NCBI GenBank assembly: GCA_015064385.1
Contig: SVSI01000011.1
Span: forward strand, 1,883-65,882
Origin: Oscillospiraceae bacterium
GTDB lineage: Bacteria; Bacillota; Clostridia; Oscillospirales; CAG-272
Reading direction: 5' to 3'
DNA length: 64,000 bases
In this document: positions 1 to 64,000 of the stretch, in pieces
Numbering within the stretch: the stretch's first letter is position 1
Layout of the letters: each line of letters begins with the position of its first letter
Notes under the pieces: generated by a model
The model's database searches: none
Told to the model about the DNA's origin: nothing
The model's input: only the letters and a program-made list of their open reading frames with translations
Translations under genes and position numbers: made by a program

Positions 1-121
1 ATTGCAAAAAAATTACGGTTTTTTTGAGATTTGTTGAAAATCACTTGAAAAAAAATCAGCGATATGTTATAATATAGTATAATTTTTACTAGTGACGGCT
101 TTGAAAGGATCGTAGAGGAAA

Positions 122-973
122 ATGTTCAAGCTTTTAAGTAAAGAAAAACTCGGAGATGCTGTTGTAAAGATCGAAATAGACGCTCCGCAGATCAGCGCAA
201 AAATAGGACCGGGGCAGTTCGTTATAATACGTTCACACGAGTATGGCGAGCGCATTCCGCTGACCGTTGCCGATTTTGATAGAGAAAAGGGAAGCATAAC
301 CGTTATATTCCAGACAGTCGGAGCATCCACGAAGCTTCTTGCAACGCTCGAAGCGGGTGATAGCATTATAGACGTAGTAGGACCTCTCGGAAACAAGACC
401 GAGCTGGAGGATGTAAAGAGCGCTGCCGTAATAGGCGGTGGACTCGGCTGTGCCATTGCGTATCCGCAGGCAAAATATCTGCACGAAAAGGGCGCAAAGG
501 TCGATATTATCGCGGGATTTCGCTCGAAGGATCTCATTATCCTCGAGAGCGAGATGGAAAAGGTCTCCGATACTCTCACAATCCTTACCGACGACGGCTC
601 AAACGGCAAAAAGGGACTCGTTACCGACGGTCTGAAGCAGAATATCGAAAAGGGCGCAAAGTACGATACGGTAATCGCCATCGGTCCGCCCATTATGATG
701 AAATTCGTGTCAATGCTCACGAAAGAGCTCGGCATAAAGACGATAGTCAGTATGAACCCCATTATGATAGACGGAACGGGTATGTGCGGCGGATGCCGTC
801 TCACCGTTGGCGGAGAGACTAAATTCGCTTGTATAGACGGTCCCGATTTTGACGGACACCTCGTTGATTTTGACGAGCTTATCCGCCGTAATTCGACCTA
901 CCGAAGCGAGGAAGCAGAGGCAGTTGAAAAGCTTCATAAGTGTAACCTCGATAGATTTGGAGGTACGAAATAA
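122..973 (+). CDS. nfnA: Electron-bifurcating transhydrogenase small subunit (NfnA/SudB-like FAD/NAD-binding, 2Fe-2S)
   Basis: GERIPLT, GPLG, GGGLG and DGTGMCGGCR...CIDGP motifs; stop overlaps the start of the large subunit. Confidence 0.9.
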   Translation: MFKLLSKEKLGDAVVKIEIDAPQISAKIGPGQFVIIRSHEYGERIPLTVADFDREKGSITVIFQTVGASTKLLATLEAGDSIIDVVGPLGNKTELEDVKSAAVIGGGLGCAIAYPQAKYLHEKGAKVDIIAGFRSKDLIILESEMEKVSDTLTILTDDGSNGKKGLVTDGLKQNIEKGAKYDTVIAIGPPIMMKFVSMLTKELGIKTIVSMNPIMIDGTGMCGGCRLTVGGETKFACIDGPDFDGHLVDFDELIRRNSTYRSEEAEAVEKLHKCNLDRFGGTK

Positions 974-2370
974 TGGCAAATATGCAGATGAATAAAACTC
1001 CTATGCCCGAGCAGGAGCCCCTTGTAAGAAACCGTAACTGGCAGGAGGTAGCACTCGGATACAGCGAGCAGGACGCACTTTCGGAGGCACAAAGATGCCT
1101 TAACTGCAAGAATATGCCTTGCGTCAGCGGTTGTCCCGTAGGTGTAAAGATCCCTGAATTTATCAAAAAGGTCGCAGAGGGCGACTTTGAGGGAGCATAT
1201 CAAAAGATAAAGGAGACCAACTCGCTCCCCGCGGTTTGCGGCAGAGTTTGCCCGCAGGAAAATCAGTGCGAGCATAACTGCGTTCGCGCGGTCAAGGGCG
1301 AGAGCGTTGGCATTGGACGTCTTGAGCGTTTCGTTGCAGACTGGCATAGAGCACACGCGTCGGAAAATGACGTCGAAGCGGTAGAAATTCCCGCAAACGC
1401 GCCGAAAATTGCTGTTATTGGCTCGGGGCCGGCAGGACTTTCCTGTGCAGGCGATCTTGCAAAGAACGGTTACAGAGTCACCATTTTCGAGGCACTTCAT
1501 AAGGCGGGAGGAGTTCTGTCTTACGGAATTCCCGAATTCCGTCTTCCCAAGGATATAGTTGATAAAGAGGTAGCGTCTCTCGAAAAAATGGGCGTTGAGA
1601 TACGCCTTAATACGATAGTGGGACGCACGCTCACGGTTGACGAGCTTTTCGAGAGTGGCTACGCGGCGGTGTTTATCGCAAGCGGCGCGGGACTTCCGAG
1701 CTTTATGAATATTCCGGGTGAAAACTCAAACGGAGTTTATTCGGCAAACGAATTTCTCACCCGCGTAAATCTTATGAAGGCGTACAGAGAGGACTATCTC
1801 ACACCGGTAAAATGCGGCAAAAACGTTGCAGTCGTAGGCGGCGGAAACGTTGCTATGGACGCGGCAAGATGCGCCAAGCGTCTCGGAGCCGAGAGTGTCT
1901 ATATCGTTTACAGAAGAAGCGAGGCGGAAATGCCCGCGCGATTTGAGGAGGTCCACCACGCAAAGCAGGAGGAGATCATCTTCAGAACGCTCGTAAATCC
2001 CGTAAAGATAAATGCGGACGAAAAGGGCAACGTCATTTCTATGACCTGCGTGAAAATGGAGCTCGGCGAGCCCGACGCATCGGGCAGACGCCGTCCCGTC
2101 GAGATAGAAGGATCGGAGTTTGATATAGAGCTTGATACCGTTATAATTTCGGTAGGAACCTCGCCTAATCCGCTTATCCGTATGACCACGAGCGGACTCG
2201 ATACGAACAAAAAGGGGTGTATCGTCACAATGGACGGTGTTACCACCACGCGCGAAGGCGTATTTGCGGGCGGAGACGCGGTCACGGGAGCAGCTACCGT
2301 AATACTTGCAATGGGCGCGGGCAGAGAAGCCGCCGCGGCAATAGACAAGTATGTAAAAGGTAATAACTGA
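973..2370 (+). CDS. nfnB: NfnB / GltD-like NADPH-dependent oxidoreductase large subunit
   Basis: RCLNC...CVSGCP, CGRVCPQE.QCE, GSGPAGL, GGGNVAMD and GGDAVTG motifs; paired with nfnA. Confidence 0.9.
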   Translation: MANMQMNKTPMPEQEPLVRNRNWQEVALGYSEQDALSEAQRCLNCKNMPCVSGCPVGVKIPEFIKKVAEGDFEGAYQKIKETNSLPAVCGRVCPQENQCEHNCVRAVKGESVGIGRLERFVADWHRAHASENDVEAVEIPANAPKIAVIGSGPAGLSCAGDLAKNGYRVTIFEALHKAGGVLSYGIPEFRLPKDIVDKEVASLEKMGVEIRLNTIVGRTLTVDELFESGYAAVFIASGAGLPSFMNIPGENSNGVYSANEFLTRVNLMKAYREDYLTPVKCGKNVAVVGGGNVAMDAARCAKRLGAESVYIVYRRSEAEMPARFEEVHHAKQEEIIFRTLVNPVKINADEKGNVISMTCVKMELGEPDASGRRRPVEIEGSEFDIELDTVIISVGTSPNPLIRMTTSGLDTNKKGCIVTMDGVTTTREGVFAGGDAVTGAATVILAMGAGREAAAAIDKYVKGNN

Positions 2371-2376
2371 ACATAG

Positions 2377-2405
2377 AAAAAGTCCGACACTCGTCGGACT
2401 TTTTT
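2377..2405 (+). terminator. Intrinsic terminator after nfnB
   Basis: AAAAAGTCCGAC-actc-GTCGGACTTTTT. Confidence 0.85.
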
Positions 2406-2490
2406 GGTGTCATAAGGTCACGTTCCGAATATGCTGACTATGAGAAACAAAATAGCAAAATAAAGGAAAGTTAACTCATAGGAGGATAAA

Positions 2491-3273
2491 ATGTGGCTTT
2501 CGCTGTTAAAGGGAATTCTTCTCCCTCTCGCGGGCACGTCACTCGGCGCCGCCTGCGTATTTTTTATGAAAAAGGATATCAGCCAACGTCTTCGCAGTGC
2601 TCTCATCGGTTTTGCCGCGGGAGTTATGATAGCGGCGTCGGTGTGGAGTCTTATCATACCCGCAATAGAGGCGTCGGGGTCGTACGGAAAGCTCGCCTTT
2701 TTGCCTGCGACCGTCGGATTTTGGGCTGGGATAGTTTTTCTTCTCGTGCTTGACCACACGATTCCGCACATCCATCTTGGCAGTATGCAAAAGGAGGGGC
2801 TTCGCAGCAAGCTTGGCAAAAACGCGATGCTCGTTTTCACCGTGTCTCTGCACAATATTCCCGAGGGAATGGCAGTCGGCGCGGTATATGCGGGACTTCT
2901 CGACAAAAACACGGGAGTGACGCTCAGTGGTGCGATAATTCTGTCTCTGGGTATAGCCGTGCAAAATTTTCCGGAGGGCGCGATAATATCAATGCCGCTT
3001 GCAAGTAGTGGAATGAAAAGAGGAAAGGCGTTTTTTTGCGGCTTTCTTTCGGGAGCTGCTGAGCCGATAGCGGCACTTCTTACAGTTCTTTTGTACGAAA
3101 CGCTCATAGGAACTCTCCCATATATGCTTGCCTTTGCAGCAGGCGCTATGATCTACGTTGTAATCGAAGAGCTCGTTCCCGAGATATCCGAAGCGGAAAA
3201 TTCGGACATCGGAACGCTCTTTTTTGCACTTGGATTTTCATTAATGATGGTACTTGACGTATCCTTGGGATAA
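2491..3273 (+). CDS. ZIP (ZupT/GufA) family metal transporter
   Basis: HNIPEG and QNFPEG motifs, multiple TM helices, GGAGG SD. Confidence 0.9.
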   Translation: MWLSLLKGILLPLAGTSLGAACVFFMKKDISQRLRSALIGFAAGVMIAASVWSLIIPAIEASGSYGKLAFLPATVGFWAGIVFLLVLDHTIPHIHLGSMQKEGLRSKLGKNAMLVFTVSLHNIPEGMAVGAVYAGLLDKNTGVTLSGAIILSLGIAVQNFPEGAIISMPLASSGMKRGKAFFCGFLSGAAEPIAALLTVLLYETLIGTLPYMLAFAAGAMIYVVIEELVPEISEAENSDIGTLFFALGFSLMMVLDVSLG

Positions 3274-3338
3274 TATTGACATTATGTGAGAACTGTGATA
3301 AAATAGTGGCAAGGATCACAAAACGAAGGGATATTGCT

Positions 3339-5228
3339 ATGAAAAAAGGCACTTTCTCACTAAAACGCATAATATCGGTAACTTTGATACTTTGCGCCGT
3401 GCTTTCCCTGATTTCGTCATCGGTTTTGGCGGACGGCGCCGAGAGTGGGCGCACGGGGATCTCAATAAAAGAGGTCGCACAGAAAATAAACGGTAAAGTT
3501 TTGATCTATCCCGAAGGATACTATTATAGTACGCAAACTATACCGCGCGAGCCGACCACCCTTGAAGCTTGGGTGTATTTGCCGAAAAGCTCGATCTCGG
3601 CAGGATGCGGAGTTATCTTCGGTAACTACGCGGGATATTCACAGGACGCATACCTTTCTTACGAGATAATCGAGGGAGGCGTGCCCGCACTTACAGTCAG
3701 CGATAACGACGGAGATGCCTATACCTATGAGTTCAGCTCGGCAGCAGTAAAGCCGAAGGAGTGGACCCATATCGCGATAGTTTACGGCGGCGGAGACGAT
3801 TTTGAGCATATATACTGTTATATAAACGGCGAAATGAAGCACGAATTCGGCCCGGATAAATTTATGCCGATAGATAAATCGTTCAGTGACAATTTCTTTT
3901 CCATTGCAGGTGATTCTTCAAGGATCAACGAAAACCGTTTTACCGGTGTTCTCGGCGATATTGCCATTTATTCGGACGTTCGCTCGGCAGAGCGTATCAG
4001 ACAAGATATGATCTCGCCGGATACCGCTGACGGTGCACTTATTGCGTATTATAAGCTTTTCGGAGCTGAAAATAAAAAGGACGTTCCCGACGTGAGCGGA
4101 AACGACTATAATATGTATTACAGTCCTCTGTGGGTAAGCGAAAGGGAAATGAACGCCATTCGTACGTCCGAAAACGTCAAATACGCATATTCGATCGCCT
4201 TTATTCCCGACACGCAGTACACCACCGAATATTATCCGCATAATCTTAGTCCCATTTACGATTTTATTATTGAAAACGCGCAAAAGAGAAATATCAAATA
4301 CGCCGTAAGTCTCGGAGATATGACTAACGATAACACCGAGGAGCAGTGGGTGCTGGTAAAAGAGCAGACCGATCGACTTAACGGTATCGTGCCATATACC
4401 GTACTGCGAGGCAACCACGACGTTTATTACAGCGGCGAGGGACAGGAGTATTTTGACAAATATTACGCAAAGACCGACGGATACTACTATAACCACGTCA
4501 AGGAAAACGGCGGATTCTTCGACGAGACGTCGGTAAAGAACACCTATCTTCTTTTCAGTGCAGGCAAGGTTGACTATATGCTGATCAACCTTGACTACGG
4601 TGTCGGTAACGGCGCGCTCGAGTGGGCAAATAAGCTGATCTCCGAATATCCGGACAGACGAGTGATAATAGTTACTCACGCATATCTCTCGCCGGACGGC
4701 ACTCCGCTTGCTGTTGGAGAGACCGGATCTCCTTCGAGCAGAAAAGACGATAACGGTGAGGATCTGAACTCGGGTGAAGATATATGGGACAAACTTATAT
4801 GGGAACACGAAAACGTGGCTATGATAGTCAGCGGACACATGCATACGAATACGATAATGGCTACGAAGGCGTACGGAATGCGTAAAAACACCGTATATCA
4901 GGTGCTTATTGACGGTCAGAGCGTTGATAGTGCGCTTGAGGGCGTAGGACTCGTCGGTATGATGTATTTCACCGAGGACGGCGAGATAGCGCATCTTGAA
5001 TATTATTCTACTGTTTTGAAATCGTATCTTTCGGGAAAGAGATCGCGTATCTCCTTTAATTTTCCGTCGCTCGGAGAAGACGAGGAGATCACTCCCGAGC
5101 TCACACCGCTTGATATTCACGAAAAGAAAAAGCTGCCCGACGCAGTGCTTTATGCAATAATCGGTACTGTCGCAGCTCTTACAGCGTGCCTTACCACGGT
5201 AATTACGGTAAAAAAGAGAAAAAAGTAA
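3339..5228 (+). CDS. Secreted, C-terminally anchored LamG-domain + calcineurin-like metallophosphoesterase
   Basis: Signal peptide from MKKGTF (start moved to ATG 3339, SD GAAGGG); LamG-like TLEAWV/WTHIAIVY; PDTQ, LGD, GNHD, TH and GHMH motifs; C-terminal TM + KKRKK. Confidence 0.8.
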   Translation: MKKGTFSLKRIISVTLILCAVLSLISSSVLADGAESGRTGISIKEVAQKINGKVLIYPEGYYYSTQTIPREPTTLEAWVYLPKSSISAGCGVIFGNYAGYSQDAYLSYEIIEGGVPALTVSDNDGDAYTYEFSSAAVKPKEWTHIAIVYGGGDDFEHIYCYINGEMKHEFGPDKFMPIDKSFSDNFFSIAGDSSRINENRFTGVLGDIAIYSDVRSAERIRQDMISPDTADGALIAYYKLFGAENKKDVPDVSGNDYNMYYSPLWVSEREMNAIRTSENVKYAYSIAFIPDTQYTTEYYPHNLSPIYDFIIENAQKRNIKYAVSLGDMTNDNTEEQWVLVKEQTDRLNGIVPYTVLRGNHDVYYSGEGQEYFDKYYAKTDGYYYNHVKENGGFFDETSVKNTYLLFSAGKVDYMLINLDYGVGNGALEWANKLISEYPDRRVIIVTHAYLSPDGTPLAVGETGSPSSRKDDNGEDLNSGEDIWDKLIWEHENVAMIVSGHMHTNTIMATKAYGMRKNTVYQVLIDGQSVDSALEGVGLVGMMYFTEDGEIAHLEYYSTVLKSYLSGKRSRISFNFPSLGEDEEITPELTPLDIHEKKKLPDAVLYAIIGTVAALTACLTTVITVKKRKK

Positions 5229-5257
5229 AAAATACCGCCAGACGGCGGTATTTTTTT
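5227..5257. terminator. Bidirectional intrinsic terminator
   Basis: AAAAATACCGCC-agac-GGCGGTATTTTTT between convergent genes. Confidence 0.8.
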
Positions 5258-5263
5258 ATGTTA

Positions 5264-5740
5264 TTATCGGTTCAAAAAAACTATTGCCGTATTCAGATAA
5301 GTGGCAAACGCGACCCAAAGGGTGTAGGGAATCTGAAGATATGCCGCTACCCAATTTATCTTTTTATAGGATATCACCGTTTTTATAATGCTTATCAGCA
5401 GAAAGACTATACAAACGAGCGCGGCAACGAATTCCCGCGCGTTGAAGAATATCAGACTCCACGCAAAATTGAAAAAGAGACTTATCTTGTAAATATCAAG
5501 CGCAGCTCGGACGGCTTCGGGCATTTCGTCCTTTTTGTTATATATAACAGCGGCGCTGACACCCATGAGGACGTAAAGGATAGTCCATACGATAGGGAAT
5601 AAAATGGCAGGCGGAGCAAGAGGCGGGACTTTTATTTCGGAATATATGCCCATATTCCCGCGAGTCAGTAGCGCGGATATGATACCGACGGAGAGCGCGA
5701 TAGCGATAGATATGATAAACGGCTTTGCTTTTTTCCACAT
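5264..5740 (-). CDS. tspO: TspO/MBR family membrane protein
   Basis: PPLAPP..LFPIVWTILY, FNFAWSLIFF and IPYTLWVAFATYLN motifs. Confidence 0.9.
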   Translation of the reverse strand: MWKKAKPFIISIAIALSVGIISALLTRGNMGIYSEIKVPPLAPPAILFPIVWTILYVLMGVSAAVIYNKKDEMPEAVRAALDIYKISLFFNFAWSLIFFNAREFVAALVCIVFLLISIIKTVISYKKINWVAAYLQIPYTLWVAFATYLNTAIVFLNR

Positions 5741-5851
5741 AATATCTTACCCCTTGTGTCGTGATGCTACATTATATGCGCGTGAAAAGAGCGTTATTTC
5801 AAAATGTGCCCGTGAAGAGCCAAAATTAAGCGAAATTTTTTTATTTTTCTA

Positions 5852-5880
5852 TTGACAAGCAGATTTTTTTATGATATAAT
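5852..5880 (+). promoter_or_regulatory. sigmaA promoter of tRNA-His
   Basis: TTGACA-17-TATAAT with extended TG. Confidence 0.85.
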
Positions 5881-5911
5881 CGCACTGTTGACTGCAAAGG
5901 GCAGTCGGTAT

Positions 5912-5986
5912 GGAGGGCGTAGCTCACTTGGTTAGAGCGCCAGGTTGTGGCCCTGGAGGTAGTGGGTTCGATTCCCATCGCTCTCC
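5912..5986 (+). tRNA. tRNA-His(GTG)
   Basis: Cloverleaf with G-1:C73 pair, anticodon arm CCAGG-TTGTGGC-CCTGG, GGTTCGATTCC T-arm; CCA not encoded. Confidence 0.95.
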
Positions 5987-5992
5987 CTTGAT

Positions 5993-6030
5993 AAAAACGG
6001 TACTGTGAAGGTTTCACAGTACCGTTTTTT
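5993..6030 (+). terminator. Terminator after tRNA-His
   Basis: AAAAACGGTACTGTGAA...TTCACAGTACCGTTTTTT. Confidence 0.85.
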
Positions 6031-6103
6031 GTATTTAGCGGACACAAAGAATAAAAAAATTGTAAATATTCCGCATAACCCGTATTTATTTCCAAAAACC
6101 TTG

Positions 6104-6132
6104 TTGACACGGAGAATATATAATGTTATAAT
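6104..6132 (+). promoter_or_regulatory. sigmaA promoter of the transketolase/GH93-like operon
   Basis: TTGACA-17-TATAAT with extended TG. Confidence 0.8.
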
Positions 6133-6212
6133 ACTAAAGTATTATGGGTGGAATTTGCTTTGATATTTTCGTCAAAGCTCTATTACCGAAACAAGCGAAA
6201 GGATACAGTAAA

Positions 6213-7049
6213 ATGACGACCAAAGAACTTGCACTTATTGCCGCAAAGGCAAGAAAACTGTGTGTGGAAGCCGTGTTCAACGCAGCATCCGGACATCCGG
6301 GAGGAGCGCTTTCTTCCGCTGACATTATGACTACGCTTTATTTTGAGAGGATGCGCGTCGATACGGAAAATCCGAGATGGGAGGACAGAGACCGTTTCGT
6401 TCTTTCCAAAGGACATTCCTCGCCCGGACTTTACGGTGTTCTCGCTCTGCGTGGATTTTTCCCCGAAGAGGATGTAAAGACCTTCAGAAAGATCGACAGC
6501 GATATGTCCGGACACGCAGAAATGCGTAAGATACGCGGTATAGATATGTCCACCGGCTCGCTCGGCCAGGGAATCTCTGCGGCAGTCGGAATGGCAATGG
6601 CGGGCAAGCTCGATAAAAAGGACTACCGAGTTTACGCACTCCTCGGCGACGGAGAGATCGAAGAGGGACAGGTATGGGAAGCAATGATGGCGGGCGCAAA
6701 GTACAAGCTCGATAACCTCTGTGCTTTCGTTGACGTGAACGGTCTCCAGATAGACGGTCCCACGTCGGTCGTTATGCCGTCCGAGCCCCTCGATATGAAA
6801 TTCGAGGCGTTTGGCTGGAACGTTATCAAGATAGACGGTCATAATTTTGACGAGATAATCTCGGCGCTCGATGCGGCCGAAAATTGCAAGGGTAAGCCCA
6901 CAATGATCCTTGCAAAGACCACAAAGGGCAAGGGCGTATCATTTATGGAAAACAGCGTTGCATGGCACGGAAAAGCACCCAACGCCGAAGAATACGAGAT
7001 AGCAGTCAAGGATCTTGACAAGATCATTTCGGAACTGGAGGGAAAGTAA
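6213..7049 (+). CDS. tktA: Transketolase, N-terminal (TPP-binding) subunit
   Basis: SGHPGG, RDRFVLSKGH, STGSLGQG and GDGE..EG.VWEA motifs; start at MTTKEL after GAAAGGA. Confidence 0.92.
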   Translation: MTTKELALIAAKARKLCVEAVFNAASGHPGGALSSADIMTTLYFERMRVDTENPRWEDRDRFVLSKGHSSPGLYGVLALRGFFPEEDVKTFRKIDSDMSGHAEMRKIRGIDMSTGSLGQGISAAVGMAMAGKLDKKDYRVYALLGDGEIEEGQVWEAMMAGAKYKLDNLCAFVDVNGLQIDGPTSVVMPSEPLDMKFEAFGWNVIKIDGHNFDEIISALDAAENCKGKPTMILAKTTKGKGVSFMENSVAWHGKAPNAEEYEIAVKDLDKIISELEGK

Positions 7050-7050
7050 G

Positions 7051-7998
7051 ATGGCAGATAAGATAGCAACCAGAGAAGCGTACGGAAAGGCACTTGTTGC
7101 ACTTGCCGAAAAATATCCCAATTTTCTCGTGCTTGACGCAGACCTTGCAGAAGCGACCAAGACGGTCGGCTTCTCGAAAGCGTATCCCGACAGATTTTTC
7201 GATATGGGTATCGCAGAAGCGAATATGATGGGCGTTTCCGCGGGACTTGCTACCTGCGGCAAAAAGGTATTTGCAAACTCTTTTGCAATGTTCGCAGCAG
7301 GAAGAGCTTTCGAGCAGGTAAGAAACTCGATAGCATATCCAAAGCTTAACGTAACGGTAGTCGGCTCTCACGGAGGACTCTCGGTCGGTGAGGACGGAGC
7401 TACTCACCAGTGCTGTGAGGATATAGCTCTTATGCGTACGCTCCCCGGAATGACGGTTATCGTACCCTGCGACGGTAACGAGATGACTCAGGCGGTAGAG
7501 GCGATCCTTAACCACGACGGTCCGGTATATCTGCGTCTCGGTCGTCTTGCAATAGACGTAGTTACGGATAGTGTTGATGGTTATAAATTTGAAATAGGCA
7601 AGGGCGCACAGCTCAGAGACGGAAGCGACGTTACCGTAGTTGCAACCGGTATGATGGTGCAAATGGCTATTGAGGCGGCGGAAAAGCTCGCAAAAGAGAA
7701 TATTTCCGTTCGCGTAATAGATATGCACACGATAAAGCCGCTTGATACCGAGATACTTCTCAAGGCGGCAAAGGAGACGGGCGCTATCGTCACCACCGAG
7801 GAGCATACGGTAGTAGGCGGACTCGGAGCGGCAGTTTGCGAATATATTTCGGGTGCTTGCCCCGTACCCGTTATCCGTCACGGCGTAAACGACGAGTTCG
7901 GACGCTCGGGTAAGGCACAGCTCGTTCTTGAAAAGTACGGTCTGACCGCCGATGCGATCGCTGAAAACTGCAGAAAAGCAGTTGCAATGAAAAAATAA
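7051..7998 (+). CDS. tktB: Transketolase, C-terminal subunit
   Basis: MGIAEANM, GEDGATHQ, GPVYLRLGR and TIKPLD motifs; start at MADKIATRE. Confidence 0.92.
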   Translation: MADKIATREAYGKALVALAEKYPNFLVLDADLAEATKTVGFSKAYPDRFFDMGIAEANMMGVSAGLATCGKKVFANSFAMFAAGRAFEQVRNSIAYPKLNVTVVGSHGGLSVGEDGATHQCCEDIALMRTLPGMTVIVPCDGNEMTQAVEAILNHDGPVYLRLGRLAIDVVTDSVDGYKFEIGKGAQLRDGSDVTVVATGMMVQMAIEAAEKLAKENISVRVIDMHTIKPLDTEILLKAAKETGAIVTTEEHTVVGGLGAAVCEYISGACPVPVIRHGVNDEFGRSGKAQLVLEKYGLTADAIAENCRKAVAMKK

Positions 7999-8040
7999 AT
8001 ACTCTTTGTTCGAATTTGTGTTTTTGTGGAGGACTTTATT

Positions 8041-9201
8041 ATGAAAAAGTTTGAAAACGGCGAAATCACTCTTACAAACGGAACGAAGCTCGTTATAGAG
8101 ACGAAATCTCTCGTCGGACGTCCCGACGTCCCCAACACCCCGCTTTGCTTTTCCTATCCTACGATGGTTAAGCTTGCTCACAACGGTGAAAATAACGGAA
8201 AGCTTATAGCCGCTCACGCAACACTTTTCGGAACGCGCGATGATAACGGTTATAAAATTTACGAGAGTAACGATGACGGAGATACTTGGAATCGTATCTC
8301 AAACGCTATTGACGATTTTACTCCCGGCGTATATGACAATATCCTTCAGCCCTGTCTTTTCGAGCTTCCCAAGGAAATGGGAGGTTTCAAGGAGGGAACG
8401 CTTTTCCTCGGCGGTTGCTCGCGTGGAAAATTTCCCGACGGCAGCGGAATGTCGGCAGTTACCCTATATTACAGTGAAGACGTAGGACTTACTTGGAAAG
8501 CGTACCACGTTCTCGCAATGGGCGGAACTGCCCAGGCAAAGGAGGGCGTATGGGAACCCTTCTTTTATTATGACGACGAAACGGGACGTGTGTTCTGCTT
8601 CTACTCGGATGAGACCGATCCTAAATACAATCAGGTGCTCGGCTTCAAATACACTACCGATATGAAGAATTGGAGCGAGATAAAGTACGCCGTAGCTAAC
8701 GAGCAACCTGAGCTCAGACCGGGTATGATTGCTATTTCAAAGATGAATAACGGTGAGTACCTTATGACCTTTGAGATGGTCGGCTTGAAGGGAAACCCGA
8801 TATATTATAAGAAAACGAGAAAGATCGACGATTGGGGAGATCTCGCAGACTACGGAAAGCTTATCATAACAGACGACGGAAAATCGCTCGGAAGCGCGCC
8901 GTGGAACGCTTGGACACCTGCCGGCGGTGAAAAAGGAATAGTATTTATGGGTGCAAACCATAAGGTAACCGGTCCGTCAGTATTCGGAACGGGGACTGAC
9001 CTTTTCCTCAGCTTGGATTACGGCGAGAGCTGGACGGCTATTGAAAATCCGATTCCGTTTGCTCCTACTAAATGCGGAAAGACGTCGTACAGCCCATATA
9101 TCGGCTTTTCCGAGGATGGTAGAACGATGTACTATCTGAGTGGCTCCGATTACGGCGAGTGTAATCAGATGATGTTCGCACGTGTGAAAATCGTTGATTA
9201 A
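8041..9201 (+). CDS. GH93-like / BNR (sialidase-fold) glycoside hydrolase, no signal peptide
   Basis: Asp-boxes (SNDDGDTW, SEDVGLTW, SLDYGESW) plus GVWEPF, YSDE and RPGM...TFE motifs. Confidence 0.7.
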   Translation: MKKFENGEITLTNGTKLVIETKSLVGRPDVPNTPLCFSYPTMVKLAHNGENNGKLIAAHATLFGTRDDNGYKIYESNDDGDTWNRISNAIDDFTPGVYDNILQPCLFELPKEMGGFKEGTLFLGGCSRGKFPDGSGMSAVTLYYSEDVGLTWKAYHVLAMGGTAQAKEGVWEPFFYYDDETGRVFCFYSDETDPKYNQVLGFKYTTDMKNWSEIKYAVANEQPELRPGMIAISKMNNGEYLMTFEMVGLKGNPIYYKKTRKIDDWGDLADYGKLIITDDGKSLGSAPWNAWTPAGGEKGIVFMGANHKVTGPSVFGTGTDLFLSLDYGESWTAIENPIPFAPTKCGKTSYSPYIGFSEDGRTMYYLSGSDYGECNQMMFARVKIVD

Positions 9202-9222
9202 ATATAAAATAAGGAGAAAAAT

Positions 9223-10878
9223 ATGAAAAAAATATTCTCAATGCTTCTCATATCTGCGCTGATGATCTCCGCGCTTGCGGTATTTTCGGCGTGTAGGGAC
9301 GACTCGGAGGATGAGCCGGAAAAGGCAAGCAAAATTGACGTTAGCTCTTATACGCTCGTTCGCGGAGACGACGTAGGAGATGAGCTTGTCAAATATTCAC
9401 TGTTGCTCAGAGATCTTATAAATAAGCACACGGGCGCGGACGTTAATCTTAAGGGTGATTTTGCCGAGCCGAGCGAAAAGGAGATACTTATCGGCGAGAC
9501 CGAAAGAGCAGAAAGCAAAACGGTTTACGCAATTCTCGAAAAAGCACCGAAAAACGCCTACGTTATCAAGGCGATCGGAAATAAAATAGTTATCGCGGGT
9601 AAGACCGAGGATGCAACGATCCGCGCAATGAAACGCTTCCTTGAAAATAACGTCAAGAGCGCAGAGGGTACCGTTCTTAATATGGACACCGCTTACGAGG
9701 AAAAGGGAACCGTAGATCTCTCTTCCGTACTTTTTGATAATTTTGCGGAAATGATACCCGAGGTAACTCTCGATATGGCTGTCCCCAATAATATCTCTAC
9801 AGGATATTCATATGAAACTATGATACAGCTCGCCCATAACGGCGACAAAAACGGAATGCTTATCGCCTCGCACGCATCTCTTTACGGATACGATGACGGA
9901 TACAAGATGTATCGCAGCTACGATAACGGAGATACGTGGGAGATGTATGCAACCGCACTTGATACCATAACTGAAAACCTCAGTGACTGCTATATGCAAC
10001 CCTGCCTCTTCGAGCTTCCCGCAAATATGGGAAATTTCAAGGAGGGAACGCTTTTTCTCGGCGGATGCACCAGATCTGAAAAGGGCGAAAAAAGTAACAT
10101 AATCCTTTATTACAGTACCGACCTTGGAGAAAGCTGGACGTCATACGTAAATCTCGCGATAGGCGGAAGAGCAGACGATCGTCTCGGTGTATGGGAGCCC
10201 TATATAATATACGAGGAGGAGACGGGAAGGGTTTACTGCTTCTACTCGGACGAGACCTATCCCAAAAACGGCGAAAAAGCGCAGAAGCTCGTTTACAAAT
10301 ATACTACCGATATGGTAAACTGGAGCGAGCTTAAAACCGCAGTTTCCTGCGAAAAGAAAGACTGCCGTCCCGGAATGGTATCTATCGCAAAGCTCGGCAA
10401 CGGCGAGTACTATATGACCTTTGAGATGATCGGTAACGAGAAAAGATCTCCCGCTTACGCAAAGAAAACGAGAAATCTTGACGACTGGGGCGATCCCGCA
10501 GACTGCGGAAAGCTGATAATCACCTCAGACGGTAAGTCGATCGGAAGCGCGCCTTGGTGTGCGTGGACCCCGAAGGGCGGAGACTGCGGAATGATTCTCG
10601 TAGTTGCTCGTTGGATGTCAAGCGGCACGCCCATTTACGACGAGGGCTATAACGGCACCGGCTCGGATATGCTCGTAAGCTTCGACTATGGCGAGACCTT
10701 TGTGGCGATCAAGAATCCTATTCAGTATAATCAGATAGATAATGAAGATAAAGCAAAGTGCGGATACAGCCCCTTTATAGGATTTTCTGAGGATGGCGGC
10801 ACGCTTTACTATTTCAATAGCGTTCCTTTCAAGAACGATAACACTAAGGTACGCTTCAAGAGAATGAGGGTCTGGTAA
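9223..10878 (+). CDS. Lipoprotein: N-terminal accessory domain + GH93-like beta-propeller
   Basis: Lipobox FSAC; ILIGETER/KIVIAG N-domain; Asp-boxes, GVWEPY, RPGM...TFE. Confidence 0.7.
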   Translation: MKKIFSMLLISALMISALAVFSACRDDSEDEPEKASKIDVSSYTLVRGDDVGDELVKYSLLLRDLINKHTGADVNLKGDFAEPSEKEILIGETERAESKTVYAILEKAPKNAYVIKAIGNKIVIAGKTEDATIRAMKRFLENNVKSAEGTVLNMDTAYEEKGTVDLSSVLFDNFAEMIPEVTLDMAVPNNISTGYSYETMIQLAHNGDKNGMLIASHASLYGYDDGYKMYRSYDNGDTWEMYATALDTITENLSDCYMQPCLFELPANMGNFKEGTLFLGGCTRSEKGEKSNIILYYSTDLGESWTSYVNLAIGGRADDRLGVWEPYIIYEEETGRVYCFYSDETYPKNGEKAQKLVYKYTTDMVNWSELKTAVSCEKKDCRPGMVSIAKLGNGEYYMTFEMIGNEKRSPAYAKKTRNLDDWGDPADCGKLIITSDGKSIGSAPWCAWTPKGGDCGMILVVARWMSSGTPIYDEGYNGTGSDMLVSFDYGETFVAIKNPIQYNQIDNEDKAKCGYSPFIGFSEDGGTLYYFNSVPFKNDNTKVRFKRMRVW

Positions 10879-10994
10879 AATATCTTAATATTTTGATATT
10901 TTATCTGTATATTCTTCATTTGCTTCTTTTTAAGAATGGTGTAAAATGCAATTGATATACATTTGAAACAAACTAAAAAGGAAGAAATTAAGCT

Positions 10995-12176
10995 ATGAAA
11001 AAATTTGTAAACGGTTCTATTGTACTTGATAACGGCACTACTCTTACTATCGAGAAAAAGCTGATTCTTGCCGCGCCCGGAAGCAGTGATTCTAAGTGGA
11101 CTTATTCGTATCCCACTATGGTGCGCCTTGCCCATAACGGAGAAAACAACGGCACTCTCGTTGCCGCTCACGCAACTCTTTACGGACCGTGTAACGATAA
11201 CGGATATAAGGTGTATAAAAGCTACGACGACGGCGATAGCTGGACCTTCGTTTCAAAGGCGGTAGATAATTATACAGAGTATGCGCACGAAAGCATTCTT
11301 CAGCCGTGTCTTTTTGAGTTACCTAAGGATATGGGAGATTTCAAAGAGGGAACGCTTTTTATGGGCGGTTGCTCGAGAGGAAATTTCCCCGATAAAAGCC
11401 CGATGACCGCAATGGCGCTCTATTATAGTACAGATCTCGGAGAAAGCTGGACTGCATACCACACTCTCGCAGTAGGCGGAGGCGCCAACGAATGCGAGGG
11501 CGTATGGGAGCCCTTCTTTATATACGAGGAGGAGTCGGGAAGAGTTTACTGCTTCTATTCGGACGAAACGAACGCCTCGGGCACGAAAAACGGACCGAAA
11601 GCGCAGGAGCTCGTCTATAAATACACTACCGATATGAAAAATTGGAGCGATGTTCAGGTCGCTATGAGCTGTACCGACAAGGAAAATATGCGTCCGGGAA
11701 TGATAGCAATTTCTAAAACTCCGGTGGGATATATTATGACCTACGAGCTTGTCGGTCTTTCGGGTAGCCCTACTTACTGTAAAATAGTAGATAAACTTGA
11801 TGATTGGGGCGATATTGCTGATGTCGGTTTTCCGATAGTTGCCGATAATAACAAAACAATGGGAACTGCTCCATGGTCGGCTTGGACGCCGGCTGGCGGA
11901 GAAAACGGAATTTTTTTCTCAGTTGCAAACCATATGATAGAGTGTGAGGCAATTGACGGTACGGGCACAGATATGTTTGTCAGCTTGGATTACGGAAAGA
12001 CTAACATTGCTATTGAAAATCCCAGTACATTCGTTCAGAATCGAAAAAATAAGCTCTCGTACAGTTCATACTTGGGTTTTTCCGAGGATGGATATACCAT
12101 GTACTATATGAACAGTATTAACCTTGGTCCTGATAATACTCAGATAGAATTTGTGAGAATAAAGATCGCTGACTGA
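10995..12176 (+). CDS. GH93-like / BNR glycoside hydrolase, no signal peptide
   Basis: Paralogue of 8041..9201; GVWEPF, RPGM...TYE. Confidence 0.7.
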   Translation: MKKFVNGSIVLDNGTTLTIEKKLILAAPGSSDSKWTYSYPTMVRLAHNGENNGTLVAAHATLYGPCNDNGYKVYKSYDDGDSWTFVSKAVDNYTEYAHESILQPCLFELPKDMGDFKEGTLFMGGCSRGNFPDKSPMTAMALYYSTDLGESWTAYHTLAVGGGANECEGVWEPFFIYEEESGRVYCFYSDETNASGTKNGPKAQELVYKYTTDMKNWSDVQVAMSCTDKENMRPGMIAISKTPVGYIMTYELVGLSGSPTYCKIVDKLDDWGDIADVGFPIVADNNKTMGTAPWSAWTPAGGENGIFFSVANHMIECEAIDGTGTDMFVSLDYGKTNIAIENPSTFVQNRKNKLSYSSYLGFSEDGYTMYYMNSINLGPDNTQIEFVRIKIAD

Positions 12177-12252
12177 AATTTAATACGTAACACAAAGGTA
12201 TTTAGGTATCACAAAGAAGATGCCTACAAATAAATAAAAAAAGGGGAAAACT

Positions 12253-14004
12253 ATGAAAAAACTCAAAACACTCTTAAGCATTCTGCTTCTTCTTTCTCTT
12301 GCGCTCGGTATGTTTGCCGCGTGCAAAGATGATGATGCGGACCAGAAGCCCGAAGCACCGCAGGTGACCGATATTTCACAGTACAGTATCGTTCGTCCCG
12401 AAGATGCCGATGAAGAGCTTATCAAGTTCGTTACTCTCTTCAAGCAGGAAATGCTTCGCTATACCAAGACAAATCTTCCCGTACGTTCAGACGATATTCC
12501 CGTAGCGGAAGGTGCCAAGGAGATACTTATAGGCGAGACTAACCGCCCTGAAAGTGCGGCAGCAAAAAGTGCTCTTGCCAAAGCTCCCGATAACGCCTTT
12601 ACCGTAAGAGCGACTGAGAACAGTATAGTTATCGCCGCCAAGAGTGACGCGGGACTCATTCGTGCAATGAAGTATTTTTATATGACCTATGGCGCTGAAT
12701 GTGACGTTGATGCTTCGCTCGCGCTCCTTCCCGGTCACGTTCACAACGGAACGGTAGATCTTGATTCTCTGATTCTGGATAATTATACAGAGATCATTGA
12801 TAAAGTCACCTCGACCATCGCTATATGTGGTAGAGATTTCGACACTACCTGTGGATATGAGACGCTTATTCAGTTAAATCATAACGGAGAAAACAACGGA
12901 ACGCTCTTTGCTTCGTATGCTGATTACAGCGGTTATGGATATAGAATATTCAAGAGTACTGACGAAGGTAAGACCTGGAAGCATATTTCAACTGCCATAG
13001 ATACTTTTAACGATAGCATGACCGATAGAGACAACCCTACGAAACACAAGGCGGATAACGTTTGCCTCCAGCCCTGTCTCTATGAGCTTCCTTGCGATAT
13101 GGGAGACTTTAAGGAAGGAACTCTCTTCCTCGGCGCTTGTTCCAAAGGAACGGGTTATTACAATAAGATGGAGACCTATACGTCCAGTATGACTCTTTAT
13201 TACAGCACCGACCTCGGAGTTACCTGGAAATCCTATTGTAACGTTGACCTTGCAGGTAACGCTGACGCCAAAAACGGCGTATGGGAACCCTTCTTCATTT
13301 ACGACGAAGCTACCGGACGCGTTTACTGCTACTACTCGGATGAGAGTGATGAGGAAGGCAAGAAGAACGGCTCCGGAGCGCAGCGTCTTGTGTTCAAATA
13401 CTCCACCGATATGAAGACGTGGGTAGGACAGGACGGAAAGACCGGTGTTACCGACACACCCTTTTATGCCATAGATGCATCAAACAGTGATGCCTACAAT
13501 TTCCGTCCCGGAATGATCTCGATAGCAAAGATGGGTAACGGCGAATATTTTATGACTTATGAGATGTGCGGAATATCGGGATGTCCGATATACTATAAGA
13601 AGACTACCGACCTCGCTAATTGGCCCAACGTCAGCGATTACGGTAAGCCGGTAAAGACCGCAGACGGATACACCTTCGGAAGCGCACCCTGGTGTGCATG
13701 GACTCCCGCAGGCGGAGAGTGCGGAACTCTCGTTGTCGTAGCGCACCACAATCAGGACAAATGGCCCATCACCCTCGACCAGTATGGTAAAGTCAAGGGA
13801 ACCGATATGCTTCTCTCGTTTGACTACGGTGAGACCTTCGTTGCTATTAAAAATCCCATTCCGTACTATACCTTTGAAAAGACCTCTTACTCTCCGTTCG
13901 TCGGCTTCTCCGAAGACGGACACACCTTCTTCTATCTCAACAATCCTCCGGACGATAAGCAGTCCTATCAGAAGGTAATATTCAAGAGTATGAAGATCTG
14001 GTAA
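12253..14004 (+). CDS. Lipoprotein: N-terminal accessory domain + GH93-like beta-propeller
   Basis: Lipobox FAAC; ILIGETNR N-domain; GVWEPF, RPGM...TYE. Confidence 0.7.
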   Translation: MKKLKTLLSILLLLSLALGMFAACKDDDADQKPEAPQVTDISQYSIVRPEDADEELIKFVTLFKQEMLRYTKTNLPVRSDDIPVAEGAKEILIGETNRPESAAAKSALAKAPDNAFTVRATENSIVIAAKSDAGLIRAMKYFYMTYGAECDVDASLALLPGHVHNGTVDLDSLILDNYTEIIDKVTSTIAICGRDFDTTCGYETLIQLNHNGENNGTLFASYADYSGYGYRIFKSTDEGKTWKHISTAIDTFNDSMTDRDNPTKHKADNVCLQPCLYELPCDMGDFKEGTLFLGACSKGTGYYNKMETYTSSMTLYYSTDLGVTWKSYCNVDLAGNADAKNGVWEPFFIYDEATGRVYCYYSDESDEEGKKNGSGAQRLVFKYSTDMKTWVGQDGKTGVTDTPFYAIDASNSDAYNFRPGMISIAKMGNGEYFMTYEMCGISGCPIYYKKTTDLANWPNVSDYGKPVKTADGYTFGSAPWCAWTPAGGECGTLVVVAHHNQDKWPITLDQYGKVKGTDMLLSFDYGETFVAIKNPIPYYTFEKTSYSPFVGFSEDGHTFFYLNNPPDDKQSYQKVIFKSMKIW

Positions 14005-14013
14005 GATACTAAT

Positions 14014-14049
14014 AAAAAAACACCGAAACGAAAGGTTTCGGTGTTTTTT
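14014..14049. terminator. Bidirectional intrinsic terminator
   Basis: AAAAAAACACCGAAAC-gaaag-GTTTCGGTGTTTTTT. Confidence 0.85.
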
Positions 14050-14054
14050 ATTAT

Positions 14055-14282
14055 TTAGTGGTGATAATCTCGCATCTTGTACGAGTATTTTCTAAATTTC
14101 AGCATATAAGAGCGGTACTGTTTTTCGGATAACTTGCCTTCGCTGTAAAGCTCCTGAGTGCGCTGCTCGAGCTTTTTTCGGCAGTCGTGTGCAAGATCCT
14201 TGTAGTTGTTCATAAGATACTGCTCGATGTCTTCGATAATGGAATCAAGCTCTTTTACGGCCTTTGATCTGAAAAAACACAT
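14055..14282 (-). CDS. Small helical hypothetical protein, last gene of the iorAB operon
   Basis: 75-aa ORF starting 3 nt after the iorB stop and ending at the terminator. Confidence 0.65.
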   Translation of the reverse strand: MCFFRSKAVKELDSIIEDIEQYLMNNYKDLAHDCRKKLEQRTQELYSEGKLSEKQYRSYMLKFRKYSYKMRDYHH

Positions 14283-14285
14283 ATC

Positions 14286-14858
14286 TTAAGCGTTGTATCC
14301 GAGTGCAAACGCCTTTTTGTTCATCTCTACGAACTTTGGAGCAACCGTGTTCTCGATAGCATTTATCCACTTTTCGTAAGGAATGTCAAAATATTTTGCA
14401 AGGCGTCCCATAAGAACGATGTTGACAGCTTTGGATGAGCCCGCCTCGCTTGCAAGTGCGAGCGCATCGAGACGGTCGCAGTCAATACCGAGCGAGTCGA
14501 GAGTGTCAAGAGCATCGTGCGGATACTCCGCAGCACCCGTAATAACGGGCATCGGATCTATTTCCTGGGTGTTTACTATTATCTTTCCGCCGTCCTTTAA
14601 GTATGCTGCCCATCTTGCCGCCTCTATCTTTTCAAAGGAAACGATAAAGTCTGCTTCTTTTTCGCAGATGATGGGAGAATATACCTTTTCACCGAACTTG
14701 ACGTAGGTAATAACGCTTCCGCCTCTCTGGCTCATTCCGTGGACCTCGGATACCTTTACGTCATATCCTTCGTCAACCAGAAGACGTCCGAGAAGCTTGC
14801 TTGCGAGCAGCGATCCCTGACCGCCAACGCCCGAAATTATAATATTTTTAGTGTTCAT
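14286..14858 (-). CDS. iorB: Indolepyruvate:ferredoxin oxidoreductase beta subunit
   Basis: GVGGQG and SEVHGMSQRGGSV motifs. Confidence 0.93.
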   Translation of the reverse strand: MNTKNIIISGVGGQGSLLASKLLGRLLVDEGYDVKVSEVHGMSQRGGSVITYVKFGEKVYSPIICEKEADFIVSFEKIEAARWAAYLKDGGKIIVNTQEIDPMPVITGAAEYPHDALDTLDSLGIDCDRLDALALASEAGSSKAVNIVLMGRLAKYFDIPYEKWINAIENTVAPKFVEMNKKAFALGYNA

Positions 14859-14881
14859 AATGATAATTCCTTTCTGTACGG

Positions 14882-16597
14882 TCAGTTGATAGCGTTAAAG
14901 GCGCAAAGCTGCGTGCATACGCCGCAACCCACGCAAAGAGTCGTGTCGATAACCGCTTTTCCGTCCTTCATACTGATGGCGGGACATCCGAGACGCATAC
15001 AGCTCTTACACGAACGGCACTTGTCGGGATCTACGGTTACGGGGGTTTTCGGCTTAACGTATTTGAGAAGAACGCAAGGACGTCTCGAAATAATTACCGA
15101 GGGCTCGTCAGCCGCAAGCTCTTCTTTAATAGCCGTGTCGCACGCCTTGAGATCGTAGGGATCGACAACGCGCACTCTGTTTATTCCGACCGAGCGGCAG
15201 AGCGTTTCAAGGTCGATTTTGCTTGCAGGATCTCCCTTGATATTATAGCCGGTCGTGGGGTTTTGCTGATGTCCGGTCATACCGGTGATCGAGTTGTCAA
15301 GAATAATAACGGTCGAATTTGAGCCGTTGTAAGCGATGTTTATAAGTCCGGTGATTCCTGAGTGCATAAAGGTGGAATCGCCGATCACGGCAACGCATTT
15401 TCCGTCAAATCCCGCTTTGTTGAAGCCGTGGAGACCGGAAACGGACGCGCCCATGCAAAGGGTAGAGTCAAGCGCGTTAAGGGGTGCCTGCGCGCCGAGA
15501 GTGTAGCATCCGATGTCACCAAGGACGGTCACCTTGTTTTTAGCAAGCGTGTAGAACATTCCTCTGTGAGGGCATCCCGCACACATAACGGGCGGACGAA
15601 CGGGTACGCTCGGAAGTCCTTCGGGGATCTTTGCCGTCTCGGCTCCGAGTGCCTTGGCGATAACAGTCTGCGAAAATTCTCCAATAGGAGAAAAGAGCGA
15701 CTTGCCTTCTACCGAGAGTCCGAGGCACTTGCAGAATTCTTCAATTACAGGGTCGAGCTCCTCAATAACGATAAGACGCTCAACCTTGGATGCAAAGTCC
15801 TTTATCATCTTCGGGGGAAGGGGATTTACCATTCCGAGCTTAAGTACGCTGTATTTGTCACCAAACACCTCTTTTACGTACTGATAAGAGGTTCCGGAGG
15901 TTATAATACCGATAGAGCTGTCGCCGTACTCAACCGTGTTAAGAGGCGAGGTCTCGGCATACTCTGCAAGCTTTTTCGTGCGCTCCTCAACGAAGGGATG
16001 ACGAAGCTTTGCGTAAGCGGGCATCATTATGTATTTCTGCGGATTCTTCTCGTAAGCAGGAATTGCTCTTTCGGCTCTGTCGCAAAGCTCGGTAATGCTT
16101 TGAGAATGAGCGATTCTCGTGCACATTCTTATCATAACGGGGGTGTCGAACTGCTCGGAGATGTCAAAGGCAAGCTTAGCAAAATTCTTCGCCTCGGAGG
16201 AATCTGCGGGCTCGAGCATAGGTACCTTTGATGCAATAGCGTATCTGCGCGAGTCCTGCTCGTTCTGTGAGGAGTGCATTCCGGGGTCGTCTGCGACGCA
16301 GATAACCAGACCGCCGTTTACACCCGTGTAGGAGAGGGTAAATAAGGGGTCTGCTGCGACGTTCATACCAACGTGCTTCATAGCACAAGCTGCGCGCGCA
16401 CCCGCAAGAGAAGCACCGAAAGCGGTCTCAAGAGCGACCTTTTCGTTGGGAGCCCACTCGCAGTATATCTCGTCGTATTTTGCGGCAAACTCGGTGATCT
16501 CGGTCGAGGGAGTTCCGGGATAGCTTGATATTACCGAGCAGGATGCTTCCCAAAGACCTCTGGCGAGAGCTTCGTTTCCAATTAAGAGTTTTTTCAT
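14882..16597 (-). CDS. iorA: Indolepyruvate:ferredoxin oxidoreductase alpha subunit
   Basis: YPGTPSTEI, NEKVALE, MKHVG, CAGCPHR, GDIGCY and GDSTF.HSG motifs; C-terminal 2x[4Fe-4S]. Confidence 0.93.
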   Translation of the reverse strand: MKKLLIGNEALARGLWEASCSVISSYPGTPSTEITEFAAKYDEIYCEWAPNEKVALETAFGASLAGARAACAMKHVGMNVAADPLFTLSYTGVNGGLVICVADDPGMHSSQNEQDSRRYAIASKVPMLEPADSSEAKNFAKLAFDISEQFDTPVMIRMCTRIAHSQSITELCDRAERAIPAYEKNPQKYIMMPAYAKLRHPFVEERTKKLAEYAETSPLNTVEYGDSSIGIITSGTSYQYVKEVFGDKYSVLKLGMVNPLPPKMIKDFASKVERLIVIEELDPVIEEFCKCLGLSVEGKSLFSPIGEFSQTVIAKALGAETAKIPEGLPSVPVRPPVMCAGCPHRGMFYTLAKNKVTVLGDIGCYTLGAQAPLNALDSTLCMGASVSGLHGFNKAGFDGKCVAVIGDSTFMHSGITGLINIAYNGSNSTVIILDNSITGMTGHQQNPTTGYNIKGDPASKIDLETLCRSVGINRVRVVDPYDLKACDTAIKEELAADEPSVIISRRPCVLLKYVKPKTPVTVDPDKCRSCKSCMRLGCPAISMKDGKAVIDTTLCVGCGVCTQLCAFNAIN

Positions 16598-16750
16598 AAT
16601 AATAAGACGGAATAAAATTCCTTGTCCTTTCCGCCTTGCGGCTTTTCTTTGATTTAATATTTTAATTTGTTAAAGTAAAATCTATTGACAAAAAGATTTT
16701 AAGTTGCTATAATTGTTTAAGAACTTTTAGAGCTTGAAGGCAAAACGTTA

Positions 16751-17566
16751 ATGATAATTGATTTCCACACTCATATCTTTCCCGACCGTATAGCGGACAA
16801 AACCATAAAGATGCTGTCCGAAAAGGCGGGATTTCCGAATTATCTCGATGCAAGAGCCGAAAGTCTGCTTTCGTCAATGGAAAAAGCGGGTATAGACAAA
16901 TCGGTCTTGCTTCCCGCACTGACTGCTCCGAAGCAGTTTGACTCGGTAAACAGATACACTCTTGAAACGGCGATTGCAAGCGAGGGAAGACTTATCCCGT
17001 TCGGCGGAATACACCCCGACTGTGACGATCTTTCTCAAAAGGTAAAATTTCTCGCAGATAGCGGATTTTACGGAATAAAACTGCATCCCGACTATCAGTC
17101 AACCTATATTGACGACGAAAAATACGTAGATATCATAAGCTGTGCCGTAAAAAACGGACTTGTAGTGACCGTTCACGCAGGCGTTGACTGCGGACTGCCT
17201 GATCCGGTCCACTGCACACCCGAGCGCTCGTGCAGAATGCTCGAGAGAGTTTTCGCAAATACGCAGGGCTACGATGCCAAGATCGTGCTCGCGCACATGG
17301 GCGGATATCTGATGGGAAAGGACGTGCTTTCGCTTTTGTGCGGAGCAAACGTCTATTTCGATACGGGCTTTACGCTTTTTGAAAAGGACGTCGAGACGAC
17401 GCGTGAAATAATCGAAAAGCACGGTGCAGATAAGGTACTGTTTGCAACCGATTCGCCGTGGGCACCGCAGAAAGAGTACGTAGATGCACTCAAATCTCTC
17501 GGACTTTGTGAGAGGGATAGAGAAAAGATACTCGGCGAAAACGCGGCGAAGCTTCTTAATATGTAA
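16751..17566 (+). CDS. Amidohydrolase family protein (Amidohydro_2)
   Basis: IDFHTH, GIKLHP, HAG, AHMGG and FATDSPW motifs. Confidence 0.85.
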   Translation: MIIDFHTHIFPDRIADKTIKMLSEKAGFPNYLDARAESLLSSMEKAGIDKSVLLPALTAPKQFDSVNRYTLETAIASEGRLIPFGGIHPDCDDLSQKVKFLADSGFYGIKLHPDYQSTYIDDEKYVDIISCAVKNGLVVTVHAGVDCGLPDPVHCTPERSCRMLERVFANTQGYDAKIVLAHMGGYLMGKDVLSLLCGANVYFDTGFTLFEKDVETTREIIEKHGADKVLFATDSPWAPQKEYVDALKSLGLCERDREKILGENAAKLLNM

Positions 17567-17673
17567 AAATCATTTATCATTATAACAGAAGTGAGCGCAG
17601 ATTTCAATAGTTTTTAGATAAAAACCGCATATTTTGCGGTGTTAAAATATAGCAGATACAAATAAAATCAAGG

Positions 17674-17991
17674 ATGGTTCAGAAAATGTTAAGTCAACAC
17701 AAAGAAAGAGACACGTCACTGCTTTTCAAAACGCTCGCAAAGCTTCAGGGAGAGGAACAGTTCCGTATGTTTTTCGAGGATCTTTGCACATATAAGGAGA
17801 TCGAGCAGATGAGCCAGCGACTTGAAAGTGCGTGCTATCTTCTTGATGGAAAGACGTATTCTTATATAATCGACGAGACCGAGATATCGTCTGCGACGCT
17901 CAGCCGTATTTCGAGATGTATCCAGCGCGGAAGCGGAGGATATAATAAGCTTCTCGTTGATATCCGCAAGAAAGAAGAGGAAAATAAATAA
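17674..17991 (+). CDS. YerC/YecD TrpR-like repressor
   Basis: FFEDLCT..EI..MSQR and TY..I..ET.ISSATLSRISRC...G.GGY motifs. Confidence 0.85.
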   Translation: MVQKMLSQHKERDTSLLFKTLAKLQGEEQFRMFFEDLCTYKEIEQMSQRLESACYLLDGKTYSYIIDETEISSATLSRISRCIQRGSGGYNKLLVDIRKKEEENK

Positions 17992-18031
17992 TAAAAGTTA
18001 TCTCGGCAGCATATAGTTGCCGAGAAGATTT

Positions 18032-18105
18032 CTGCTCGTAGCGTAGCTGGATAACGCACAAGACTCCGACTCTTGAGACCGCAGGTTCGAATCCTGTCGA
18101 GCAGG
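18032..18105 (+). tRNA. tRNA-Arg(CCG)
   Basis: Acceptor stem CTGCTCG/CGAGCAG, anticodon arm CAAGA-CTCCGAC-TCTTG, GCAGG-TTCGAAT-CCTGT T-arm. Confidence 0.93.
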
Positions 18106-18106
18106 T

Positions 18107-18145
18107 AAATAAACAAAGGGTGGCACAGCCACCCTTTGTTTATTT
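18107..18145 (+). terminator. Terminator after tRNA-Arg(CCG)
   Basis: AAATAAACAAAGGGTGGC-aca-GCCACCCTTTGTTTATTT. Confidence 0.8.
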
Positions 18146-18150
18146 CTCTA

Positions 18151-18260
18151 ACTTAACGATGAAGAACCTCGCATTTTGCGAAGCAAATATGCCAATTTGC
18201 GCAAAGTGAGCGAGCGGTGATAGTGTGCGTAGGCGCAAATTTAGGTTCGTAAATCCTGTC
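18151..18260 (+). repeat. tRNA-linked structured repeat element, copy A
   Basis: Shares ACTTnACGAT, GAACCTC, TTTGCGCAA and CGTAGGCGCAAAyTTAGGTTCGTAArTCCTG with 36718..36826 (minus strand). Confidence 0.8.
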
Positions 18261-18265
18261 AATAC

Positions 18266-18331
18266 GGCACAGCCACCCTTCGTTTATTTCTCTTACCTCA
18301 CGATTAGAACCTTGCATTTTGCGAAGCGAAT
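18266..18331 (+). repeat. Truncated tandem copy of the tRNA terminator 3' half plus the element 5' part
   Basis: Imperfect direct repeat of 18122..18188 (GGCACAGCCACCCTT...GAACCT.GCATTTTGCGAAGC), 144-bp offset. Confidence 0.85.
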
Positions 18332-18336
18332 TTATC

Positions 18337-20139
18337 TCAATCAAAAACTACTATCGCATCAATATCTATGTCACAACCCTCTGCGCGTGGATTTTGCTTA
18401 GAGCATACCGATATTCTAACGGTATGTTCGCCACTTTCAAGTAGCGGACTCAGATACTGCATCGTGCATACGGACGTAGATACGCCGGTCACATTTTTGT
18501 TTGGAGTATCCTTGAACAGTGAATAAAAGTCAACCTCATCGATCTCGCGTCCGTCTATCGATATTTTTGCAATTCCGGACGTTCTGTGAGCGTTACCGAT
18601 AAGCATAAACCGTCTTCCCGTGATCTTGATGTCGGCATAACTGCCACTACTTGAAGAGCGGTGGCACGAGTCGTTTATACACCCGTATTGATCGTCAAGA
18701 ACAGACCAATCGCCGCTATATGAGAACTCGCCGTCGTCGATTATACGGTGTTCTGACGATAGGGCAGTATCTCCCGTGCGAAGGATCAGCCGTCTGTATG
18801 CTTTCAGCGGAATTTTTCCGTGATTTTCAACCTCGAATATGACGTGATATTCTTCACCTTTTCCGTACGGCACCTCGATCGAGGGTGTCGGAGTATCGGA
18901 ATCATTTATCGTAAGCGTGCGGTAAGTTCCTGCCTCGGGGTAGCAGTACGCCTTGTACGTGAGAGTGCCTTTGTCGGGATCCGTGCTTCCCAAGAGACTG
19001 GGAGTTATTATTTCTCCCTCATTAACGTCTAAAACAATTGCAGACGTGCTTTGGTCGCCGTTAAGTACCGCTATCGGATTGTGACAGCATTTTTCGTAAT
19101 CGGGATTTAACGCCCAGTCGATACGTGCCGCCATATCGTTTTGGTAATCGTTTTTCCATCGCGATACGGTGGTAAACGTATCCTTATAAGCAGTTTCACC
19201 GTTAGGATAAGTAAAAGTGTCCGTTTCGTCCTTGTACATATAGTACGGGCGTTCCTCGTGTAAATAGGATTTAGTGAAAAATTCTGCGGGTACGTTAGGG
19301 AAAGGAATGCGTGAAAATCTTCCCGCATGTCCGCCCCATTCAAGACGGTATCTGTCGGTAAGACCGTTGTTTATCATTGCCATAAGGGATGGCGAGTCTG
19401 TTTCAAGACCGTATTTCGTGTGAGGATATATCTTCTCAAACGGACCGCGGCGGATATGTCTGTCCGCCCAAGTATTGCTGACACATTCTACCGACCCCAC
19501 GGTGTATCCCCAACGGTGCGGCGTTTCCGAAAATCCCCAAAATGACGTGGTAGATCTGTACCATTTTATTTCGGGGAAGTTTTTACATATAAAGGCGCCG
19601 CAATCGTCTTGACCGTGAATATCGTAAACGTACAGCTTCTCGGATAGAATATGAGCTTTTTCTACGTCTTCCTGCATAAGGTCGTAAAGTGCTTGCGCGA
19701 GTGTTCCGCAGCCGCCCCAGTTAAGTATCCATAAGGGTCTGTCATCATTGCGCTTCAGCGACGATATTATGAGACGGGAGCCGTCACTTGAAAGACCGTT
19801 TCCTACGTTTTGTAAGGACACCTCGCCGCCGGAGCGCTTCATATGCACGAAAGGTGTTCCGCGCTTTACAACCGAATAAAGATATTCGGCAGTAGGGTAT
19901 CCGTCTTTGTGTGAGATAAGACTACTTCGTACCTCACGGTAAACGTCTATTACGTCGAAAATACGGGTCATAAACCCCTCGTCAGACGTATCGGGAGCAC
20001 ACCACGAGGCGTTTGGAATGATGCCTTCGATCTCGTATTCGTTTGAATACAGCATAAGCCGAACGAGAGACTGTGAATCGTCGGGCTCACTTTCCCAGGG
20101 ACCTATGTCCGTAAGAATTATTATCCTTGCTTTTTCCAT
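18337..20139 (-). CDS. DUF1593 (nucleoside hydrolase-like/Sde182-type) protein with C-terminal Ig-like and beta-sandwich domains
   Basis: RIIILTDI..EPDD.QSLVRLMLYSNE.EIEG, WGG..TLAQAL, QDD.G and QNDMAAR.DW...HNP motifs. Confidence 0.75.
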   Translation of the reverse strand: MEKARIIILTDIGPWESEPDDSQSLVRLMLYSNEYEIEGIIPNASWCAPDTSDEGFMTRIFDVIDVYREVRSSLISHKDGYPTAEYLYSVVKRGTPFVHMKRSGGEVSLQNVGNGLSSDGSRLIISSLKRNDDRPLWILNWGGCGTLAQALYDLMQEDVEKAHILSEKLYVYDIHGQDDCGAFICKNFPEIKWYRSTTSFWGFSETPHRWGYTVGSVECVSNTWADRHIRRGPFEKIYPHTKYGLETDSPSLMAMINNGLTDRYRLEWGGHAGRFSRIPFPNVPAEFFTKSYLHEERPYYMYKDETDTFTYPNGETAYKDTFTTVSRWKNDYQNDMAARIDWALNPDYEKCCHNPIAVLNGDQSTSAIVLDVNEGEIITPSLLGSTDPDKGTLTYKAYCYPEAGTYRTLTINDSDTPTPSIEVPYGKGEEYHVIFEVENHGKIPLKAYRRLILRTGDTALSSEHRIIDDGEFSYSGDWSVLDDQYGCINDSCHRSSSSGSYADIKITGRRFMLIGNAHRTSGIAKISIDGREIDEVDFYSLFKDTPNKNVTGVSTSVCTMQYLSPLLESGEHTVRISVCSKQNPRAEGCDIDIDAIVVFD

Positions 20140-20172
20140 AGCGTTACCTTTTATCCGAAAGATTATTGTTGT

Positions 20173-21033
20173 TTATTTGCTCGCAACCTTATTCTCAGCC
20201 GCAACGAGGGTGTTCTGAAGAAGCATAGTTATCGTCATAGGTCCGACTCCGCCGGGAACGGGGGTTATGTAGGATGCTTTTTCGGAAACACTTGCAAAGT
20301 CAACGTCACCCGTGAGCTTGCCGTCTGCACGGCGGTTCATTCCGACGTCGATAACGACTGCGCCGTCCTTGACCATATCGCCCGTTATGAAATCTGCCTT
20401 TCCGATGGCTACAACGAGAATATCGGCGCGGCGTGTTACCTCGGAAAGATCCTTCGTGCGCGAATGACATACCGTTACCGTTCCGTTCGCCTGAAGAAGA
20501 AGCATTGCCATCGGCTTTCCGACGATGTTGCTTCGTCCTACGACCACGCACTCCTTGCCCGAAATATCGATTCCGCTCTCTTTAAGCAGCACCATAACTC
20601 CTGCGGGAGTGCAGGGAAGGAAGCTGTAATTTCCTATCATAATTTTGCCCACGTTCGATTCGTGGAATGCGTCAACGTCCTTTTCGGGCGATATACGGGC
20701 AATGACCTCTTCGCTGTCAAGATGCTTGGGGAGAGGGAGCTGAACGAGAATTCCGTGAACGCTCTCGTCTGCGTTGAGCTTGTCGATAAGAGCGTTCAGC
20801 TCCTCGCGCGTGGTATCCTCGGGAAGCTCGTAAACGTTGGAATTAAATCCTACCTGCTCGCAACCGAGCTTTTTGTTGCGTACGTAAACCTTAGATGCAG
20901 GATCTTCTCCGACGATTATTACCGAAAGTCCGGGAGCAAAGCCGTGTTCTTTCTTAAATTTCTCGGTGTCTGCGGCAATTTTTTCTCTGCAGGCGAGACT
21001 TATCGCCTTGCCGTCAATTATCTTTGCTGACAT
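20173..21033 (-). CDS. folD: Methylenetetrahydrofolate dehydrogenase/cyclohydrolase
   Basis: GILVQLPLP, KDVDAFH, PCTPAG, GRSNIVGKP and TPVPGGVGPMT motifs. Confidence 0.96.
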   Translation of the reverse strand: MSAKIIDGKAISLACREKIAADTEKFKKEHGFAPGLSVIIVGEDPASKVYVRNKKLGCEQVGFNSNVYELPEDTTREELNALIDKLNADESVHGILVQLPLPKHLDSEEVIARISPEKDVDAFHESNVGKIMIGNYSFLPCTPAGVMVLLKESGIDISGKECVVVGRSNIVGKPMAMLLLQANGTVTVCHSRTKDLSEVTRRADILVVAIGKADFITGDMVKDGAVVIDVGMNRRADGKLTGDVDFASVSEKASYITPVPGGVGPMTITMLLQNTLVAAENKVASK

Positions 21034-21045
21034 AGTTTTTCTCCT

Positions 21046-22113
21046 TTACTCGTCCGTTTTTTCGGTATTTTCGGTGGATTCCGCCGGATCTTCAACGCTT
21101 TTCTCGGGATCCTCAACGATCTCGGAAACGGTCTCTTCTTCCACCTTTTCTTCTGCGATAGCGCTCTCCTCGCTTGCGGGAGCAGTATCTTCAGCGGGAC
21201 TCTCACTTATGGGCGTCTCGGCACCTTTAGCCATAAAATCTTCGTATTTTTTGGTACCCTCAACGTAGATACACTCTTTAACGCGACGCTCTTTGCTTAT
21301 TATAAAGCCGTAGATGAGCAGTCCGAGCGCTACGATAAAGAGTACTGCCGCAAGGAGCTGTGATACTCTGAGCTGACCGATGTAAAGACTGTCCTGACGC
21401 AGTCCCTCGATAAAGAATCTTCCGAGACCGTACCACGATACTGCCATAAGGAATATCTGACCGTCAAATTTTCTCTTTTTGAAGAGAAGGGTAAGAATTA
21501 TAAATCCAACGAGATTCCAGAGCGACTCGTAAAGGAAGGTGGGGTGGACCTCGGTTACTAAAAGTCCCGATTCGCTTGAAAGTCTCATACGGCAGAACCA
21601 GGTGGTCTCTGCGCCGTACGCTTCCATATTTACGAAATTACCCCATCTGCCGATGCTTTGCGCGAGAAGGATACCGGGGAAAGCACAGTCGAGCATAGTG
21701 GGTATTCTTATTTTTTTGATCTTAAGCGCGATAATGGCACCGAGTACTCCGAAGATAAGTCCGCCGTAGATGGCAAGTCCGCCCTCCCAGATCGCGATAA
21801 CGTCGTAAAAGGTGCTGTATTTTTCGGGATTTGCTATTCCGTCAAATACGACGTAGTAAAGACGCGCGCCGAGAACTCCGGGGATTATGGAGGAAAGCGC
21901 AATGTCGAGAAGGTCGTCGAAGATCAGTCCGTGACGGCGGGACTGCAGATATGTATAAGCGACTGCGGCGATCATTCCGCAGACGATTATAAGTCCGTAC
22001 CATTTGATCTCAAGGTTGCCCAGTGTGATCGCGGTAGGATCAATGTGGAAATCTCGGTTAAGTCCGAGTCCCGGGAAGCTCATATAGTAGTAGAGAAGAG
22101 AGACGGGATTCAT
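21046..22113 (-). CDS. lgt: Prolipoprotein diacylglyceryl transferase with acidic C-terminal tail
   Basis: WYG, GARLYYV, GGLAIYGG, GRWGNF.N.E.YG, HPTFLYE and RFFIE.LR motifs. Confidence 0.95.
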   Translation of the reverse strand: MNPVSLLYYYMSFPGLGLNRDFHIDPTAITLGNLEIKWYGLIIVCGMIAAVAYTYLQSRRHGLIFDDLLDIALSSIIPGVLGARLYYVVFDGIANPEKYSTFYDVIAIWEGGLAIYGGLIFGVLGAIIALKIKKIRIPTMLDCAFPGILLAQSIGRWGNFVNMEAYGAETTWFCRMRLSSESGLLVTEVHPTFLYESLWNLVGFIILTLLFKKRKFDGQIFLMAVSWYGLGRFFIEGLRQDSLYIGQLRVSQLLAAVLFIVALGLLIYGFIISKERRVKECIYVEGTKKYEDFMAKGAETPISESPAEDTAPASEESAIAEEKVEEETVSEIVEDPEKSVEDPAESTENTEKTDE

Positions 22114-22153
22114 TTTTTCGCCTTATCCGACTGTGTCGGATCCTTTCTTTAAT

Positions 22154-23461
22154 TTACTTATTTTCATCTTGCGGATAAATGGTCGCAAGAGTATAGAAGT
22201 TTTCGTTAAAAAGCTCGTGCAGAGCGGAATTTACACCATCGGCAGTTATATTTTCAAAGGTATCGATGTAATCAAATACGTCGTAGCCCTCCATAATGAA
22301 CGGCAGAAATTCGTTTGCGATATTTGCGCTTGAATCGAATATCGAAATAAACTCTCCGTAAAGGGCGCGTGCAACCCGTTTAAGATCGTCTTCGCTGATT
22401 CCGGCTGACTTTACACTCTCGATGTGTGCCTTGAAACGCTCAAATACTTCCTCGGGATCGTCAGACTCGCCGCCTATCTCGAAAAACGAGAAGGCGTCGT
22501 TGTGATCAACGTAGAAGGATATGGGATTACGCGTTAGCCCCTGCTCGTAGAGAGACACCGAAAGAGGAGAGCATTCTCCGAAGAGAACGCCTGCAAGTAT
22601 TTCCATCGTGACGCGCTTTTTAAGCCGCTCGGCGGGATCCTTTGGAATGTTTACATCCTTTACACCGATAGCAAATATCGGCTTTGAGAGACGCATTTTT
22701 CTGCTGAAACGCGACGAGGCGACCTCGGGCTTTTCGCTTGGGTAGGAGCGCACGCTTTCTATCTTTATCGGCTTTTCCTCTTTGAGAACTCTGTCGCAAA
22801 CGTCTATCACGTCCGAAATATCAATATTTCCGCATACGCAAAGGGACATATTCGAAAGACGGTAAAAGGTGTCGTAGCATTTGTATAGAAGCTCGGGGGT
22901 TATTTTGGATATAGATTCGACCGTTCCCGCAATGGGTACGCGCACGGCGTTTTCGCTGTACATTGACGAGATAAGTCCCTGAAAAAGAGCATCGTGGACG
23001 TTATCCTCGTACATTTTTATCTCCTGAGCGATAATGCCTTGCTCTTTAGCTACGTTTTCCTTGGTGAAATATGGCGATTTTATACCGTCAAGCAGTATTT
23101 CAAGTGACTTTTTGAAATTTTCTGTACACGAGAAAAGATACATCGTGTGCGTGTAGGAGGTGTATGCGTTTGCACTTGCGCCCGTTAAGGCGAATTTTTC
23201 AAAAAGGTCGCTGCCGTCCTCGCATTCGAACATCTTGTGCTCAAGAAAATGAGCAATTCCGTCGGGGACCTTTTCAAGTTCGCTTTTTCCGTCGGGTATA
23301 AAGCAGTTGTCTATCGAGCCGTAGGACGTTCCGAAAAGGGCGTACGAGGTCGTGAGGTCTTTCGGAAAAAGATAAACGTCAAGTCCGCTGATATGTCTGA
23401 AATAGTAATATTTTTCGCCGAGGACCTTGTTTTCTTTTGTTATAACGGTAGGATTACTCAT
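22154..23461 (-). CDS. ymfH: M16 family Zn peptidase (YmfH-like)
   Basis: PDGIAHFLEHKMFE (HxxEH), ANAYTS and KEQGIIAQEI.MY.D motifs. Confidence 0.85.
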   Translation of the reverse strand: MSNPTVITKENKVLGEKYYYFRHISGLDVYLFPKDLTTSYALFGTSYGSIDNCFIPDGKSELEKVPDGIAHFLEHKMFECEDGSDLFEKFALTGASANAYTSYTHTMYLFSCTENFKKSLEILLDGIKSPYFTKENVAKEQGIIAQEIKMYEDNVHDALFQGLISSMYSENAVRVPIAGTVESISKITPELLYKCYDTFYRLSNMSLCVCGNIDISDVIDVCDRVLKEEKPIKIESVRSYPSEKPEVASSRFSRKMRLSKPIFAIGVKDVNIPKDPAERLKKRVTMEILAGVLFGECSPLSVSLYEQGLTRNPISFYVDHNDAFSFFEIGGESDDPEEVFERFKAHIESVKSAGISEDDLKRVARALYGEFISIFDSSANIANEFLPFIMEGYDVFDYIDTFENITADGVNSALHELFNENFYTLATIYPQDENK

Positions 23462-24771
23462 TGAATATCCTCCTCATCTTCGGTGCTTCCCGCACTCTTA
23501 AGCGTGCCTTTAAGAAAATATACCGTGTCGGGCGAGATCTTCTTGGCGGCATCGACTATTTCCTCTTTGGTAACGAGAGCGATCTTTTCGGCGACTTCGG
23601 ACGGAGAATCCGACCTGTTTGCAAACGATCTCGTAAGATACCAGAAAACCAGTCCGGAATGACTGTCGGTCAGCTCCCTGTAAGAATTGATAAGCGATTT
23701 TTTTGCGCTTTCAAGCTCAAAATCGGTAATATCTCCCGATTTTAAGGCATTTATCTGCTCAAAAATCGCGTCACGCGTTTTCTCAAAATCGTCCACCTCA
23801 ATACCGCTTGACACAGTCAAGGTACCCTTGAGCGCATTCGGACGGGAGGAGCAGTAGTAGCAAAGCCCAAGCTTTTCTCTGACGTTCATAAAGAGCTTGC
23901 TCGTGGGAGATGCCCCGAGCAGAGCGTTAGTCAGTGCGAAGACGTGATAATCTTCGTCTGACAGGGCAAAGCCGCTTCTAAAACCGATAGTCAGCTTGCC
24001 CTGTGAGACTTTTTCTTCTTCAATAACGGTCTTTATATCGCCGTCTGCACGTCTTTTTACCTCGGTGGGGACTGCAGTTGCGATTTTTGAGTTAAAGTCG
24101 GAAAATACCGTCTTTAGTTTGTCAGCAAGGACGCCTATATCCTCGCTTCCGGCATAGCATATATTTATCTGCGCGCAGTTTTTAAGTGAAAGATAGTAAG
24201 CGTAAAGCTCCTCGCCGCTCACCTGCGAAACGCTTTCAAGAGTTCCGCTCGTTGAGACTGCAAAGCGCTCACCCTCGCACATTATCTCCTCACATCGGCG
24301 GAGTGCGTACGCCGCGGGATTGTTTATTCTCGAGAGTATTCTTCCGCACAGTTTTTCTTTTTCGCTCTCAAGCACGCTCTTGTCAAAAGAATTTCCTTCC
24401 GTCAGCGGATTTAATATCATTTCGGAGATAAGATCTATTATTTCCGAGAGGACGTCCGTTTTGTCAAAGGTAAAGCGGTTTTCGGTAAAGGATGCGTACA
24501 GACCGAAAAGATGGTTTTCACCCATTGAAATATTCATCGGCTCAACGGACGCTCCGTAGAGCGACTGAAGGTGAACTCCGAGAGAGAGCATCGTGGGATA
24601 TTTTTTGCACGATCTCGTGAGGATCTCGGGAATAAGCGCGTTCATTGCCGCTTCTTTTTCGCATAAGGGACGAGTAAAGCAGACCGAAAGATATGCAGTC
24701 TTGAATTTACTGCTCGGCACAGCGGTAAGCTTTACCGACGGATATATTTGAATTTTTTTAACGCCGTTCAA
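23458..24771 (-). CDS. ymfF: M16 family inactive subunit (YmfF-like)
   Basis: KFKT, QGKL and SKLFMNVREKLGLCYY motifs; lacks HxxEH; overlaps the ymfH start. Confidence 0.8.
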   Translation of the reverse strand: MNGVKKIQIYPSVKLTAVPSSKFKTAYLSVCFTRPLCEKEAAMNALIPEILTRSCKKYPTMLSLGVHLQSLYGASVEPMNISMGENHLFGLYASFTENRFTFDKTDVLSEIIDLISEMILNPLTEGNSFDKSVLESEKEKLCGRILSRINNPAAYALRRCEEIMCEGERFAVSTSGTLESVSQVSGEELYAYYLSLKNCAQINICYAGSEDIGVLADKLKTVFSDFNSKIATAVPTEVKRRADGDIKTVIEEEKVSQGKLTIGFRSGFALSDEDYHVFALTNALLGASPTSKLFMNVREKLGLCYYCSSRPNALKGTLTVSSGIEVDDFEKTRDAIFEQINALKSGDITDFELESAKKSLINSYRELTDSHSGLVFWYLTRSFANRSDSPSEVAEKIALVTKEEIVDAAKKISPDTVYFLKGTLKSAGSTEDEEDIQ

Positions 24772-24836
24772 GTCAGCACCGCCTTAAGATACAAATTTAG
24801 AATAATTATATCATATAATGACCGAGTTTTCAACCG

Positions 24837-27800
24837 TTATTTTGAAATATTTGGACCGTTAAAGAAAATTTTACCGTTTTCATTTCCGGGCGAGTCGGTC
24901 AGCTTTACGCTCTTTGTCTGACCTTTATCGGAGAAGGTGACCTCTACCTTATCGAATTTATCCGAAAATTTAGGTGTTATCAGAAAACCACCTTCACCGT
25001 CTCGCGATATACCGATAAGACCGCCGAGCACCGCCTGGACGAACCATGATGCCGAGCCGGTATATAAGCTCCAGCCGCCGCGACCCGTATGCTCGGGATT
25101 TGAATATACGTCTCCGCACAGAGCGTACGGCTCTGTCTTGTAGCGCACAGCTCGCTTTTCGTCGGACGAAATGTTTATGGGGTTTATATCGCATAGCATT
25201 CCGAACGCCTTTTCGTTATCTCCCAGAGCTAAAAGTCCGAGTATCGCCCAGAATACCGCGTGAGTGTATTGACCTCCGTTTTCGCGAAGTCCCTCGCAGT
25301 AGCCGACGATATAGCCGGGATCGTCGTATTTTCCGGAAAACGCAGGTGAAAATAGCTTGACGATTTTGTTATTTCTGTCCCATAGCATATCACACGCACT
25401 CTCCATAGCGAGCTTTGCGCGTGAGCGGTCTTTTCCGTATATCGCGGCAAACGCCTGAGGCAATAGATCTATCTCGCATTCCTTGTCTCCCGCTTTTCCC
25501 ATCGGCTTTCCGTCGTCGTAAAAGGCACGCATATATCTGTCGCCGTCAAACGCCGCGTTTTCTACCGCGTCCGATAGCTCCGCGGCTATCTTTTCGTACT
25601 TTTTTGCTCCCTCGGTATCTCCGCGGCTTTTACAGATCGGCACGAACTTTATAAGAAGCGCTCTCATAAACTGCGATAACCATACCGATTCGCCGCGTCC
25701 TTTTGCCCCGACACGGTCATATCCGTCATTCCAGTCACAGCTTCCCATAAGGATGAGAGAATTCGGTCCTCGTCGCAAAGCGCGCTCAATTGCTCTTATA
25801 CAGTGATTATAGACGCTTTCTCTGTATTTTGAGCGAAAAGGACGCTCGTAGCGCGTATTTTCGCTCTCATCAAGCTCGCGCGATTCGATATAGCGTACAC
25901 GCAGATCAAGTATCGAGCTGTCGCCCGTATAGTCGATATAACGCGCAACGGTGTAGGGAAGCCACAGAAGATCGTCCGAGCATTTAGATCGAAGTCCCGC
26001 GTGCCAGAGCCCCGCGTTGTCCGAGCTTTGCGAGTTGTGCCACCAGTGCTGAACGTCACCCTCGGTGTATTGATGCGCGGCGGCACGAAGTATCTGATAT
26101 TTGCAGAATTTCCCATCGTAGTAGAGCGTTGCAAGGGAGTCCTGAAGCTGATCTCTGAAGCCGTACGCACCGCTTGACTGGTAAAATCCCGTACGTCCGA
26201 AAAGACGGGCGCTGAATACCTGATACGGAATATAATAATTAGTCGCAAGATCAAGCGCACGGTCACCGCTCTCTATTTGGATCTTCGAGAACAGATCACG
26301 GTAAAACTGCGAATATTTTTCAAATGCGTGTAAAATATCGTCACAGCTTTGAAATACCTTTTGTATATGATAATAAGCGCGGTCGGAAAAGCTCGGGAAT
26401 ATGCCGAAAATAAATCCGTATTCAAGAGAGCTTCCGTTTTTTCTCTTGTCAAGCGAGGTCAGAAAAACTGTGTGCTCGGAAAGGTGGGAATCGTACCTGC
26501 GTCTGAAAAACTCGGTTCTTGCATCCTGCTTTTTGAGTATAAGATTCACTTGGCAGATATTTTCACCTATTACGGGATCTACGCTGTAAACTATTTTGTC
26601 AAGCATTGAGAGATCGCCCTCGGCACGCGCGTATATCAGCTTGACCTGAAGCTTTTCGTCAACACCTACACAGCTTTTTACCGTGCAGCCGTTTATCTCG
26701 GTTTTGTAAATAGCACATCCCTTTGTAAACTCGCAGGAATATGACGATGCGATAAGATCGTATTTCTCTCCGCTCTTGCTCACAAATATTAGCCGCTCGC
26801 CGCAAATATCCCGCCTGTACGACGAAAACGCGGGAGTAAGACGCTTTTCCTTTGAGTTTGCAAACCAGGTGTATCCGAGCGAATTTTGCGTTAAGACGGT
26901 ACCGAAAGTGCGGTTTGCGTATATATACGACCAAACCAGATCAGCGCGGCTTTTATTTATCAAAAATCCGTCCTCGGTAAAGGTGCCTCCATACACGTCA
27001 AAGCCATCCTTTTTGTCAAAACGCGCAGAGCGAGATATCTTTATATCGTCGGCAACTCTGAGTGAACGCTTCATAAACGAGTGGAATATTTCTTCTATCG
27101 ACGAATCGTTTTCAAGCGGAATATAAAGAGCGCTCACCGACGAAAAGATCTCGCGTGAATTTTCTCCTACGGTAAATATCCCGCCGTGACGGCAGAAATA
27201 TTCACTCGCTCCGCATTCGGATATGATCGCGGAGAGTCGGTTTCGGTTGTGGCTGTTATAAGCGTCCTTTTCGGATACGATAAATACGAGATCGCTTTTC
27301 TTGCCGCGCAGACGGAGGAGTCTGTGAAGTCGTATCATAACGTCACAGATCTTCTTGCAGGACGGCGAAAGCTCGCTCGGCAGATCGAGAGCAACTATCG
27401 GCAAATCTCCCGATATTCCGTACGACCATAGTGAATTTTTAGAAAAGGTCTTATCAGTGGGAGGTGTGCCGTTAGGTCTGAAACAGAGCGCAGCAAGATA
27501 GAAATCGGCGTATTTCAGATAGCTCTGCGGAACGTTTACGAGATTAAGCCGATTTTGTGAGAGCTTGTACATACTGCCCGCAAAAAAGCTGCTGATATCA
27601 TGTCCCGAGTTTTTCCGTACGAAAAGCACCTTTTTCACAATATCCTCGTGCGTTGCGCCGTAGGTGATAAGAAATTCGCACGAAAACTTGCCGCGGCAAG
27701 GAGTTTCACGCCCTTTCAAAATACAGAAGGGCGATATGCACGCTCCCTCGCGTGAAGGCAGGTCCTTAAAGAGAAGGTCGCACAGATCGTCTTTTGAATA

Positions 27801-30800
27801 GTTGAGAGGTAAAATATCGCTTCTCGTGTCAAACTCTACGCCGTACGGCGAGTTTTCAAGGGATACCGATATCCACCTTTCCTCCGTGCCGTCTTTTGAT
27901 CGACACCTGAAGCAGAGAAGCGAGTTTTCACGGTCGTAAAAGGACTCGACGGACAGTCCGTTATAAAAGGGATGTGACTCTCTGTCCATTGCGCTTGAAA
28001 GGACCGTCTCAAAAGCTATCATAGGGGTAAATTTGTTGAATTTTCCCGATGCATCCAGCTTTATGCAGTAGGCACTCTCGCTTGCGCACAGGGTAAAGGT
28101 TGCGGAGCAGGAGAGCTTTTCGCCGCTCTCCTGAAGCTGTGAGCGCAGAAGTATCTTCGATCCCGAGTAGTTCATAGTATCGGGTGTAAACGAGTGCTTG
28201 TTTGCGTCGGTTGCAAAAAATATCTGAAGTCCGTTTTCGGTAGAGTACATATCTCGCGTATCGAACGGATCGCGAGTTATAAGGATATTTCGGTGTGTGA
28301 GCATAACGTGTCCCGCATCCGAGACGGTTATAGAAGCATCGTTTGACGCGAGTGTACAAACGGACGGGATCTGTCCGCTTCTGAGACTGGATTTCAGCGT
28401 TTTGTCGGTAGATGGGTATCTTATCGGAGGCGCTTCCGCACTACGCACGGCTGAGTTTTTTGATATTCCCGCCTCGGTGGGTACGCTTTCGCACAAAAGC
28501 TCGCTTATTGACGACATTTCTGCATCACTCATGAAGCGTTTTACGAATATATTGTCAAAACAAAAGTTAGTGGCGGCAATAACGCTCATTCCTACGTGAT
28601 GCGCCATATAGCATTTCACCGTCTCGGGCTCCGTGCCGACTCTGAGGCGTGTAAAATCGACCGACTCATAAAAGCCGTGCTTTCCGTAAGCACCGAAGCT
28701 ACGGAGCTTTTCAAGATTTTTTATAGCTTTTCTTTTTGCAGTTGAAAGACACAAAAATGAGGAATACGGTGAGATCACCTTTTCCTTTCCGATTATCGGA
28801 TCAAGCGCGAGACGGGATACCCCGTTTGCCTTGTACTGATAGTTCATAGCGTTGTCAAAGGTGTAGTATGCGCTTTCCGAAACGCCCCAAAATCCCTTTA
28901 CCTTGTCCTCGATCTGCGCGTTCGTGGCGAATATAAGCGCCTCGCCCATAAGAGAAGAATCGTATAAGGGAAGAAAGAGATGCGGCATAAAGTATTCAAA
29001 CATACTGCCCGACCAGGATGCCACTCCGATATAGCCCTTGTGACCGATTATCGGTCTGCCCATTTTTCGCCAGTTTTTAACGTCTATCTGATCCTTTGCG
29101 ATCGCATAGTAGCAGGTAGAACGGATCTCGCTCATAAGCAGATCGTAGCAGTTCTCCTCGGAAACCTCGTCCGCGGCATCCATACCGATATAGAAAAGAT
29201 CTCTTTTTTGAGAATACAGAAAGGAAAAATCGGTCGCGTCAAGTATCTTTTTTATTCTTTCTCTGACACCGATAAGACGCTCCTCCTGTTGTCGGTAATC
29301 GGAAAGTCCCTGATAGAGAGCAGTCAGTGCGACCGCAAAATTTCCGCTGTCAACGGTGGAAACGTAGGGCGAGCCGAGAACGGTCAGCTTTTTAGTGTCG
29401 TACCAGTTGTAAAGATGTCCGTGCTTTTTGGGAAGCGACTCTATGGTACTTAAGGTGTTTTCAAGGCGGTAAGCGAGTGTGTGCGGATCTATAAATCCGC
29501 AGTCGCACGCGGCAAGACAGGATACCATATACATTCCGATATTTGTCGGAGAGGTACGGTGAGCAATAGTCAGCGTCGGGAATTCCTGCACGTTGTCGGG
29601 CGGGAGAAAGTTCTCCTTTTCGTTGACGTAGGTGGCAAAAAAGCTCCACGAGTCAAAGAGGTAGCGCAGAAGCACCGCCTTGTCTGACGAGCTCGGCTTT
29701 GGCGATCTCGGAACGTAAAACGAGAGGGCGAGCAGTATCGCCGGCATAAATATCCAAAGAATTGCACCGCATTTCAAAACGGGACTTTCGGCAAAGACGA
29801 GAATAAGCGCGCCTAAAATATAGGAAATAAGTCCCCACGATATCTGGGGAAGCACGCCCGACTTTTTCTCTGAAAAAGAAACCGACCATTCAAGCGTCTT
29901 TTTGCCGCTTATACGCGACCTGAAAAAGCCCTTGATAAGCGCGTCGGCAGAAACACTTGCATAGCAAAATACCGAAGCTACGCCAAAAAAGAAGTCCCAG
30001 AGCGCACTTGAGATCGCAGGTCGGACGTGAGAAAAGAAACGCCGTCCCACGCCCCTTACAGAACGTAAGATGCCGTGAATGGGTGCTACCAAGGTATAGG
30101 AAAGAGCAGCAACTGCTATAAGAGTCTGCGGCGAGGTGCCGAGCGCGGCAGCGACCAAAGCGATACATGCGCAAACCGGAACGAGCGCACGGCGTACGTT
30201 ATCGAAAATAAAGAATTTTGAAAGGGAAGAGATAGGATTTTTTACCGTCTTACGCTCTTTGTTCAGAACGTATTTTGAAGCGTACAAGGTCGATTGAATA
30301 TCACCGCGTATCCATCTGTGGAGACGCTTCCAGAAGGCGGACGGTGTAGTTGGGTGAGCGTCGGTCAATACGACGTCGGAAAGAACTCCGCACCTGAGAC
30401 GCGTACCCTCCAAAAGATCGTGACTCAGTATCACCCCGTCGCAAAACGCATCGGGAATTAAAGAAAAATAGACGTCAACGTCGAAAATACCTTTCCCGCA
30501 GAAAATTCCTTCGTCAAAAAGTGACTGATAAAAATCGAAGGACGCCGACTGATAGGGATCCACTCCTCCGCGCGAGGAAAATGAGGAAAAATAGCTTTTG
30601 CTGAAAGAGGCAAGAGACGTAGCCGTTCTCGGCTGCATTATTGCATATCCCGAGGTAACCACGCCGTTTTTTATCTTCGGTCGGTTGCGAGGGTGAAGCA
30701 TAGCCGATACCATATCCCGAACGGCACCCTTGTACAGACGCGTGTCTCTGTCCAGAGTTATTACGTATTTTACGTCGGATATCAGCTCTTTGTTGCCGAG

Positions 30801-31973
30801 CAGTACCGAAAACTCACTGTTTTTTTCGCGCAAAAAGGAAACGAGATCTATAAGCGCGCCGCGCTTGCGCTCTCGTCCCATATAGCTGTTTTCACTCGGA
30901 ACTCTAACTCTGTCTCTTATGAAAACGTAAAATTTATCCTTGTATTTTTGATTTAAGAGATCGAACCTTTCTTTGACGAGATCTATAAGAGCTACGTCCT
31001 TTTCGTCATACTCGCTATCCGCCTCGGGGAGATCAAGGAGAAGACCGTAATAGGCGTTTTCATCTCGGTTTGCAAGGTAAAACTGTTCGATCTGATCAAA
31101 TATTGCGCTATCTTTGTCTGAGATCAGCGAGGTTATGACCGTCAGCACCTTTGCGTTTGACGGTATCGTGTCAAGCTTAAGACGGGCGACCGTCGATTGC
31201 GGTATAAAGCGAGAGAATATCCGATCAAGGATCAGCTTTACGCTCTCACTTATCGGTAAGAGTAGGATAATAAAAAAGAATGGACCGCGCTGCGAGGCAA
31301 GACAGATCACAAAGGTGATGGCAAGGGTGAGTATCACCCAAAGAGAAAAATACAGGCGTGCGTTCTTTTTTCGTATGATCTTATCTTCAAGATAGCATCC
31401 GTTTTCGCAGTAAACGAGAGCTGCATCCTTCTCCGATATTCGGTGGCGCTTTGCAAAGGCGGATATCCTCGATCTAACGAGCGATTTCGTAAGATCAGAG
31501 CTTTGCGCGTAGGCATTACAGTTTCGGGCGCTAAGCGTTCTGTCAAGCACCGAGATGCGCTCTCGGAGTGATTCTATATCAACGAGCTCGAACGAGCGCA
31601 GAAGAGCGCTCGCGCGATTTATCAGCGTCTTTTCGTAATCGCCTTCAAGGTTCTTAATATTAGAGAGCGCCCTTGATATAATATCGGCAATTATCGGCAT
31701 AAAAAGCACCGTTTCTTCGTCGGTGAACGGTCTTTCGTCCGCCTTTTTTATAACTGATTCGCGAATATCCTTTTCGCTGATTACAAACTCCCTGTTTGCC
31801 GTGAGATCCTCTAAAATGCGGTATATACGCGTCCTGCGCTTTCTTGCGCTGATCTTATCATACGAGTTAAGTATGGCAAGGGTGTGTGGATACTGCTTGC
31901 CGATCACTCGCCTTAACTTTATTTTCAGCAGATTTCCCGAAGGATCAAAGCGCTTTAGTAATGTCGTGTTAAT
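24837..31973 (-). CDS. cgs: Cyclic beta-1,2-glucan synthase (Cgs/NdvB type: GT84 + transglycosylase + GH94-like domains)
   Basis: ERKRGAL, TLDRDT, F.EGIF.GKGI, SHDLLEG, RLHRWIRGD, PPDN.Q, TSPTNIG, STVDSGN, WSGSMFEY.MP, YQSSGAYGFRDQLQD, DWNDG and ENGGQYTH motifs. Annotated GTG at 31907; in-frame ATT at 31973 behind GGGGAGG preferred (start uncertain). Confidence 0.88.
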   Translation of the reverse strand: MNTTLLKRFDPSGNLLKIKLRRVIGKQYPHTLAILNSYDKISARKRRTRIYRILEDLTANREFVISEKDIRESVIKKADERPFTDEETVLFMPIIADIISRALSNIKNLEGDYEKTLINRASALLRSFELVDIESLRERISVLDRTLSARNCNAYAQSSDLTKSLVRSRISAFAKRHRISEKDAALVYCENGCYLEDKIIRKKNARLYFSLWVILTLAITFVICLASQRGPFFFIILLLPISESVKLILDRIFSRFIPQSTVARLKLDTIPSNAKVLTVITSLISDKDSAIFDQIEQFYLANRDENAYYGLLLDLPEADSEYDEKDVALIDLVKERFDLLNQKYKDKFYVFIRDRVRVPSENSYMGRERKRGALIDLVSFLREKNSEFSVLLGNKELISDVKYVITLDRDTRLYKGAVRDMVSAMLHPRNRPKIKNGVVTSGYAIMQPRTATSLASFSKSYFSSFSSRGGVDPYQSASFDFYQSLFDEGIFCGKGIFDVDVYFSLIPDAFCDGVILSHDLLEGTRLRCGVLSDVVLTDAHPTTPSAFWKRLHRWIRGDIQSTLYASKYVLNKERKTVKNPISSLSKFFIFDNVRRALVPVCACIALVAAALGTSPQTLIAVAALSYTLVAPIHGILRSVRGVGRRFFSHVRPAISSALWDFFFGVASVFCYASVSADALIKGFFRSRISGKKTLEWSVSFSEKKSGVLPQISWGLISYILGALILVFAESPVLKCGAILWIFMPAILLALSFYVPRSPKPSSSDKAVLLRYLFDSWSFFATYVNEKENFLPPDNVQEFPTLTIAHRTSPTNIGMYMVSCLAACDCGFIDPHTLAYRLENTLSTIESLPKKHGHLYNWYDTKKLTVLGSPYVSTVDSGNFAVALTALYQGLSDYRQQEERLIGVRERIKKILDATDFSFLYSQKRDLFYIGMDAADEVSEENCYDLLMSEIRSTCYYAIAKDQIDVKNWRKMGRPIIGHKGYIGVASWSGSMFEYFMPHLFLPLYDSSLMGEALIFATNAQIEDKVKGFWGVSESAYYTFDNAMNYQYKANGVSRLALDPIIGKEKVISPYSSFLCLSTAKRKAIKNLEKLRSFGAYGKHGFYESVDFTRLRVGTEPETVKCYMAHHVGMSVIAATNFCFDNIFVKRFMSDAEMSSISELLCESVPTEAGISKNSAVRSAEAPPIRYPSTDKTLKSSLRSGQIPSVCTLASNDASITVSDAGHVMLTHRNILITRDPFDTRDMYSTENGLQIFFATDANKHSFTPDTMNYSGSKILLRSQLQESGEKLSCSATFTLCASESAYCIKLDASGKFNKFTPMIAFETVLSSAMDRESHPFYNGLSVESFYDRENSLLCFRCRSKDGTEERWISVSLENSPYGVEFDTRSDILPLNYSKDDLCDLLFKDLPSREGACISPFCILKGRETPCRGKFSCEFLITYGATHEDIVKKVLFVRKNSGHDISSFFAGSMYKLSQNRLNLVNVPQSYLKYADFYLAALCFRPNGTPPTDKTFSKNSLWSYGISGDLPIVALDLPSELSPSCKKICDVMIRLHRLLRLRGKKSDLVFIVSEKDAYNSHNRNRLSAIISECGASEYFCRHGGIFTVGENSREIFSSVSALYIPLENDSSIEEIFHSFMKRSLRVADDIKISRSARFDKKDGFDVYGGTFTEDGFLINKSRADLVWSYIYANRTFGTVLTQNSLGYTWFANSKEKRLTPAFSSYRRDICGERLIFVSKSGEKYDLIASSYSCEFTKGCAIYKTEINGCTVKSCVGVDEKLQVKLIYARAEGDLSMLDKIVYSVDPVIGENICQVNLILKKQDARTEFFRRRYDSHLSEHTVFLTSLDKRKNGSSLEYGFIFGIFPSFSDRAYYHIQKVFQSCDDILHAFEKYSQFYRDLFSKIQIESGDRALDLATNYYIPYQVFSARLFGRTGFYQSSGAYGFRDQLQDSLATLYYDGKFCKYQILRAAAHQYTEGDVQHWWHNSQSSDNAGLWHAGLRSKCSDDLLWLPYTVARYIDYTGDSSILDLRVRYIESRELDESENTRYERPFRSKYRESVYNHCIRAIERALRRGPNSLILMGSCDWNDGYDRVGAKGRGESVWLSQFMRALLIKFVPICKSRGDTEGAKKYEKIAAELSDAVENAAFDGDRYMRAFYDDGKPMGKAGDKECEIDLLPQAFAAIYGKDRSRAKLAMESACDMLWDRNNKIVKLFSPAFSGKYDDPGYIVGYCEGLRENGGQYTHAVFWAILGLLALGDNEKAFGMLCDINPINISSDEKRAVRYKTEPYALCGDVYSNPEHTGRGGWSLYTGSASWFVQAVLGGLIGISRDGEGGFLITPKFSDKFDKVEVTFSDKGQTKSVKLTDSPGNENGKIFFNGPNISK

Positions 31974-32009
31974 AACAAAAACCTCCCCATAGGTCTGATT
32001 TAATAAACC

Positions 32010-32039
32010 TATTATGGGGAGATTTTTTACATTTTATGC
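32010..32039 (-). promoter_or_regulatory. Candidate sigmaG (forespore) promoter of cgs
   Basis: GCATA-N18-CATAATA, matching the GHATR-17/18-CATWHTA consensus. Confidence 0.6.
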
Positions 32040-32049
32040 CTGAAAAAGG

Positions 32050-34305
32050 TCAGTTTTTGATTCCCGAATAAAATTGTGACCGTACTATCTCAGCCGAGCT
32101 GACCTTTACGGCTGTGTCAAGCGCTTTTTCGGAATTTCCGTGTGATCCGTATATTATGACGTCCGCCTTCTTTACGGCGCTTGTAAACGACTTTGAAAAT
32201 TCACTGCTCGTAAGAGTCAGCGCGCCGGTATTTGAGAAGTACGTATAGCGCGGAAGATCGCTTATCTCACTCTCGATAACTATAATCGAGGCGGGATTTG
32301 CCGTTTTGTGCGGATAGATATACGGAGTAAGCGATATTTTTCCAAAGTTTAGTTTTTCTTCACACGGGGTATAGATCCTGACGTCACAACCGCTGATATC
32401 AAGAAAGGTCTTGATCGCATTGTGAAATTCAAGGTCGCGCTCCTGCGGCTTCGGGAGAATAAAAGTCCTTATATCGGTGCTTTCTACAAGGCGCGTTACC
32501 GTTGCAATGTGCGTATAATGATAATCACTTATCATATACGCGCTCACCTTGTTTCGGCATAGCTTTTCGCCGTACTCGATAGCGTTTTTGGTGAAAGGAT
32601 AATTTCCGCTCGATATATCGCACAAAAGTACCTCTTTCCCCGACGAAATTATAATGGCGTCGTTCTCGTTTTCCGTATAGTACGCAACAGAGCCGCCGTG
32701 AAGGTAGGGGTAGGTGATTATCGCATTTCCGATGCAGCTCATAGCAACGAACGCAATAAGCGGAACGTAGGCAAGATATCGCCTTTTAGAAAAGCTCTTT
32801 AAGAAAAGGAGCATCAGTACAAGAGAAAGCACGGTCAGTGCGAAAAGCAAATCAGAAAAAATGCCGTCAAAACGTACTGTAAAGCTTCCGAGACCGGAAA
32901 GAAAGCTTGATAGCGATACACATATTTTGGATATAAAAGTTATCGCGCCGCCGAGCATCTTCGCTATTGGGATAATGGGCGAGAGTATCAGCATAAACGG
33001 TATCAGATACAGAATAAGTGTTATAAATACCGAAAAAATCAGATTACTTATCGGAGAAACATAGGACATTTCTCCGAAACAGAAATAGGATATCGGTAAA
33101 GTAAAGAGAACTGCCGCAAGAGTTATGTTCAGTGCCGAGACAAGGAGATACAGAGGTCTTATTTTATATATCGACTTGCTTCTGAGACCTTCATTTATAG
33201 GCACGGCTACGGTCAAAATACCGAGTGTCGAAAAGAATGAAAGAAGAAGTCCGAGATCGTATATTGCATACGGACTCAGCATACAAATTATAAATGCGGA
33301 GCAAAACAGAGAACTTACAGCATCCGAGCGCCTGCCGAAATAAAATGAAGCGTATGATAAAAGAAGCATTATCGCCGCACGGGATACGGATGCCGAAAAT
33401 CCGGATATAAGCGCGTAAAACAACACGAAAATACCAAGAAGAAGCAACGAAATCTTTTTGTTTAGCGGCAGTCGGCAGAGAAATGCAGCAAGGAGTCCCA
33501 CGATTATAGAAAAGTGCATACCGCTTATTGCCAGCATGTGCGATATGCCGAGCTCTCTGAAAGAATCGGTAAAGGAGCGCGAAAGTCCGGATCTATCTCC
33601 GTAAACGAGCGCGCCGGATAGTGACGTTCCCTCGTCGCGAGTAAATTTTCGTATGAGACGTGAGACGCCGTTACGCAGGCGCGCCGTTTGAGAGTAGGGA
33701 AAAGCAGAGCCGTCATCTACTATTTCAAGCGCCTCTTCGTTTTCGGAAATTACGTTCAAAAAGTATCCCTTTGAGAACCCGTACGCCTCCGAGAGATTTG
33801 AAAATCGGTTATCTACCGATATTTTGACCGGTAGCTTCAGTGATTCTCCGCTCTCAAACGGATTCATATAAGTGGAGGTCATAAACGCTTTGATACGGCA
33901 TTTTTCGCCGTTTATCTCGCGAAGCAGTACCTCGTGACTTGAATAATTCTCATTTACGGTATTTGCCGAAATGACCGTCAAGGTAACGTTTGCCGCAAGA
34001 GAGTCGTATTTCTTTTCAAGCTTTTCGAGCTTAAGATCGAAATTTATAAATGAAAGGATAAACGCGAGAGCTATTGCAAGTGCCGCCAAGGTGTACGGCA
34101 TAGCGTAAAACTCGTGTCCGCGCCGACGCAACACTACTCCTATAACGGGCATGAGTGCTCCTATGTATAAGATTATCGCGGCGACGGTTATTTTAAGTGA
34201 GCTATGAAAAAATCCGCAGAGAAAGTATGTAAGAAGAAAGCCCGCAAGCGTGAAGCATAGCGGGCGTTTGATAACTGAAAAGTTTATTCTTCTTATAAGG
34301 TTCAA
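32050..34305 (-). CDS. comEC: ComEC/Rec2 competence channel protein
   Basis: GISHMLAISGMH and SASVSRAAIM motifs, many TMs, degenerate C-terminal beta-lactamase-like domain. Confidence 0.88.
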   Translation of the reverse strand: MNLIRRINFSVIKRPLCFTLAGFLLTYFLCGFFHSSLKITVAAIILYIGALMPVIGVVLRRRGHEFYAMPYTLAALAIALAFILSFINFDLKLEKLEKKYDSLAANVTLTVISANTVNENYSSHEVLLREINGEKCRIKAFMTSTYMNPFESGESLKLPVKISVDNRFSNLSEAYGFSKGYFLNVISENEEALEIVDDGSAFPYSQTARLRNGVSRLIRKFTRDEGTSLSGALVYGDRSGLSRSFTDSFRELGISHMLAISGMHFSIIVGLLAAFLCRLPLNKKISLLLLGIFVLFYALISGFSASVSRAAIMLLLSYASFYFGRRSDAVSSLFCSAFIICMLSPYAIYDLGLLLSFFSTLGILTVAVPINEGLRSKSIYKIRPLYLLVSALNITLAAVLFTLPISYFCFGEMSYVSPISNLIFSVFITLILYLIPFMLILSPIIPIAKMLGGAITFISKICVSLSSFLSGLGSFTVRFDGIFSDLLFALTVLSLVLMLLFLKSFSKRRYLAYVPLIAFVAMSCIGNAIITYPYLHGGSVAYYTENENDAIIISSGKEVLLCDISSGNYPFTKNAIEYGEKLCRNKVSAYMISDYHYTHIATVTRLVESTDIRTFILPKPQERDLEFHNAIKTFLDISGCDVRIYTPCEEKLNFGKISLTPYIYPHKTANPASIIVIESEISDLPRYTYFSNTGALTLTSSEFSKSFTSAVKKADVIIYGSHGNSEKALDTAVKVSSAEIVRSQFYSGIKN

Positions 34306-34306
34306 A

Positions 34307-34582
34307 TTACTTGTTTACCTTTTCGCGAAGCTTGCTCGACTGACGGAAAGAAACGATCTTGGTGTCGGGGAGCTGGATCTGAGCACCGGTAACGGGGTGA
34401 CGTCCGATTCTGCCTGCGCGCTTTTTAACTTCTATGGTACCGAAACCGGAGAGCATAACCTTTTCTCCGTTTGCAAGAGCGTCAGCGATCTCGTTTATAA
34501 AAGAATCAATAACGTCTGCGGTTTTTGCATTGGAAAGTCCGTTTGCCTGAGCAACTTTTGCTACGAAATCCTTTTTTTTCAT
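34307..34582 (-). CDS. hup: HU family DNA-binding protein
   Basis: V.LSGFGT.EV.KRAGR.GRHP.TG motif, 91 aa. Confidence 0.92.
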   Translation of the reverse strand: MKKKDFVAKVAQANGLSNAKTADVIDSFINEIADALANGEKVMLSGFGTIEVKKRAGRIGRHPVTGAQIQLPDTKIVSFRQSSKLREKVNK

Positions 34583-34852
34583 AACTGCTGTTTGTCTTTT
34601 TTGTTGAAAAAAAGACGTCCTTTCATTTAATTTTCTACATTATAGCACATATTTGCGTAAAAATCAACAGTTTCTTATCAAAAAAATAATATTTTTTTTG
34701 CAAAATGTAGAAAAAACTCGCTTGACCGTTTGATAAAATAATGCTATAATGATAAAAAGTTTACCGTGTGCTATTTATACTCCTCAAAAATCGGTTTTTT
34801 ATACGAAGCGGTAAAAATAAAAAAATAAATAATCAAGGGGTAAAATCAAAAT

Positions 34853-36031
34853 ATGCTTTTAGCCGATCTGTTTATAAAAAATCAGCAGTCGCTCTCTTCG
34901 GAAAAGAAGCGTGAGAAATACGGTGTATTTTACGGAATACTCGGAATTTTTCTCAATATCTTGCTTTGTATAATAAAATTTATAGCAGGAATGCTGACGG
35001 GTGCGATCTCGGTCACCGCAGACGCTTTCAACAATCTTTCCGACGCCGGCTCGTCTCTGATATCTCTTTTCGGATTCCGTCTCGCATCCAAAAAGGCGGA
35101 CGAAGACCATCCCTTCGGTCACGGACGCTTTGAATACATTTCGGGATTTATTATCTCGCTTCTTATCGTGCTCGTTGGATTCGAGCTCGGAAAAAGCTCG
35201 GTCGAAAAGATATTCGATCCCACAGCCGTTGAGTTTTCGACGGTATCTGTGATAATACTCGCGGTATCGATTCTTATAAAGCTTTATATGGCGTACTACA
35301 ATTTCAGAGTAGGAAAGAAGATAAGCTCGAGCGCTATGAAGGCGACCGCGGTTGACAGCTTGACCGACTCGGTCTCGACCACCGTAGTACTTATATGCAT
35401 TCTTATCTCGCACTTTACGAGTGTACAGATAGACGCATACTGCGGTCTTGCCGTATCGGCGTTCATCCTCTATTCGGGAATACGCTCGGCAAAGGAAACG
35501 ATAGACCCGCTTCTCGGTCAGACGCCGACTCGGGAATTCGTTGAAAGCATCGAAGCTATGGCTAGAAGATGCGAATACGTTTGCGGAGTTCACGATCTCG
35601 TGGTTCACGATTACGGTCCGGGCAGGCGTATGATATCTCTGCACGTTGAGGTCCCCGCAGATGCGGATATTCTCGCCGTTCACGACGCTATTGACAATAT
35701 AGAAAGAGAAATGCGCTCCACGCTTATGTGCGACGCCGTGATCCATATGGATCCCATCGAAACGGGTGACTCGCTCGTTGCCGAGGCACGTGAAATGGTG
35801 CTTTCCAGAATAAATAAGATAGACTCACGCATAACCATCCACGATTTCCGTATGGTGCGCGGAAACACGCACACGAATCTTATTTTTGATGCCGTGATAC
35901 CTTACGATATAAAGATGTCGGATAAAGAGATAAAGGATCTTATATCTGATAAAATTTCCGAGTATGACGATCATTACAGAACTGTAATAGAAATAGACCG
36001 TCCGTTTGTAAATTCGGGCGAAAAACGCTGA
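34853..36031 (+). CDS. Cation diffusion facilitator (CDF) transporter with extended C-terminal domains
   Basis: ADAFNNLSD, HPFGHGRFEY and HDL.VHDYGP motifs. Confidence 0.9.
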   Translation: MLLADLFIKNQQSLSSEKKREKYGVFYGILGIFLNILLCIIKFIAGMLTGAISVTADAFNNLSDAGSSLISLFGFRLASKKADEDHPFGHGRFEYISGFIISLLIVLVGFELGKSSVEKIFDPTAVEFSTVSVIILAVSILIKLYMAYYNFRVGKKISSSAMKATAVDSLTDSVSTTVVLICILISHFTSVQIDAYCGLAVSAFILYSGIRSAKETIDPLLGQTPTREFVESIEAMARRCEYVCGVHDLVVHDYGPGRRMISLHVEVPADADILAVHDAIDNIEREMRSTLMCDAVIHMDPIETGDSLVAEAREMVLSRINKIDSRITIHDFRMVRGNTHTNLIFDAVIPYDIKMSDKEIKDLISDKISEYDDHYRTVIEIDRPFVNSGEKR

Positions 36032-36049
36032 TTTTAAGGAGAAAATACA

Positions 36050-36667
36050 ATGAAAGTACTTATTTTAAGCGGAAGTCCGCACGCAAACGGAAACACCGCA
36101 AGAGCTATTAGGGAGCTTGAAAATACCTTTAATGCCGAGGGTGTTGAGACCGAGGTAATTCAGGTCGGAAACAAGGAAATCCGCGGATGCTACGCGTGCA
36201 AGGTCTGTTATAAAACGGGCAAATGCGTCGCAGACGATATCGTGAATGAGATAGCAGAGAAATTTGAGCAGGCAGACGGACTTATCGTTGCAAGTCCCGT
36301 TTATTACGCCTCTCCCAACGGAACTCTCGTTTCCTGCCTTGACCGTCTCTTTTACAGCAGCCACTTTGACAAGAGAATGAAAGTAGGCGCAAGCATTGCA
36401 GTCGCAAGACGTGGCGGATGCTCTGCTACTTTCGATATGCTCAATAAATATTTCACGATAAGCGGTATGCCGATCGCCTCCAGTCAGTATTGGAACAGCG
36501 TTCACGGAGCGGCGCCCGGTCAGGCAGAGGAGGACCTCGAAGGACTCCAGACTATGCGTACGCTTGCAAAGAATATGACTTTTCTTATGAAGAGCATTGC
36601 ACTCGGTAAAAAGGAGTTCGGTCTTCCCGAAAAGGAAGAGAAGATATCTACCGGATTTGTGAGATAA
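36050..36667 (+). CDS. Flavodoxin-like / iron-sulfur flavoprotein (NADPH-dependent FMN reductase family)
   Basis: GSPH.NGNT, C..C..C....KC, SPVYY and RRGG motifs. Confidence 0.85.
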   Translation: MKVLILSGSPHANGNTARAIRELENTFNAEGVETEVIQVGNKEIRGCYACKVCYKTGKCVADDIVNEIAEKFEQADGLIVASPVYYASPNGTLVSCLDRLFYSSHFDKRMKVGASIAVARRGGCSATFDMLNKYFTISGMPIASSQYWNSVHGAAPGQAEEDLEGLQTMRTLAKNMTFLMKSIALGKKEFGLPEKEEKISTGFVR

Positions 36668-36717
36668 AACGAAACGAAAAAGCAGGTCGGAAGACTTGCT
36701 TTTTTACATAAATAACA

Positions 36718-36826
36718 CCGGCAGGACTTACGAACCTAAGTTTGCGCCTACGTTTAGCAATAATCAAAACTTACCTTGCGCAAACCAACACATCGTAAAC
36801 GATGTGTGAGGTTCAAATCGTCAAGT
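36718..36826 (-). repeat. tRNA-linked structured repeat element, copy B
   Basis: Homologous to 18151..18260; lies just past the tRNA-Arg(ACG) terminator in the tRNA orientation. Confidence 0.8.
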
Positions 36827-36831
36827 GAACT

Positions 36832-36865
36832 AAAAAAGCAGATGAGAAAAATCTCATCTGCTTTT
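36832..36865 (-). terminator. Terminator after tRNA-Arg(ACG)
   Basis: AAAAGCAGATGAGA-ttt-TCTCATCTGCTTTTTT-type hairpin on the minus strand. Confidence 0.85.
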
Positions 36866-36868
36866 CTA

Positions 36869-36941
36869 CGCGCCCGGCAGGATTCGAACCTGCGACCTAC
36901 CGGTTCGTAGCCGGGCACTCTATCCACTGAGCTACGGGCGC
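36869..36941 (-). tRNA. tRNA-Arg(ACG)
   Basis: Acceptor stem GCGCCCG/CGGGCGC, anticodon loop CTACGAA, GCAGG-TTCGAAT-CCTGC T-arm. Confidence 0.95.
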
Positions 36942-37048
36942 GTATTTTTCGTACGAAAACGCACACTCGCGTTTCGTACTTGGCGATTATAACACAATAT
37001 TTTCCTTTTGTCAAGAGTAAAATCGCAAAAAATGAAAAAATTTAGGAA

Positions 37049-38296
37049 TTATTTTGCGGCAAAGTTTATCTTTGCTTCTGTAAGACGTTCGTTGCCTTTT
37101 TCGACGGCTATTTCCTTGTACTGTGCCTCGCTTCCCATAAAGGTGACGTCCTTAAGAGAAATGCATCCGCTGAACGCACCTTCTCCGATCTTTGCCGTCT
37201 CGTGAGACAGAGTCAAGCTTGAAAGCTTCGTGCAGCTGTCGAAAGCGAATGCACCGATCTCCTGTACATTTTGTGGGAGTATTACGCCCGTAATTGAACT
37301 GCAACCGAGAAACGCAGAGGTGTCGATCTTTGTGAGTCCTTCGGGCATATCGGGAAATTTAAGGGACGTGCAGGATGCAAAAGCGTACGAGCTGATAGAG
37401 GTAACACCGCTCGGAATGTTTATTTTCTCAAGTGAGGAGCAACCCATAAAAGCGTACTGACCAATGTGTTTTACACCATCGGGAAGAGTTATCTCTTTAA
37501 CTAAGGAGCAGCCGTAGAACGCGTAGTCGCTGATCTCGGTGACTGTTTCGGGAATTGAAACCGACGTCAGCTTCGTGTAGTTTTTGAACGAATTTTTCTC
37601 GATCTCATGGACGGCAACTCCGTCGAAAACGGCGGGAATAACGATATCTCCGTCCCCGGTATATCGACTCCTTTGGAAGATTATCGCGCCGTCCGCACTG
37701 ACCGAAAAATAGGGCTCGAGCGCAGAGCAGGATACCTTCTTGCCTTCCTTTTCGGAGAAGGAGTCGTAAATGTTTTTGAGATATTCCTTGCCGTCCTTAT
37801 AATCTGCTATATCCGAGAAAAGCTCTGCCGCCTTCTCATAGTTTCCGCCGTTATAGTTTTTCTTTGCCAAAGCGTATTTTATAGGCGAGATGCACAAAAG
37901 GAGCGAAGCTACGATTATTCCGACGGCAGCGGCAATAATTGCAAATATTTTAAGCGCTTTTTTGACCTTTGCGGGAGAAAAAGCGCGGGAGCTCTCCTCA
38001 ACGATCTCGCGCTCGACCATTCTCGATGCAAGATATTCGCACGACTCGATCTGTTCGGGACAGTCACGGTATTTTCCGAGCGAGACGAAAAGCTCTTTTG
38101 CCTCTTCAACGTCTCGGGGATATAGTGCTATCTGCTTTTTGTGAATGGCAGAAAGATAAATAGCGTCTTTATTTTCTTTTATCTCGTTTTCCGAAAGTAT
38201 ATCGCACTCTTTTCCGCATTTCGGACATTTTGCAAGGTCCGAATCGGTACTTGAGAGAAATGCGTTTTTACAGCCGGAACAGTAGCATATAGCCAT
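37049..38296 (-). CDS. Membrane protein: N-terminal Zn-ribbon, TM helix, C-terminal BspA-type leucine-rich repeats
   Basis: CSGC/CPKC pairs; hydrophobic helix at ~aa 117-138; repeats of IPxxVTxIxxxAFxxCxxL. Confidence 0.8.
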   Translation of the reverse strand: MAICYCSGCKNAFLSSTDSDLAKCPKCGKECDILSENEIKENKDAIYLSAIHKKQIALYPRDVEEAKELFVSLGKYRDCPEQIESCEYLASRMVEREIVEESSRAFSPAKVKKALKIFAIIAAAVGIIVASLLLCISPIKYALAKKNYNGGNYEKAAELFSDIADYKDGKEYLKNIYDSFSEKEGKKVSCSALEPYFSVSADGAIIFQRSRYTGDGDIVIPAVFDGVAVHEIEKNSFKNYTKLTSVSIPETVTEISDYAFYGCSLVKEITLPDGVKHIGQYAFMGCSSLEKINIPSGVTSISSYAFASCTSLKFPDMPEGLTKIDTSAFLGCSSITGVILPQNVQEIGAFAFDSCTKLSSLTLSHETAKIGEGAFSGCISLKDVTFMGSEAQYKEIAVEKGNERLTEAKINFAAK

Positions 38297-38451
38297 TTGT
38301 GTCTCCTTTGGAGTAAAATTCTTCGTTTACATTATAATAGCATTGCCGCGCCTTGTCAAGAATATGTGCGAAATGTTTACATACTTACTTGACATTTGGT
38401 ACAAATTAGGATAAAATGTTTTCAGTAATCTGATTTACACAGGAGGCAAGA

Positions 38452-39021
38452 ATGAACCCGCGCGAATACATCGATTTTCTCGGCATAATAGAAAAAAACA
38501 AGTGTAACACCCGCCACTCGTGGACGTCAAGCGGACGTCGCGAGAGTGTTGCTGAACATTCGTGGCGTCTTTCGGTAATGGCTATGCTGTGTGCGGATGA
38601 ATACCCCGATCTTGATATAAATAAGCTTATAAAAATGTGCCTTATACACGATTTCGGCGAGGCGGTCACGGGAGATATTCCGTCCTTTCTTAAGACTGAT
38701 TCTCACGAGAAAGAGGAAGAAAAGGCGATCAAGGAGCTTCTTTCAAAGCTCCCTGATAGCTATCGAGAGGAGTTTACAGCGCTTTTTGAGGAAATGAACG
38801 CACTCGAAACGCCCGAGGCAAAGCTCTATAAGGCGCTTGACAATATGGAGGCAGTCGTTTCTCATAACGAGGCACCCATATCGACCTGGATCCCCGACGA
38901 ATACCGGATGAATCTCACCTACGGCGAGGATAAGGCACAGTGGTCGCCCTGGACGAGAGCACTTCGCGAACAGTTAAAAGAAGATTCACTTAAAAAGATA
39001 GAAGAAAGCAAGGAAAAATGA
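38452..39021 (+). CDS. HD domain phosphohydrolase (HD_3/YfbR-like)
   Basis: RESVAEHSWR, LIHDFGEAVTGD and ALD motifs. Confidence 0.85.
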   Translation: MNPREYIDFLGIIEKNKCNTRHSWTSSGRRESVAEHSWRLSVMAMLCADEYPDLDINKLIKMCLIHDFGEAVTGDIPSFLKTDSHEKEEEKAIKELLSKLPDSYREEFTALFEEMNALETPEAKLYKALDNMEAVVSHNEAPISTWIPDEYRMNLTYGEDKAQWSPWTRALREQLKEDSLKKIEESKEK

Positions 39022-40166
39022 GCGTTAAAACAAACTATCAGAAGGAGCTTGAAAAGCTGCTTGAAAATATCCCGAAAGGGACTCGTCTGCTGCTTCACAG
39101 TTGCTGTGCGCCCTGCTCGTCGTACGTTATATCCTATCTTGCAAATTATCTCGATATTACGGTGTTTTATTATAACCCCAACATAAGCGAGCGCGACGAA
39201 TATCTGAAGCGTGCGGCCGAGCAAAAACGGCTGATAAGCGAGATGCCGACACCTCATAAGGTAGATTTTATCGAGGGCAAGTACGACGGAAAGATCTTCT
39301 TTGACGCAGTGCGCGGATACGAATGCTGCCGCGAGGGAGGAGACAGATGTAAGATCTGCTACCGTCTGCGCCTTGAGGAGACGGCGCTCAAAGCAAAAGA
39401 GCTCGGTTACGACTATTTCTCGACCACGCTTACGATAAGTCCTCTGAAAAACGCGCAGGCGATAAACGAGATAGGAAAAGAGCTTGAAAAGATGCACGGA
39501 GTGAACTGGCTCCCGTCCGATTTCAAGAAAAACGAAGGGTATAAAAAGAGCATCGAGCTCTCTAAAAAATACTCGCTTTACAGACAAAATTACTGCGGCT
39601 GTGTCTTTTCAAAAAGAGAGAGCGGCGAAACGGTGCTTTATGAAAAAACGCTCGCCACTACCGAAATATTTGACGGAAAGATCATCCGCGTAAAACGGGA
39701 CGACGTTCTTCTTTCGGACGGTACGAGCGCTTTCCGCGAGGTGGTCGAGCACAGCGGCGGAGTCTGCGTTGCGCCCCTTATCGAGGACGATAAGCTTATT
39801 TTCGTAAGGCAATTCAGATATCCTCACGGAGAGGTGATTTACGAACTTCCCGCAGGTAAGCTTGAAAAGGGCGAGGATCCCAAAAGTGCAGGACTGCGCG
39901 AGCTCTCCGAGGAAACGGGATATATAAGCGATGATCTTACCGATCTCGGGATACTTTATCCTACACCCGCCTACTGCGGAGAAAAAATATATATGTATCT
40001 TGCGCGCGATATGAAAAAGAGTGAGCAGCATCTCGACACGGGAGAACTCCTTTTTACTGAGGAGATATCTCTTGAACGTGCCACAGAAATGGTAATGCGT
40101 GGCGAGATCAGGGATGCCAAAACTCAGGTTATGGTACTAAAGCTTGCGCGTATGCTTGGCGTATAA
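39018..40166 (+). CDS. queH: Fusion: epoxyqueuosine reductase QueH + ADP-ribose pyrophosphatase-like Nudix hydrolase
   Basis: LLLHSCCAPCS, YNPNI, RC..CY.LRL, STTL.ISP.K and YRQNYCGC, followed in frame by VRQFRYP and Nudix box GKLEKGE...RELSEETG. Confidence 0.85.
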   Translation: MSVKTNYQKELEKLLENIPKGTRLLLHSCCAPCSSYVISYLANYLDITVFYYNPNISERDEYLKRAAEQKRLISEMPTPHKVDFIEGKYDGKIFFDAVRGYECCREGGDRCKICYRLRLEETALKAKELGYDYFSTTLTISPLKNAQAINEIGKELEKMHGVNWLPSDFKKNEGYKKSIELSKKYSLYRQNYCGCVFSKRESGETVLYEKTLATTEIFDGKIIRVKRDDVLLSDGTSAFREVVEHSGGVCVAPLIEDDKLIFVRQFRYPHGEVIYELPAGKLEKGEDPKSAGLRELSEETGYISDDLTDLGILYPTPAYCGEKIYMYLARDMKKSEQHLDTGELLFTEEISLERATEMVMRGEIRDAKTQVMVLKLARMLGV

Positions 40167-40186
40167 AACTAAAAACGGGTGAAAAT

Positions 40187-41077
40187 TCACCCGTTTTTTT
40201 CTTTTATCATTTTTCTGTACTGAAGAGGAGAATATCCGTATTTTTTCTTGAAAAGCGAATAGAGATAGTTTTCTGAGCCGAAGTTTATCTGGTTAGCTAT
40301 GTCGCTTATCTTCATATCGGTATTACGAAGCAAAATTTCGGCAGATGCGAGCTTTTTTTCTATTATTAGATCGCTCAGCGAGCAGCCGTATTCTTTTTTT
40401 ATGATTCTCGCTACCTGTCTCGTTGATAGGAAAACGTGCTCGGCAACGTCAGAGAGGGTTATCTTCTGATAGAACTTGAAGTTTATATATGCCTCAATGT
40501 CGTTTATATGATTGCTGTCGTCCTTTTCAACGTAGGAGTTGACGCTTTCGGGAGCGAGCATACGCATCATTTCGTGGAATACAAGCGAGATGAGAAGCTC
40601 TGCCTCTTTTTCGGACTTGCGGTTGTTTTCCTCGAGCTTTTCAGATATTTTTCGTATGTAGAAGACAATATCGTCGCTTATCGGTGTGTCGCAAACGATA
40701 CCGTTTTCCTCCTTGCCGCTCAGTATCTTCAAAAATGCGGACGGGAGAGTACCTTCCTTGGCGTTTTCAACAGAGAAGAGCAGACAGAAGCATTCGCGGT
40801 TGTTGGGAGTCGTGTAGTGCTTTATTTTGGGCGGGATTATTACGATCTTCCTTTCGTAGAACGTGTTTCCTCGCTCGGTAACGATCTCCAGACTGCCTTC
40901 GGTTACGAAAAATACCTCGTATGTGAAATGTGTGTGTATCGTCTTCATTCGTCCGGGATCGTTGGAGTGCGCCTTTTCGCCGGGAATTCGCGGTGACGGG
41001 CCGGCTATAAATACGTTGAGATGCGATCCGTAAACGTCTATGAAGAACGCTTTTTTTGCTTTGTTTTTCTGTATCAT
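40187..41077 (-). CDS. AraC family regulator (cupin + HTH)
   Basis: HTHFTYEVFFV cupin motif; C-terminal FKKKYGYSPLQYR; divergent from the GH51 gene. Confidence 0.9.
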   Translation of the reverse strand: MIQKNKAKKAFFIDVYGSHLNVFIAGPSPRIPGEKAHSNDPGRMKTIHTHFTYEVFFVTEGSLEIVTERGNTFYERKIVIIPPKIKHYTTPNNRECFCLLFSVENAKEGTLPSAFLKILSGKEENGIVCDTPISDDIVFYIRKISEKLEENNRKSEKEAELLISLVFHEMMRMLAPESVNSYVEKDDSNHINDIEAYINFKFYQKITLSDVAEHVFLSTRQVARIIKKEYGCSLSDLIIEKKLASAEILLRNTDMKISDIANQINFGSENYLYSLFKKKYGYSPLQYRKMIKEKNG

Positions 41078-41239
41078 ACCGGTATTCTACCACATATTTA
41101 AGATTAAATCAACATAAAAAACGAAAAAACTAGAAAAAGAAGACATTTTTATTTGATTTTGTCTCGTGTTTCACTTTACAAGTCGATCGAAATCGTTTAT
41201 AATAAAGATGTAAATTTAAGAAAGGTTGGTTTTTAAGTT

Positions 41240-42694
41240 ATGGTTACTTTGAAAATCGGATCTAAAGACAAGCACACGATATCACCCTATCTCTACATGC
41301 AGTTTATGGAGCCCCTCGGCGTTGCCGACTCCTCGGTTGACGCTGCGTGGAATTTCGAAGAAAACTGCTGGCATCCTCAGGTTATCGATAAGGTAAAGGA
41401 GCTCGCTCCCACGATGGTACGCTTCGGCGGTTGTTTTGCATCATATTACCGCTGGAGAGAAGCGATAGGCAAATATGAAAACAGAATCCCGATGATCAAC
41501 TACTGTTGGGGCGGTCTCTACTCCAACATGGTAGGAACTCACGAGATCGCAGAATTCTGTCAGAGAGTAAACGCTGAGCCCCTTCTCGTAGTCAATATGG
41601 AGTCTGACGGACGTATGCATTGGGCGTACCCTAAAGAGGGAATTGACCGTTTCGGTACCGCGCAGGAGGCGGCAGAGTGGATAGACTACTGTAATAATCC
41701 CGATAACGCACTTCGTATTGCAAACGGAGCAGAGAAGCCCTTCAACATCAAGTATTGGCAGATCGGTAACGAGACCTCCTACGATAAGCGCGGATTTAAC
41801 AGCGATCAGTGTATTGAGGTTACAAAGCGCTTCATTGATCCTATGAGAGCGGCAGATCCCTCGATCAAGCTTATCGGATGGGGTGACGATCCCGTAAATA
41901 GAGAGCAGGCACAGATAGACGGAAACTGGTGTAAAAAGATGAGCGAGGTTGACGGGATCGACATGATCGCATTCCACCATCACTTTAACTCCGGACTTCC
42001 GGATTCTCCGCTCACAGGAACCAAATATAGAGAAGATCCCGACAACTCGTGGCTCCATATGATGAACGCGTATAAGTCTCTCGAGACGCATATCGCCAAG
42101 ATGAGAGCACAGTGCGGAAACAAGCGTCTTGCTATGACCGAGGGACATTATCAGCTCCCCGGCAGAAACAGATGTGAGGTCCTTTCCTCTTGGATGGCAG
42201 GTGTTTCTTACGCGAGATGCCTTAACGTGCTTATGCGTAACAGCGACGTGCTCGATATAGCAACGATGGCAGACTTCTTCGGTAACGTATGGCAGGTAAA
42301 CGCTCTTATGATCCCTACGCCCATCACGTGGAAGCCCGGATTCCCCTACCTCCAGCCCGTAGGTGCGGTTATGAGTCTGTTCGCGCATCATCAGGGTAAA
42401 AACGAGGTCGATATCTCCTATAACGGAGCAGTTGACGCAGTTGCATCCAAGACCGACAACAAGATATTCATTCATATCGCAAATACCGATATGCACTATG
42501 CACAGACGCTTGATCTCGACCTTGACGGCAAGGAGATCGAAAGCGCAAAGATGTTCTATATAGCAGAAGATCCCACTCTCGAGATCACTCCTCTTAACTA
42601 CGACTGCTTCCCTGTAAGAGAGCTTGATATTCAGGGCGGTAAGGTAGAGCTTCCCGCAGCGGCGGTAGCGGCTATTGAGATCACTCTTAAATAA
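41240..42694 (+). CDS. GH51 alpha-L-arabinofuranosidase-like
   Basis: ISPYLY.QFME, RFGGCFAS.Y.W, YWQIGNE (acid/base) and AMTE (nucleophile) motifs. Confidence 0.85.
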   Translation: MVTLKIGSKDKHTISPYLYMQFMEPLGVADSSVDAAWNFEENCWHPQVIDKVKELAPTMVRFGGCFASYYRWREAIGKYENRIPMINYCWGGLYSNMVGTHEIAEFCQRVNAEPLLVVNMESDGRMHWAYPKEGIDRFGTAQEAAEWIDYCNNPDNALRIANGAEKPFNIKYWQIGNETSYDKRGFNSDQCIEVTKRFIDPMRAADPSIKLIGWGDDPVNREQAQIDGNWCKKMSEVDGIDMIAFHHHFNSGLPDSPLTGTKYREDPDNSWLHMMNAYKSLETHIAKMRAQCGNKRLAMTEGHYQLPGRNRCEVLSSWMAGVSYARCLNVLMRNSDVLDIATMADFFGNVWQVNALMIPTPITWKPGFPYLQPVGAVMSLFAHHQGKNEVDISYNGAVDAVASKTDNKIFIHIANTDMHYAQTLDLDLDGKEIESAKMFYIAEDPTLEITPLNYDCFPVRELDIQGGKVELPAAAVAAIEITLK

Positions 42695-42714
42695 TTTGAA
42701 AGGTAAAAACGTTT

Positions 42715-44475
42715 ATGAAAAGAATCTTTTCTATGCTGATATGCTTGGCTACGCTTTTAACGCTCGTTCTCTCGTTTTCGGCTTGTAAGCCCGACGAGGA
42801 GCCCGAAGAACAGGTTGGCTTTGACATATCCGGTTATACCATAGTTTACCCCAATCGCTCGGACGAGAGTCTTGAGAAGGCATCTCTTGCAATTAAAAAG
42901 AGAATTGCCGAAAGCACGGGAGTAACTCTTGACGTCAAGGACGACTCGGCTAAGGTAAGTGAAAAGGAGATCCTCGTTGGTAACACTGACCGCCCCGAGA
43001 CTGCAGCGGCAAGAGCAAAGCTTGACACTACCTCTAATGATAAGGCGTACGTAATTGAGGTAAATGCGGGTAAAATAGTAATAGTCGGTAAGAACGCCGA
43101 TATTACCGTGCGCGCACTCAAATATTTCGCTACAAACTTCGTTTCCACCTCTCAGAGAGAGGGAACCATAAATATTGACGCCTCTTACAGCAAGGGTGGT
43201 CTCGCAAATACCTCGACCAAAATTATGCCCGAAAATCTCATAGAGTTTTCGTTCGGCAAGCAGACCACGATGTATGGAGACAAGATATCGCACCAATCCG
43301 GGACATTTTCGTATCCTAAGCTTATAGAGCTTCAGTATCAGGCGAATGCTGCCGATAACGGAATTCTGATAGCAACTCTCAACGAAGGCGGCTCATCATA
43401 TCCTATACTGACAAGCACCGATAAGGGAGCTACCTGGAATAGGATAACGAATGTGTCCGATACTATCAACGAAGATAATAAAATCTTTGGCGGACGTATG
43501 CCGTTCCTCTATGAAATGCCCGTGGATATGGGAAATTTCAAAAAAGGAGATATTATTCTTGCAGGCACCTCGAGTGACGGAAACAGTGGCAACGTTAATC
43601 TGTCTTCCATTACTCTCTATGTTTCTAAGGACGTTGGAAAGACGTGGACCACGCTTTATAATATCGACTACGGCGGAGGACAGTTCTATGACGGCGTGCA
43701 GGTTGACCTCGGAGTTTGGGAGCCCTATCTCATTTACGATAACGGAAGGATATACTGCTTCTATTCGGACGACTCGGATCCCGACCACGACCAGAAGCTC
43801 GTTTACAAATACACCACGGACATGGAAAACTGGGTTGGTAAGGAGGGAATCAAAGGTCCCCACGGAGCAGACGGCGATCCCTTTGAAATAGTTTGCTGTG
43901 AGGATAAGGACTACCGTCCCGGAATGATCTCGGTCGTTAAGATGAACAACGGTGAGTTCTACGCGGTTTACGATATAGTCGTTTACGCGCCCGGAAGACC
44001 TAACGGAAAAATTGAGGTTGACGGAGTCACTTACACGCACTCTCCCGACCTTTATAAGAAATCCACCTCGCTCGATAACTGGGACATTGCACATCCCGGA
44101 ACCGTTCCTCAGCTTCCCGACGGACGTTACACCGGTCTTTCGCCTTGGGTAACCTATTCGCCCACGATCGGAAAAACGGGTATGCTCGTAGTTTACGGAA
44201 GAACTTGGGCGAGCACGGATAAGAGCCAGACAGATCTCTTCCTCAGTTTCGACTACGGCGAGACCTATATAGGACTTGAAAATCCCTTCAAATACAGTGT
44301 TGATCCCAAAGATGGTATGGAGGCAAAGGACGGTTCTTACACCAACCAAAGCGGATATTCGCCCTCTCTGTCCTTCTCGGCAGACGGAAAGACACTTTAC
44401 TATGCTACCGGCATTATCAATAAGGCAAAGCTCGGCTACAGCATTGAGTTCATTGCGATAGACATCATTTACTAA
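42715..44475 (+). CDS. Lipoprotein: N-terminal accessory domain + GH93-like beta-propeller (fifth paralogue)
   Basis: Lipobox FSAC; ILVGNTDR N-domain; Asp-boxes, GVWEPY, RPGM. Confidence 0.7.
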   Translation: MKRIFSMLICLATLLTLVLSFSACKPDEEPEEQVGFDISGYTIVYPNRSDESLEKASLAIKKRIAESTGVTLDVKDDSAKVSEKEILVGNTDRPETAAARAKLDTTSNDKAYVIEVNAGKIVIVGKNADITVRALKYFATNFVSTSQREGTINIDASYSKGGLANTSTKIMPENLIEFSFGKQTTMYGDKISHQSGTFSYPKLIELQYQANAADNGILIATLNEGGSSYPILTSTDKGATWNRITNVSDTINEDNKIFGGRMPFLYEMPVDMGNFKKGDIILAGTSSDGNSGNVNLSSITLYVSKDVGKTWTTLYNIDYGGGQFYDGVQVDLGVWEPYLIYDNGRIYCFYSDDSDPDHDQKLVYKYTTDMENWVGKEGIKGPHGADGDPFEIVCCEDKDYRPGMISVVKMNNGEFYAVYDIVVYAPGRPNGKIEVDGVTYTHSPDLYKKSTSLDNWDIAHPGTVPQLPDGRYTGLSPWVTYSPTIGKTGMLVVYGRTWASTDKSQTDLFLSFDYGETYIGLENPFKYSVDPKDGMEAKDGSYTNQSGYSPSLSFSADGKTLYYATGIINKAKLGYSIEFIAIDIIY

Positions 44476-44571
44476 AATAAAAACGAAAAATCCGATGCGT
44501 TCGGATTTTTCGTTTTTTATATTGCAATTTGTCGTAAAAACTATTATAATGTCAAACAGGAGGGATATAGT

Positions 44572-45441
44572 ATGATCTGGATATTTACAGCCGTTCTTTC
44601 CGCTTTCTTTGCGGGACTTACTTCAATACTCGCAAAATGCGGTATAAAAAAGACCGATTCCGATCTTGCCACCGCACTTCGCACGGGAGTTGTTTTCGGA
44701 TTTGCCTGGATAATGGTATTTATAGTGGGATCGCATACGGGTATTGGTGATATAAGTACTCGTTCGCTGATCTTCCTTATTCTTTCCGGACTTGCAACGG
44801 GTGCTTCGTGGATGTGTTATTTCAGAGCACTCTCGATGGGAGATATCAATAAGGTCGTTCCCATTGATAAATCAAGCACTATTCTTACGGTGCTTCTTGC
44901 CGTGATAGTATTTCATGAGCGTACAAATCTTGCCGTTAAGCTCATAGCGACCGTAGTTTTGGCGCTTGGAATATTTCTTATGATAGAAAAGAAAAAGAGC
45001 TCGGAAGGCACTAAAAGCCGCGCTTGGATGATATACGCCGTCCTTTCGGCTCTTTTTGCTGCCCTTACGTCTATTCTCGCGAAGGTCGGAATTGATGGAG
45101 TTGAGTCGAATCTCGGTACAGCTATCCGTACCGGAGTAGTTTTACTTATGTCGTGGATCATAGTGTTCTCGCGCGGTAAACAAACCGGTCTGCAGACTAT
45201 TGATAAAAGAGAGATACTCTTTATATGTCTTTCCGGAATAGCAACGGGTGCATCCTGGTTATGCTATTATCACGCAATACAAAACGGAGACGTCAGCGTG
45301 GTCGTTCCCATTGATAAGCTGAGCATACTCGTAACCGTGGCGTTCTCTTGGGTTGTCTTTAAGGAAAAGCTGTCCGCCAAATCCTTTGTCGGACTTTGCC
45401 TTATGGTCGCGGGCACACTGCTTATGGTATTTTTCAAATAA
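44572..45441 (+). CDS. EamA/DMT family transporter
   Basis: Two internal repeats of SA.FA.LTSILAK...LSG.ATGASW.CY...VVPIDK. Confidence 0.9.
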   Translation: MIWIFTAVLSAFFAGLTSILAKCGIKKTDSDLATALRTGVVFGFAWIMVFIVGSHTGIGDISTRSLIFLILSGLATGASWMCYFRALSMGDINKVVPIDKSSTILTVLLAVIVFHERTNLAVKLIATVVLALGIFLMIEKKKSSEGTKSRAWMIYAVLSALFAALTSILAKVGIDGVESNLGTAIRTGVVLLMSWIIVFSRGKQTGLQTIDKREILFICLSGIATGASWLCYYHAIQNGDVSVVVPIDKLSILVTVAFSWVVFKEKLSAKSFVGLCLMVAGTLLMVFFK

Positions 45442-45505
45442 AATCAAAAAACGAATGGATTTTTTTGTAAAAGCGTGATATAATAACCAAAGTGGAGGTT
45501 ATAAA

Positions 45506-46540
45506 ATGAAAATTGCTTTTTTTGATACAAAGCCCTACGATAAGCCGTCGTTCGATAAGTACGGAGAAAAAATGGGCGTTTCTTTCAAATATTTTGAAAC
45601 TAAACTCACCGAGGATACAGCAGGTCTTGCAAACGGATTTGACGGAGTGTGCGTTTTCGTCAACGACGTCGTAAACGCAAAGGTCATTGATAAGCTTTGC
45701 GAGATGGGCGTTAAGATAGTAGCACTGCGATGCGCGGGATTTAATAACGTAGATATGAAATACGCGTTCGGAAAGGTACACGTTCTGCGCGTTCCCGCGT
45801 ACTCACCTTACGCGGTCGCGGAGCATACGATGGCTCTTCTTCTCACCTCGATAAGACGCATCCATAAGGCGTATATAAGAACGAGAGACTTCAATTTCTC
45901 GCTCGCGGGCATGACCGGATTTGATCTTCACGGCAAGACGGTCGGAATTATCGGAACGGGTAAGATCGGACGCGTTTTTGCCGATATCTGCCGCGGATTC
46001 GGCATGAAGATACTCGCCTACGATAAGTATCCCTCAGATAATTTTGCTGACGGTGATAATATAAAATACGTAACTCTCGACGAGCTTTTTGCAGGCAGTG
46101 ATATAATCTCTCTGCATTGTCCTCTTACCGATGAGACGCATCATATAATCAGCGAGGAGTCGATAGAAAAATGCAAACGCGGAGTGGTCATACTGAACAC
46201 CTCGCGCGGAGCGCTCGTTGACTCGGAGGCGCTTCTTGCGGCAATAAAGTCGCGTAAGGTCGGAGCCGCTTGTCTTGACGTTTACGAGGAGGAATCCGAT
46301 TTCTTCTTTGAGGACTTCTCGGGACACATTCTCGAGGACGATACGCTTGCTCGTCTTATCTCGATGCCTAACGTTATCGTTACCTCGCATCAGGCGTTCC
46401 TTACCGAGGAGGCGCTGTCGAATATTGCCGAAACTACCGTTCAAAACATCGTTGATATGATAGAAGAAGAGCAGTGTGAAAACGAGCTCTGCTACCGCGG
46501 CGGAAGTGCAAAGGACTGTAAAAACGGCAAATGCTTTTAG
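45506..46540 (+). CDS. ldhA: D-isomer 2-hydroxyacid (D-lactate) dehydrogenase
   Basis: ALRCAGFNNVD, VPAYSPYAVAEH, GTGKIG, NTSRG, DVYE.E and HQAF motifs. Confidence 0.85.
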   Translation: MKIAFFDTKPYDKPSFDKYGEKMGVSFKYFETKLTEDTAGLANGFDGVCVFVNDVVNAKVIDKLCEMGVKIVALRCAGFNNVDMKYAFGKVHVLRVPAYSPYAVAEHTMALLLTSIRRIHKAYIRTRDFNFSLAGMTGFDLHGKTVGIIGTGKIGRVFADICRGFGMKILAYDKYPSDNFADGDNIKYVTLDELFAGSDIISLHCPLTDETHHIISEESIEKCKRGVVILNTSRGALVDSEALLAAIKSRKVGAACLDVYEEESDFFFEDFSGHILEDDTLARLISMPNVIVTSHQAFLTEEALSNIAETTVQNIVDMIEEEQCENELCYRGGSAKDCKNGKCF

Positions 46541-46576
46541 CATTCACAATAATCACAGAAAGGTAGTTGTAAAGTA

Positions 46577-47329
46577 ATGGATATCGTTTTGCTTACAGCA
46601 CTGGGCGTAGGAAGTGCGACCGTTATCGGAGCGCTTATCGGTTTCGCATTTAAGAAGATATCGCATAAGTTTTCCGATATAGTTCTTTCGTTTGCAGCGG
46701 GCGTAATGCTTGCCGCCGCAGTGCTCGGACTCGTTATACCGTCTATCGAATACGGCGGAAAGTACGGAATATTGATCACGGTCGTCGGCATTTTTGTCGG
46801 CGCACTCTGTCTTAACTTGATTGATAAGATAGTACCTCACCTTCACAAAATGATCGGTCCCGATATAGAGGATCACAATAAGACGGGACTTAATAAGGTG
46901 CTCCTTTTCGTTACCGCGATCGCGATACATAATCTGCCCGAGGGAATTGCCGCAGGCGTCGGATTCGGATCGGAAAATACCGCGCAGGCGCTCGTTATTG
47001 CGGGCGGTATCGCGCTTCAGAACATACCCGAGGGAATGGTAATAATCGGACCTATGCTCGCCGCAGGCGTAAAGCCGTCAAGGACGTTTATTATAGCAAT
47101 GCTGACCGGTGTGATCGAGGTCATCGGTACGCTTATAGGTTATTTTGCTGTAAGTGTCGCGTCGGTGATACTCCCGTTTGCTCTTGCTTTTGCGGGCGGA
47201 ACGATGCTTTACGTTATCAGCGACGAAATGATTCCCGAGACGCACGCGCACGGCTCTGAAAGTGGAGCGACCTTTGCGCTTCTCGTTGGATTTTGCGTTA
47301 TGCTCGTCACCGACGTGCTGCTGGGGTAA
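46577..47329 (+). CDS. ZIP family metal transporter (second copy)
   Basis: HNLPEG, QNIPEG and EMIPE motifs. Confidence 0.9.
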   Translation: MDIVLLTALGVGSATVIGALIGFAFKKISHKFSDIVLSFAAGVMLAAAVLGLVIPSIEYGGKYGILITVVGIFVGALCLNLIDKIVPHLHKMIGPDIEDHNKTGLNKVLLFVTAIAIHNLPEGIAAGVGFGSENTAQALVIAGGIALQNIPEGMVIIGPMLAAGVKPSRTFIIAMLTGVIEVIGTLIGYFAVSVASVILPFALAFAGGTMLYVISDEMIPETHAHGSESGATFALLVGFCVMLVTDVLLG

Positions 47330-47399
47330 GTTTTAACGGCAAACCCCGAAAAAACTTTCGGATTTTTACAAAAATACGGTAAAAATATGAAAAAAAGAC

Positions 47400-47428
47400 T
47401 TGACAAACGGTAAAATCAATGTTATAAT
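47400..47428 (+). promoter_or_regulatory. sigmaA promoter of the rplU operon
   Basis: TTGACA-17-TATAAT. Confidence 0.85.
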
Positions 47429-47431
47429 GAT

Positions 47432-47492
47432 TTGCCGCTTGAATTGAAGGTCAAAAATGGTATTAAAAACCTACCTTTATCAGCGAGTCTTG
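47432..47492 (+). ncRNA. Probable L21 ribosomal protein leader
   Basis: CCGC...AGGT...ACCT...GCGAGTCT arrangement in the rplU 5' UTR resembles the Bacillota L21 leader; boundaries approximate. Confidence 0.5.
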
Positions 47493-47531
47493 CGCCCAAA
47501 AGTGGTGCTTAAAGAAAGAGAGGTGCTTTTC

Positions 47532-47846
47532 GTGTACGCAGTTTTTGAGACAGGCGGAAAGCAGTACAAGGTAAACGAAGGCGATGTAATTTTCATCGAA
47601 CGTCTTGAGGCTTCCGAAGGCGATACTGTAAAGTTCGACAAGGTTCTCGTAGTTTCTGATAACGACGGTCTTAAGGTTGGCGCTCCTTACGTTGACGGCG
47701 CAGCTGTAAACGCAGTTGTTGTTAAGAACGGTAAGGCCCCCAAGATATACGTTATGACGTATAAGCCGAAGAAGAACGAGAAAAAGAAGATCGGTCACAG
47801 ACAGCCTTACACCAAGGTTCAGATCAGCTCTATCGCTGCTAACTGA
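47532..47846 (+). CDS. rplU: 50S ribosomal protein L21
   Basis: GTG start after GAGGTG; YAVFETGGKQYKV and GHRQPYT motifs. Confidence 0.96.
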   Translation: MYAVFETGGKQYKVNEGDVIFIERLEASEGDTVKFDKVLVVSDNDGLKVGAPYVDGAAVNAVVVKNGKAPKIYVMTYKPKKNEKKKIGHRQPYTKVQISSIAAN

Positions 47847-47860
47847 GCAAACGAAAAAAG

Positions 47861-48214
47861 ATGACTACCATCACTTTTTTCAAAAAGAACGGAGTTTATT
47901 ACGGCTTTAAGGAAACCGGACATTCCGGCTTTGCAGAAGAGGGAAACGACATTGTATGTTCGGCGCTCTCGGCAATGACGATGCTGATAATAAACGCCAT
48001 TGAAGTCTCGTACGCTTCAGACGTTGATTATAAGATCGACGAAAAAACCACCGATATTACGGTTATGGCAAAGGCGGCGCTTCCTACCGAGGAAAGCGAC
48101 GAGAAAAAGCAGTACGCCGTATCGGGACTCTTCTACGCATATTATCTGCAGCTTTGCGATCTGCTGGAAGATTACTACGATTTTATCGACGTTAAAGAAG
48201 TAGAGCTCGACTGA
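47861..48214 (+). CDS. prp: Ribosomal-processing cysteine protease Prp
   Basis: GHSG...G.DIVCSALS motif; located between rplU and rpmA. Confidence 0.92.
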
Positions 48215-48266
48215 GGAAAAGAAATTTTCCGAAAATTACAAAGTTTACATGAAAGGAACTAAGACA

Positions 48267-48545
48267 ATGTTCAGAATTAGCTTACAGTTCTTCGCTCATA
48301 AGAAGGGTGTTGGTTCGACCAAGAACGGTCGTGACAGCGAATCCAAGCGTCTTGGTGTTAAGAAGGCAGACGGACAGTCCGTAATCGCAGGTAACATCAT
48401 CGTAAGACAGCGCGGAACTCATATTCATCCCGGCAACAACGTCGGACGCGGATCTGACGATACTCTTTACGCTCTTATCGACGGAAAGGTAAAGTTCGAA
48501 CAGATCGCAAAGGACAGAAAGTGCGTTAGCGTTTACGCTGACTGA
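48267..48545 (+). CDS. rpmA: 50S ribosomal protein L27 with Prp-cleaved N-terminal extension
   Basis: [24 protein letters not shown] and RQRGT motifs. Confidence 0.97.
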
Positions 48546-48642
48546 TTTTCGTCATAGAAAACGAGTATTCGACACAAAAGCCGCAGAAGGGCAGATTATG
48601 CCGTTTTGGGGCTTTTTGTTTTAAGTTTTGGAGATTTTAGCT

Positions 48643-50043
48643 ATGAATAACAAATTATGGGCAGGACGTTTTTCAAAAGAACTCAACAAGGTGGCGGACG
48701 ATTTCAATTCGTCCATACCGTTTGACAGCCGTATGTATTCTCAGGATATACGCGGCTCGATAGCGCACGCTACTATGCTCGGTATGCAGGGCATAATCAC
48801 TATCGACGAGGCACACACGATAATAAACGAGCTTGTAAAAATCGAGGAAGATATTACCGAGGGACGTCTCGAGATCGATATGACCGCAGAGGACGTTCAC
48901 ATGTTCGTTGAGAGCGTTCTCACCGAGCGTATCGGAGATACGGGCAAGAAGCTTCATACTGCGCGCAGCCGTAACGATCAGGTTGCACTTGACGTACGCC
49001 TTTATCTCAAGGACGAGACCGATAATATAATAGAGGATATCTGCTCGCTTATCGAAGCACTCACCGATAAGGCAGACGAGTATAAGGACGCTATAATGCC
49101 CGGATATACTCATATGCAGAGAGCACAGCCAATAACCTTCGGACATCATCTTATGGCGTACGTTTCAATGTTTATGCGCGATATCGAACGCATTTCTGAG
49201 GCGTCTGCGCGTATGATGTCGGCATCTCCCCTCGGATCGTGCGCTCTTGCGGGAACGACCTATAATACAGACAGACAGCGTACTGCTGATATTCTCGGTT
49301 TCCAGTACCCCTGCCGCAACTCGCTTGACGGCGTTTCGGACAGAGATTTCGCAATTGAGCTTTGCGCGGCTTATTCTATAGCTATGATGCATATTTCGCG
49401 TCTTTCCGAGGAGATAATCCTCTGGTCGTCGTGGGAGTTCAAGTTTATCGAGCTTGACGACTCCTTCTCGACCGGCTCCTCCATTATGCCGCAGAAGAAA
49501 AATCCCGATATGGCAGAGCTTGCGCGCGGAAAGACGGGCAGAGTTTACGGCGATCTTATGACTCTTCTTACTATTATGAAGGGGACTCCGCTTGCGTATA
49601 ACAAGGATATGCAGGAGGACAAGGAAGCAATTTTTGACGCCGTTGACACCCTTAAGGCGTGCCTTGGCGTCTTTGCCCCTATGATAAAGACGATGCGTCC
49701 CATACGCGAAAATATGTACGCTGCGGCGCAGAAGGGCTTTATAAATGCAACCGACGTTGCCGACTATCTCGTAGGTAAGGGACTTCCGTTCAGAAGCGCT
49801 TACAAAATAACCGGTCAGCTCGTCGGAAAATGCGTTGCCGAGGGCAAAGTACTCGATAATCTTTCACTTGACGAGTACCGCGAATTCTCCGAGCTTTTTG
49901 ATGAGGACCTTTACGGATTTATCTCGCTTGAGAGCTGCGTGAGCAGACGTACCTCGTACGGCGGCACGTCGCCCGAATCGGTGGCATCTCAGATAGAGTA
50001 TGCAAGAGAATTTCTCGATGCTTTTAAGATCGACGAAGAATAA
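48643..50043 (+). CDS. argH: Argininosuccinate lyase
   Basis: LWAGRF, HTARSRNDQ, GYTHMQRAQP, GSSIMPQKKNPD and YNKDMQEDK motifs. Confidence 0.96.
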   Translation: MNNKLWAGRFSKELNKVADDFNSSIPFDSRMYSQDIRGSIAHATMLGMQGIITIDEAHTIINELVKIEEDITEGRLEIDMTAEDVHMFVESVLTERIGDTGKKLHTARSRNDQVALDVRLYLKDETDNIIEDICSLIEALTDKADEYKDAIMPGYTHMQRAQPITFGHHLMAYVSMFMRDIERISEASARMMSASPLGSCALAGTTYNTDRQRTADILGFQYPCRNSLDGVSDRDFAIELCAAYSIAMMHISRLSEEIILWSSWEFKFIELDDSFSTGSSIMPQKKNPDMAELARGKTGRVYGDLMTLLTIMKGTPLAYNKDMQEDKEAIFDAVDTLKACLGVFAPMIKTMRPIRENMYAAAQKGFINATDVADYLVGKGLPFRSAYKITGQLVGKCVAEGKVLDNLSLDEYREFSELFDEDLYGFISLESCVSRRTSYGGTSPESVASQIEYAREFLDAFKIDEE

Positions 50044-50044
50044 A

Positions 50045-50080
50045 ATAAAAAATCCATCACAAGCGTGATGGATTTTTATT
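50045..50080. terminator. Bidirectional intrinsic terminator
   Basis: AAAAATCCATCAC-aagc-GTGATGGATTTTT. Confidence 0.85.
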
Positions 50081-50087
50081 TTAATTT

Positions 50088-51341
50088 TCACAGCGCCGCT
50101 CCGTTTTTGATAAGAGTGTCGCGAAGGAGCTTTGTGTCAAGCGTGTGTGCGCACTCTCCCGTCTTGTACGCAAGAGCCGCCGCAGTTCCCGCCGCCTGAC
50201 CGAGAGTTGCACAGATCGGCATAATTCTGACCGACGCCTGCGCCTCGTGGGTTGCCGAGATACATCTTCCGGCAACGAGTAGGTTGTCGTATTCCTTCGG
50301 GAGAAGCGAGCGATAGGGAATAGAATATCTCTCCTCGCCCTTAAAATAATAATGTGAGGTTCCCGAACCCGCGGGATTATGAATATCTATATCGTAATTT
50401 CCGAGAGCTATCGCATCGTCGAAATAGGTAAGATTTTTAAGGTCCTCGACGGTCAGAACGTAAATTCCTTTGAGCTTACGGCTCTCTCTTACACCGATCT
50501 CACTTGCTATCGAGATAAGCGTGCTGTTTTCAAACGCTTTTGAGTGCTTTTTTAGGAAAAGCTCCATCTCATATACCTGACGGCGCGCCGCGATCTCTGC
50601 ACGGCTCTTATCAAAGGGATCTGTAGGATCAAGCTTTACGATTCTCGTGGTGTTGAAGTGAACTATTCCTTCGCCTATGCCGTAGAATACGAGAATATCC
50701 TCGCGAGGATTTTTGATCTCGCCGCTTTTCTGAAGCTCCTTGTATTTTTCGTTTATCGTTGCGCTGTCCTTTTTGAACTGTGCAACGTCAACTCCGCTCA
50801 TTCTGAAGCAGGTCGTCATCGGCTGACAGAGTCCGTCGCTTTCACGCCCGAGCTGATAATCACAGCCCGCAAGGTAAAACAGATTTCCGTCTCCCGTTGT
50901 GTCGATAAAGAAGTCGGCTTCGAGAGTTAAAATACCTGCATCGGTAGTAACGCTTACGCTCTTTATCTTGTTTTTCTCGCAGTTTACGGCACAAAGACAA
51001 GCGTGGAAAAGAAGGTCAACGCATGCCTCGCTTACCATATCGTCAAGCAGGAGCTTGAAGTATTCGGGCTTAAATCTCATAAGCGAAAACTCGCTCGTGT
51101 ATTTCTTTTCACGCTCACGCATTTCCGCAAATATTCCGCTGCTCAAATGGTTTCCAACCTTGTTATCCTCACCGAGCGTCCAGTAACGCATAAAGGGATA
51201 TACGAGGTTGTTTGATATTGCGCCTCCGAGAGTTCCGCTCTTTTCGATAAGTAAAACCGAGAGTCCCTCTCGAGAAGCACTGACAGCCGCCGCGACACCC
51301 GCGAGTCCGCCTCCTGCAACTATAAGATCGTATTTCTTCAT
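50088..51341 (-). CDS. FAD-dependent oxidoreductase (FAD_oxidored family)
   Basis: GGGLAG, IDTTGDG, GVRESR, IPYRSLLP, NLLVAGRCIS and GQAAG motifs. Confidence 0.88.
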   Translation of the reverse strand: MKKYDLIVAGGGLAGVAAAVSASREGLSVLLIEKSGTLGGAISNNLVYPFMRYWTLGEDNKVGNHLSSGIFAEMREREKKYTSEFSLMRFKPEYFKLLLDDMVSEACVDLLFHACLCAVNCEKNKIKSVSVTTDAGILTLEADFFIDTTGDGNLFYLAGCDYQLGRESDGLCQPMTTCFRMSGVDVAQFKKDSATINEKYKELQKSGEIKNPREDILVFYGIGEGIVHFNTTRIVKLDPTDPFDKSRAEIAARRQVYEMELFLKKHSKAFENSTLISIASEIGVRESRKLKGIYVLTVEDLKNLTYFDDAIALGNYDIDIHNPAGSGTSHYYFKGEERYSIPYRSLLPKEYDNLLVAGRCISATHEAQASVRIMPICATLGQAAGTAAALAYKTGECAHTLDTKLLRDTLIKNGAAL

Positions 51342-51486
51342 AATAGAGTCTCCTTTTTAGATCGCTATATGAAAATAATATCACACAATTATCGAAAAAA
51401 CTTATATTTTCAGAAATTTATATTGAATAAACGAAACTTTTATGCTATAATTTGTTTGAAATTGTACAATTAGTAGAGGAAAAGAT

Positions 51487-52308
51487 ATGAATTACAGCTC
51501 TCTGAACGATCTTATTGATTATCTTGAATATGGCACGAAGCTACATATCGGAGTTTTGTTTTTCGGTTCTTTTGGTAACGAAAAACTCGTTTTGCCACAC
51601 GAAAGACAGATACATAAAAGTCCCCTTTGCGGAGTTATGAAGGAAACTCCAAATGGATTCAAGCGCTGTTATTATTGCAGAAATTATGCTGTAAAAAAGG
51701 CACTTACGGACAAAAAGGCGTTCGGCGGACTTTGTATAAACGGAGTGTATGAATACATTCGGCCCGTGCTAATAGACGACAAGGTGGTCAGCGTAATTTT
51801 TATAGGAAATATACTTCCGCAGGAAAATAAACTTGAAAAATTGAAATGGAAGCTGCGCGAAAATCATGATCTGATCAGATCTCTGGAGAGCGGTTTTTCC
51901 CCCGAGCGTTGCGAAAGGATCGGTGAGCTTATCGAGAGCTATATAAGAATGATCCTTGAGCTTTGCCCGAACGAAACGAAAAATGAAGATTTCGATCCTC
52001 TTATCGAAAATCTTAAAAGCTACATTGAAGCAAACCTTGAATACGAAATAGATCTCTCAATGCTTGCAAATATATTTCATTATAACGAAAAATATCTCGG
52101 ACGACTCTTTAAGAATAAGACCGGATTTTCTTTCAGCGAATGGGTAAATCTGAGAAGAACAGAAAGAGCCGGGGAAATGCTTCTTTACGGAAAAGAGAGT
52201 GTTATAAGTATATCGGAAAAGGTCGGCTTTAATAACGTAACCTATTTCAACAGAGTTTTCAAAAAGTATTACGGTGTTACTCCGAGCGAGTATAGAAAAA
52301 AAGGATAA
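51487..52308 (+). CDS. AraC family regulator with PocR-like sensor domain
   Basis: Cys-containing N-domain (H.SPLC, RC..C, LCING); C-terminal VGFNNVTYFNRVFKK..GVTPSEYR. Confidence 0.85.
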   Translation: MNYSSLNDLIDYLEYGTKLHIGVLFFGSFGNEKLVLPHERQIHKSPLCGVMKETPNGFKRCYYCRNYAVKKALTDKKAFGGLCINGVYEYIRPVLIDDKVVSVIFIGNILPQENKLEKLKWKLRENHDLIRSLESGFSPERCERIGELIESYIRMILELCPNETKNEDFDPLIENLKSYIEANLEYEIDLSMLANIFHYNEKYLGRLFKNKTGFSFSEWVNLRRTERAGEMLLYGKESVISISEKVGFNNVTYFNRVFKKYYGVTPSEYRKKG

Positions 52309-52343
52309 AAATATCCCACAGACAGGTCTGTGGGATATTTTTT
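52307..52343. terminator. Bidirectional intrinsic terminator
   Basis: AAAAATATCCCACAGAC-ag-GTCTGTGGGATATTTTT. Confidence 0.85.
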
Positions 52344-53176
52344 TAGTTATTTACTGAATTTATAAGATACGAAAGCTCTGTTTCAAACTTTGCTCCGTAC
52401 CAATGGTTATCTTCCTTTGCGGTGGCTTTTATACATCTTAAGGTGTAGTCTGCGGCAATCTTTGCGCTCTCAAAAGCACTCTTTTGGCGAGTAAGCGCAC
52501 CAACGAATGCGGAAGCGTAGATGTCTCCCGTTCCGTGACAGCTGTTGGGGAGAAAGTCGTGCTCGTAGTACGAGTAGCTTCCGTTTTCAAATATAACTAT
52601 ACCTGTCTTACCTGACTCGTAGCTGACGCCTGTGAGAATGACGTTTTTAACGCCGAGTCCGGTCAGCTTTGTAAGGAGAGAGTCGATATACTCCCTGTCG
52701 TATTCGGTCTTGTACTCAACGCCGGTGAGGAAGCACGCTTCGGTAATGTTGGGTATGATATAGTCTGCACTTGTGCAGAGCTTTACCATCTCTTTTACAA
52801 ATTCGCCGTCAAATCCGGGATAGAGCTTTCCGCCGTCTGCCATTGCGGGATCAACTATGCGTACGCAGTTATCCTTTGCACACGAGGCGAAGATGTCTTT
52901 AACGTATCCGATCTGTCTCGTACTTCCGAGATAGCCGGTATATATCGTATCAAACTTGATATTTTCCTTTTCCCAATGCGAACGGATATCGGGCATATCG
53001 TCGGTCAGATCGCGGAAAGTATATCCCGAAAATCCTGCGGTATGCGTAGATAAAACTGCGGACGGCAACACACACGTCTCGACACCGCAAGCCGAGATTA
53101 TGGGCAGTGCGACGGTGAGAGAGCACTGACCGACACACGAAATATCCTGAATAGTTAAAACTTTTTTGTACGACAT
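52343..53176 (-). CDS. pdxK: Pyridoxal/pyridoxamine kinase
   Basis: QDISCVG, LSTHT, TGYLGS, VDPAMAD.GKLY, PNITEA and GTGD motifs. Confidence 0.88.
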   Translation of the reverse strand: MSYKKVLTIQDISCVGQCSLTVALPIISACGVETCVLPSAVLSTHTAGFSGYTFRDLTDDMPDIRSHWEKENIKFDTIYTGYLGSTRQIGYVKDIFASCAKDNCVRIVDPAMADGGKLYPGFDGEFVKEMVKLCTSADYIIPNITEACFLTGVEYKTEYDREYIDSLLTKLTGLGVKNVILTGVSYESGKTGIVIFENGSYSYYEHDFLPNSCHGTGDIYASAFVGALTRQKSAFESAKIAADYTLRCIKATAKEDNHWYGAKFETELSYLINSVNN

Positions 53177-53268
53177 TTATTTTACCTCTTTACAAATCGT
53201 TATAAATGTATTATAATCATTTTTGATAATATGTAAATTACCAAAATAGGAGAATTTTATATAACCAG

Positions 53269-54330
53269 ATGGCAAGAGATAAAAAATACTACACACTATA
53301 CAAGACCTTGAAAGGGAAGATACTTTCGGGCGAATATAAGCCGGACCAAAAGCTACCCTCAAAAAGAACGATGGCTGATATGACTAGCAATAGCGTGATA
53401 ACCGTACAAGGAGCTTACGATCTGCTATCTGACGAGGGATATATCTATTCAAAGGAGCGAAGCGGATATTACGTCGCAGAGTTTGATCCTCTTTATATAA
53501 AGGAAGCGGATAACGTGCGCGCTCTCCCTTTGCTTAACGAGGAAAACGATCTTCCGAGCGGTGATTTTGAATACTCGGTATGGTTCAAAACACTTCGCAA
53601 GGTTATATCCGATAAGGGAGAAAAGCTGTTCGTGAAATCGCCTGCAAAGGGCTGCGCCGTGCTTCGTAACGCTATATCCGAATATCTTTACAGATATCGC
53701 GGAATGTACGCAGAGCCCGAGCGTATCATTATCGGATCGGGGGCTGAGCAGCTCTACGACACGGTGGTTCGCCTGTTTGGACGCGATAAGATATACGCGA
53801 TAGAAGACCCCTCGTACGCACAGATCGAAACTGTATATGAAGGAATGGGCGTCACCGTTGAAAAGCTGAAGATGGGTAGTGACGGAATAGAAAGCGACGC
53901 TCTTATCAGCTCGCGCGCAAACGTTTTGCACGTTACTCCTTTTCACAGCTATCCGTCGGGAGTTACGGCAAGCGCCAAGAAAAGACACGAATATCTCGCA
54001 TTTGCCAATAAAAACGGCGGATATATCGTTGAGGACGATTTTGACAGCGAGTTTTTCGTTCCGGGTAACCCAATAGAGTCCCTTTACTCACTCGATAGCG
54101 GAAACAGGGTACTGTATATGAATACTTTTTCAAAAAGCTTGTCTCCCTCAATGCGAATGGGATATATGGTTCTGCCGCGTGATCTCCTTGGAAAATATGA
54201 CGAAAAGATGAGTATGTATTCCTGCACGGTGCCGGTTATAGATCAATACGTGCTTGCCGAGTTCATAAAAAGCGGTAATTTTGAGCGTCATCTGAACCGT
54301 ATGAGAAGAAAAATGAAAGAAATTAAATAA
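53269..54330 (+). CDS. MocR/PdxR-type GntR regulator (HTH + PLP aminotransferase-like domain, short)
   Basis: KLPSKR..A, EGYIYSKERSGY, EDDFDSEF and TFSKSLSP.MRMGY motifs; divergent from pdxK. Confidence 0.85.
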   Translation: MARDKKYYTLYKTLKGKILSGEYKPDQKLPSKRTMADMTSNSVITVQGAYDLLSDEGYIYSKERSGYYVAEFDPLYIKEADNVRALPLLNEENDLPSGDFEYSVWFKTLRKVISDKGEKLFVKSPAKGCAVLRNAISEYLYRYRGMYAEPERIIIGSGAEQLYDTVVRLFGRDKIYAIEDPSYAQIETVYEGMGVTVEKLKMGSDGIESDALISSRANVLHVTPFHSYPSGVTASAKKRHEYLAFANKNGGYIVEDDFDSEFFVPGNPIESLYSLDSGNRVLYMNTFSKSLSPSMRMGYMVLPRDLLGKYDEKMSMYSCTVPVIDQYVLAEFIKSGNFERHLNRMRRKMKEIK

Positions 54331-54345
54331 ATTTTCAAAAAACTC

Positions 54346-54374
54346 TTGACAAATGAAAAGTTTTTTTGTATAAT
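54346..54374 (+). promoter_or_regulatory. sigmaA promoter of feoA
   Basis: TTGACA-17-TATAAT. Confidence 0.85.
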
Positions 54375-54378
54375 TGTG

Positions 54379-54402
54379 TTCGGTTAGCGGGCGCTAACTG
54401 AA
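54379..54402. promoter_or_regulatory. Palindromic operator 1 (DtxR/MntR-like GTTAGC-N4-GCTAAC)
   Basis: TTCGGTTAGC-gggc-GCTAACTGAA at the predicted +1 of feoA. Confidence 0.65.
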
Positions 54403-54421
54403 AATGCTTACGGAGGGACCT

Positions 54422-54643
54422 ATGACACTGCGAGACGCACAAGAGGGAAGAGAATATATCATTCAGAGCATCGTTACAGACGACGAAGAGCTCGATGCTT
54501 TCCTTTTTTCACTTGGCTGCTATGAGGGCGAGCCGATAACCGTCGTGTCCCATCTTAAGGGCAGTCTCGTAGTCTCCATTAAGGACGGTAGATATAGCAT
54601 CGACAAAGAACTCGGTGAAGCCATCCTTGTTAAAGAAAAATAA
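54422..54643 (+). CDS. feoA: Ferrous iron transport protein A
   Basis: FLFSLGCYEGEPITV motif; GGAGG SD; upstream of feoB. Confidence 0.9.
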   Translation: MTLRDAQEGREYIIQSIVTDDEELDAFLFSLGCYEGEPITVVSHLKGSLVVSIKDGRYSIDKELGEAILVKEK

Positions 54644-54666
54644 TCTAACGGTTATTTTTTTGACCG

Positions 54667-54688
54667 TCGGTTAGCAACTGCTAACCGA
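54667..54688. promoter_or_regulatory. Palindromic operator 2 (GTTAGC-N4-GCTAAC)
   Basis: TCGGTTAGC-aact-GCTAACCGA between feoA and feoB. Confidence 0.65.
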
Positions 54689-54746
54689 AGCGCTTTACAG
54701 TATCTGTAACTAAACGAAATTTTTTATCTTCCAGGAGGAAAAACAA

Positions 54747-56795
54747 ATGAGAATTGCACTTGCGGGTAATCCCAATAGCGGCAAGACCACGATGTACAAC
54801 GCTCTGACCGGCAGCAGCGAAAAGGTCGGAAACTGGGCGGGAGTTACCGTGGAAAAGAAAGAACACGCAATCAAGAAAAGCTTTTGCGGCGACCTTGACG
54901 GTCTTATCGCGGTAGATCTTCCGGGTGCGTACTCAATGTCTCCGTTTACGTCAGAGGAGAGTATTACGAGCGCATACGTAAAGACTGAAAATCCCGATGC
55001 TATTATCAACATCGTGGACTCGACCAACCTCAGCAGAAGTCTTTTCTTTACGACACAGCTCCTTGAGCTCGGAATTCCGGTTGTTATCGCTCTTAATAAG
55101 ACTGATATCAATAAGAAAAAGGAAACGAAGATAAACGTTGCCTCTCTCTCCGAAAAGCTCGGATGCCCCGTAATAGAGACGGTTTCGACATCGGCTGAAG
55201 GACTTTCCGAGCTCGTTAACGCCGCAGTTTCGGTTATAGGCAAGAGTCAGAAGGCGCCTTACGTTCAGGATGATATTGATCTTTCCGACAAGAAGGCGGT
55301 AGTTGATGCAGATAAAAAACGTTTTGATTTCGTAAATAAGATCGTAAAAGACGTTGAGAAGAGAAAGGTCTTTACAAAGGACAAGAACTCGCAGGATAAG
55401 ATAGACGCTATCCTTACAAATAAATGGCTCGGTATTCCGATCTTTGCACTGGTTATGTTCCTTGTTTTCCAGATCTCGCAGGCATGGCTCGGAGTCTGGG
55501 TCGCGGAGGGCTACGTATTTAACGAAGGCGCCGATAACGAGCTTGTTATTCCGGGACTCGTTACCTTTATCGAGATGTTTGGAGAATGGGTTGCGGGACT
55601 TATGGAAAACGCAAACCCGCTGATCACCTCTATCCTTGTTGACGGTATTATCGGCGGTGTCGGTGCGGTAGTCGGATTCTTACCTCTCGTAATGGTCATG
55701 TACTTCCTTATCGCACTCCTCGAGGACTGCGGCTATATGGCACGCGCTACCGTCGTTCTCGATCCGATATTCAAAAAGGTCGGTCTTTCGGGTAAATCGG
55801 TAATTCCGTTTATTATCGGTACGGGCTGTGCTATCCCCGGCGTTATGGCTTGCCGTACTATCCGTAACGAGCGCGAGAGAAGAGCTACCGCAATGCTTGC
55901 ACCCTTTATGCCGTGCGGAGCAAAGCTTCCCGTTATTGCGCTTTTCGCAGGAGCATTCTTCGGAGACGCTTCGTGGGTAGGAACTCTTATGTATTTTGCG
56001 GGAATAGTTATCATATTCCTTTGCGCGCTCCTTATAAATAAGCTCACGGGACATAAGAACAGAAAATCCTTCTTTATAATAGAGCTTCCCGAATATAAAG
56101 CTCCTTCCTTTAAGAGAGCGGCAATATCTATGTGCCAGCGCGGATGGGCTTACATAGTCAAGGCGGGAACGATCATTCTGGTATGTAACTTTGCGGTTCA
56201 GCTTATGCAGTCCTTTACATGGAGCTTCGTACCTGCTGAAAACGCAGCGGATTCGATCCTTGCTACGATCTCCACGCCCTTTGCATACGTATTTGCTCCT
56301 ATCGTCGGTGTCGTTGCCTGGCAGCTTGCTGCGGCAGCTATTACCGGATTTATCGCAAAAGAGAACGTTGTCGGAACACTTGCAGTTTGCTTTGTAGGAC
56401 TTGAAAACCTCATAGATACCGAGGAATTTGCACTTATGGAGGGTGCGGCGGGCGCAGAGGTTGCGGGAATTATGGCAATTACCAAGGTTGCCGCACTCGC
56501 TTACCTTATGTTCAATCTTTTCACGCCTCCGTGCTTTGCAGCTATCGGTGCTATGAATTCGGAGATCAAGAGCAGAAAATGGCTCTGGGCGGGTATCGGA
56601 CTCCAGTTCGGTGTAGGATATTCGGTCGGATTCCTCGTTTATTTCTTCGGAACGCTCTTTACCTCTGCAAGCTTCGGAAGCATCTGGATGCCTATCGTCG
56701 GCTGGGCGATAGTGGGTGCGTTTGCACTTGTTCTCTCTGTACTTATCATCAAGAAGAATAATGAAATCAAGAACGAATATGCCCTTAAGGCATAA
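54747..56795 (+). CDS. feoB: Ferrous iron transport protein B
   Basis: GNPNSGKT, GVTVE, DLPG.YS, NKTD, EDCGYMAR, PFMPCGAKLP and AKENVV motifs. Confidence 0.95.
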   Translation: MRIALAGNPNSGKTTMYNALTGSSEKVGNWAGVTVEKKEHAIKKSFCGDLDGLIAVDLPGAYSMSPFTSEESITSAYVKTENPDAIINIVDSTNLSRSLFFTTQLLELGIPVVIALNKTDINKKKETKINVASLSEKLGCPVIETVSTSAEGLSELVNAAVSVIGKSQKAPYVQDDIDLSDKKAVVDADKKRFDFVNKIVKDVEKRKVFTKDKNSQDKIDAILTNKWLGIPIFALVMFLVFQISQAWLGVWVAEGYVFNEGADNELVIPGLVTFIEMFGEWVAGLMENANPLITSILVDGIIGGVGAVVGFLPLVMVMYFLIALLEDCGYMARATVVLDPIFKKVGLSGKSVIPFIIGTGCAIPGVMACRTIRNERERRATAMLAPFMPCGAKLPVIALFAGAFFGDASWVGTLMYFAGIVIIFLCALLINKLTGHKNRKSFFIIELPEYKAPSFKRAAISMCQRGWAYIVKAGTIILVCNFAVQLMQSFTWSFVPAENAADSILATISTPFAYVFAPIVGVVAWQLAAAAITGFIAKENVVGTLAVCFVGLENLIDTEEFALMEGAAGAEVAGIMAITKVAALAYLMFNLFTPPCFAAIGAMNSEIKSRKWLWAGIGLQFGVGYSVGFLVYFFGTLFTSASFGSIWMPIVGWAIVGAFALVLSVLIIKKNNEIKNEYALKA

Positions 56796-56808
56796 AATTG
56801 GAGAAAAA

Positions 56809-57009
56809 ATGGACAATATTATCGCAATTATTATAATACTTCTGATAGTTGGAGGCGCCGGCGCGTACATTATCAAGGCAAAGAAAAGCGGAAAGAAATG
56901 TATCGGCTGTCCTGACTCGTGCTCGTGCAGTGCCGGTAAAGAAGGCGATAAAAAGTCATCTTGCGGCGGAAACTGCGGTGCTTGCGGCGGATGCTCGAGC
57001 GATAAGTAA
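56809..57009 (+). CDS. FeoB-associated Cys-rich small membrane protein
   Basis: MDNIIAIIIILLIVGGA TM, KK..CIGCP and Cys-rich tail; GGAG SD. Confidence 0.85.
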   Translation: MDNIIAIIIILLIVGGAGAYIIKAKKSGKKCIGCPDSCSCSAGKEGDKKSSCGGNCGACGGCSSDK

Positions 57010-57190
57010 AAATCAGATCCTAACGTACAAATACCTTTTACCTTAAAAAGCAAGACGCACCGAATAAGCCACGGTGCGTTTTGTTTTTTTGTATTTTGTA
57101 TTGAAAAGATACGTGATATATGCTATAATTATGTAGAAAGATCTCAGAAAGGGAAGAGTCGGTGTCTTTTACCGCTCTCGGTTTTATGAT

Positions 57191-58129
57191 ATGGCAAAAA
57201 TTATCGTGGTTGGAAGTCTCAACGTTGATATTACCGCGTACGCAAGTCGTTTTGCGCGCGACGGAGAGACTGTTAAGGGAGACGATATAAAGTTCGGTCC
57301 GGGAGGAAAGGGCGGAAATCAGGCAAGCGCTGCGGCAAGAGCAGGCGGAGAGGTCTGTATGATCTCGCGTATCGGCAGAGATGTTCTTTCGGGCGTTATT
57401 ACTGATCATTATAATAAGGAGGGAATCTCCGATAAATATCTTTCGCGCAGCGACAGTTTGCCTACGGGAAGTGCGGTTATTGAGGTGAGCGCCGAGAACG
57501 GTCAGAATAAGATAGTCGTTATTGCGGGCGCAAACTCCGAGCTTTCCGCGGAGCACGTCAGGGAAGCGCAGGAAGAGTTTAAGGATTGCGACGTTTTCCT
57601 CACGCAGCTCGAAACGGGACTTGATCCGATATACGAAGGTATAAATCTTGCCAAAAAATACCAAAAAACGGTAATTCTCAATCCTGCGCCGCTCCAGAAA
57701 TTACCAAATGATATACTTATGAACGTAGATTATTTCACGCCGAACGAGACTGAAGCTGAGTTTTATTCGGGTGTCAAGATCGAAAACGAAGAGGATGCCT
57801 CAAGGGCGGCAAAAGAGATAATCAAGCTTGGCGTTAAGAACGTAGTTATAACGCTTGGTAAAAGGGGAGTATATTTCTCAAACGGAAAAGAAAGCTTTTC
57901 GGTTGCAACCAAGCTGCTTAAGGCGGTGGATACCACGGGTGCAGGCGACGCCTTTAACGGCGGACTTGCAGTAGCGCTCGGTGAAGGAATGGATATAAAG
58001 GACGCCCTCAAATTTGCCAACTGCGCCGGATCGCTGTCAGTGACGAGATACGGTGCGGCAACCTCGGGCGCGTACAGATCTGAAATAAAGGAAATGATGA
58101 AGGATTTTTACGGAGTAGAGATAAACTGA
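57191..58129 (+). CDS. rbsK: Ribokinase
   Basis: GS.NVD, GGKGGNQA, NPAP, PNETE and DTTGAGDAFNG motifs. Confidence 0.9.
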   Translation: MAKIIVVGSLNVDITAYASRFARDGETVKGDDIKFGPGGKGGNQASAAARAGGEVCMISRIGRDVLSGVITDHYNKEGISDKYLSRSDSLPTGSAVIEVSAENGQNKIVVIAGANSELSAEHVREAQEEFKDCDVFLTQLETGLDPIYEGINLAKKYQKTVILNPAPLQKLPNDILMNVDYFTPNETEAEFYSGVKIENEEDASRAAKEIIKLGVKNVVITLGKRGVYFSNGKESFSVATKLLKAVDTTGAGDAFNGGLAVALGEGMDIKDALKFANCAGSLSVTRYGAATSGAYRSEIKEMMKDFYGVEIN

Positions 58130-58142
58130 AAATAAAATATTT

Positions 58143-58179
58143 AACCGCAGACAGATTTGTGTCTGCGGTTTGTTTTTTT
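58143..58179 (+). terminator. Terminator after rbsK
   Basis: AACCGCAGACA...TGTCTGCGGTTTGTTTTTT. Confidence 0.8.
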
Positions 58180-58228
58180 AATAAAAGTGGAATTTTGTTA
58201 TATCGGAAATCGTGCACGGAAAAAGTAC

Positions 58229-58244
58229 ACACAATATATTGTGT
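58229..58244. promoter_or_regulatory. NrdR box
   Basis: ACACAATATATTGTGT, a perfect palindrome matching acaCwAtATaTwGtgt. Confidence 0.65.
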
Positions 58245-58273
58245 TCGTGGCGAAACTAAAGTGAAATAAACGC

Positions 58274-58369
58274 TGTGGAAAACTCCTGTGGATAAAATAA
58301 CGGTCAAAATAGTTTTCCACAGGCGAAATCCACAGGGGAGAAGCATAAGGGATGCATGCCTGTGGATTT
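58274..58369. promoter_or_regulatory. DnaA-box cluster (5 boxes)
   Basis: TGTGGAAAA 58274, TGTGGATAA 58287 (perfect), TTTTCCACA 58313, AAATCCACA 58326, TGTGGATTT 58361. Confidence 0.75.
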
Positions 58370-58472
58370 ATGTTTAATTATACTAAATGATTATTTAGTA
58401 TAATAGAGGGGAGTGAAAACGGGGTAAAAAGCCCCTGAAGGTCCCCTGAGACCAAAAGTCCCCCGATAAGCC

Positions 58473-58509
58473 AAAAATACCGTAGGTTCAAATGACCTAC
58501 GGTATTTTT
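58473..58509. terminator. Bidirectional intrinsic terminator
   Basis: AAAAATACCGTAGG...CCTACGGTATTTTT. Confidence 0.85.
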
Positions 58510-58521
58510 ATTAAAAAGTAT

Positions 58522-59385
58522 TTAATTTTCGGAAATTATTTTTCTGAGATAGCTTGCAGCCGTTGCGATATCCTTTGCGGGATCCGATCCTACCTCACGC
58601 TCAATCGTAAGATAACCTTTGTATCCGATTTCTTCGTACGCTTTAAGCAGTCCTACAAAATCTACCTTTCCTGTACCGAGCGCAACCTCCATAAACGATC
58701 TTCCTTTGGGTGCGTTCGGATCCTCTACGATGTGCGGTACTACACGGTAGATTATCTCGGGATCTCTGTAAAACAAATGGACGCCGTCCTTTGCGTGCGT
58801 ATGTACAATATAATCCTTTAATGTATAAACGCCTTTAACAGGATCTGAATTCGTTACCATAACGAGGTTTGCAGGATCGTAGTTTACTGCCACGCCTTTT
58901 GAGGACAGCGAGTCAAGAAAGCCCTTGAGGATCTCAGGCGTTTCGGGACCGGTCTCAACGGCGAAATGAGCGTCCATCGAGTCTGCAAATTCGGCGAGCT
59001 CGAAGCAAGCTTGCTGCATTATTTTGTATCTCTCGTGCGACGGATCGCTCGGTACGACGCCTATATGAGTCGTAACTATATCAGTACCAAGCTCCTTGGC
59101 GGTCTCCATAATACGTTTGGAGGTTTCAATAAGCTCGGGGTTTATTTCGGGATTTCCGAAGCCGCGTCCGAGATCTCCGCATATCGCAGAAACTTTGAGT
59201 CCGTTGTCACCGAGGTGCTTTTTGACCTCTGAAATCTTCGCAGAGTTCATATTTTCGGGTGCGAGCTCACCTCTGGAGGCATACATCTGAACTCCGTTTG
59301 CACCGCATTCTGCGGCCTTTTTTATCGCTTCAGCGACCGTTGTTCTGAAAGAATCTGTAATGATTCCTATTGGGAAATTATACAT
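58522..59385 (-). CDS. Sugar phosphate isomerase/epimerase (AP endonuclease 2 TIM barrel)
   Basis: AVETG.E, NYDPAN, HTHAKD and LTIERE metal ligands. Confidence 0.85.
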   Translation of the reverse strand: MYNFPIGIITDSFRTTVAEAIKKAAECGANGVQMYASRGELAPENMNSAKISEVKKHLGDNGLKVSAICGDLGRGFGNPEINPELIETSKRIMETAKELGTDIVTTHIGVVPSDPSHERYKIMQQACFELAEFADSMDAHFAVETGPETPEILKGFLDSLSSKGVAVNYDPANLVMVTNSDPVKGVYTLKDYIVHTHAKDGVHLFYRDPEIIYRVVPHIVEDPNAPKGRSFMEVALGTGKVDFVGLLKAYEEIGYKGYLTIEREVGSDPAKDIATAASYLRKIISEN

Positions 59386-59433
59386 TTTCGTATATCCTCT
59401 CTTTTTTTGTTTTTTACGTTAAATTCCTCTTTT

Positions 59434-59808
59434 TTAATATATTAAAGAAGAATTCGTTTGATTTTTTTCGAGATAATCTGCCATAAAACGCTCGTATTCG
59501 AAGATCTGTTTGGCACAGATAAGTGTTTCTTTCGGCGTTTTCGGTGAATTTATAACGGTATAGAGTGCGTGTAGCTCAAGTCTGCTGTCAAATATCGCAA
59601 ATGCGGCAAGTACTCTGTGTCTGAAAACGTCGGGCTTCATACTCTCCGGGCATTTATCAAATACGAAGTGATTTTTCTGTTTGAATGCGTAGTAATGCTC
59701 AACGAAAAAGCGCTTTCCTATCTTATTAAGCTGTGCCTCGAGATACTCGAATTCAACGTCGGAAAGCGGACGAAGATCCCCGTATTTATACGGTGCATAT
59801 ACGCTCAT
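59434..59808 (-). CDS. Hypothetical protein translationally coupled to folC
   Basis: 124-aa ORF with ATGA overlap on the folC stop. Confidence 0.6.
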   Translation of the reverse strand: MSVYAPYKYGDLRPLSDVEFEYLEAQLNKIGKRFFVEHYYAFKQKNHFVFDKCPESMKPDVFRHRVLAAFAIFDSRLELHALYTVINSPKTPKETLICAKQIFEYERFMADYLEKNQTNSSLIY

Positions 59809-61106
59809 AATACATCACTTTTAGCCGAAGCTACCGCTTTTTTTACGTCCGAATAGGTATATAGCGATCCGAGAACGAAAACGGGAAGTCCGCACTCTCG
59901 CGCGTGCTTTAATGCCGTACTGACGGCATTTTTTATACTATTGCAAGCTTGAGAATCAACCGACAGATCACGGTAGATATCAGAGAGCGCATCAGACGGC
60001 AGCGCCCGTGGATTATCGGGAGTTATCGTATATACGTGTTTGGCAACCGAGGATATCATCTTCGACATAGTCATATAGTCCTTATCGGCAAGCACACCGG
60101 TTACTACGATAACTTTTTTATCTCCGAAATATTTTTTAATGCTTTTTACAGTTTCACTTACGCCTTGAGGATTATGAGAACCGTCGAAGAACACGGTCGG
60201 ATCGTCGCAGATCTTTTCAAAGCGCGCCTTCCATTTGCTTTGTAAAAGTCCGGTCTTGATGGCTTTTTCGCTTATGGAATATCCGATATGATTAAGCAGA
60301 TCAACGGCTTCAAGGACGTTTGCGGCGTTAAATATCTGATAGCTTCCGAGAAGCGGAATTCTGACGTTTTTGTAGCTCTTATAATCAAATTCGGTGCCGT
60401 CAAGCGACTGTGAGTGAATTTTTACGGCGGACGGATCGGTGAAAAAGATCTCCGAAGAATTTGAAAGAGCAGTGTCTGATATTACCTTTTTGACAGCTTC
60501 TTTGTGCTCGGGCGCGGTAGCACATCCGAGCAGTACTCCTCTTCCCTGCTTTATTATTCCCGCCTTTTCGAGCGCGATCTCCTCAACCGTGTCACCAAGG
60601 ATCGCCGTATGATCGAGCGCAATACCCGTTATTACCGAAATTACGGAATTTTTTATAACATTTGTGGCATCAAGACGACCGCCAAGACCAACCTCGAGGA
60701 CGACTATATCACAGTTGTTTTGCTTAAAATACAGCATTGCAAGTGCACTTATAAGCTCAAATTCTGTGGGCGGATCGTCCATTTTATCGGCTATAATACT
60801 TACTTTGTACGTAAGCTCGGCAAGCTCGTCGTTTGATATTTCCTGCCCGTTTATCATCATTCTTTCGTTAAAGCTTTCTATGTACGGAGAGGTAAAAAGT
60901 CCCGTTTTGAGCCCCGATGCGGTGAGCACCGAGGAAAGCATAGAGCAAAACGAGCCCTTGCCGTTGGTTCCTCCAACGTGAATGAATTTCAGAGAGTCTT
61001 GCGGATTTCCGAGCTTTTCAAGCAGTTCGGAGACTCTTGAGAGTCCGGGGCGGCTTCCGCGCCAGTCTATTGAATGTATATATTCAAGTGCCTTTGTATA
61101 ATCCAT
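59805..61106 (-). CDS. folC: Folylpolyglutamate/dihydrofolate synthase
   Basis: HVGGTNGKGS, FTSP, EVGLGGRLDATN, DH..ILG, DGSHNP and GSLY motifs. Confidence 0.95.
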   Translation of the reverse strand: MDYTKALEYIHSIDWRGSRPGLSRVSELLEKLGNPQDSLKFIHVGGTNGKGSFCSMLSSVLTASGLKTGLFTSPYIESFNERMMINGQEISNDELAELTYKVSIIADKMDDPPTEFELISALAMLYFKQNNCDIVVLEVGLGGRLDATNVIKNSVISVITGIALDHTAILGDTVEEIALEKAGIIKQGRGVLLGCATAPEHKEAVKKVISDTALSNSSEIFFTDPSAVKIHSQSLDGTEFDYKSYKNVRIPLLGSYQIFNAANVLEAVDLLNHIGYSISEKAIKTGLLQSKWKARFEKICDDPTVFFDGSHNPQGVSETVKSIKKYFGDKKVIVVTGVLADKDYMTMSKMISSVAKHVYTITPDNPRALPSDALSDIYRDLSVDSQACNSIKNAVSTALKHARECGLPVFVLGSLYTYSDVKKAVASAKSDVL

Positions 61107-61119
61107 TTTTCCTCGCGGT

Positions 61120-61662
61120 TCAGTCGTGCCTTTTGTTAAAAAGTGCGACTAGAGAATCGTTCTTCATTATAAGATATATGATCGCGCTTTCGCACACCGA
61201 GATCAAAAGATAGGTGGGTATTCTTAAGAGCAAAACGGGTATTTCGTACCTCCAGAAGAGCCAAAGTCCGAAGCTTTTTATCAGAACGCTTCCGATAAAA
61301 TGTGCGGTGGCTACGGTGAAAATTACACGAAACGACAGTCTTTTCTTGGAAAAGCATTTTGAGATTATGCCCGATATTACACCTATCAAAACAGCACCGA
61401 GCGTTATTATCGGATTAAGTGCAGGATTAGGAGAGGTGATACAGCTTACGATATCCGAAACCGCGGCAACGACAGCGCCCGCTACCGGTCCGTAAAATAC
61501 TCCGGAGAGTATTATAGGGATATTTTCGAAAGTCAAGCGAATGGGACCGAACGTGAGATAGGTCTTACATATCCAGCCGATAGCTACGCTGAGTGCCGTC
61601 ATAAGACCGAGCGTTGCTATCATTTTGGTAGTGGTAAGGCGATTTTGCGTATTTTTTTGCAT
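61120..61662 (-). CDS. folT: Folate ECF transporter S component
   Basis: Hydrophobic S-component pattern (IRLTFENIPIILSG.FYGP..G); THF riboswitch upstream; folC downstream. Confidence 0.88.
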   Translation of the reverse strand: MQKNTQNRLTTTKMIATLGLMTALSVAIGWICKTYLTFGPIRLTFENIPIILSGVFYGPVAGAVVAAVSDIVSCITSPNPALNPIITLGAVLIGVISGIISKCFSKKRLSFRVIFTVATAHFIGSVLIKSFGLWLFWRYEIPVLLLRIPTYLLISVCESAIIYLIMKNDSLVALFNKRHD

Positions 61663-61767
61663 AAAAACCTCCTTTACCGCTTGATGTTTGTACAGTAAAG
61701 GAGATCATAAATATAATTTAATCTTCTTGTACGGAAAATATATTCCGTGCATATTCTGTGCAATTTG

Positions 61768-61877
61768 GAAGCGGGATGCAGAGCCCGAACCGCAAACCGG
61801 CTTTAGTGGCACGGTTTTTCGTTCTCCCGACAACTCCCTGTTCGGGGGACACTTAACGAACAAGCTCTTACTCTTCA
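61768..61877 (-). ncRNA. THF riboswitch
   Basis: GAAGAGTA...CGTTAAGTG...GGGAGTTG...GAACGAAAA...TTGCGGT...GCATCCCGC; TTGACT...TATAAT promoter immediately upstream. Confidence 0.92.
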
Positions 61878-61918
61878 AGGGGTATTATATCACAGAACGC
61901 GAAAAAGTCAATATATTT

Positions 61919-62869
61919 TTAGATTTTGCTCTCGTTTTCGTCGATAATTTTACATCCGCGGAAATAGTAGGAAAGAACGTCCGTGCAGTAAAATCCGTTT
62001 TCCACCATCTTCTCCGCGCCTGCGAGACTGAGTCCCAGACCGTGTCCGACTCCGTACGTTCTTATAACTATTCCGCCGTACGCCTCCTCGATCTCAAAGA
62101 AGTCGGATCTTAAATCAAATATATCCATAAAAATTTCCGAGGAGATCTCGCACGAGTAAAGCGAAACGCTGCTTACACGCCCCGTGCGGGAGAGCGTCAG
62201 CGAGGGCGAAATATCCTCGCTATGAGCGGTGTTAAGATATAGGGCAAGCTTGCGCTTCAAGTCGATATCAAGGACGTAATTTTCGAAAATTTCCGCCTTT
62301 TCGGGCGTTATTACGCTTTCAAGATAAGGATATTCCCTTCCAAGCGCCTCATAAGCGCTTTGCGTTGTCATATATGACGATCTGTGAACGAGCGCAAGGG
62401 CATAGCTGTTTTCGTAAAGCAGGTACTTCCCTTTCGTCTCCTCAATGGCGTGCAAAATGGAATCGATGTATTTTTGTCCGTCACCTCCGTGCTTTTGCAG
62501 ATATTCTTCGTTATCGCAGTAGCTGAGACTGAATTTGCAGGTGCAGTAGTCTGCATCGGCACCGCATCCCTCGCGGCAGGCGCCTTTCAAGTAATAGCAG
62601 GCGCTTCTGAGGGCTATAACGGCGGCGTTCAGCGTTTCTTCGGAGTATTTACGGTCGATCACGTTAAGCGTAACACCGAGCAAATATTCGTCCCTGTGAA
62701 GGGATTTATATTCGTTATTTTCGTGAAAGTAAACGCTTACCGTTTCCGGCTCGTCTTTGTGCAAAAATCGTCTGTAAAGATTTGCACCCACTATCGGAAG
62801 CGCGGTGGCAAGAAGGATAAAAAGCAGTAACAAAAGTATTCCAAAGCGCAAATTTTTCAAAAAAATCAC
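61919..62869 (-). CDS. SpoIID/LytB domain protein, degenerate active site
   Basis: N-terminal TM; DEYLLGV, EETLNA..IALRS, PYLESV, LRS..F, G.GHG.G.S..GA and L.YYF.G motifs. Confidence 0.75.
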   Translation of the reverse strand: MIFLKNLRFGILLLLLFILLATALPIVGANLYRRFLHKDEPETVSVYFHENNEYKSLHRDEYLLGVTLNVIDRKYSEETLNAAVIALRSACYYLKGACREGCGADADYCTCKFSLSYCDNEEYLQKHGGDGQKYIDSILHAIEETKGKYLLYENSYALALVHRSSYMTTQSAYEALGREYPYLESVITPEKAEIFENYVLDIDLKRKLALYLNTAHSEDISPSLTLSRTGRVSSVSLYSCEISSEIFMDIFDLRSDFFEIEEAYGGIVIRTYGVGHGLGLSLAGAEKMVENGFYCTDVLSYYFRGCKIIDENESKI

Positions 62870-62937
62870 CCGTAATATAATATATTTTTACAATATAAAA
62901 TATTACGGGTGAGAATTATTATATATTTAATTTTTGA

Positions 62938-64000
62938 CTACTTTTCGGCTTTTGCCGTGCATTTCTTCCATTTGCCCGAGAAGTAAAAGATAATGCCGAT
63001 CCAGAACGGCGTAAAGCCGGCAATCGCGTCTCCGAGCCAGAAGCCGAAGTAGCCCATATCAAACACGAGACCGAGCAGTACTGCAAGTCCTATGCGGAGC
63101 ACTATTCCGTCGAGTATGGCGGTCGCGAAATTTATCATAGTGTGACCGCTTCCGTTGATAAGTGCGTTCATTACAGCACGCAGTGAGCTTGCAAGGAACA
63201 TCATAAGCGCTATGGGAACGTATTCTCCCGAGAGGCGCAGTGCATCGGCGCTTGTCTCGTCTGCGAAAAGACCGAATATCTTTTCTGGAGAAATGACTAT
63301 AACCGTCGAGAAAATTATAACTATGGCAAGGGTTATGAAAAGCACGTCGCGCATTATGCGCCTAACTCTGTCAAATTTACCCGCAACGAGATTCTGACCT
63401 ACCATAGTCGAGCCCGCAGTGTTAAAGGCGTTCGAGAAGAGGTTTACTACCGACGCAAGTTTGTTTGCTATGCCCGAGAAAGCAGATACGGCTACGCCGT
63501 AGTCGTTTATAAAGGCGTTTACGAAGAGCTTTGATACCTGGACGGATGCAAATTTAATAGCCATAGGAGAGCCGAGCGAGACGAATGCTTTTAGCATATT
63601 CTTGTCCCATTTGATAAAGTCATTAATTTTGGTGTTCAGTTCAAATTCCCGTCTTTTTATAACGAGAAATATCGTACACGAAATGAAGCTTACCGCCTGA
63701 CTTATAACCGTAGCGATCGCCGCACCGAATGCGCCGTGATCCTTTACGAGAATAATGTCAAGAACGATATTTATTACCGTAGAAACACCGATGAATATAA
63801 GAGGATGCTTTGAATCTCCCATACCGCGCAGTATCGCGCTGACGACGTTGTAGCCGTAGATAAACACGAGTCCTATCATACAGACCCTCGAGTAAGCCGC
63901 CGCTTCGGTGAGCGCTTCCTCCGGAGTATTCATAATATCGAGCATAAAGTCTTGAAATACGAGTCCCAGAGAGCTTATAATTACAGCGCACAAAAAGAGA
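62938..64000 (-). CDS. MATE family efflux transporter (5' end outside the window)
   Basis: ILRGMGDSKHPL, NIVLD, GAAIATVISQ and VGQN..AG motifs. Confidence 0.9.
   Translation of the reverse strand, partial: LFLCAVIISSLGLVFQDFMLDIMNTPEEALTEAAAYSRVCMIGLVFIYGYNVVSAILRGMGDSKHPLIFIGVSTVINIVLDIILVKDHGAFGAAIATVISQAVSFISCTIFLVIKRREFELNTKINDFIKWDKNMLKAFVSLGSPMAIKFASVQVSKLFVNAFINDYGVAVSAFSGIANKLASVVNLFSNAFNTAGSTMVGQNLVAGKFDRVRRIMRDVLFITLAIVIIFSTVIVISPEKIFGLFADETSADALRLSGEYVPIALMMFLASSLRAVMNALINGSGHTMINFATAILDGIVLRIGLAVLLGLVFDMGYFGFWLGDAIAGFTPFWIGIIFYFSGKWKKCTAKAEK

Follow-up and report, generated by a model that had tools for sequence, protein, structure and literature searches.

An uncatalogued family of structured modules behind tRNA and tmRNA genes of Oscillospirales, best filed as a multi-tRNA variant of the RtT design

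In a small genome of an Oscillospiraceae bacterium, 16 of the 38 tRNA and tmRNA genes are followed by a structured module whose 3' part repeats the end of a tRNA gene, in most copies that of the gene directly upstream. We consider this module family to be real and uncatalogued, and it is best filed as a multi-tRNA variant of the design known from the RtT repeats of Escherichia coli. Its fold is kept by compensatory change, its closing helix is matched anew to each host tRNA, and its copies group by tRNA type across species.

The following data have been used for the present analysis: a stretch of 64,000 nucleotides of contig SVSI01000011.1, which is called the window here; the genome to which it belongs (G000; 1.83 Mb in 26 contigs, 96% complete, with 37 tRNA genes and a tmRNA gene called by ARAGORN); two covariance models, R1 based on 13 copies from this genome and R2 based on 84 copies; and, for the anatomy of the units, 111 distinct matches in fetched loci of 31 genomes.

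Modules in the window

Module copy 1 (18155..18266, + strand; cmsearch with R1, 94.6 bits) lies behind its cognate gene, tRNA-Arg(CCG) (18031..18106, +), which was called by ARAGORN and scored 65.1 bits with the Rfam tRNA model. The sequence between them holds a terminator-like hairpin with an A-tract and a T-tract (termA; 18107..18146, +). According to RNAalifold and pair counts, the copy consists of a three-way junction and a tail. The closing helix P1 (18164-18169 / 18243-18248, +) encloses the hairpin P2 (18171-18192, +) and the helix P3 with its purine-rich loop (18196-18202 / 18233-18239, +), and it is followed by the remainder of the T-loop including two extra bases (18249-18254, +) and by the cognate T-stem 3' strand CCTGTC (18255-18260, +). 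Blastn, the sequence and the ORF list show a truncated second unit at 18266..18331 (+), composed of the 3' half of a terminator, the P1 5' strand and the start of P2; positions 18266-18331 are 88% identical to 18122-18188 over 67 nt (blastn), and the end of a convergent ORF (18337-20139) is the point at which this unit is cut off.

Module copy 2 (36714..36822, - strand; R1, 91.5 bits) lies behind tRNA-Arg(ACG) (36868..36942, -; ARAGORN and Rfam), which has the consensus promoter TTGACA-17-TATAAT at 37014-36986 (-; 12/12 in a promoter scan) and, on its 3' side, a terminator hairpin with a T-tract (36832..36867, -; sequence and RNAfold). Folding of this single sequence recovers the junction, with P1 at 36814-36809 / 36737-36732, P2 within about 36808-36786, P3 at 36784-36778 / 36747-36741, the T-loop remainder GTAAGT at 36731-36726 and the cognate tail CCTGCCGG at 36725-36718, all on the - strand. 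The promoter scan gave no promoter-like site upstream of either window module.

The initial annotation, made from the letters of the window, had described two modules at these sites, in tRNA orientation and 3' of these two genes. Our results agree with it on the conserved blocks with the stems GAACCT/AGGTTC and TTTGCGC/GCGCAAA in both copies, on the inner hairpin, which is non-homologous between the two copies and yet paired in each, and on the 3' end, where a T-arm copy with two extra bases leads into the cognate sequence. The window is contained in sequencing runs of animal gut or faecal metagenomes. The strain represented by run X5 has 706 other letters instead of positions 18249-18335 of the window, and the break lies directly after GGTTC at 18248.

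Unit anatomy and matching to the cognate tRNA

Each unit is laid out as a terminator hairpin, a three-way junction of about 95 nt and a tail. P1 is formed by a copy of T-arm positions 51-56 (NGGTTC) and its upstream complement (GAACCN); past P1, one or two extra T-loop bases are followed by a copy of the 3' end of the cognate tRNA. The pairs seen in P1 are GAACCT or GAATCT with AGGTTC, GAACCC with GGGTTC, GAACCG with CGGTTC, GAACCA or GAGCCA with TGGTTC, GAACTT with AAGTTC, and GAACTC with GAGTTC (tmRNA and others). The complementarity of the GAACCN arm to the T-arm of the cognate tRNA, proposed earlier for the window copies, is borne out in the family: in 81 of 90 copies the whole P1 5' strand can pair (Watson-Crick or G.U) with positions 51-56 of the upstream tRNA, whereas 1000 shuffles of the tRNA assignments gave on average 44.0 such copies (sd 2.7, maximum 53).

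The hexamer copy of positions 51-56 is identical to the cognate sequence in 64 of 88 copies. Extra T-loop bases stand directly past TTC in 81 of the 88 comparable copies (1 base in 38, 2 bases in 41 and 3 bases in 2), and a few of the remaining 7, both window copies with their extra bases past TTCG included, were mis-scored by our simple parser. The tail follows the cognate tRNA, as the initial annotation had described for the two window copies, with an exact match of median 12 nt that reaches at least 7 nt in 69/88 copies and at least 17 nt in 29/88. The breakpoint lies in the T-loop directly past C56 in nearly all copies.

The outer tail at tRNA-Arg(CCT) is non-cognate. At tRNA-Trp in G000 and at the tmRNA gene in another genome (G004), the outer tail is followed by a CCA that is missing from the live genes. 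The CCA-bearing tails are explained by an ancestral gene end, since in a sister genus CCA is part of the tmRNA gene itself. A reverse-transcription origin of these tails was also considered and was rejected, as there is no RVT_1 match in G000.

Units that are not homologous to the module and have the same T-loop breakpoint are found behind tRNA-Thr(GGT), tRNA-Pro(GGG) and tRNA-Trp in G000. The unit behind tRNA-Thr(GGT) is of intermediate design: it combines GAATCGG...CCGGTTC with 25 nt inserted into the T-loop, an exact tail and a second terminator copied from the first. Because of these unrelated units, the T-loop breakpoint with a cognate tail is a theme that extends beyond one sequence family. 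The breakpoint shared by unrelated units hints at a DNA-level process aimed at the T-loop.

Secondary structure and covariation

The consensus fold obtained with RNAalifold is a three-way junction with the closing helix P1, the hairpin P2 and a GC-rich P3 that has a purine-rich loop of 20-30 nt. In an alignment of 84 copies (A4), 97.0% of 1546 cells are paired and double changes occur in 18 of 19 pairs; when the strands were slid, at most 43.8% were paired, and none of 500 shuffles reached the observed value. The second alignment (A5; 31 copies), which consists nearly entirely of other genera and has few rows used in model building, gave 97.6% of cells paired and double changes in 15 of 19 pairs, with at most 43.9% paired in the slid controls and again 0/500 shuffles reaching the observed value. 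A4 and A5 were aligned by means of the model, a procedure that is biased towards the structure, and copies that have lost the fold escape the model. Minimum free energy folding of single sequences recovered the junction in 5 of 6 loci.

G.U cells (38) are more frequent than A.C cells (17), and the variation in P1 (A5) is located on the 5' strand, as G opposite U. From these two observations we infer that the tRNA-sense strand is the strand that folds, with the qualification that this is a modest bias in cells that depend on each other. The tRNA-sense strand is usually also the lagging-strand template, so that folding as single-stranded DNA may be an alternative to folding as RNA. The initial annotation had taken the module to be possibly a structured RNA; its structural part is consistent with the covariation, and the RNA itself stays a prediction from the fold.

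The nucleotides of the junction are poorly conserved, unlike those of ligand-binding RNAs. No hammerhead core motifs were seen by eye in the junctions, and in the window and at the module loci every ribozyme, riboswitch or other family stayed below its Rfam threshold. We also considered a small conserved ORF that has the TAA of TTCGTAA as its stop codon; it was rejected, as it is not kept across copies in the alignment inspected by eye.

Occurrence, distribution and inheritance

The two window copies are by no means the only ones. Further copies in G000 came to light with blastn and motif searches; in the same genome, R1 gave 25 matches at E<=1 and R2 gave 23 matches at E<=1e-4, the latter behind 14 of the 37 tRNA genes. 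These genes are Arg-CCG and Arg-ACG, Leu-TAG (2 copies) and Leu-CAG, the initiator-type Met (2 copies), Ser-GGA (2), Ser-CGA, Ser-GCT (2) and Ser-TGA (2, at a contig end that recurs on contig C6), Trp, Gln-CTG, Pro-CGG (3), Glu-TTC and Glu-CTC; one further match is a half-copy 1.8 kb past the Leu-CAG copy. Diverged modules were found by eye behind tRNA-Arg(CCT) and the tmRNA gene, so that the total given above is made up of 14 genes found by the model and 2 by eye. Modules are often in tandem. In this genome the module is absent behind tRNA-His, as had been noted initially, and behind tRNA-Lys and others, and the tRNA-Leu(TAA) site is empty.

The association with tRNA genes, proposed from two loci, holds for the family. 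A tRNA or tmRNA gene lies upstream on the same strand within 700 nt for 92 of the 111 matches of the anatomy set. The module starts 46-64 nt past the end of the tRNA in the 63 first copies (46-56 nt in 62 of them), and the order of terminator and then module is kept at all of these 63 loci. Among the matches with no called tRNA, several follow displaced 3' halves of tRNA-Ser(TGA) that start at the anticodon loop, some others come after a tmRNA-type tail, and two are at contig ends. Displaced halves of this kind mark an island that has entered that tRNA gene. ARAGORN and Rfam RF00005 never called a module as a tRNA; only the upstream tRNAs were called.

The likeness goes far beyond chance: the model built from the 13 home copies matches all 7 other genomes of the genus, with 6-17 matches each and E-values down to 2e-19. 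Weak matches with R1 were also obtained in 2 further genera of the family, but there was no match in 16 genomes that belong to the order and not to the family. R2 found the module in 27 of 151 family genomes, which represent 21 of 97 genera and mostly hold 1-8 copies each. Among 143 genomes that lie within the order and outside the family, 2 gave a single, weak R2 match each. The same layout is found in other genera behind further tRNAs (Ala, His, Val, Pro-TGG and Arg-CCT).

Comparison of the internal part of the module, with P1 and the tail left out, gave an identity of 0.688 for the same tRNA in different genomes (143 pairs), 0.553 for different tRNAs in the same genome (478 pairs), 0.532 for different tRNAs in different genomes (2509 pairs) and 0.928 for tandem neighbours (30 pairs). 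Since copies group by tRNA type across species and not by genome, recent transposition is unlikely, and this comparison gave no sign of recent movement between loci. The modules are shown by these identities to be old residents that were vertically inherited at each tRNA or tmRNA locus, with arrays that are young and turning over.

Copy number differs between species and strains. At tRNA-Arg(CCG), the module is present in G000, G002, G004 and G005, only a remnant is left in G001, and G006 and G007 have none; the tRNA-Leu(TAA) site, empty in G000, is filled in G006 and G007. The search for empty sites in relatives, suggested in the initial annotation, has thus succeeded at the level of species, but it gave no empty and filled alleles that could be aligned, the flanks of the tRNA-Arg(CCG), tRNA-Leu(TAA) and tmRNA loci being too diverged or rearranged across species.

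Comparison with known systems

No Rfam family covers the modules: there was no match over the whole window at gathering thresholds and none over 18000-18400 at E<=10. The RtT family (RF00391, gathering score 45 bits) gave 0 matches at E<=1 in the whole genome, none at 18000-18400 of the window (E<=10) and none at 10 module loci (E<=1), and the control matched E. coli. Full-text searches of the openly accessible literature gave no description of such a family. In one paper, partial tRNA genes are treated as products of integration or CRISPR (PMC9897764). The rttR gene gets a mere passing mention in one preprint.

The closest likeness is to RtT (gene rttR) at the tyrT-tyrV locus of E. coli, a precedent that the initial annotation had named and that proved apt when the K-12 sequence was compared. 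Like the modules, RtT stands directly behind a tRNA gene in tandem units, and its unit end in K-12, AATCCTTCCCCCACCACCA, is a copy of the tRNA 3' end starting within the T-loop. Its hairpin GAACCTT-CGACT-AAGGTTC consists of a copy of the T-arm 5' half with an upstream complement, as P1 of the modules does; the distal E. coli repeats have the 5' strand GAAGCTT, with one mismatch. The copy of the T-loop is interrupted in both, by a long hairpin in E. coli and by only 1-2 extra bases in the modules. Unlike RtT, the modules have two hairpins within the P1 junction, no stem that pairs with the tail, an intrinsic-terminator-like hairpin in every unit and no tpr-like ORF, and they form one homologous family for at least 14 tRNA genes and tmRNA. 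The module and E. coli RtT are thus of one design and of different sequence families. Bosl and Kersten are said to have found in 1991 that RtT is cut out of the primary tRNA transcript as a stable RNA.

The att duplications of tRNA-targeting elements and their gene-less derivatives (genomic islands and CIMEs) have in common with the modules a direct repeat from the T-loop to the 3' end, tandem accretion and a displaced, older-looking outer copy. The modules differ from them in being gene-less units of 150-165 bp in a genome with no integrase, in having a recombinase adjoining only 1 of 24 loci in other genera, in an indel inside the would-be crossover, the sequence of which is not identical (1-3 extra bases in 81/88), in a fold kept by compensatory change, and in vertical inheritance per tRNA.

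REP/BIME and MITE-type repeats are, like the modules, small, structured, gene-less, multi-copy and intergenic. In contrast to these repeats, the modules come with no Y1/RAYT gene, have no target-site duplication and no terminal inverted repeats beyond the 6-bp P1, are strictly positioned behind tRNA genes, and occur as divergent copies grouped by locus instead of near-identical bursts. Integron attC sites and integrase-less cassette arrays share with the modules the priority of fold over sequence, an apparent preference for one strand and the arrangement in arrays. In the modules, however, no R''/R' core-site arrangement was seen by eye and there are no cassette ORFs; the tyrosine recombinases are XerC/XerD-like only, and the units are anchored at tRNA 3' ends.

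Search for a mobilizing enzyme, a phage link and transcripts

A Y1/RAYT transposase or tyrosine recombinase had been suggested as a partner of the module, and G000 does not provide one: there were 0 matches to Y1 transposase (PF01797), RVT_1 and rve (PF00665), the search for DDE enzymes covering this last family alone, and no phage-type integrase was found. The two tyrosine recombinases of the genome both score best as XerC/XerD. Two genes with a Resolvase domain are present, and one of them, a resolvase-type gene of 214 aa, lies on contig C9 between the Leu-CAG module and a repeat of the 3' half of that module. This small serine recombinase was considered as a mobilizer and rejected: it is single-copy in G000 and was not found in G004 and G005, which have 8-10 modules each; of the 151 family genomes 31 have it, yet these include only 7 of the 27 genomes with modules; and a tRNA is nearby at only 1 of 29 homologue loci in other genomes. 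Around 24 module loci in other genera, 79 ORFs are ordinary or housekeeping genes but one, a fragment of a large serine recombinase adjoining one module in G094.

A phage or viral origin was likewise rejected, as searches of two viral and phage collections gave no convincing match. The pattern GAACCNCGCAAATN{3,14}ATTTGC occurs in 10 viral contigs, but their R2 scores are at most 17 bits; the 3'-block pattern gave 0 matches in the viral collection, and blastn of the two-unit array against 50,697 phage records gave no match. Sequencing runs with the locus are mostly DNA contig runs, together with one metatranscriptome with a small share. In this metatranscriptome the reads lie on the tRNA only, with a likeness of 90-95%, and are probably derived from other organisms.

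Interpretation

Our preferred reading, to which we give a probability of roughly one half, is that the module is an RtT-like, lineage-specific tRNA-trailer element that acts as sense-strand RNA and whose arrays grow by unequal crossover. Arrays would expand and contract by unequal homologous recombination between the tRNA 3' end and its tail copy, and the same process would hold the tail cognate and the inner tails and terminators identical to those of the tRNA itself. The active form of the element would be single-stranded and of tRNA sense; the simplest candidate is RNA made by read-through of the tRNA terminator, because no promoter-like site precedes either window module. With P1 and the T-loop insertion in place, the duplicated T-arm would not fold like an arm of a tRNA. 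The conserved junction may act in cis where the tRNA transcription unit ends, for instance in trailer processing, in stability or as a back-up terminator. Since a strong terminator stands between tRNA and module, RNA levels may be very low.

The initial annotation had offered, as one of two readings, a REP/MITE-like element mobilized in trans, and this is not supported, as the internal sequence groups by tRNA type (0.688) and not by genome (0.553, with a background of 0.532). Another reading is that the modules are gene-less integrating mini-elements or fixed relics of them. In such a scheme a circle of about 150-165 bp, with an attP made of a T-arm-like site and the cognate 3' end, would recombine in the T-loop with the aid of a recombinase supplied in trans, provide a new 3' end and terminator and displace the old 3' end downstream, and the fold would be needed on single-stranded or cruciform DNA. 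The T-loop breakpoint past C56 fits well here; Williams is said to have reported in 2002 that integrases of the T-loop class duplicate the segment from the T-loop to the 3' end, which is the segment duplicated in the modules. The tandem arrays, the unrelated inserts with the same breakpoint, the displaced tRNA-Ser(TGA) halves, which show that islands do use tRNA genes in these genomes, the serine-recombinase cassette flanked by module repeats and the large serine recombinase beside the G094 module all point in this direction. The enzymes, however, do not: G000 has two Xer-like proteins only and no phage-type integrase, the small serine recombinase is in 7/27 module-positive genomes with a tRNA near 1/29 homologue loci, housekeeping genes flank the 24 loci in other genera, and the two viral and phage collections gave no matches. 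A difference of 1-2 nt inside the crossover region does not fit the chemistry of tyrosine and serine recombinases. Copies group by tRNA and not by genome, and a mobile element would require its own lineage for every tRNA. Because the outermost tails look older (CCA at Trp in G000 and at tmRNA in G004), the Arg(CCT) tail is non-cognate and the breakpoint is shared, we keep this reading, though as a rather unlikely one.

A DNA element of the host itself, in which the tRNA-sense strand folds as single-stranded DNA while the locus is replicated or transcribed and serves recombination or genome maintenance at tRNA loci, or spreads from strain to strain with the tRNA and the tail as homology arms, would need no dedicated enzyme and so would suit an enzyme-poor genome. 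In its favour are also the tail as a second homology arm, the attachment of each lineage to its own tRNA, the patchy distribution (27/151 genomes, 21/97 genera) and the occupancy of the same tRNA, which differs between species. We consider it improbable all the same: the need for a three-way junction is left unaccounted for, tails of often 7-12 nt are short for RecA-type recombination, and no alignable pair of empty and filled alleles was found. Lower still do we rate the idea of a functionless by-product, in which slippage or unequal crossover at the near-palindromic T-arm would have duplicated tRNA 3' ends and terminators in tandem and the duplicates would now be in decay. Decay of arrays is visible in the truncated unit at 18266-18331, in deleted half-terminators and in diverged outer tails, and the copy number varies between species and strains; but pairing is kept in about 97% of cells, and 18 of 19 pairs have undergone double changes, although orthologous copies are only about 69% identical internally, and homologous modules stand behind unrelated tRNAs and tmRNA with P1 re-matched each time, for which slippage alone is insufficient.

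Significance

In this small genome, 16 of 38 tRNA and tmRNA genes have a conserved, cognate-matched and structured companion that is in no database, and the only documented analogue, E. coli RtT, is a single locus that has been unexplained since the 1970s-90s. With many independent loci, clear covariation and variation in presence and absence, the purpose of tRNA-tail repeats becomes testable by comparison and by deletion. There are also practical consequences: the units break assemblies at contig ends (C6 and C17), their partial tRNA 3' ends could pass for att sites of islands, and arrays of terminators and modules behind tRNA genes are left unannotated.

A wider and more speculative reading, which we hold to be unlikely at present, is that RtT-type trailers are a general, unrecognized companion of bacterial tRNA and tmRNA genes, namely structured RNAs, encoded beside their tRNAs, that carry an anti-T-arm strand and a copy of the cognate 3' end and act on maturation of the cognate tRNA, on quality control or in defence against agents that target tRNA 3' ends. 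If this is true, the Oscillospirales-type family would be one branch of a design that is also seen in E. coli.

Module Arrays and Other Units in the Genome

In the genome holding the window (G000), one and the same module array is present at two contig ends (C6:59716-59831 and C17:1-276), so that the assembly is broken by the module repeats. On the 3' side of tRNA-Leu(CAG) (locus L002, C9:10698-12602), a 1.7-kb segment is flanked by a full module at one end and a repeat of the 3' half of that module (~50 nt) at the other. Within it lie a 95-aa ORF and the gene of a 214-aa resolvase-type serine recombinase in which the motif YVRVSSTDQ occurs, and the segment looks like a small cassette put into a former second unit.

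Units unrelated to the module in this genome likewise carry a tail, i.e., a copy of the 3' end of the cognate tRNA. Behind tRNA-Thr(GGT) (C14, ~102454-102700), a tail-repeat unit of a different type is composed, in order, of GAATCGG...CCGGTTC, a 25-nt insert within a T-loop copy, the exact cognate tail and a terminator copied exactly, and is followed by the beginning of a second unit; the layout of this unit is closer to that of the tRNA-trailing RtT repeats of E. coli. Two other unrelated units closing with the cognate tail are located behind tRNA-Pro(GGG) (C9, ~38704-38860) and tRNA-Trp (locus L007, C17:3134-3290). In the latter, CAAGTCCTTCC of the tail pairs with GGAAGGACTTG; CCA follows the outermost tail, while the live tRNA-Trp gene is without it.

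CCA Encoding

In genus g1, to which G000 belongs, CCA was not encoded in the tRNA genes examined (a small sample inspected by eye) or, also by eye, in the tmRNA genes of the seven members with a readable 3' end, whereas in other genera of the family it was encoded in many tRNA genes and in the tmRNA gene (again a small sample inspected by eye).

Other Features of the Window

The promoter scan gave a sigma-70-type promoter ahead of tRNA-Arg(ACG) (window 37014-36986, minus strand, 12/12), which is a perfect TTGACA-17-TATAAT with the TG of an extended -10. A tetrahydrofolate (THF) riboswitch aptamer was detected at 61767-61877 of the window on the minus strand (72.6 bits; gathering score, 36).

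Displaced tRNA Halves and a Shared T-Arm Half

At one locus each in two other genomes of the genus (L023 in G004 and L049 in G006), 3' halves of tRNA-Ser(TGA) start at the anticodon loop and keep their attached modules, with no 5' half nearby. These are displaced halves of the type that remains after integration of an island into the anticodon loop. In G000, the 3' T-arm half AAGTCCTTCC is common to the initiator-type tRNA-Met (C24:53068-53142) and tRNA-Trp (C17:3059-3133), the T-stems of which are mismatched (GTTGG/CCTTC and GCGGG/CCTTC, respectively). The same tRNA-Met 3' end is present in G006 and G007 of this genus, and the tRNA-Trp 3' end in G007. Swapping of T-arm 3' halves between loci is one possible cause of this common half.
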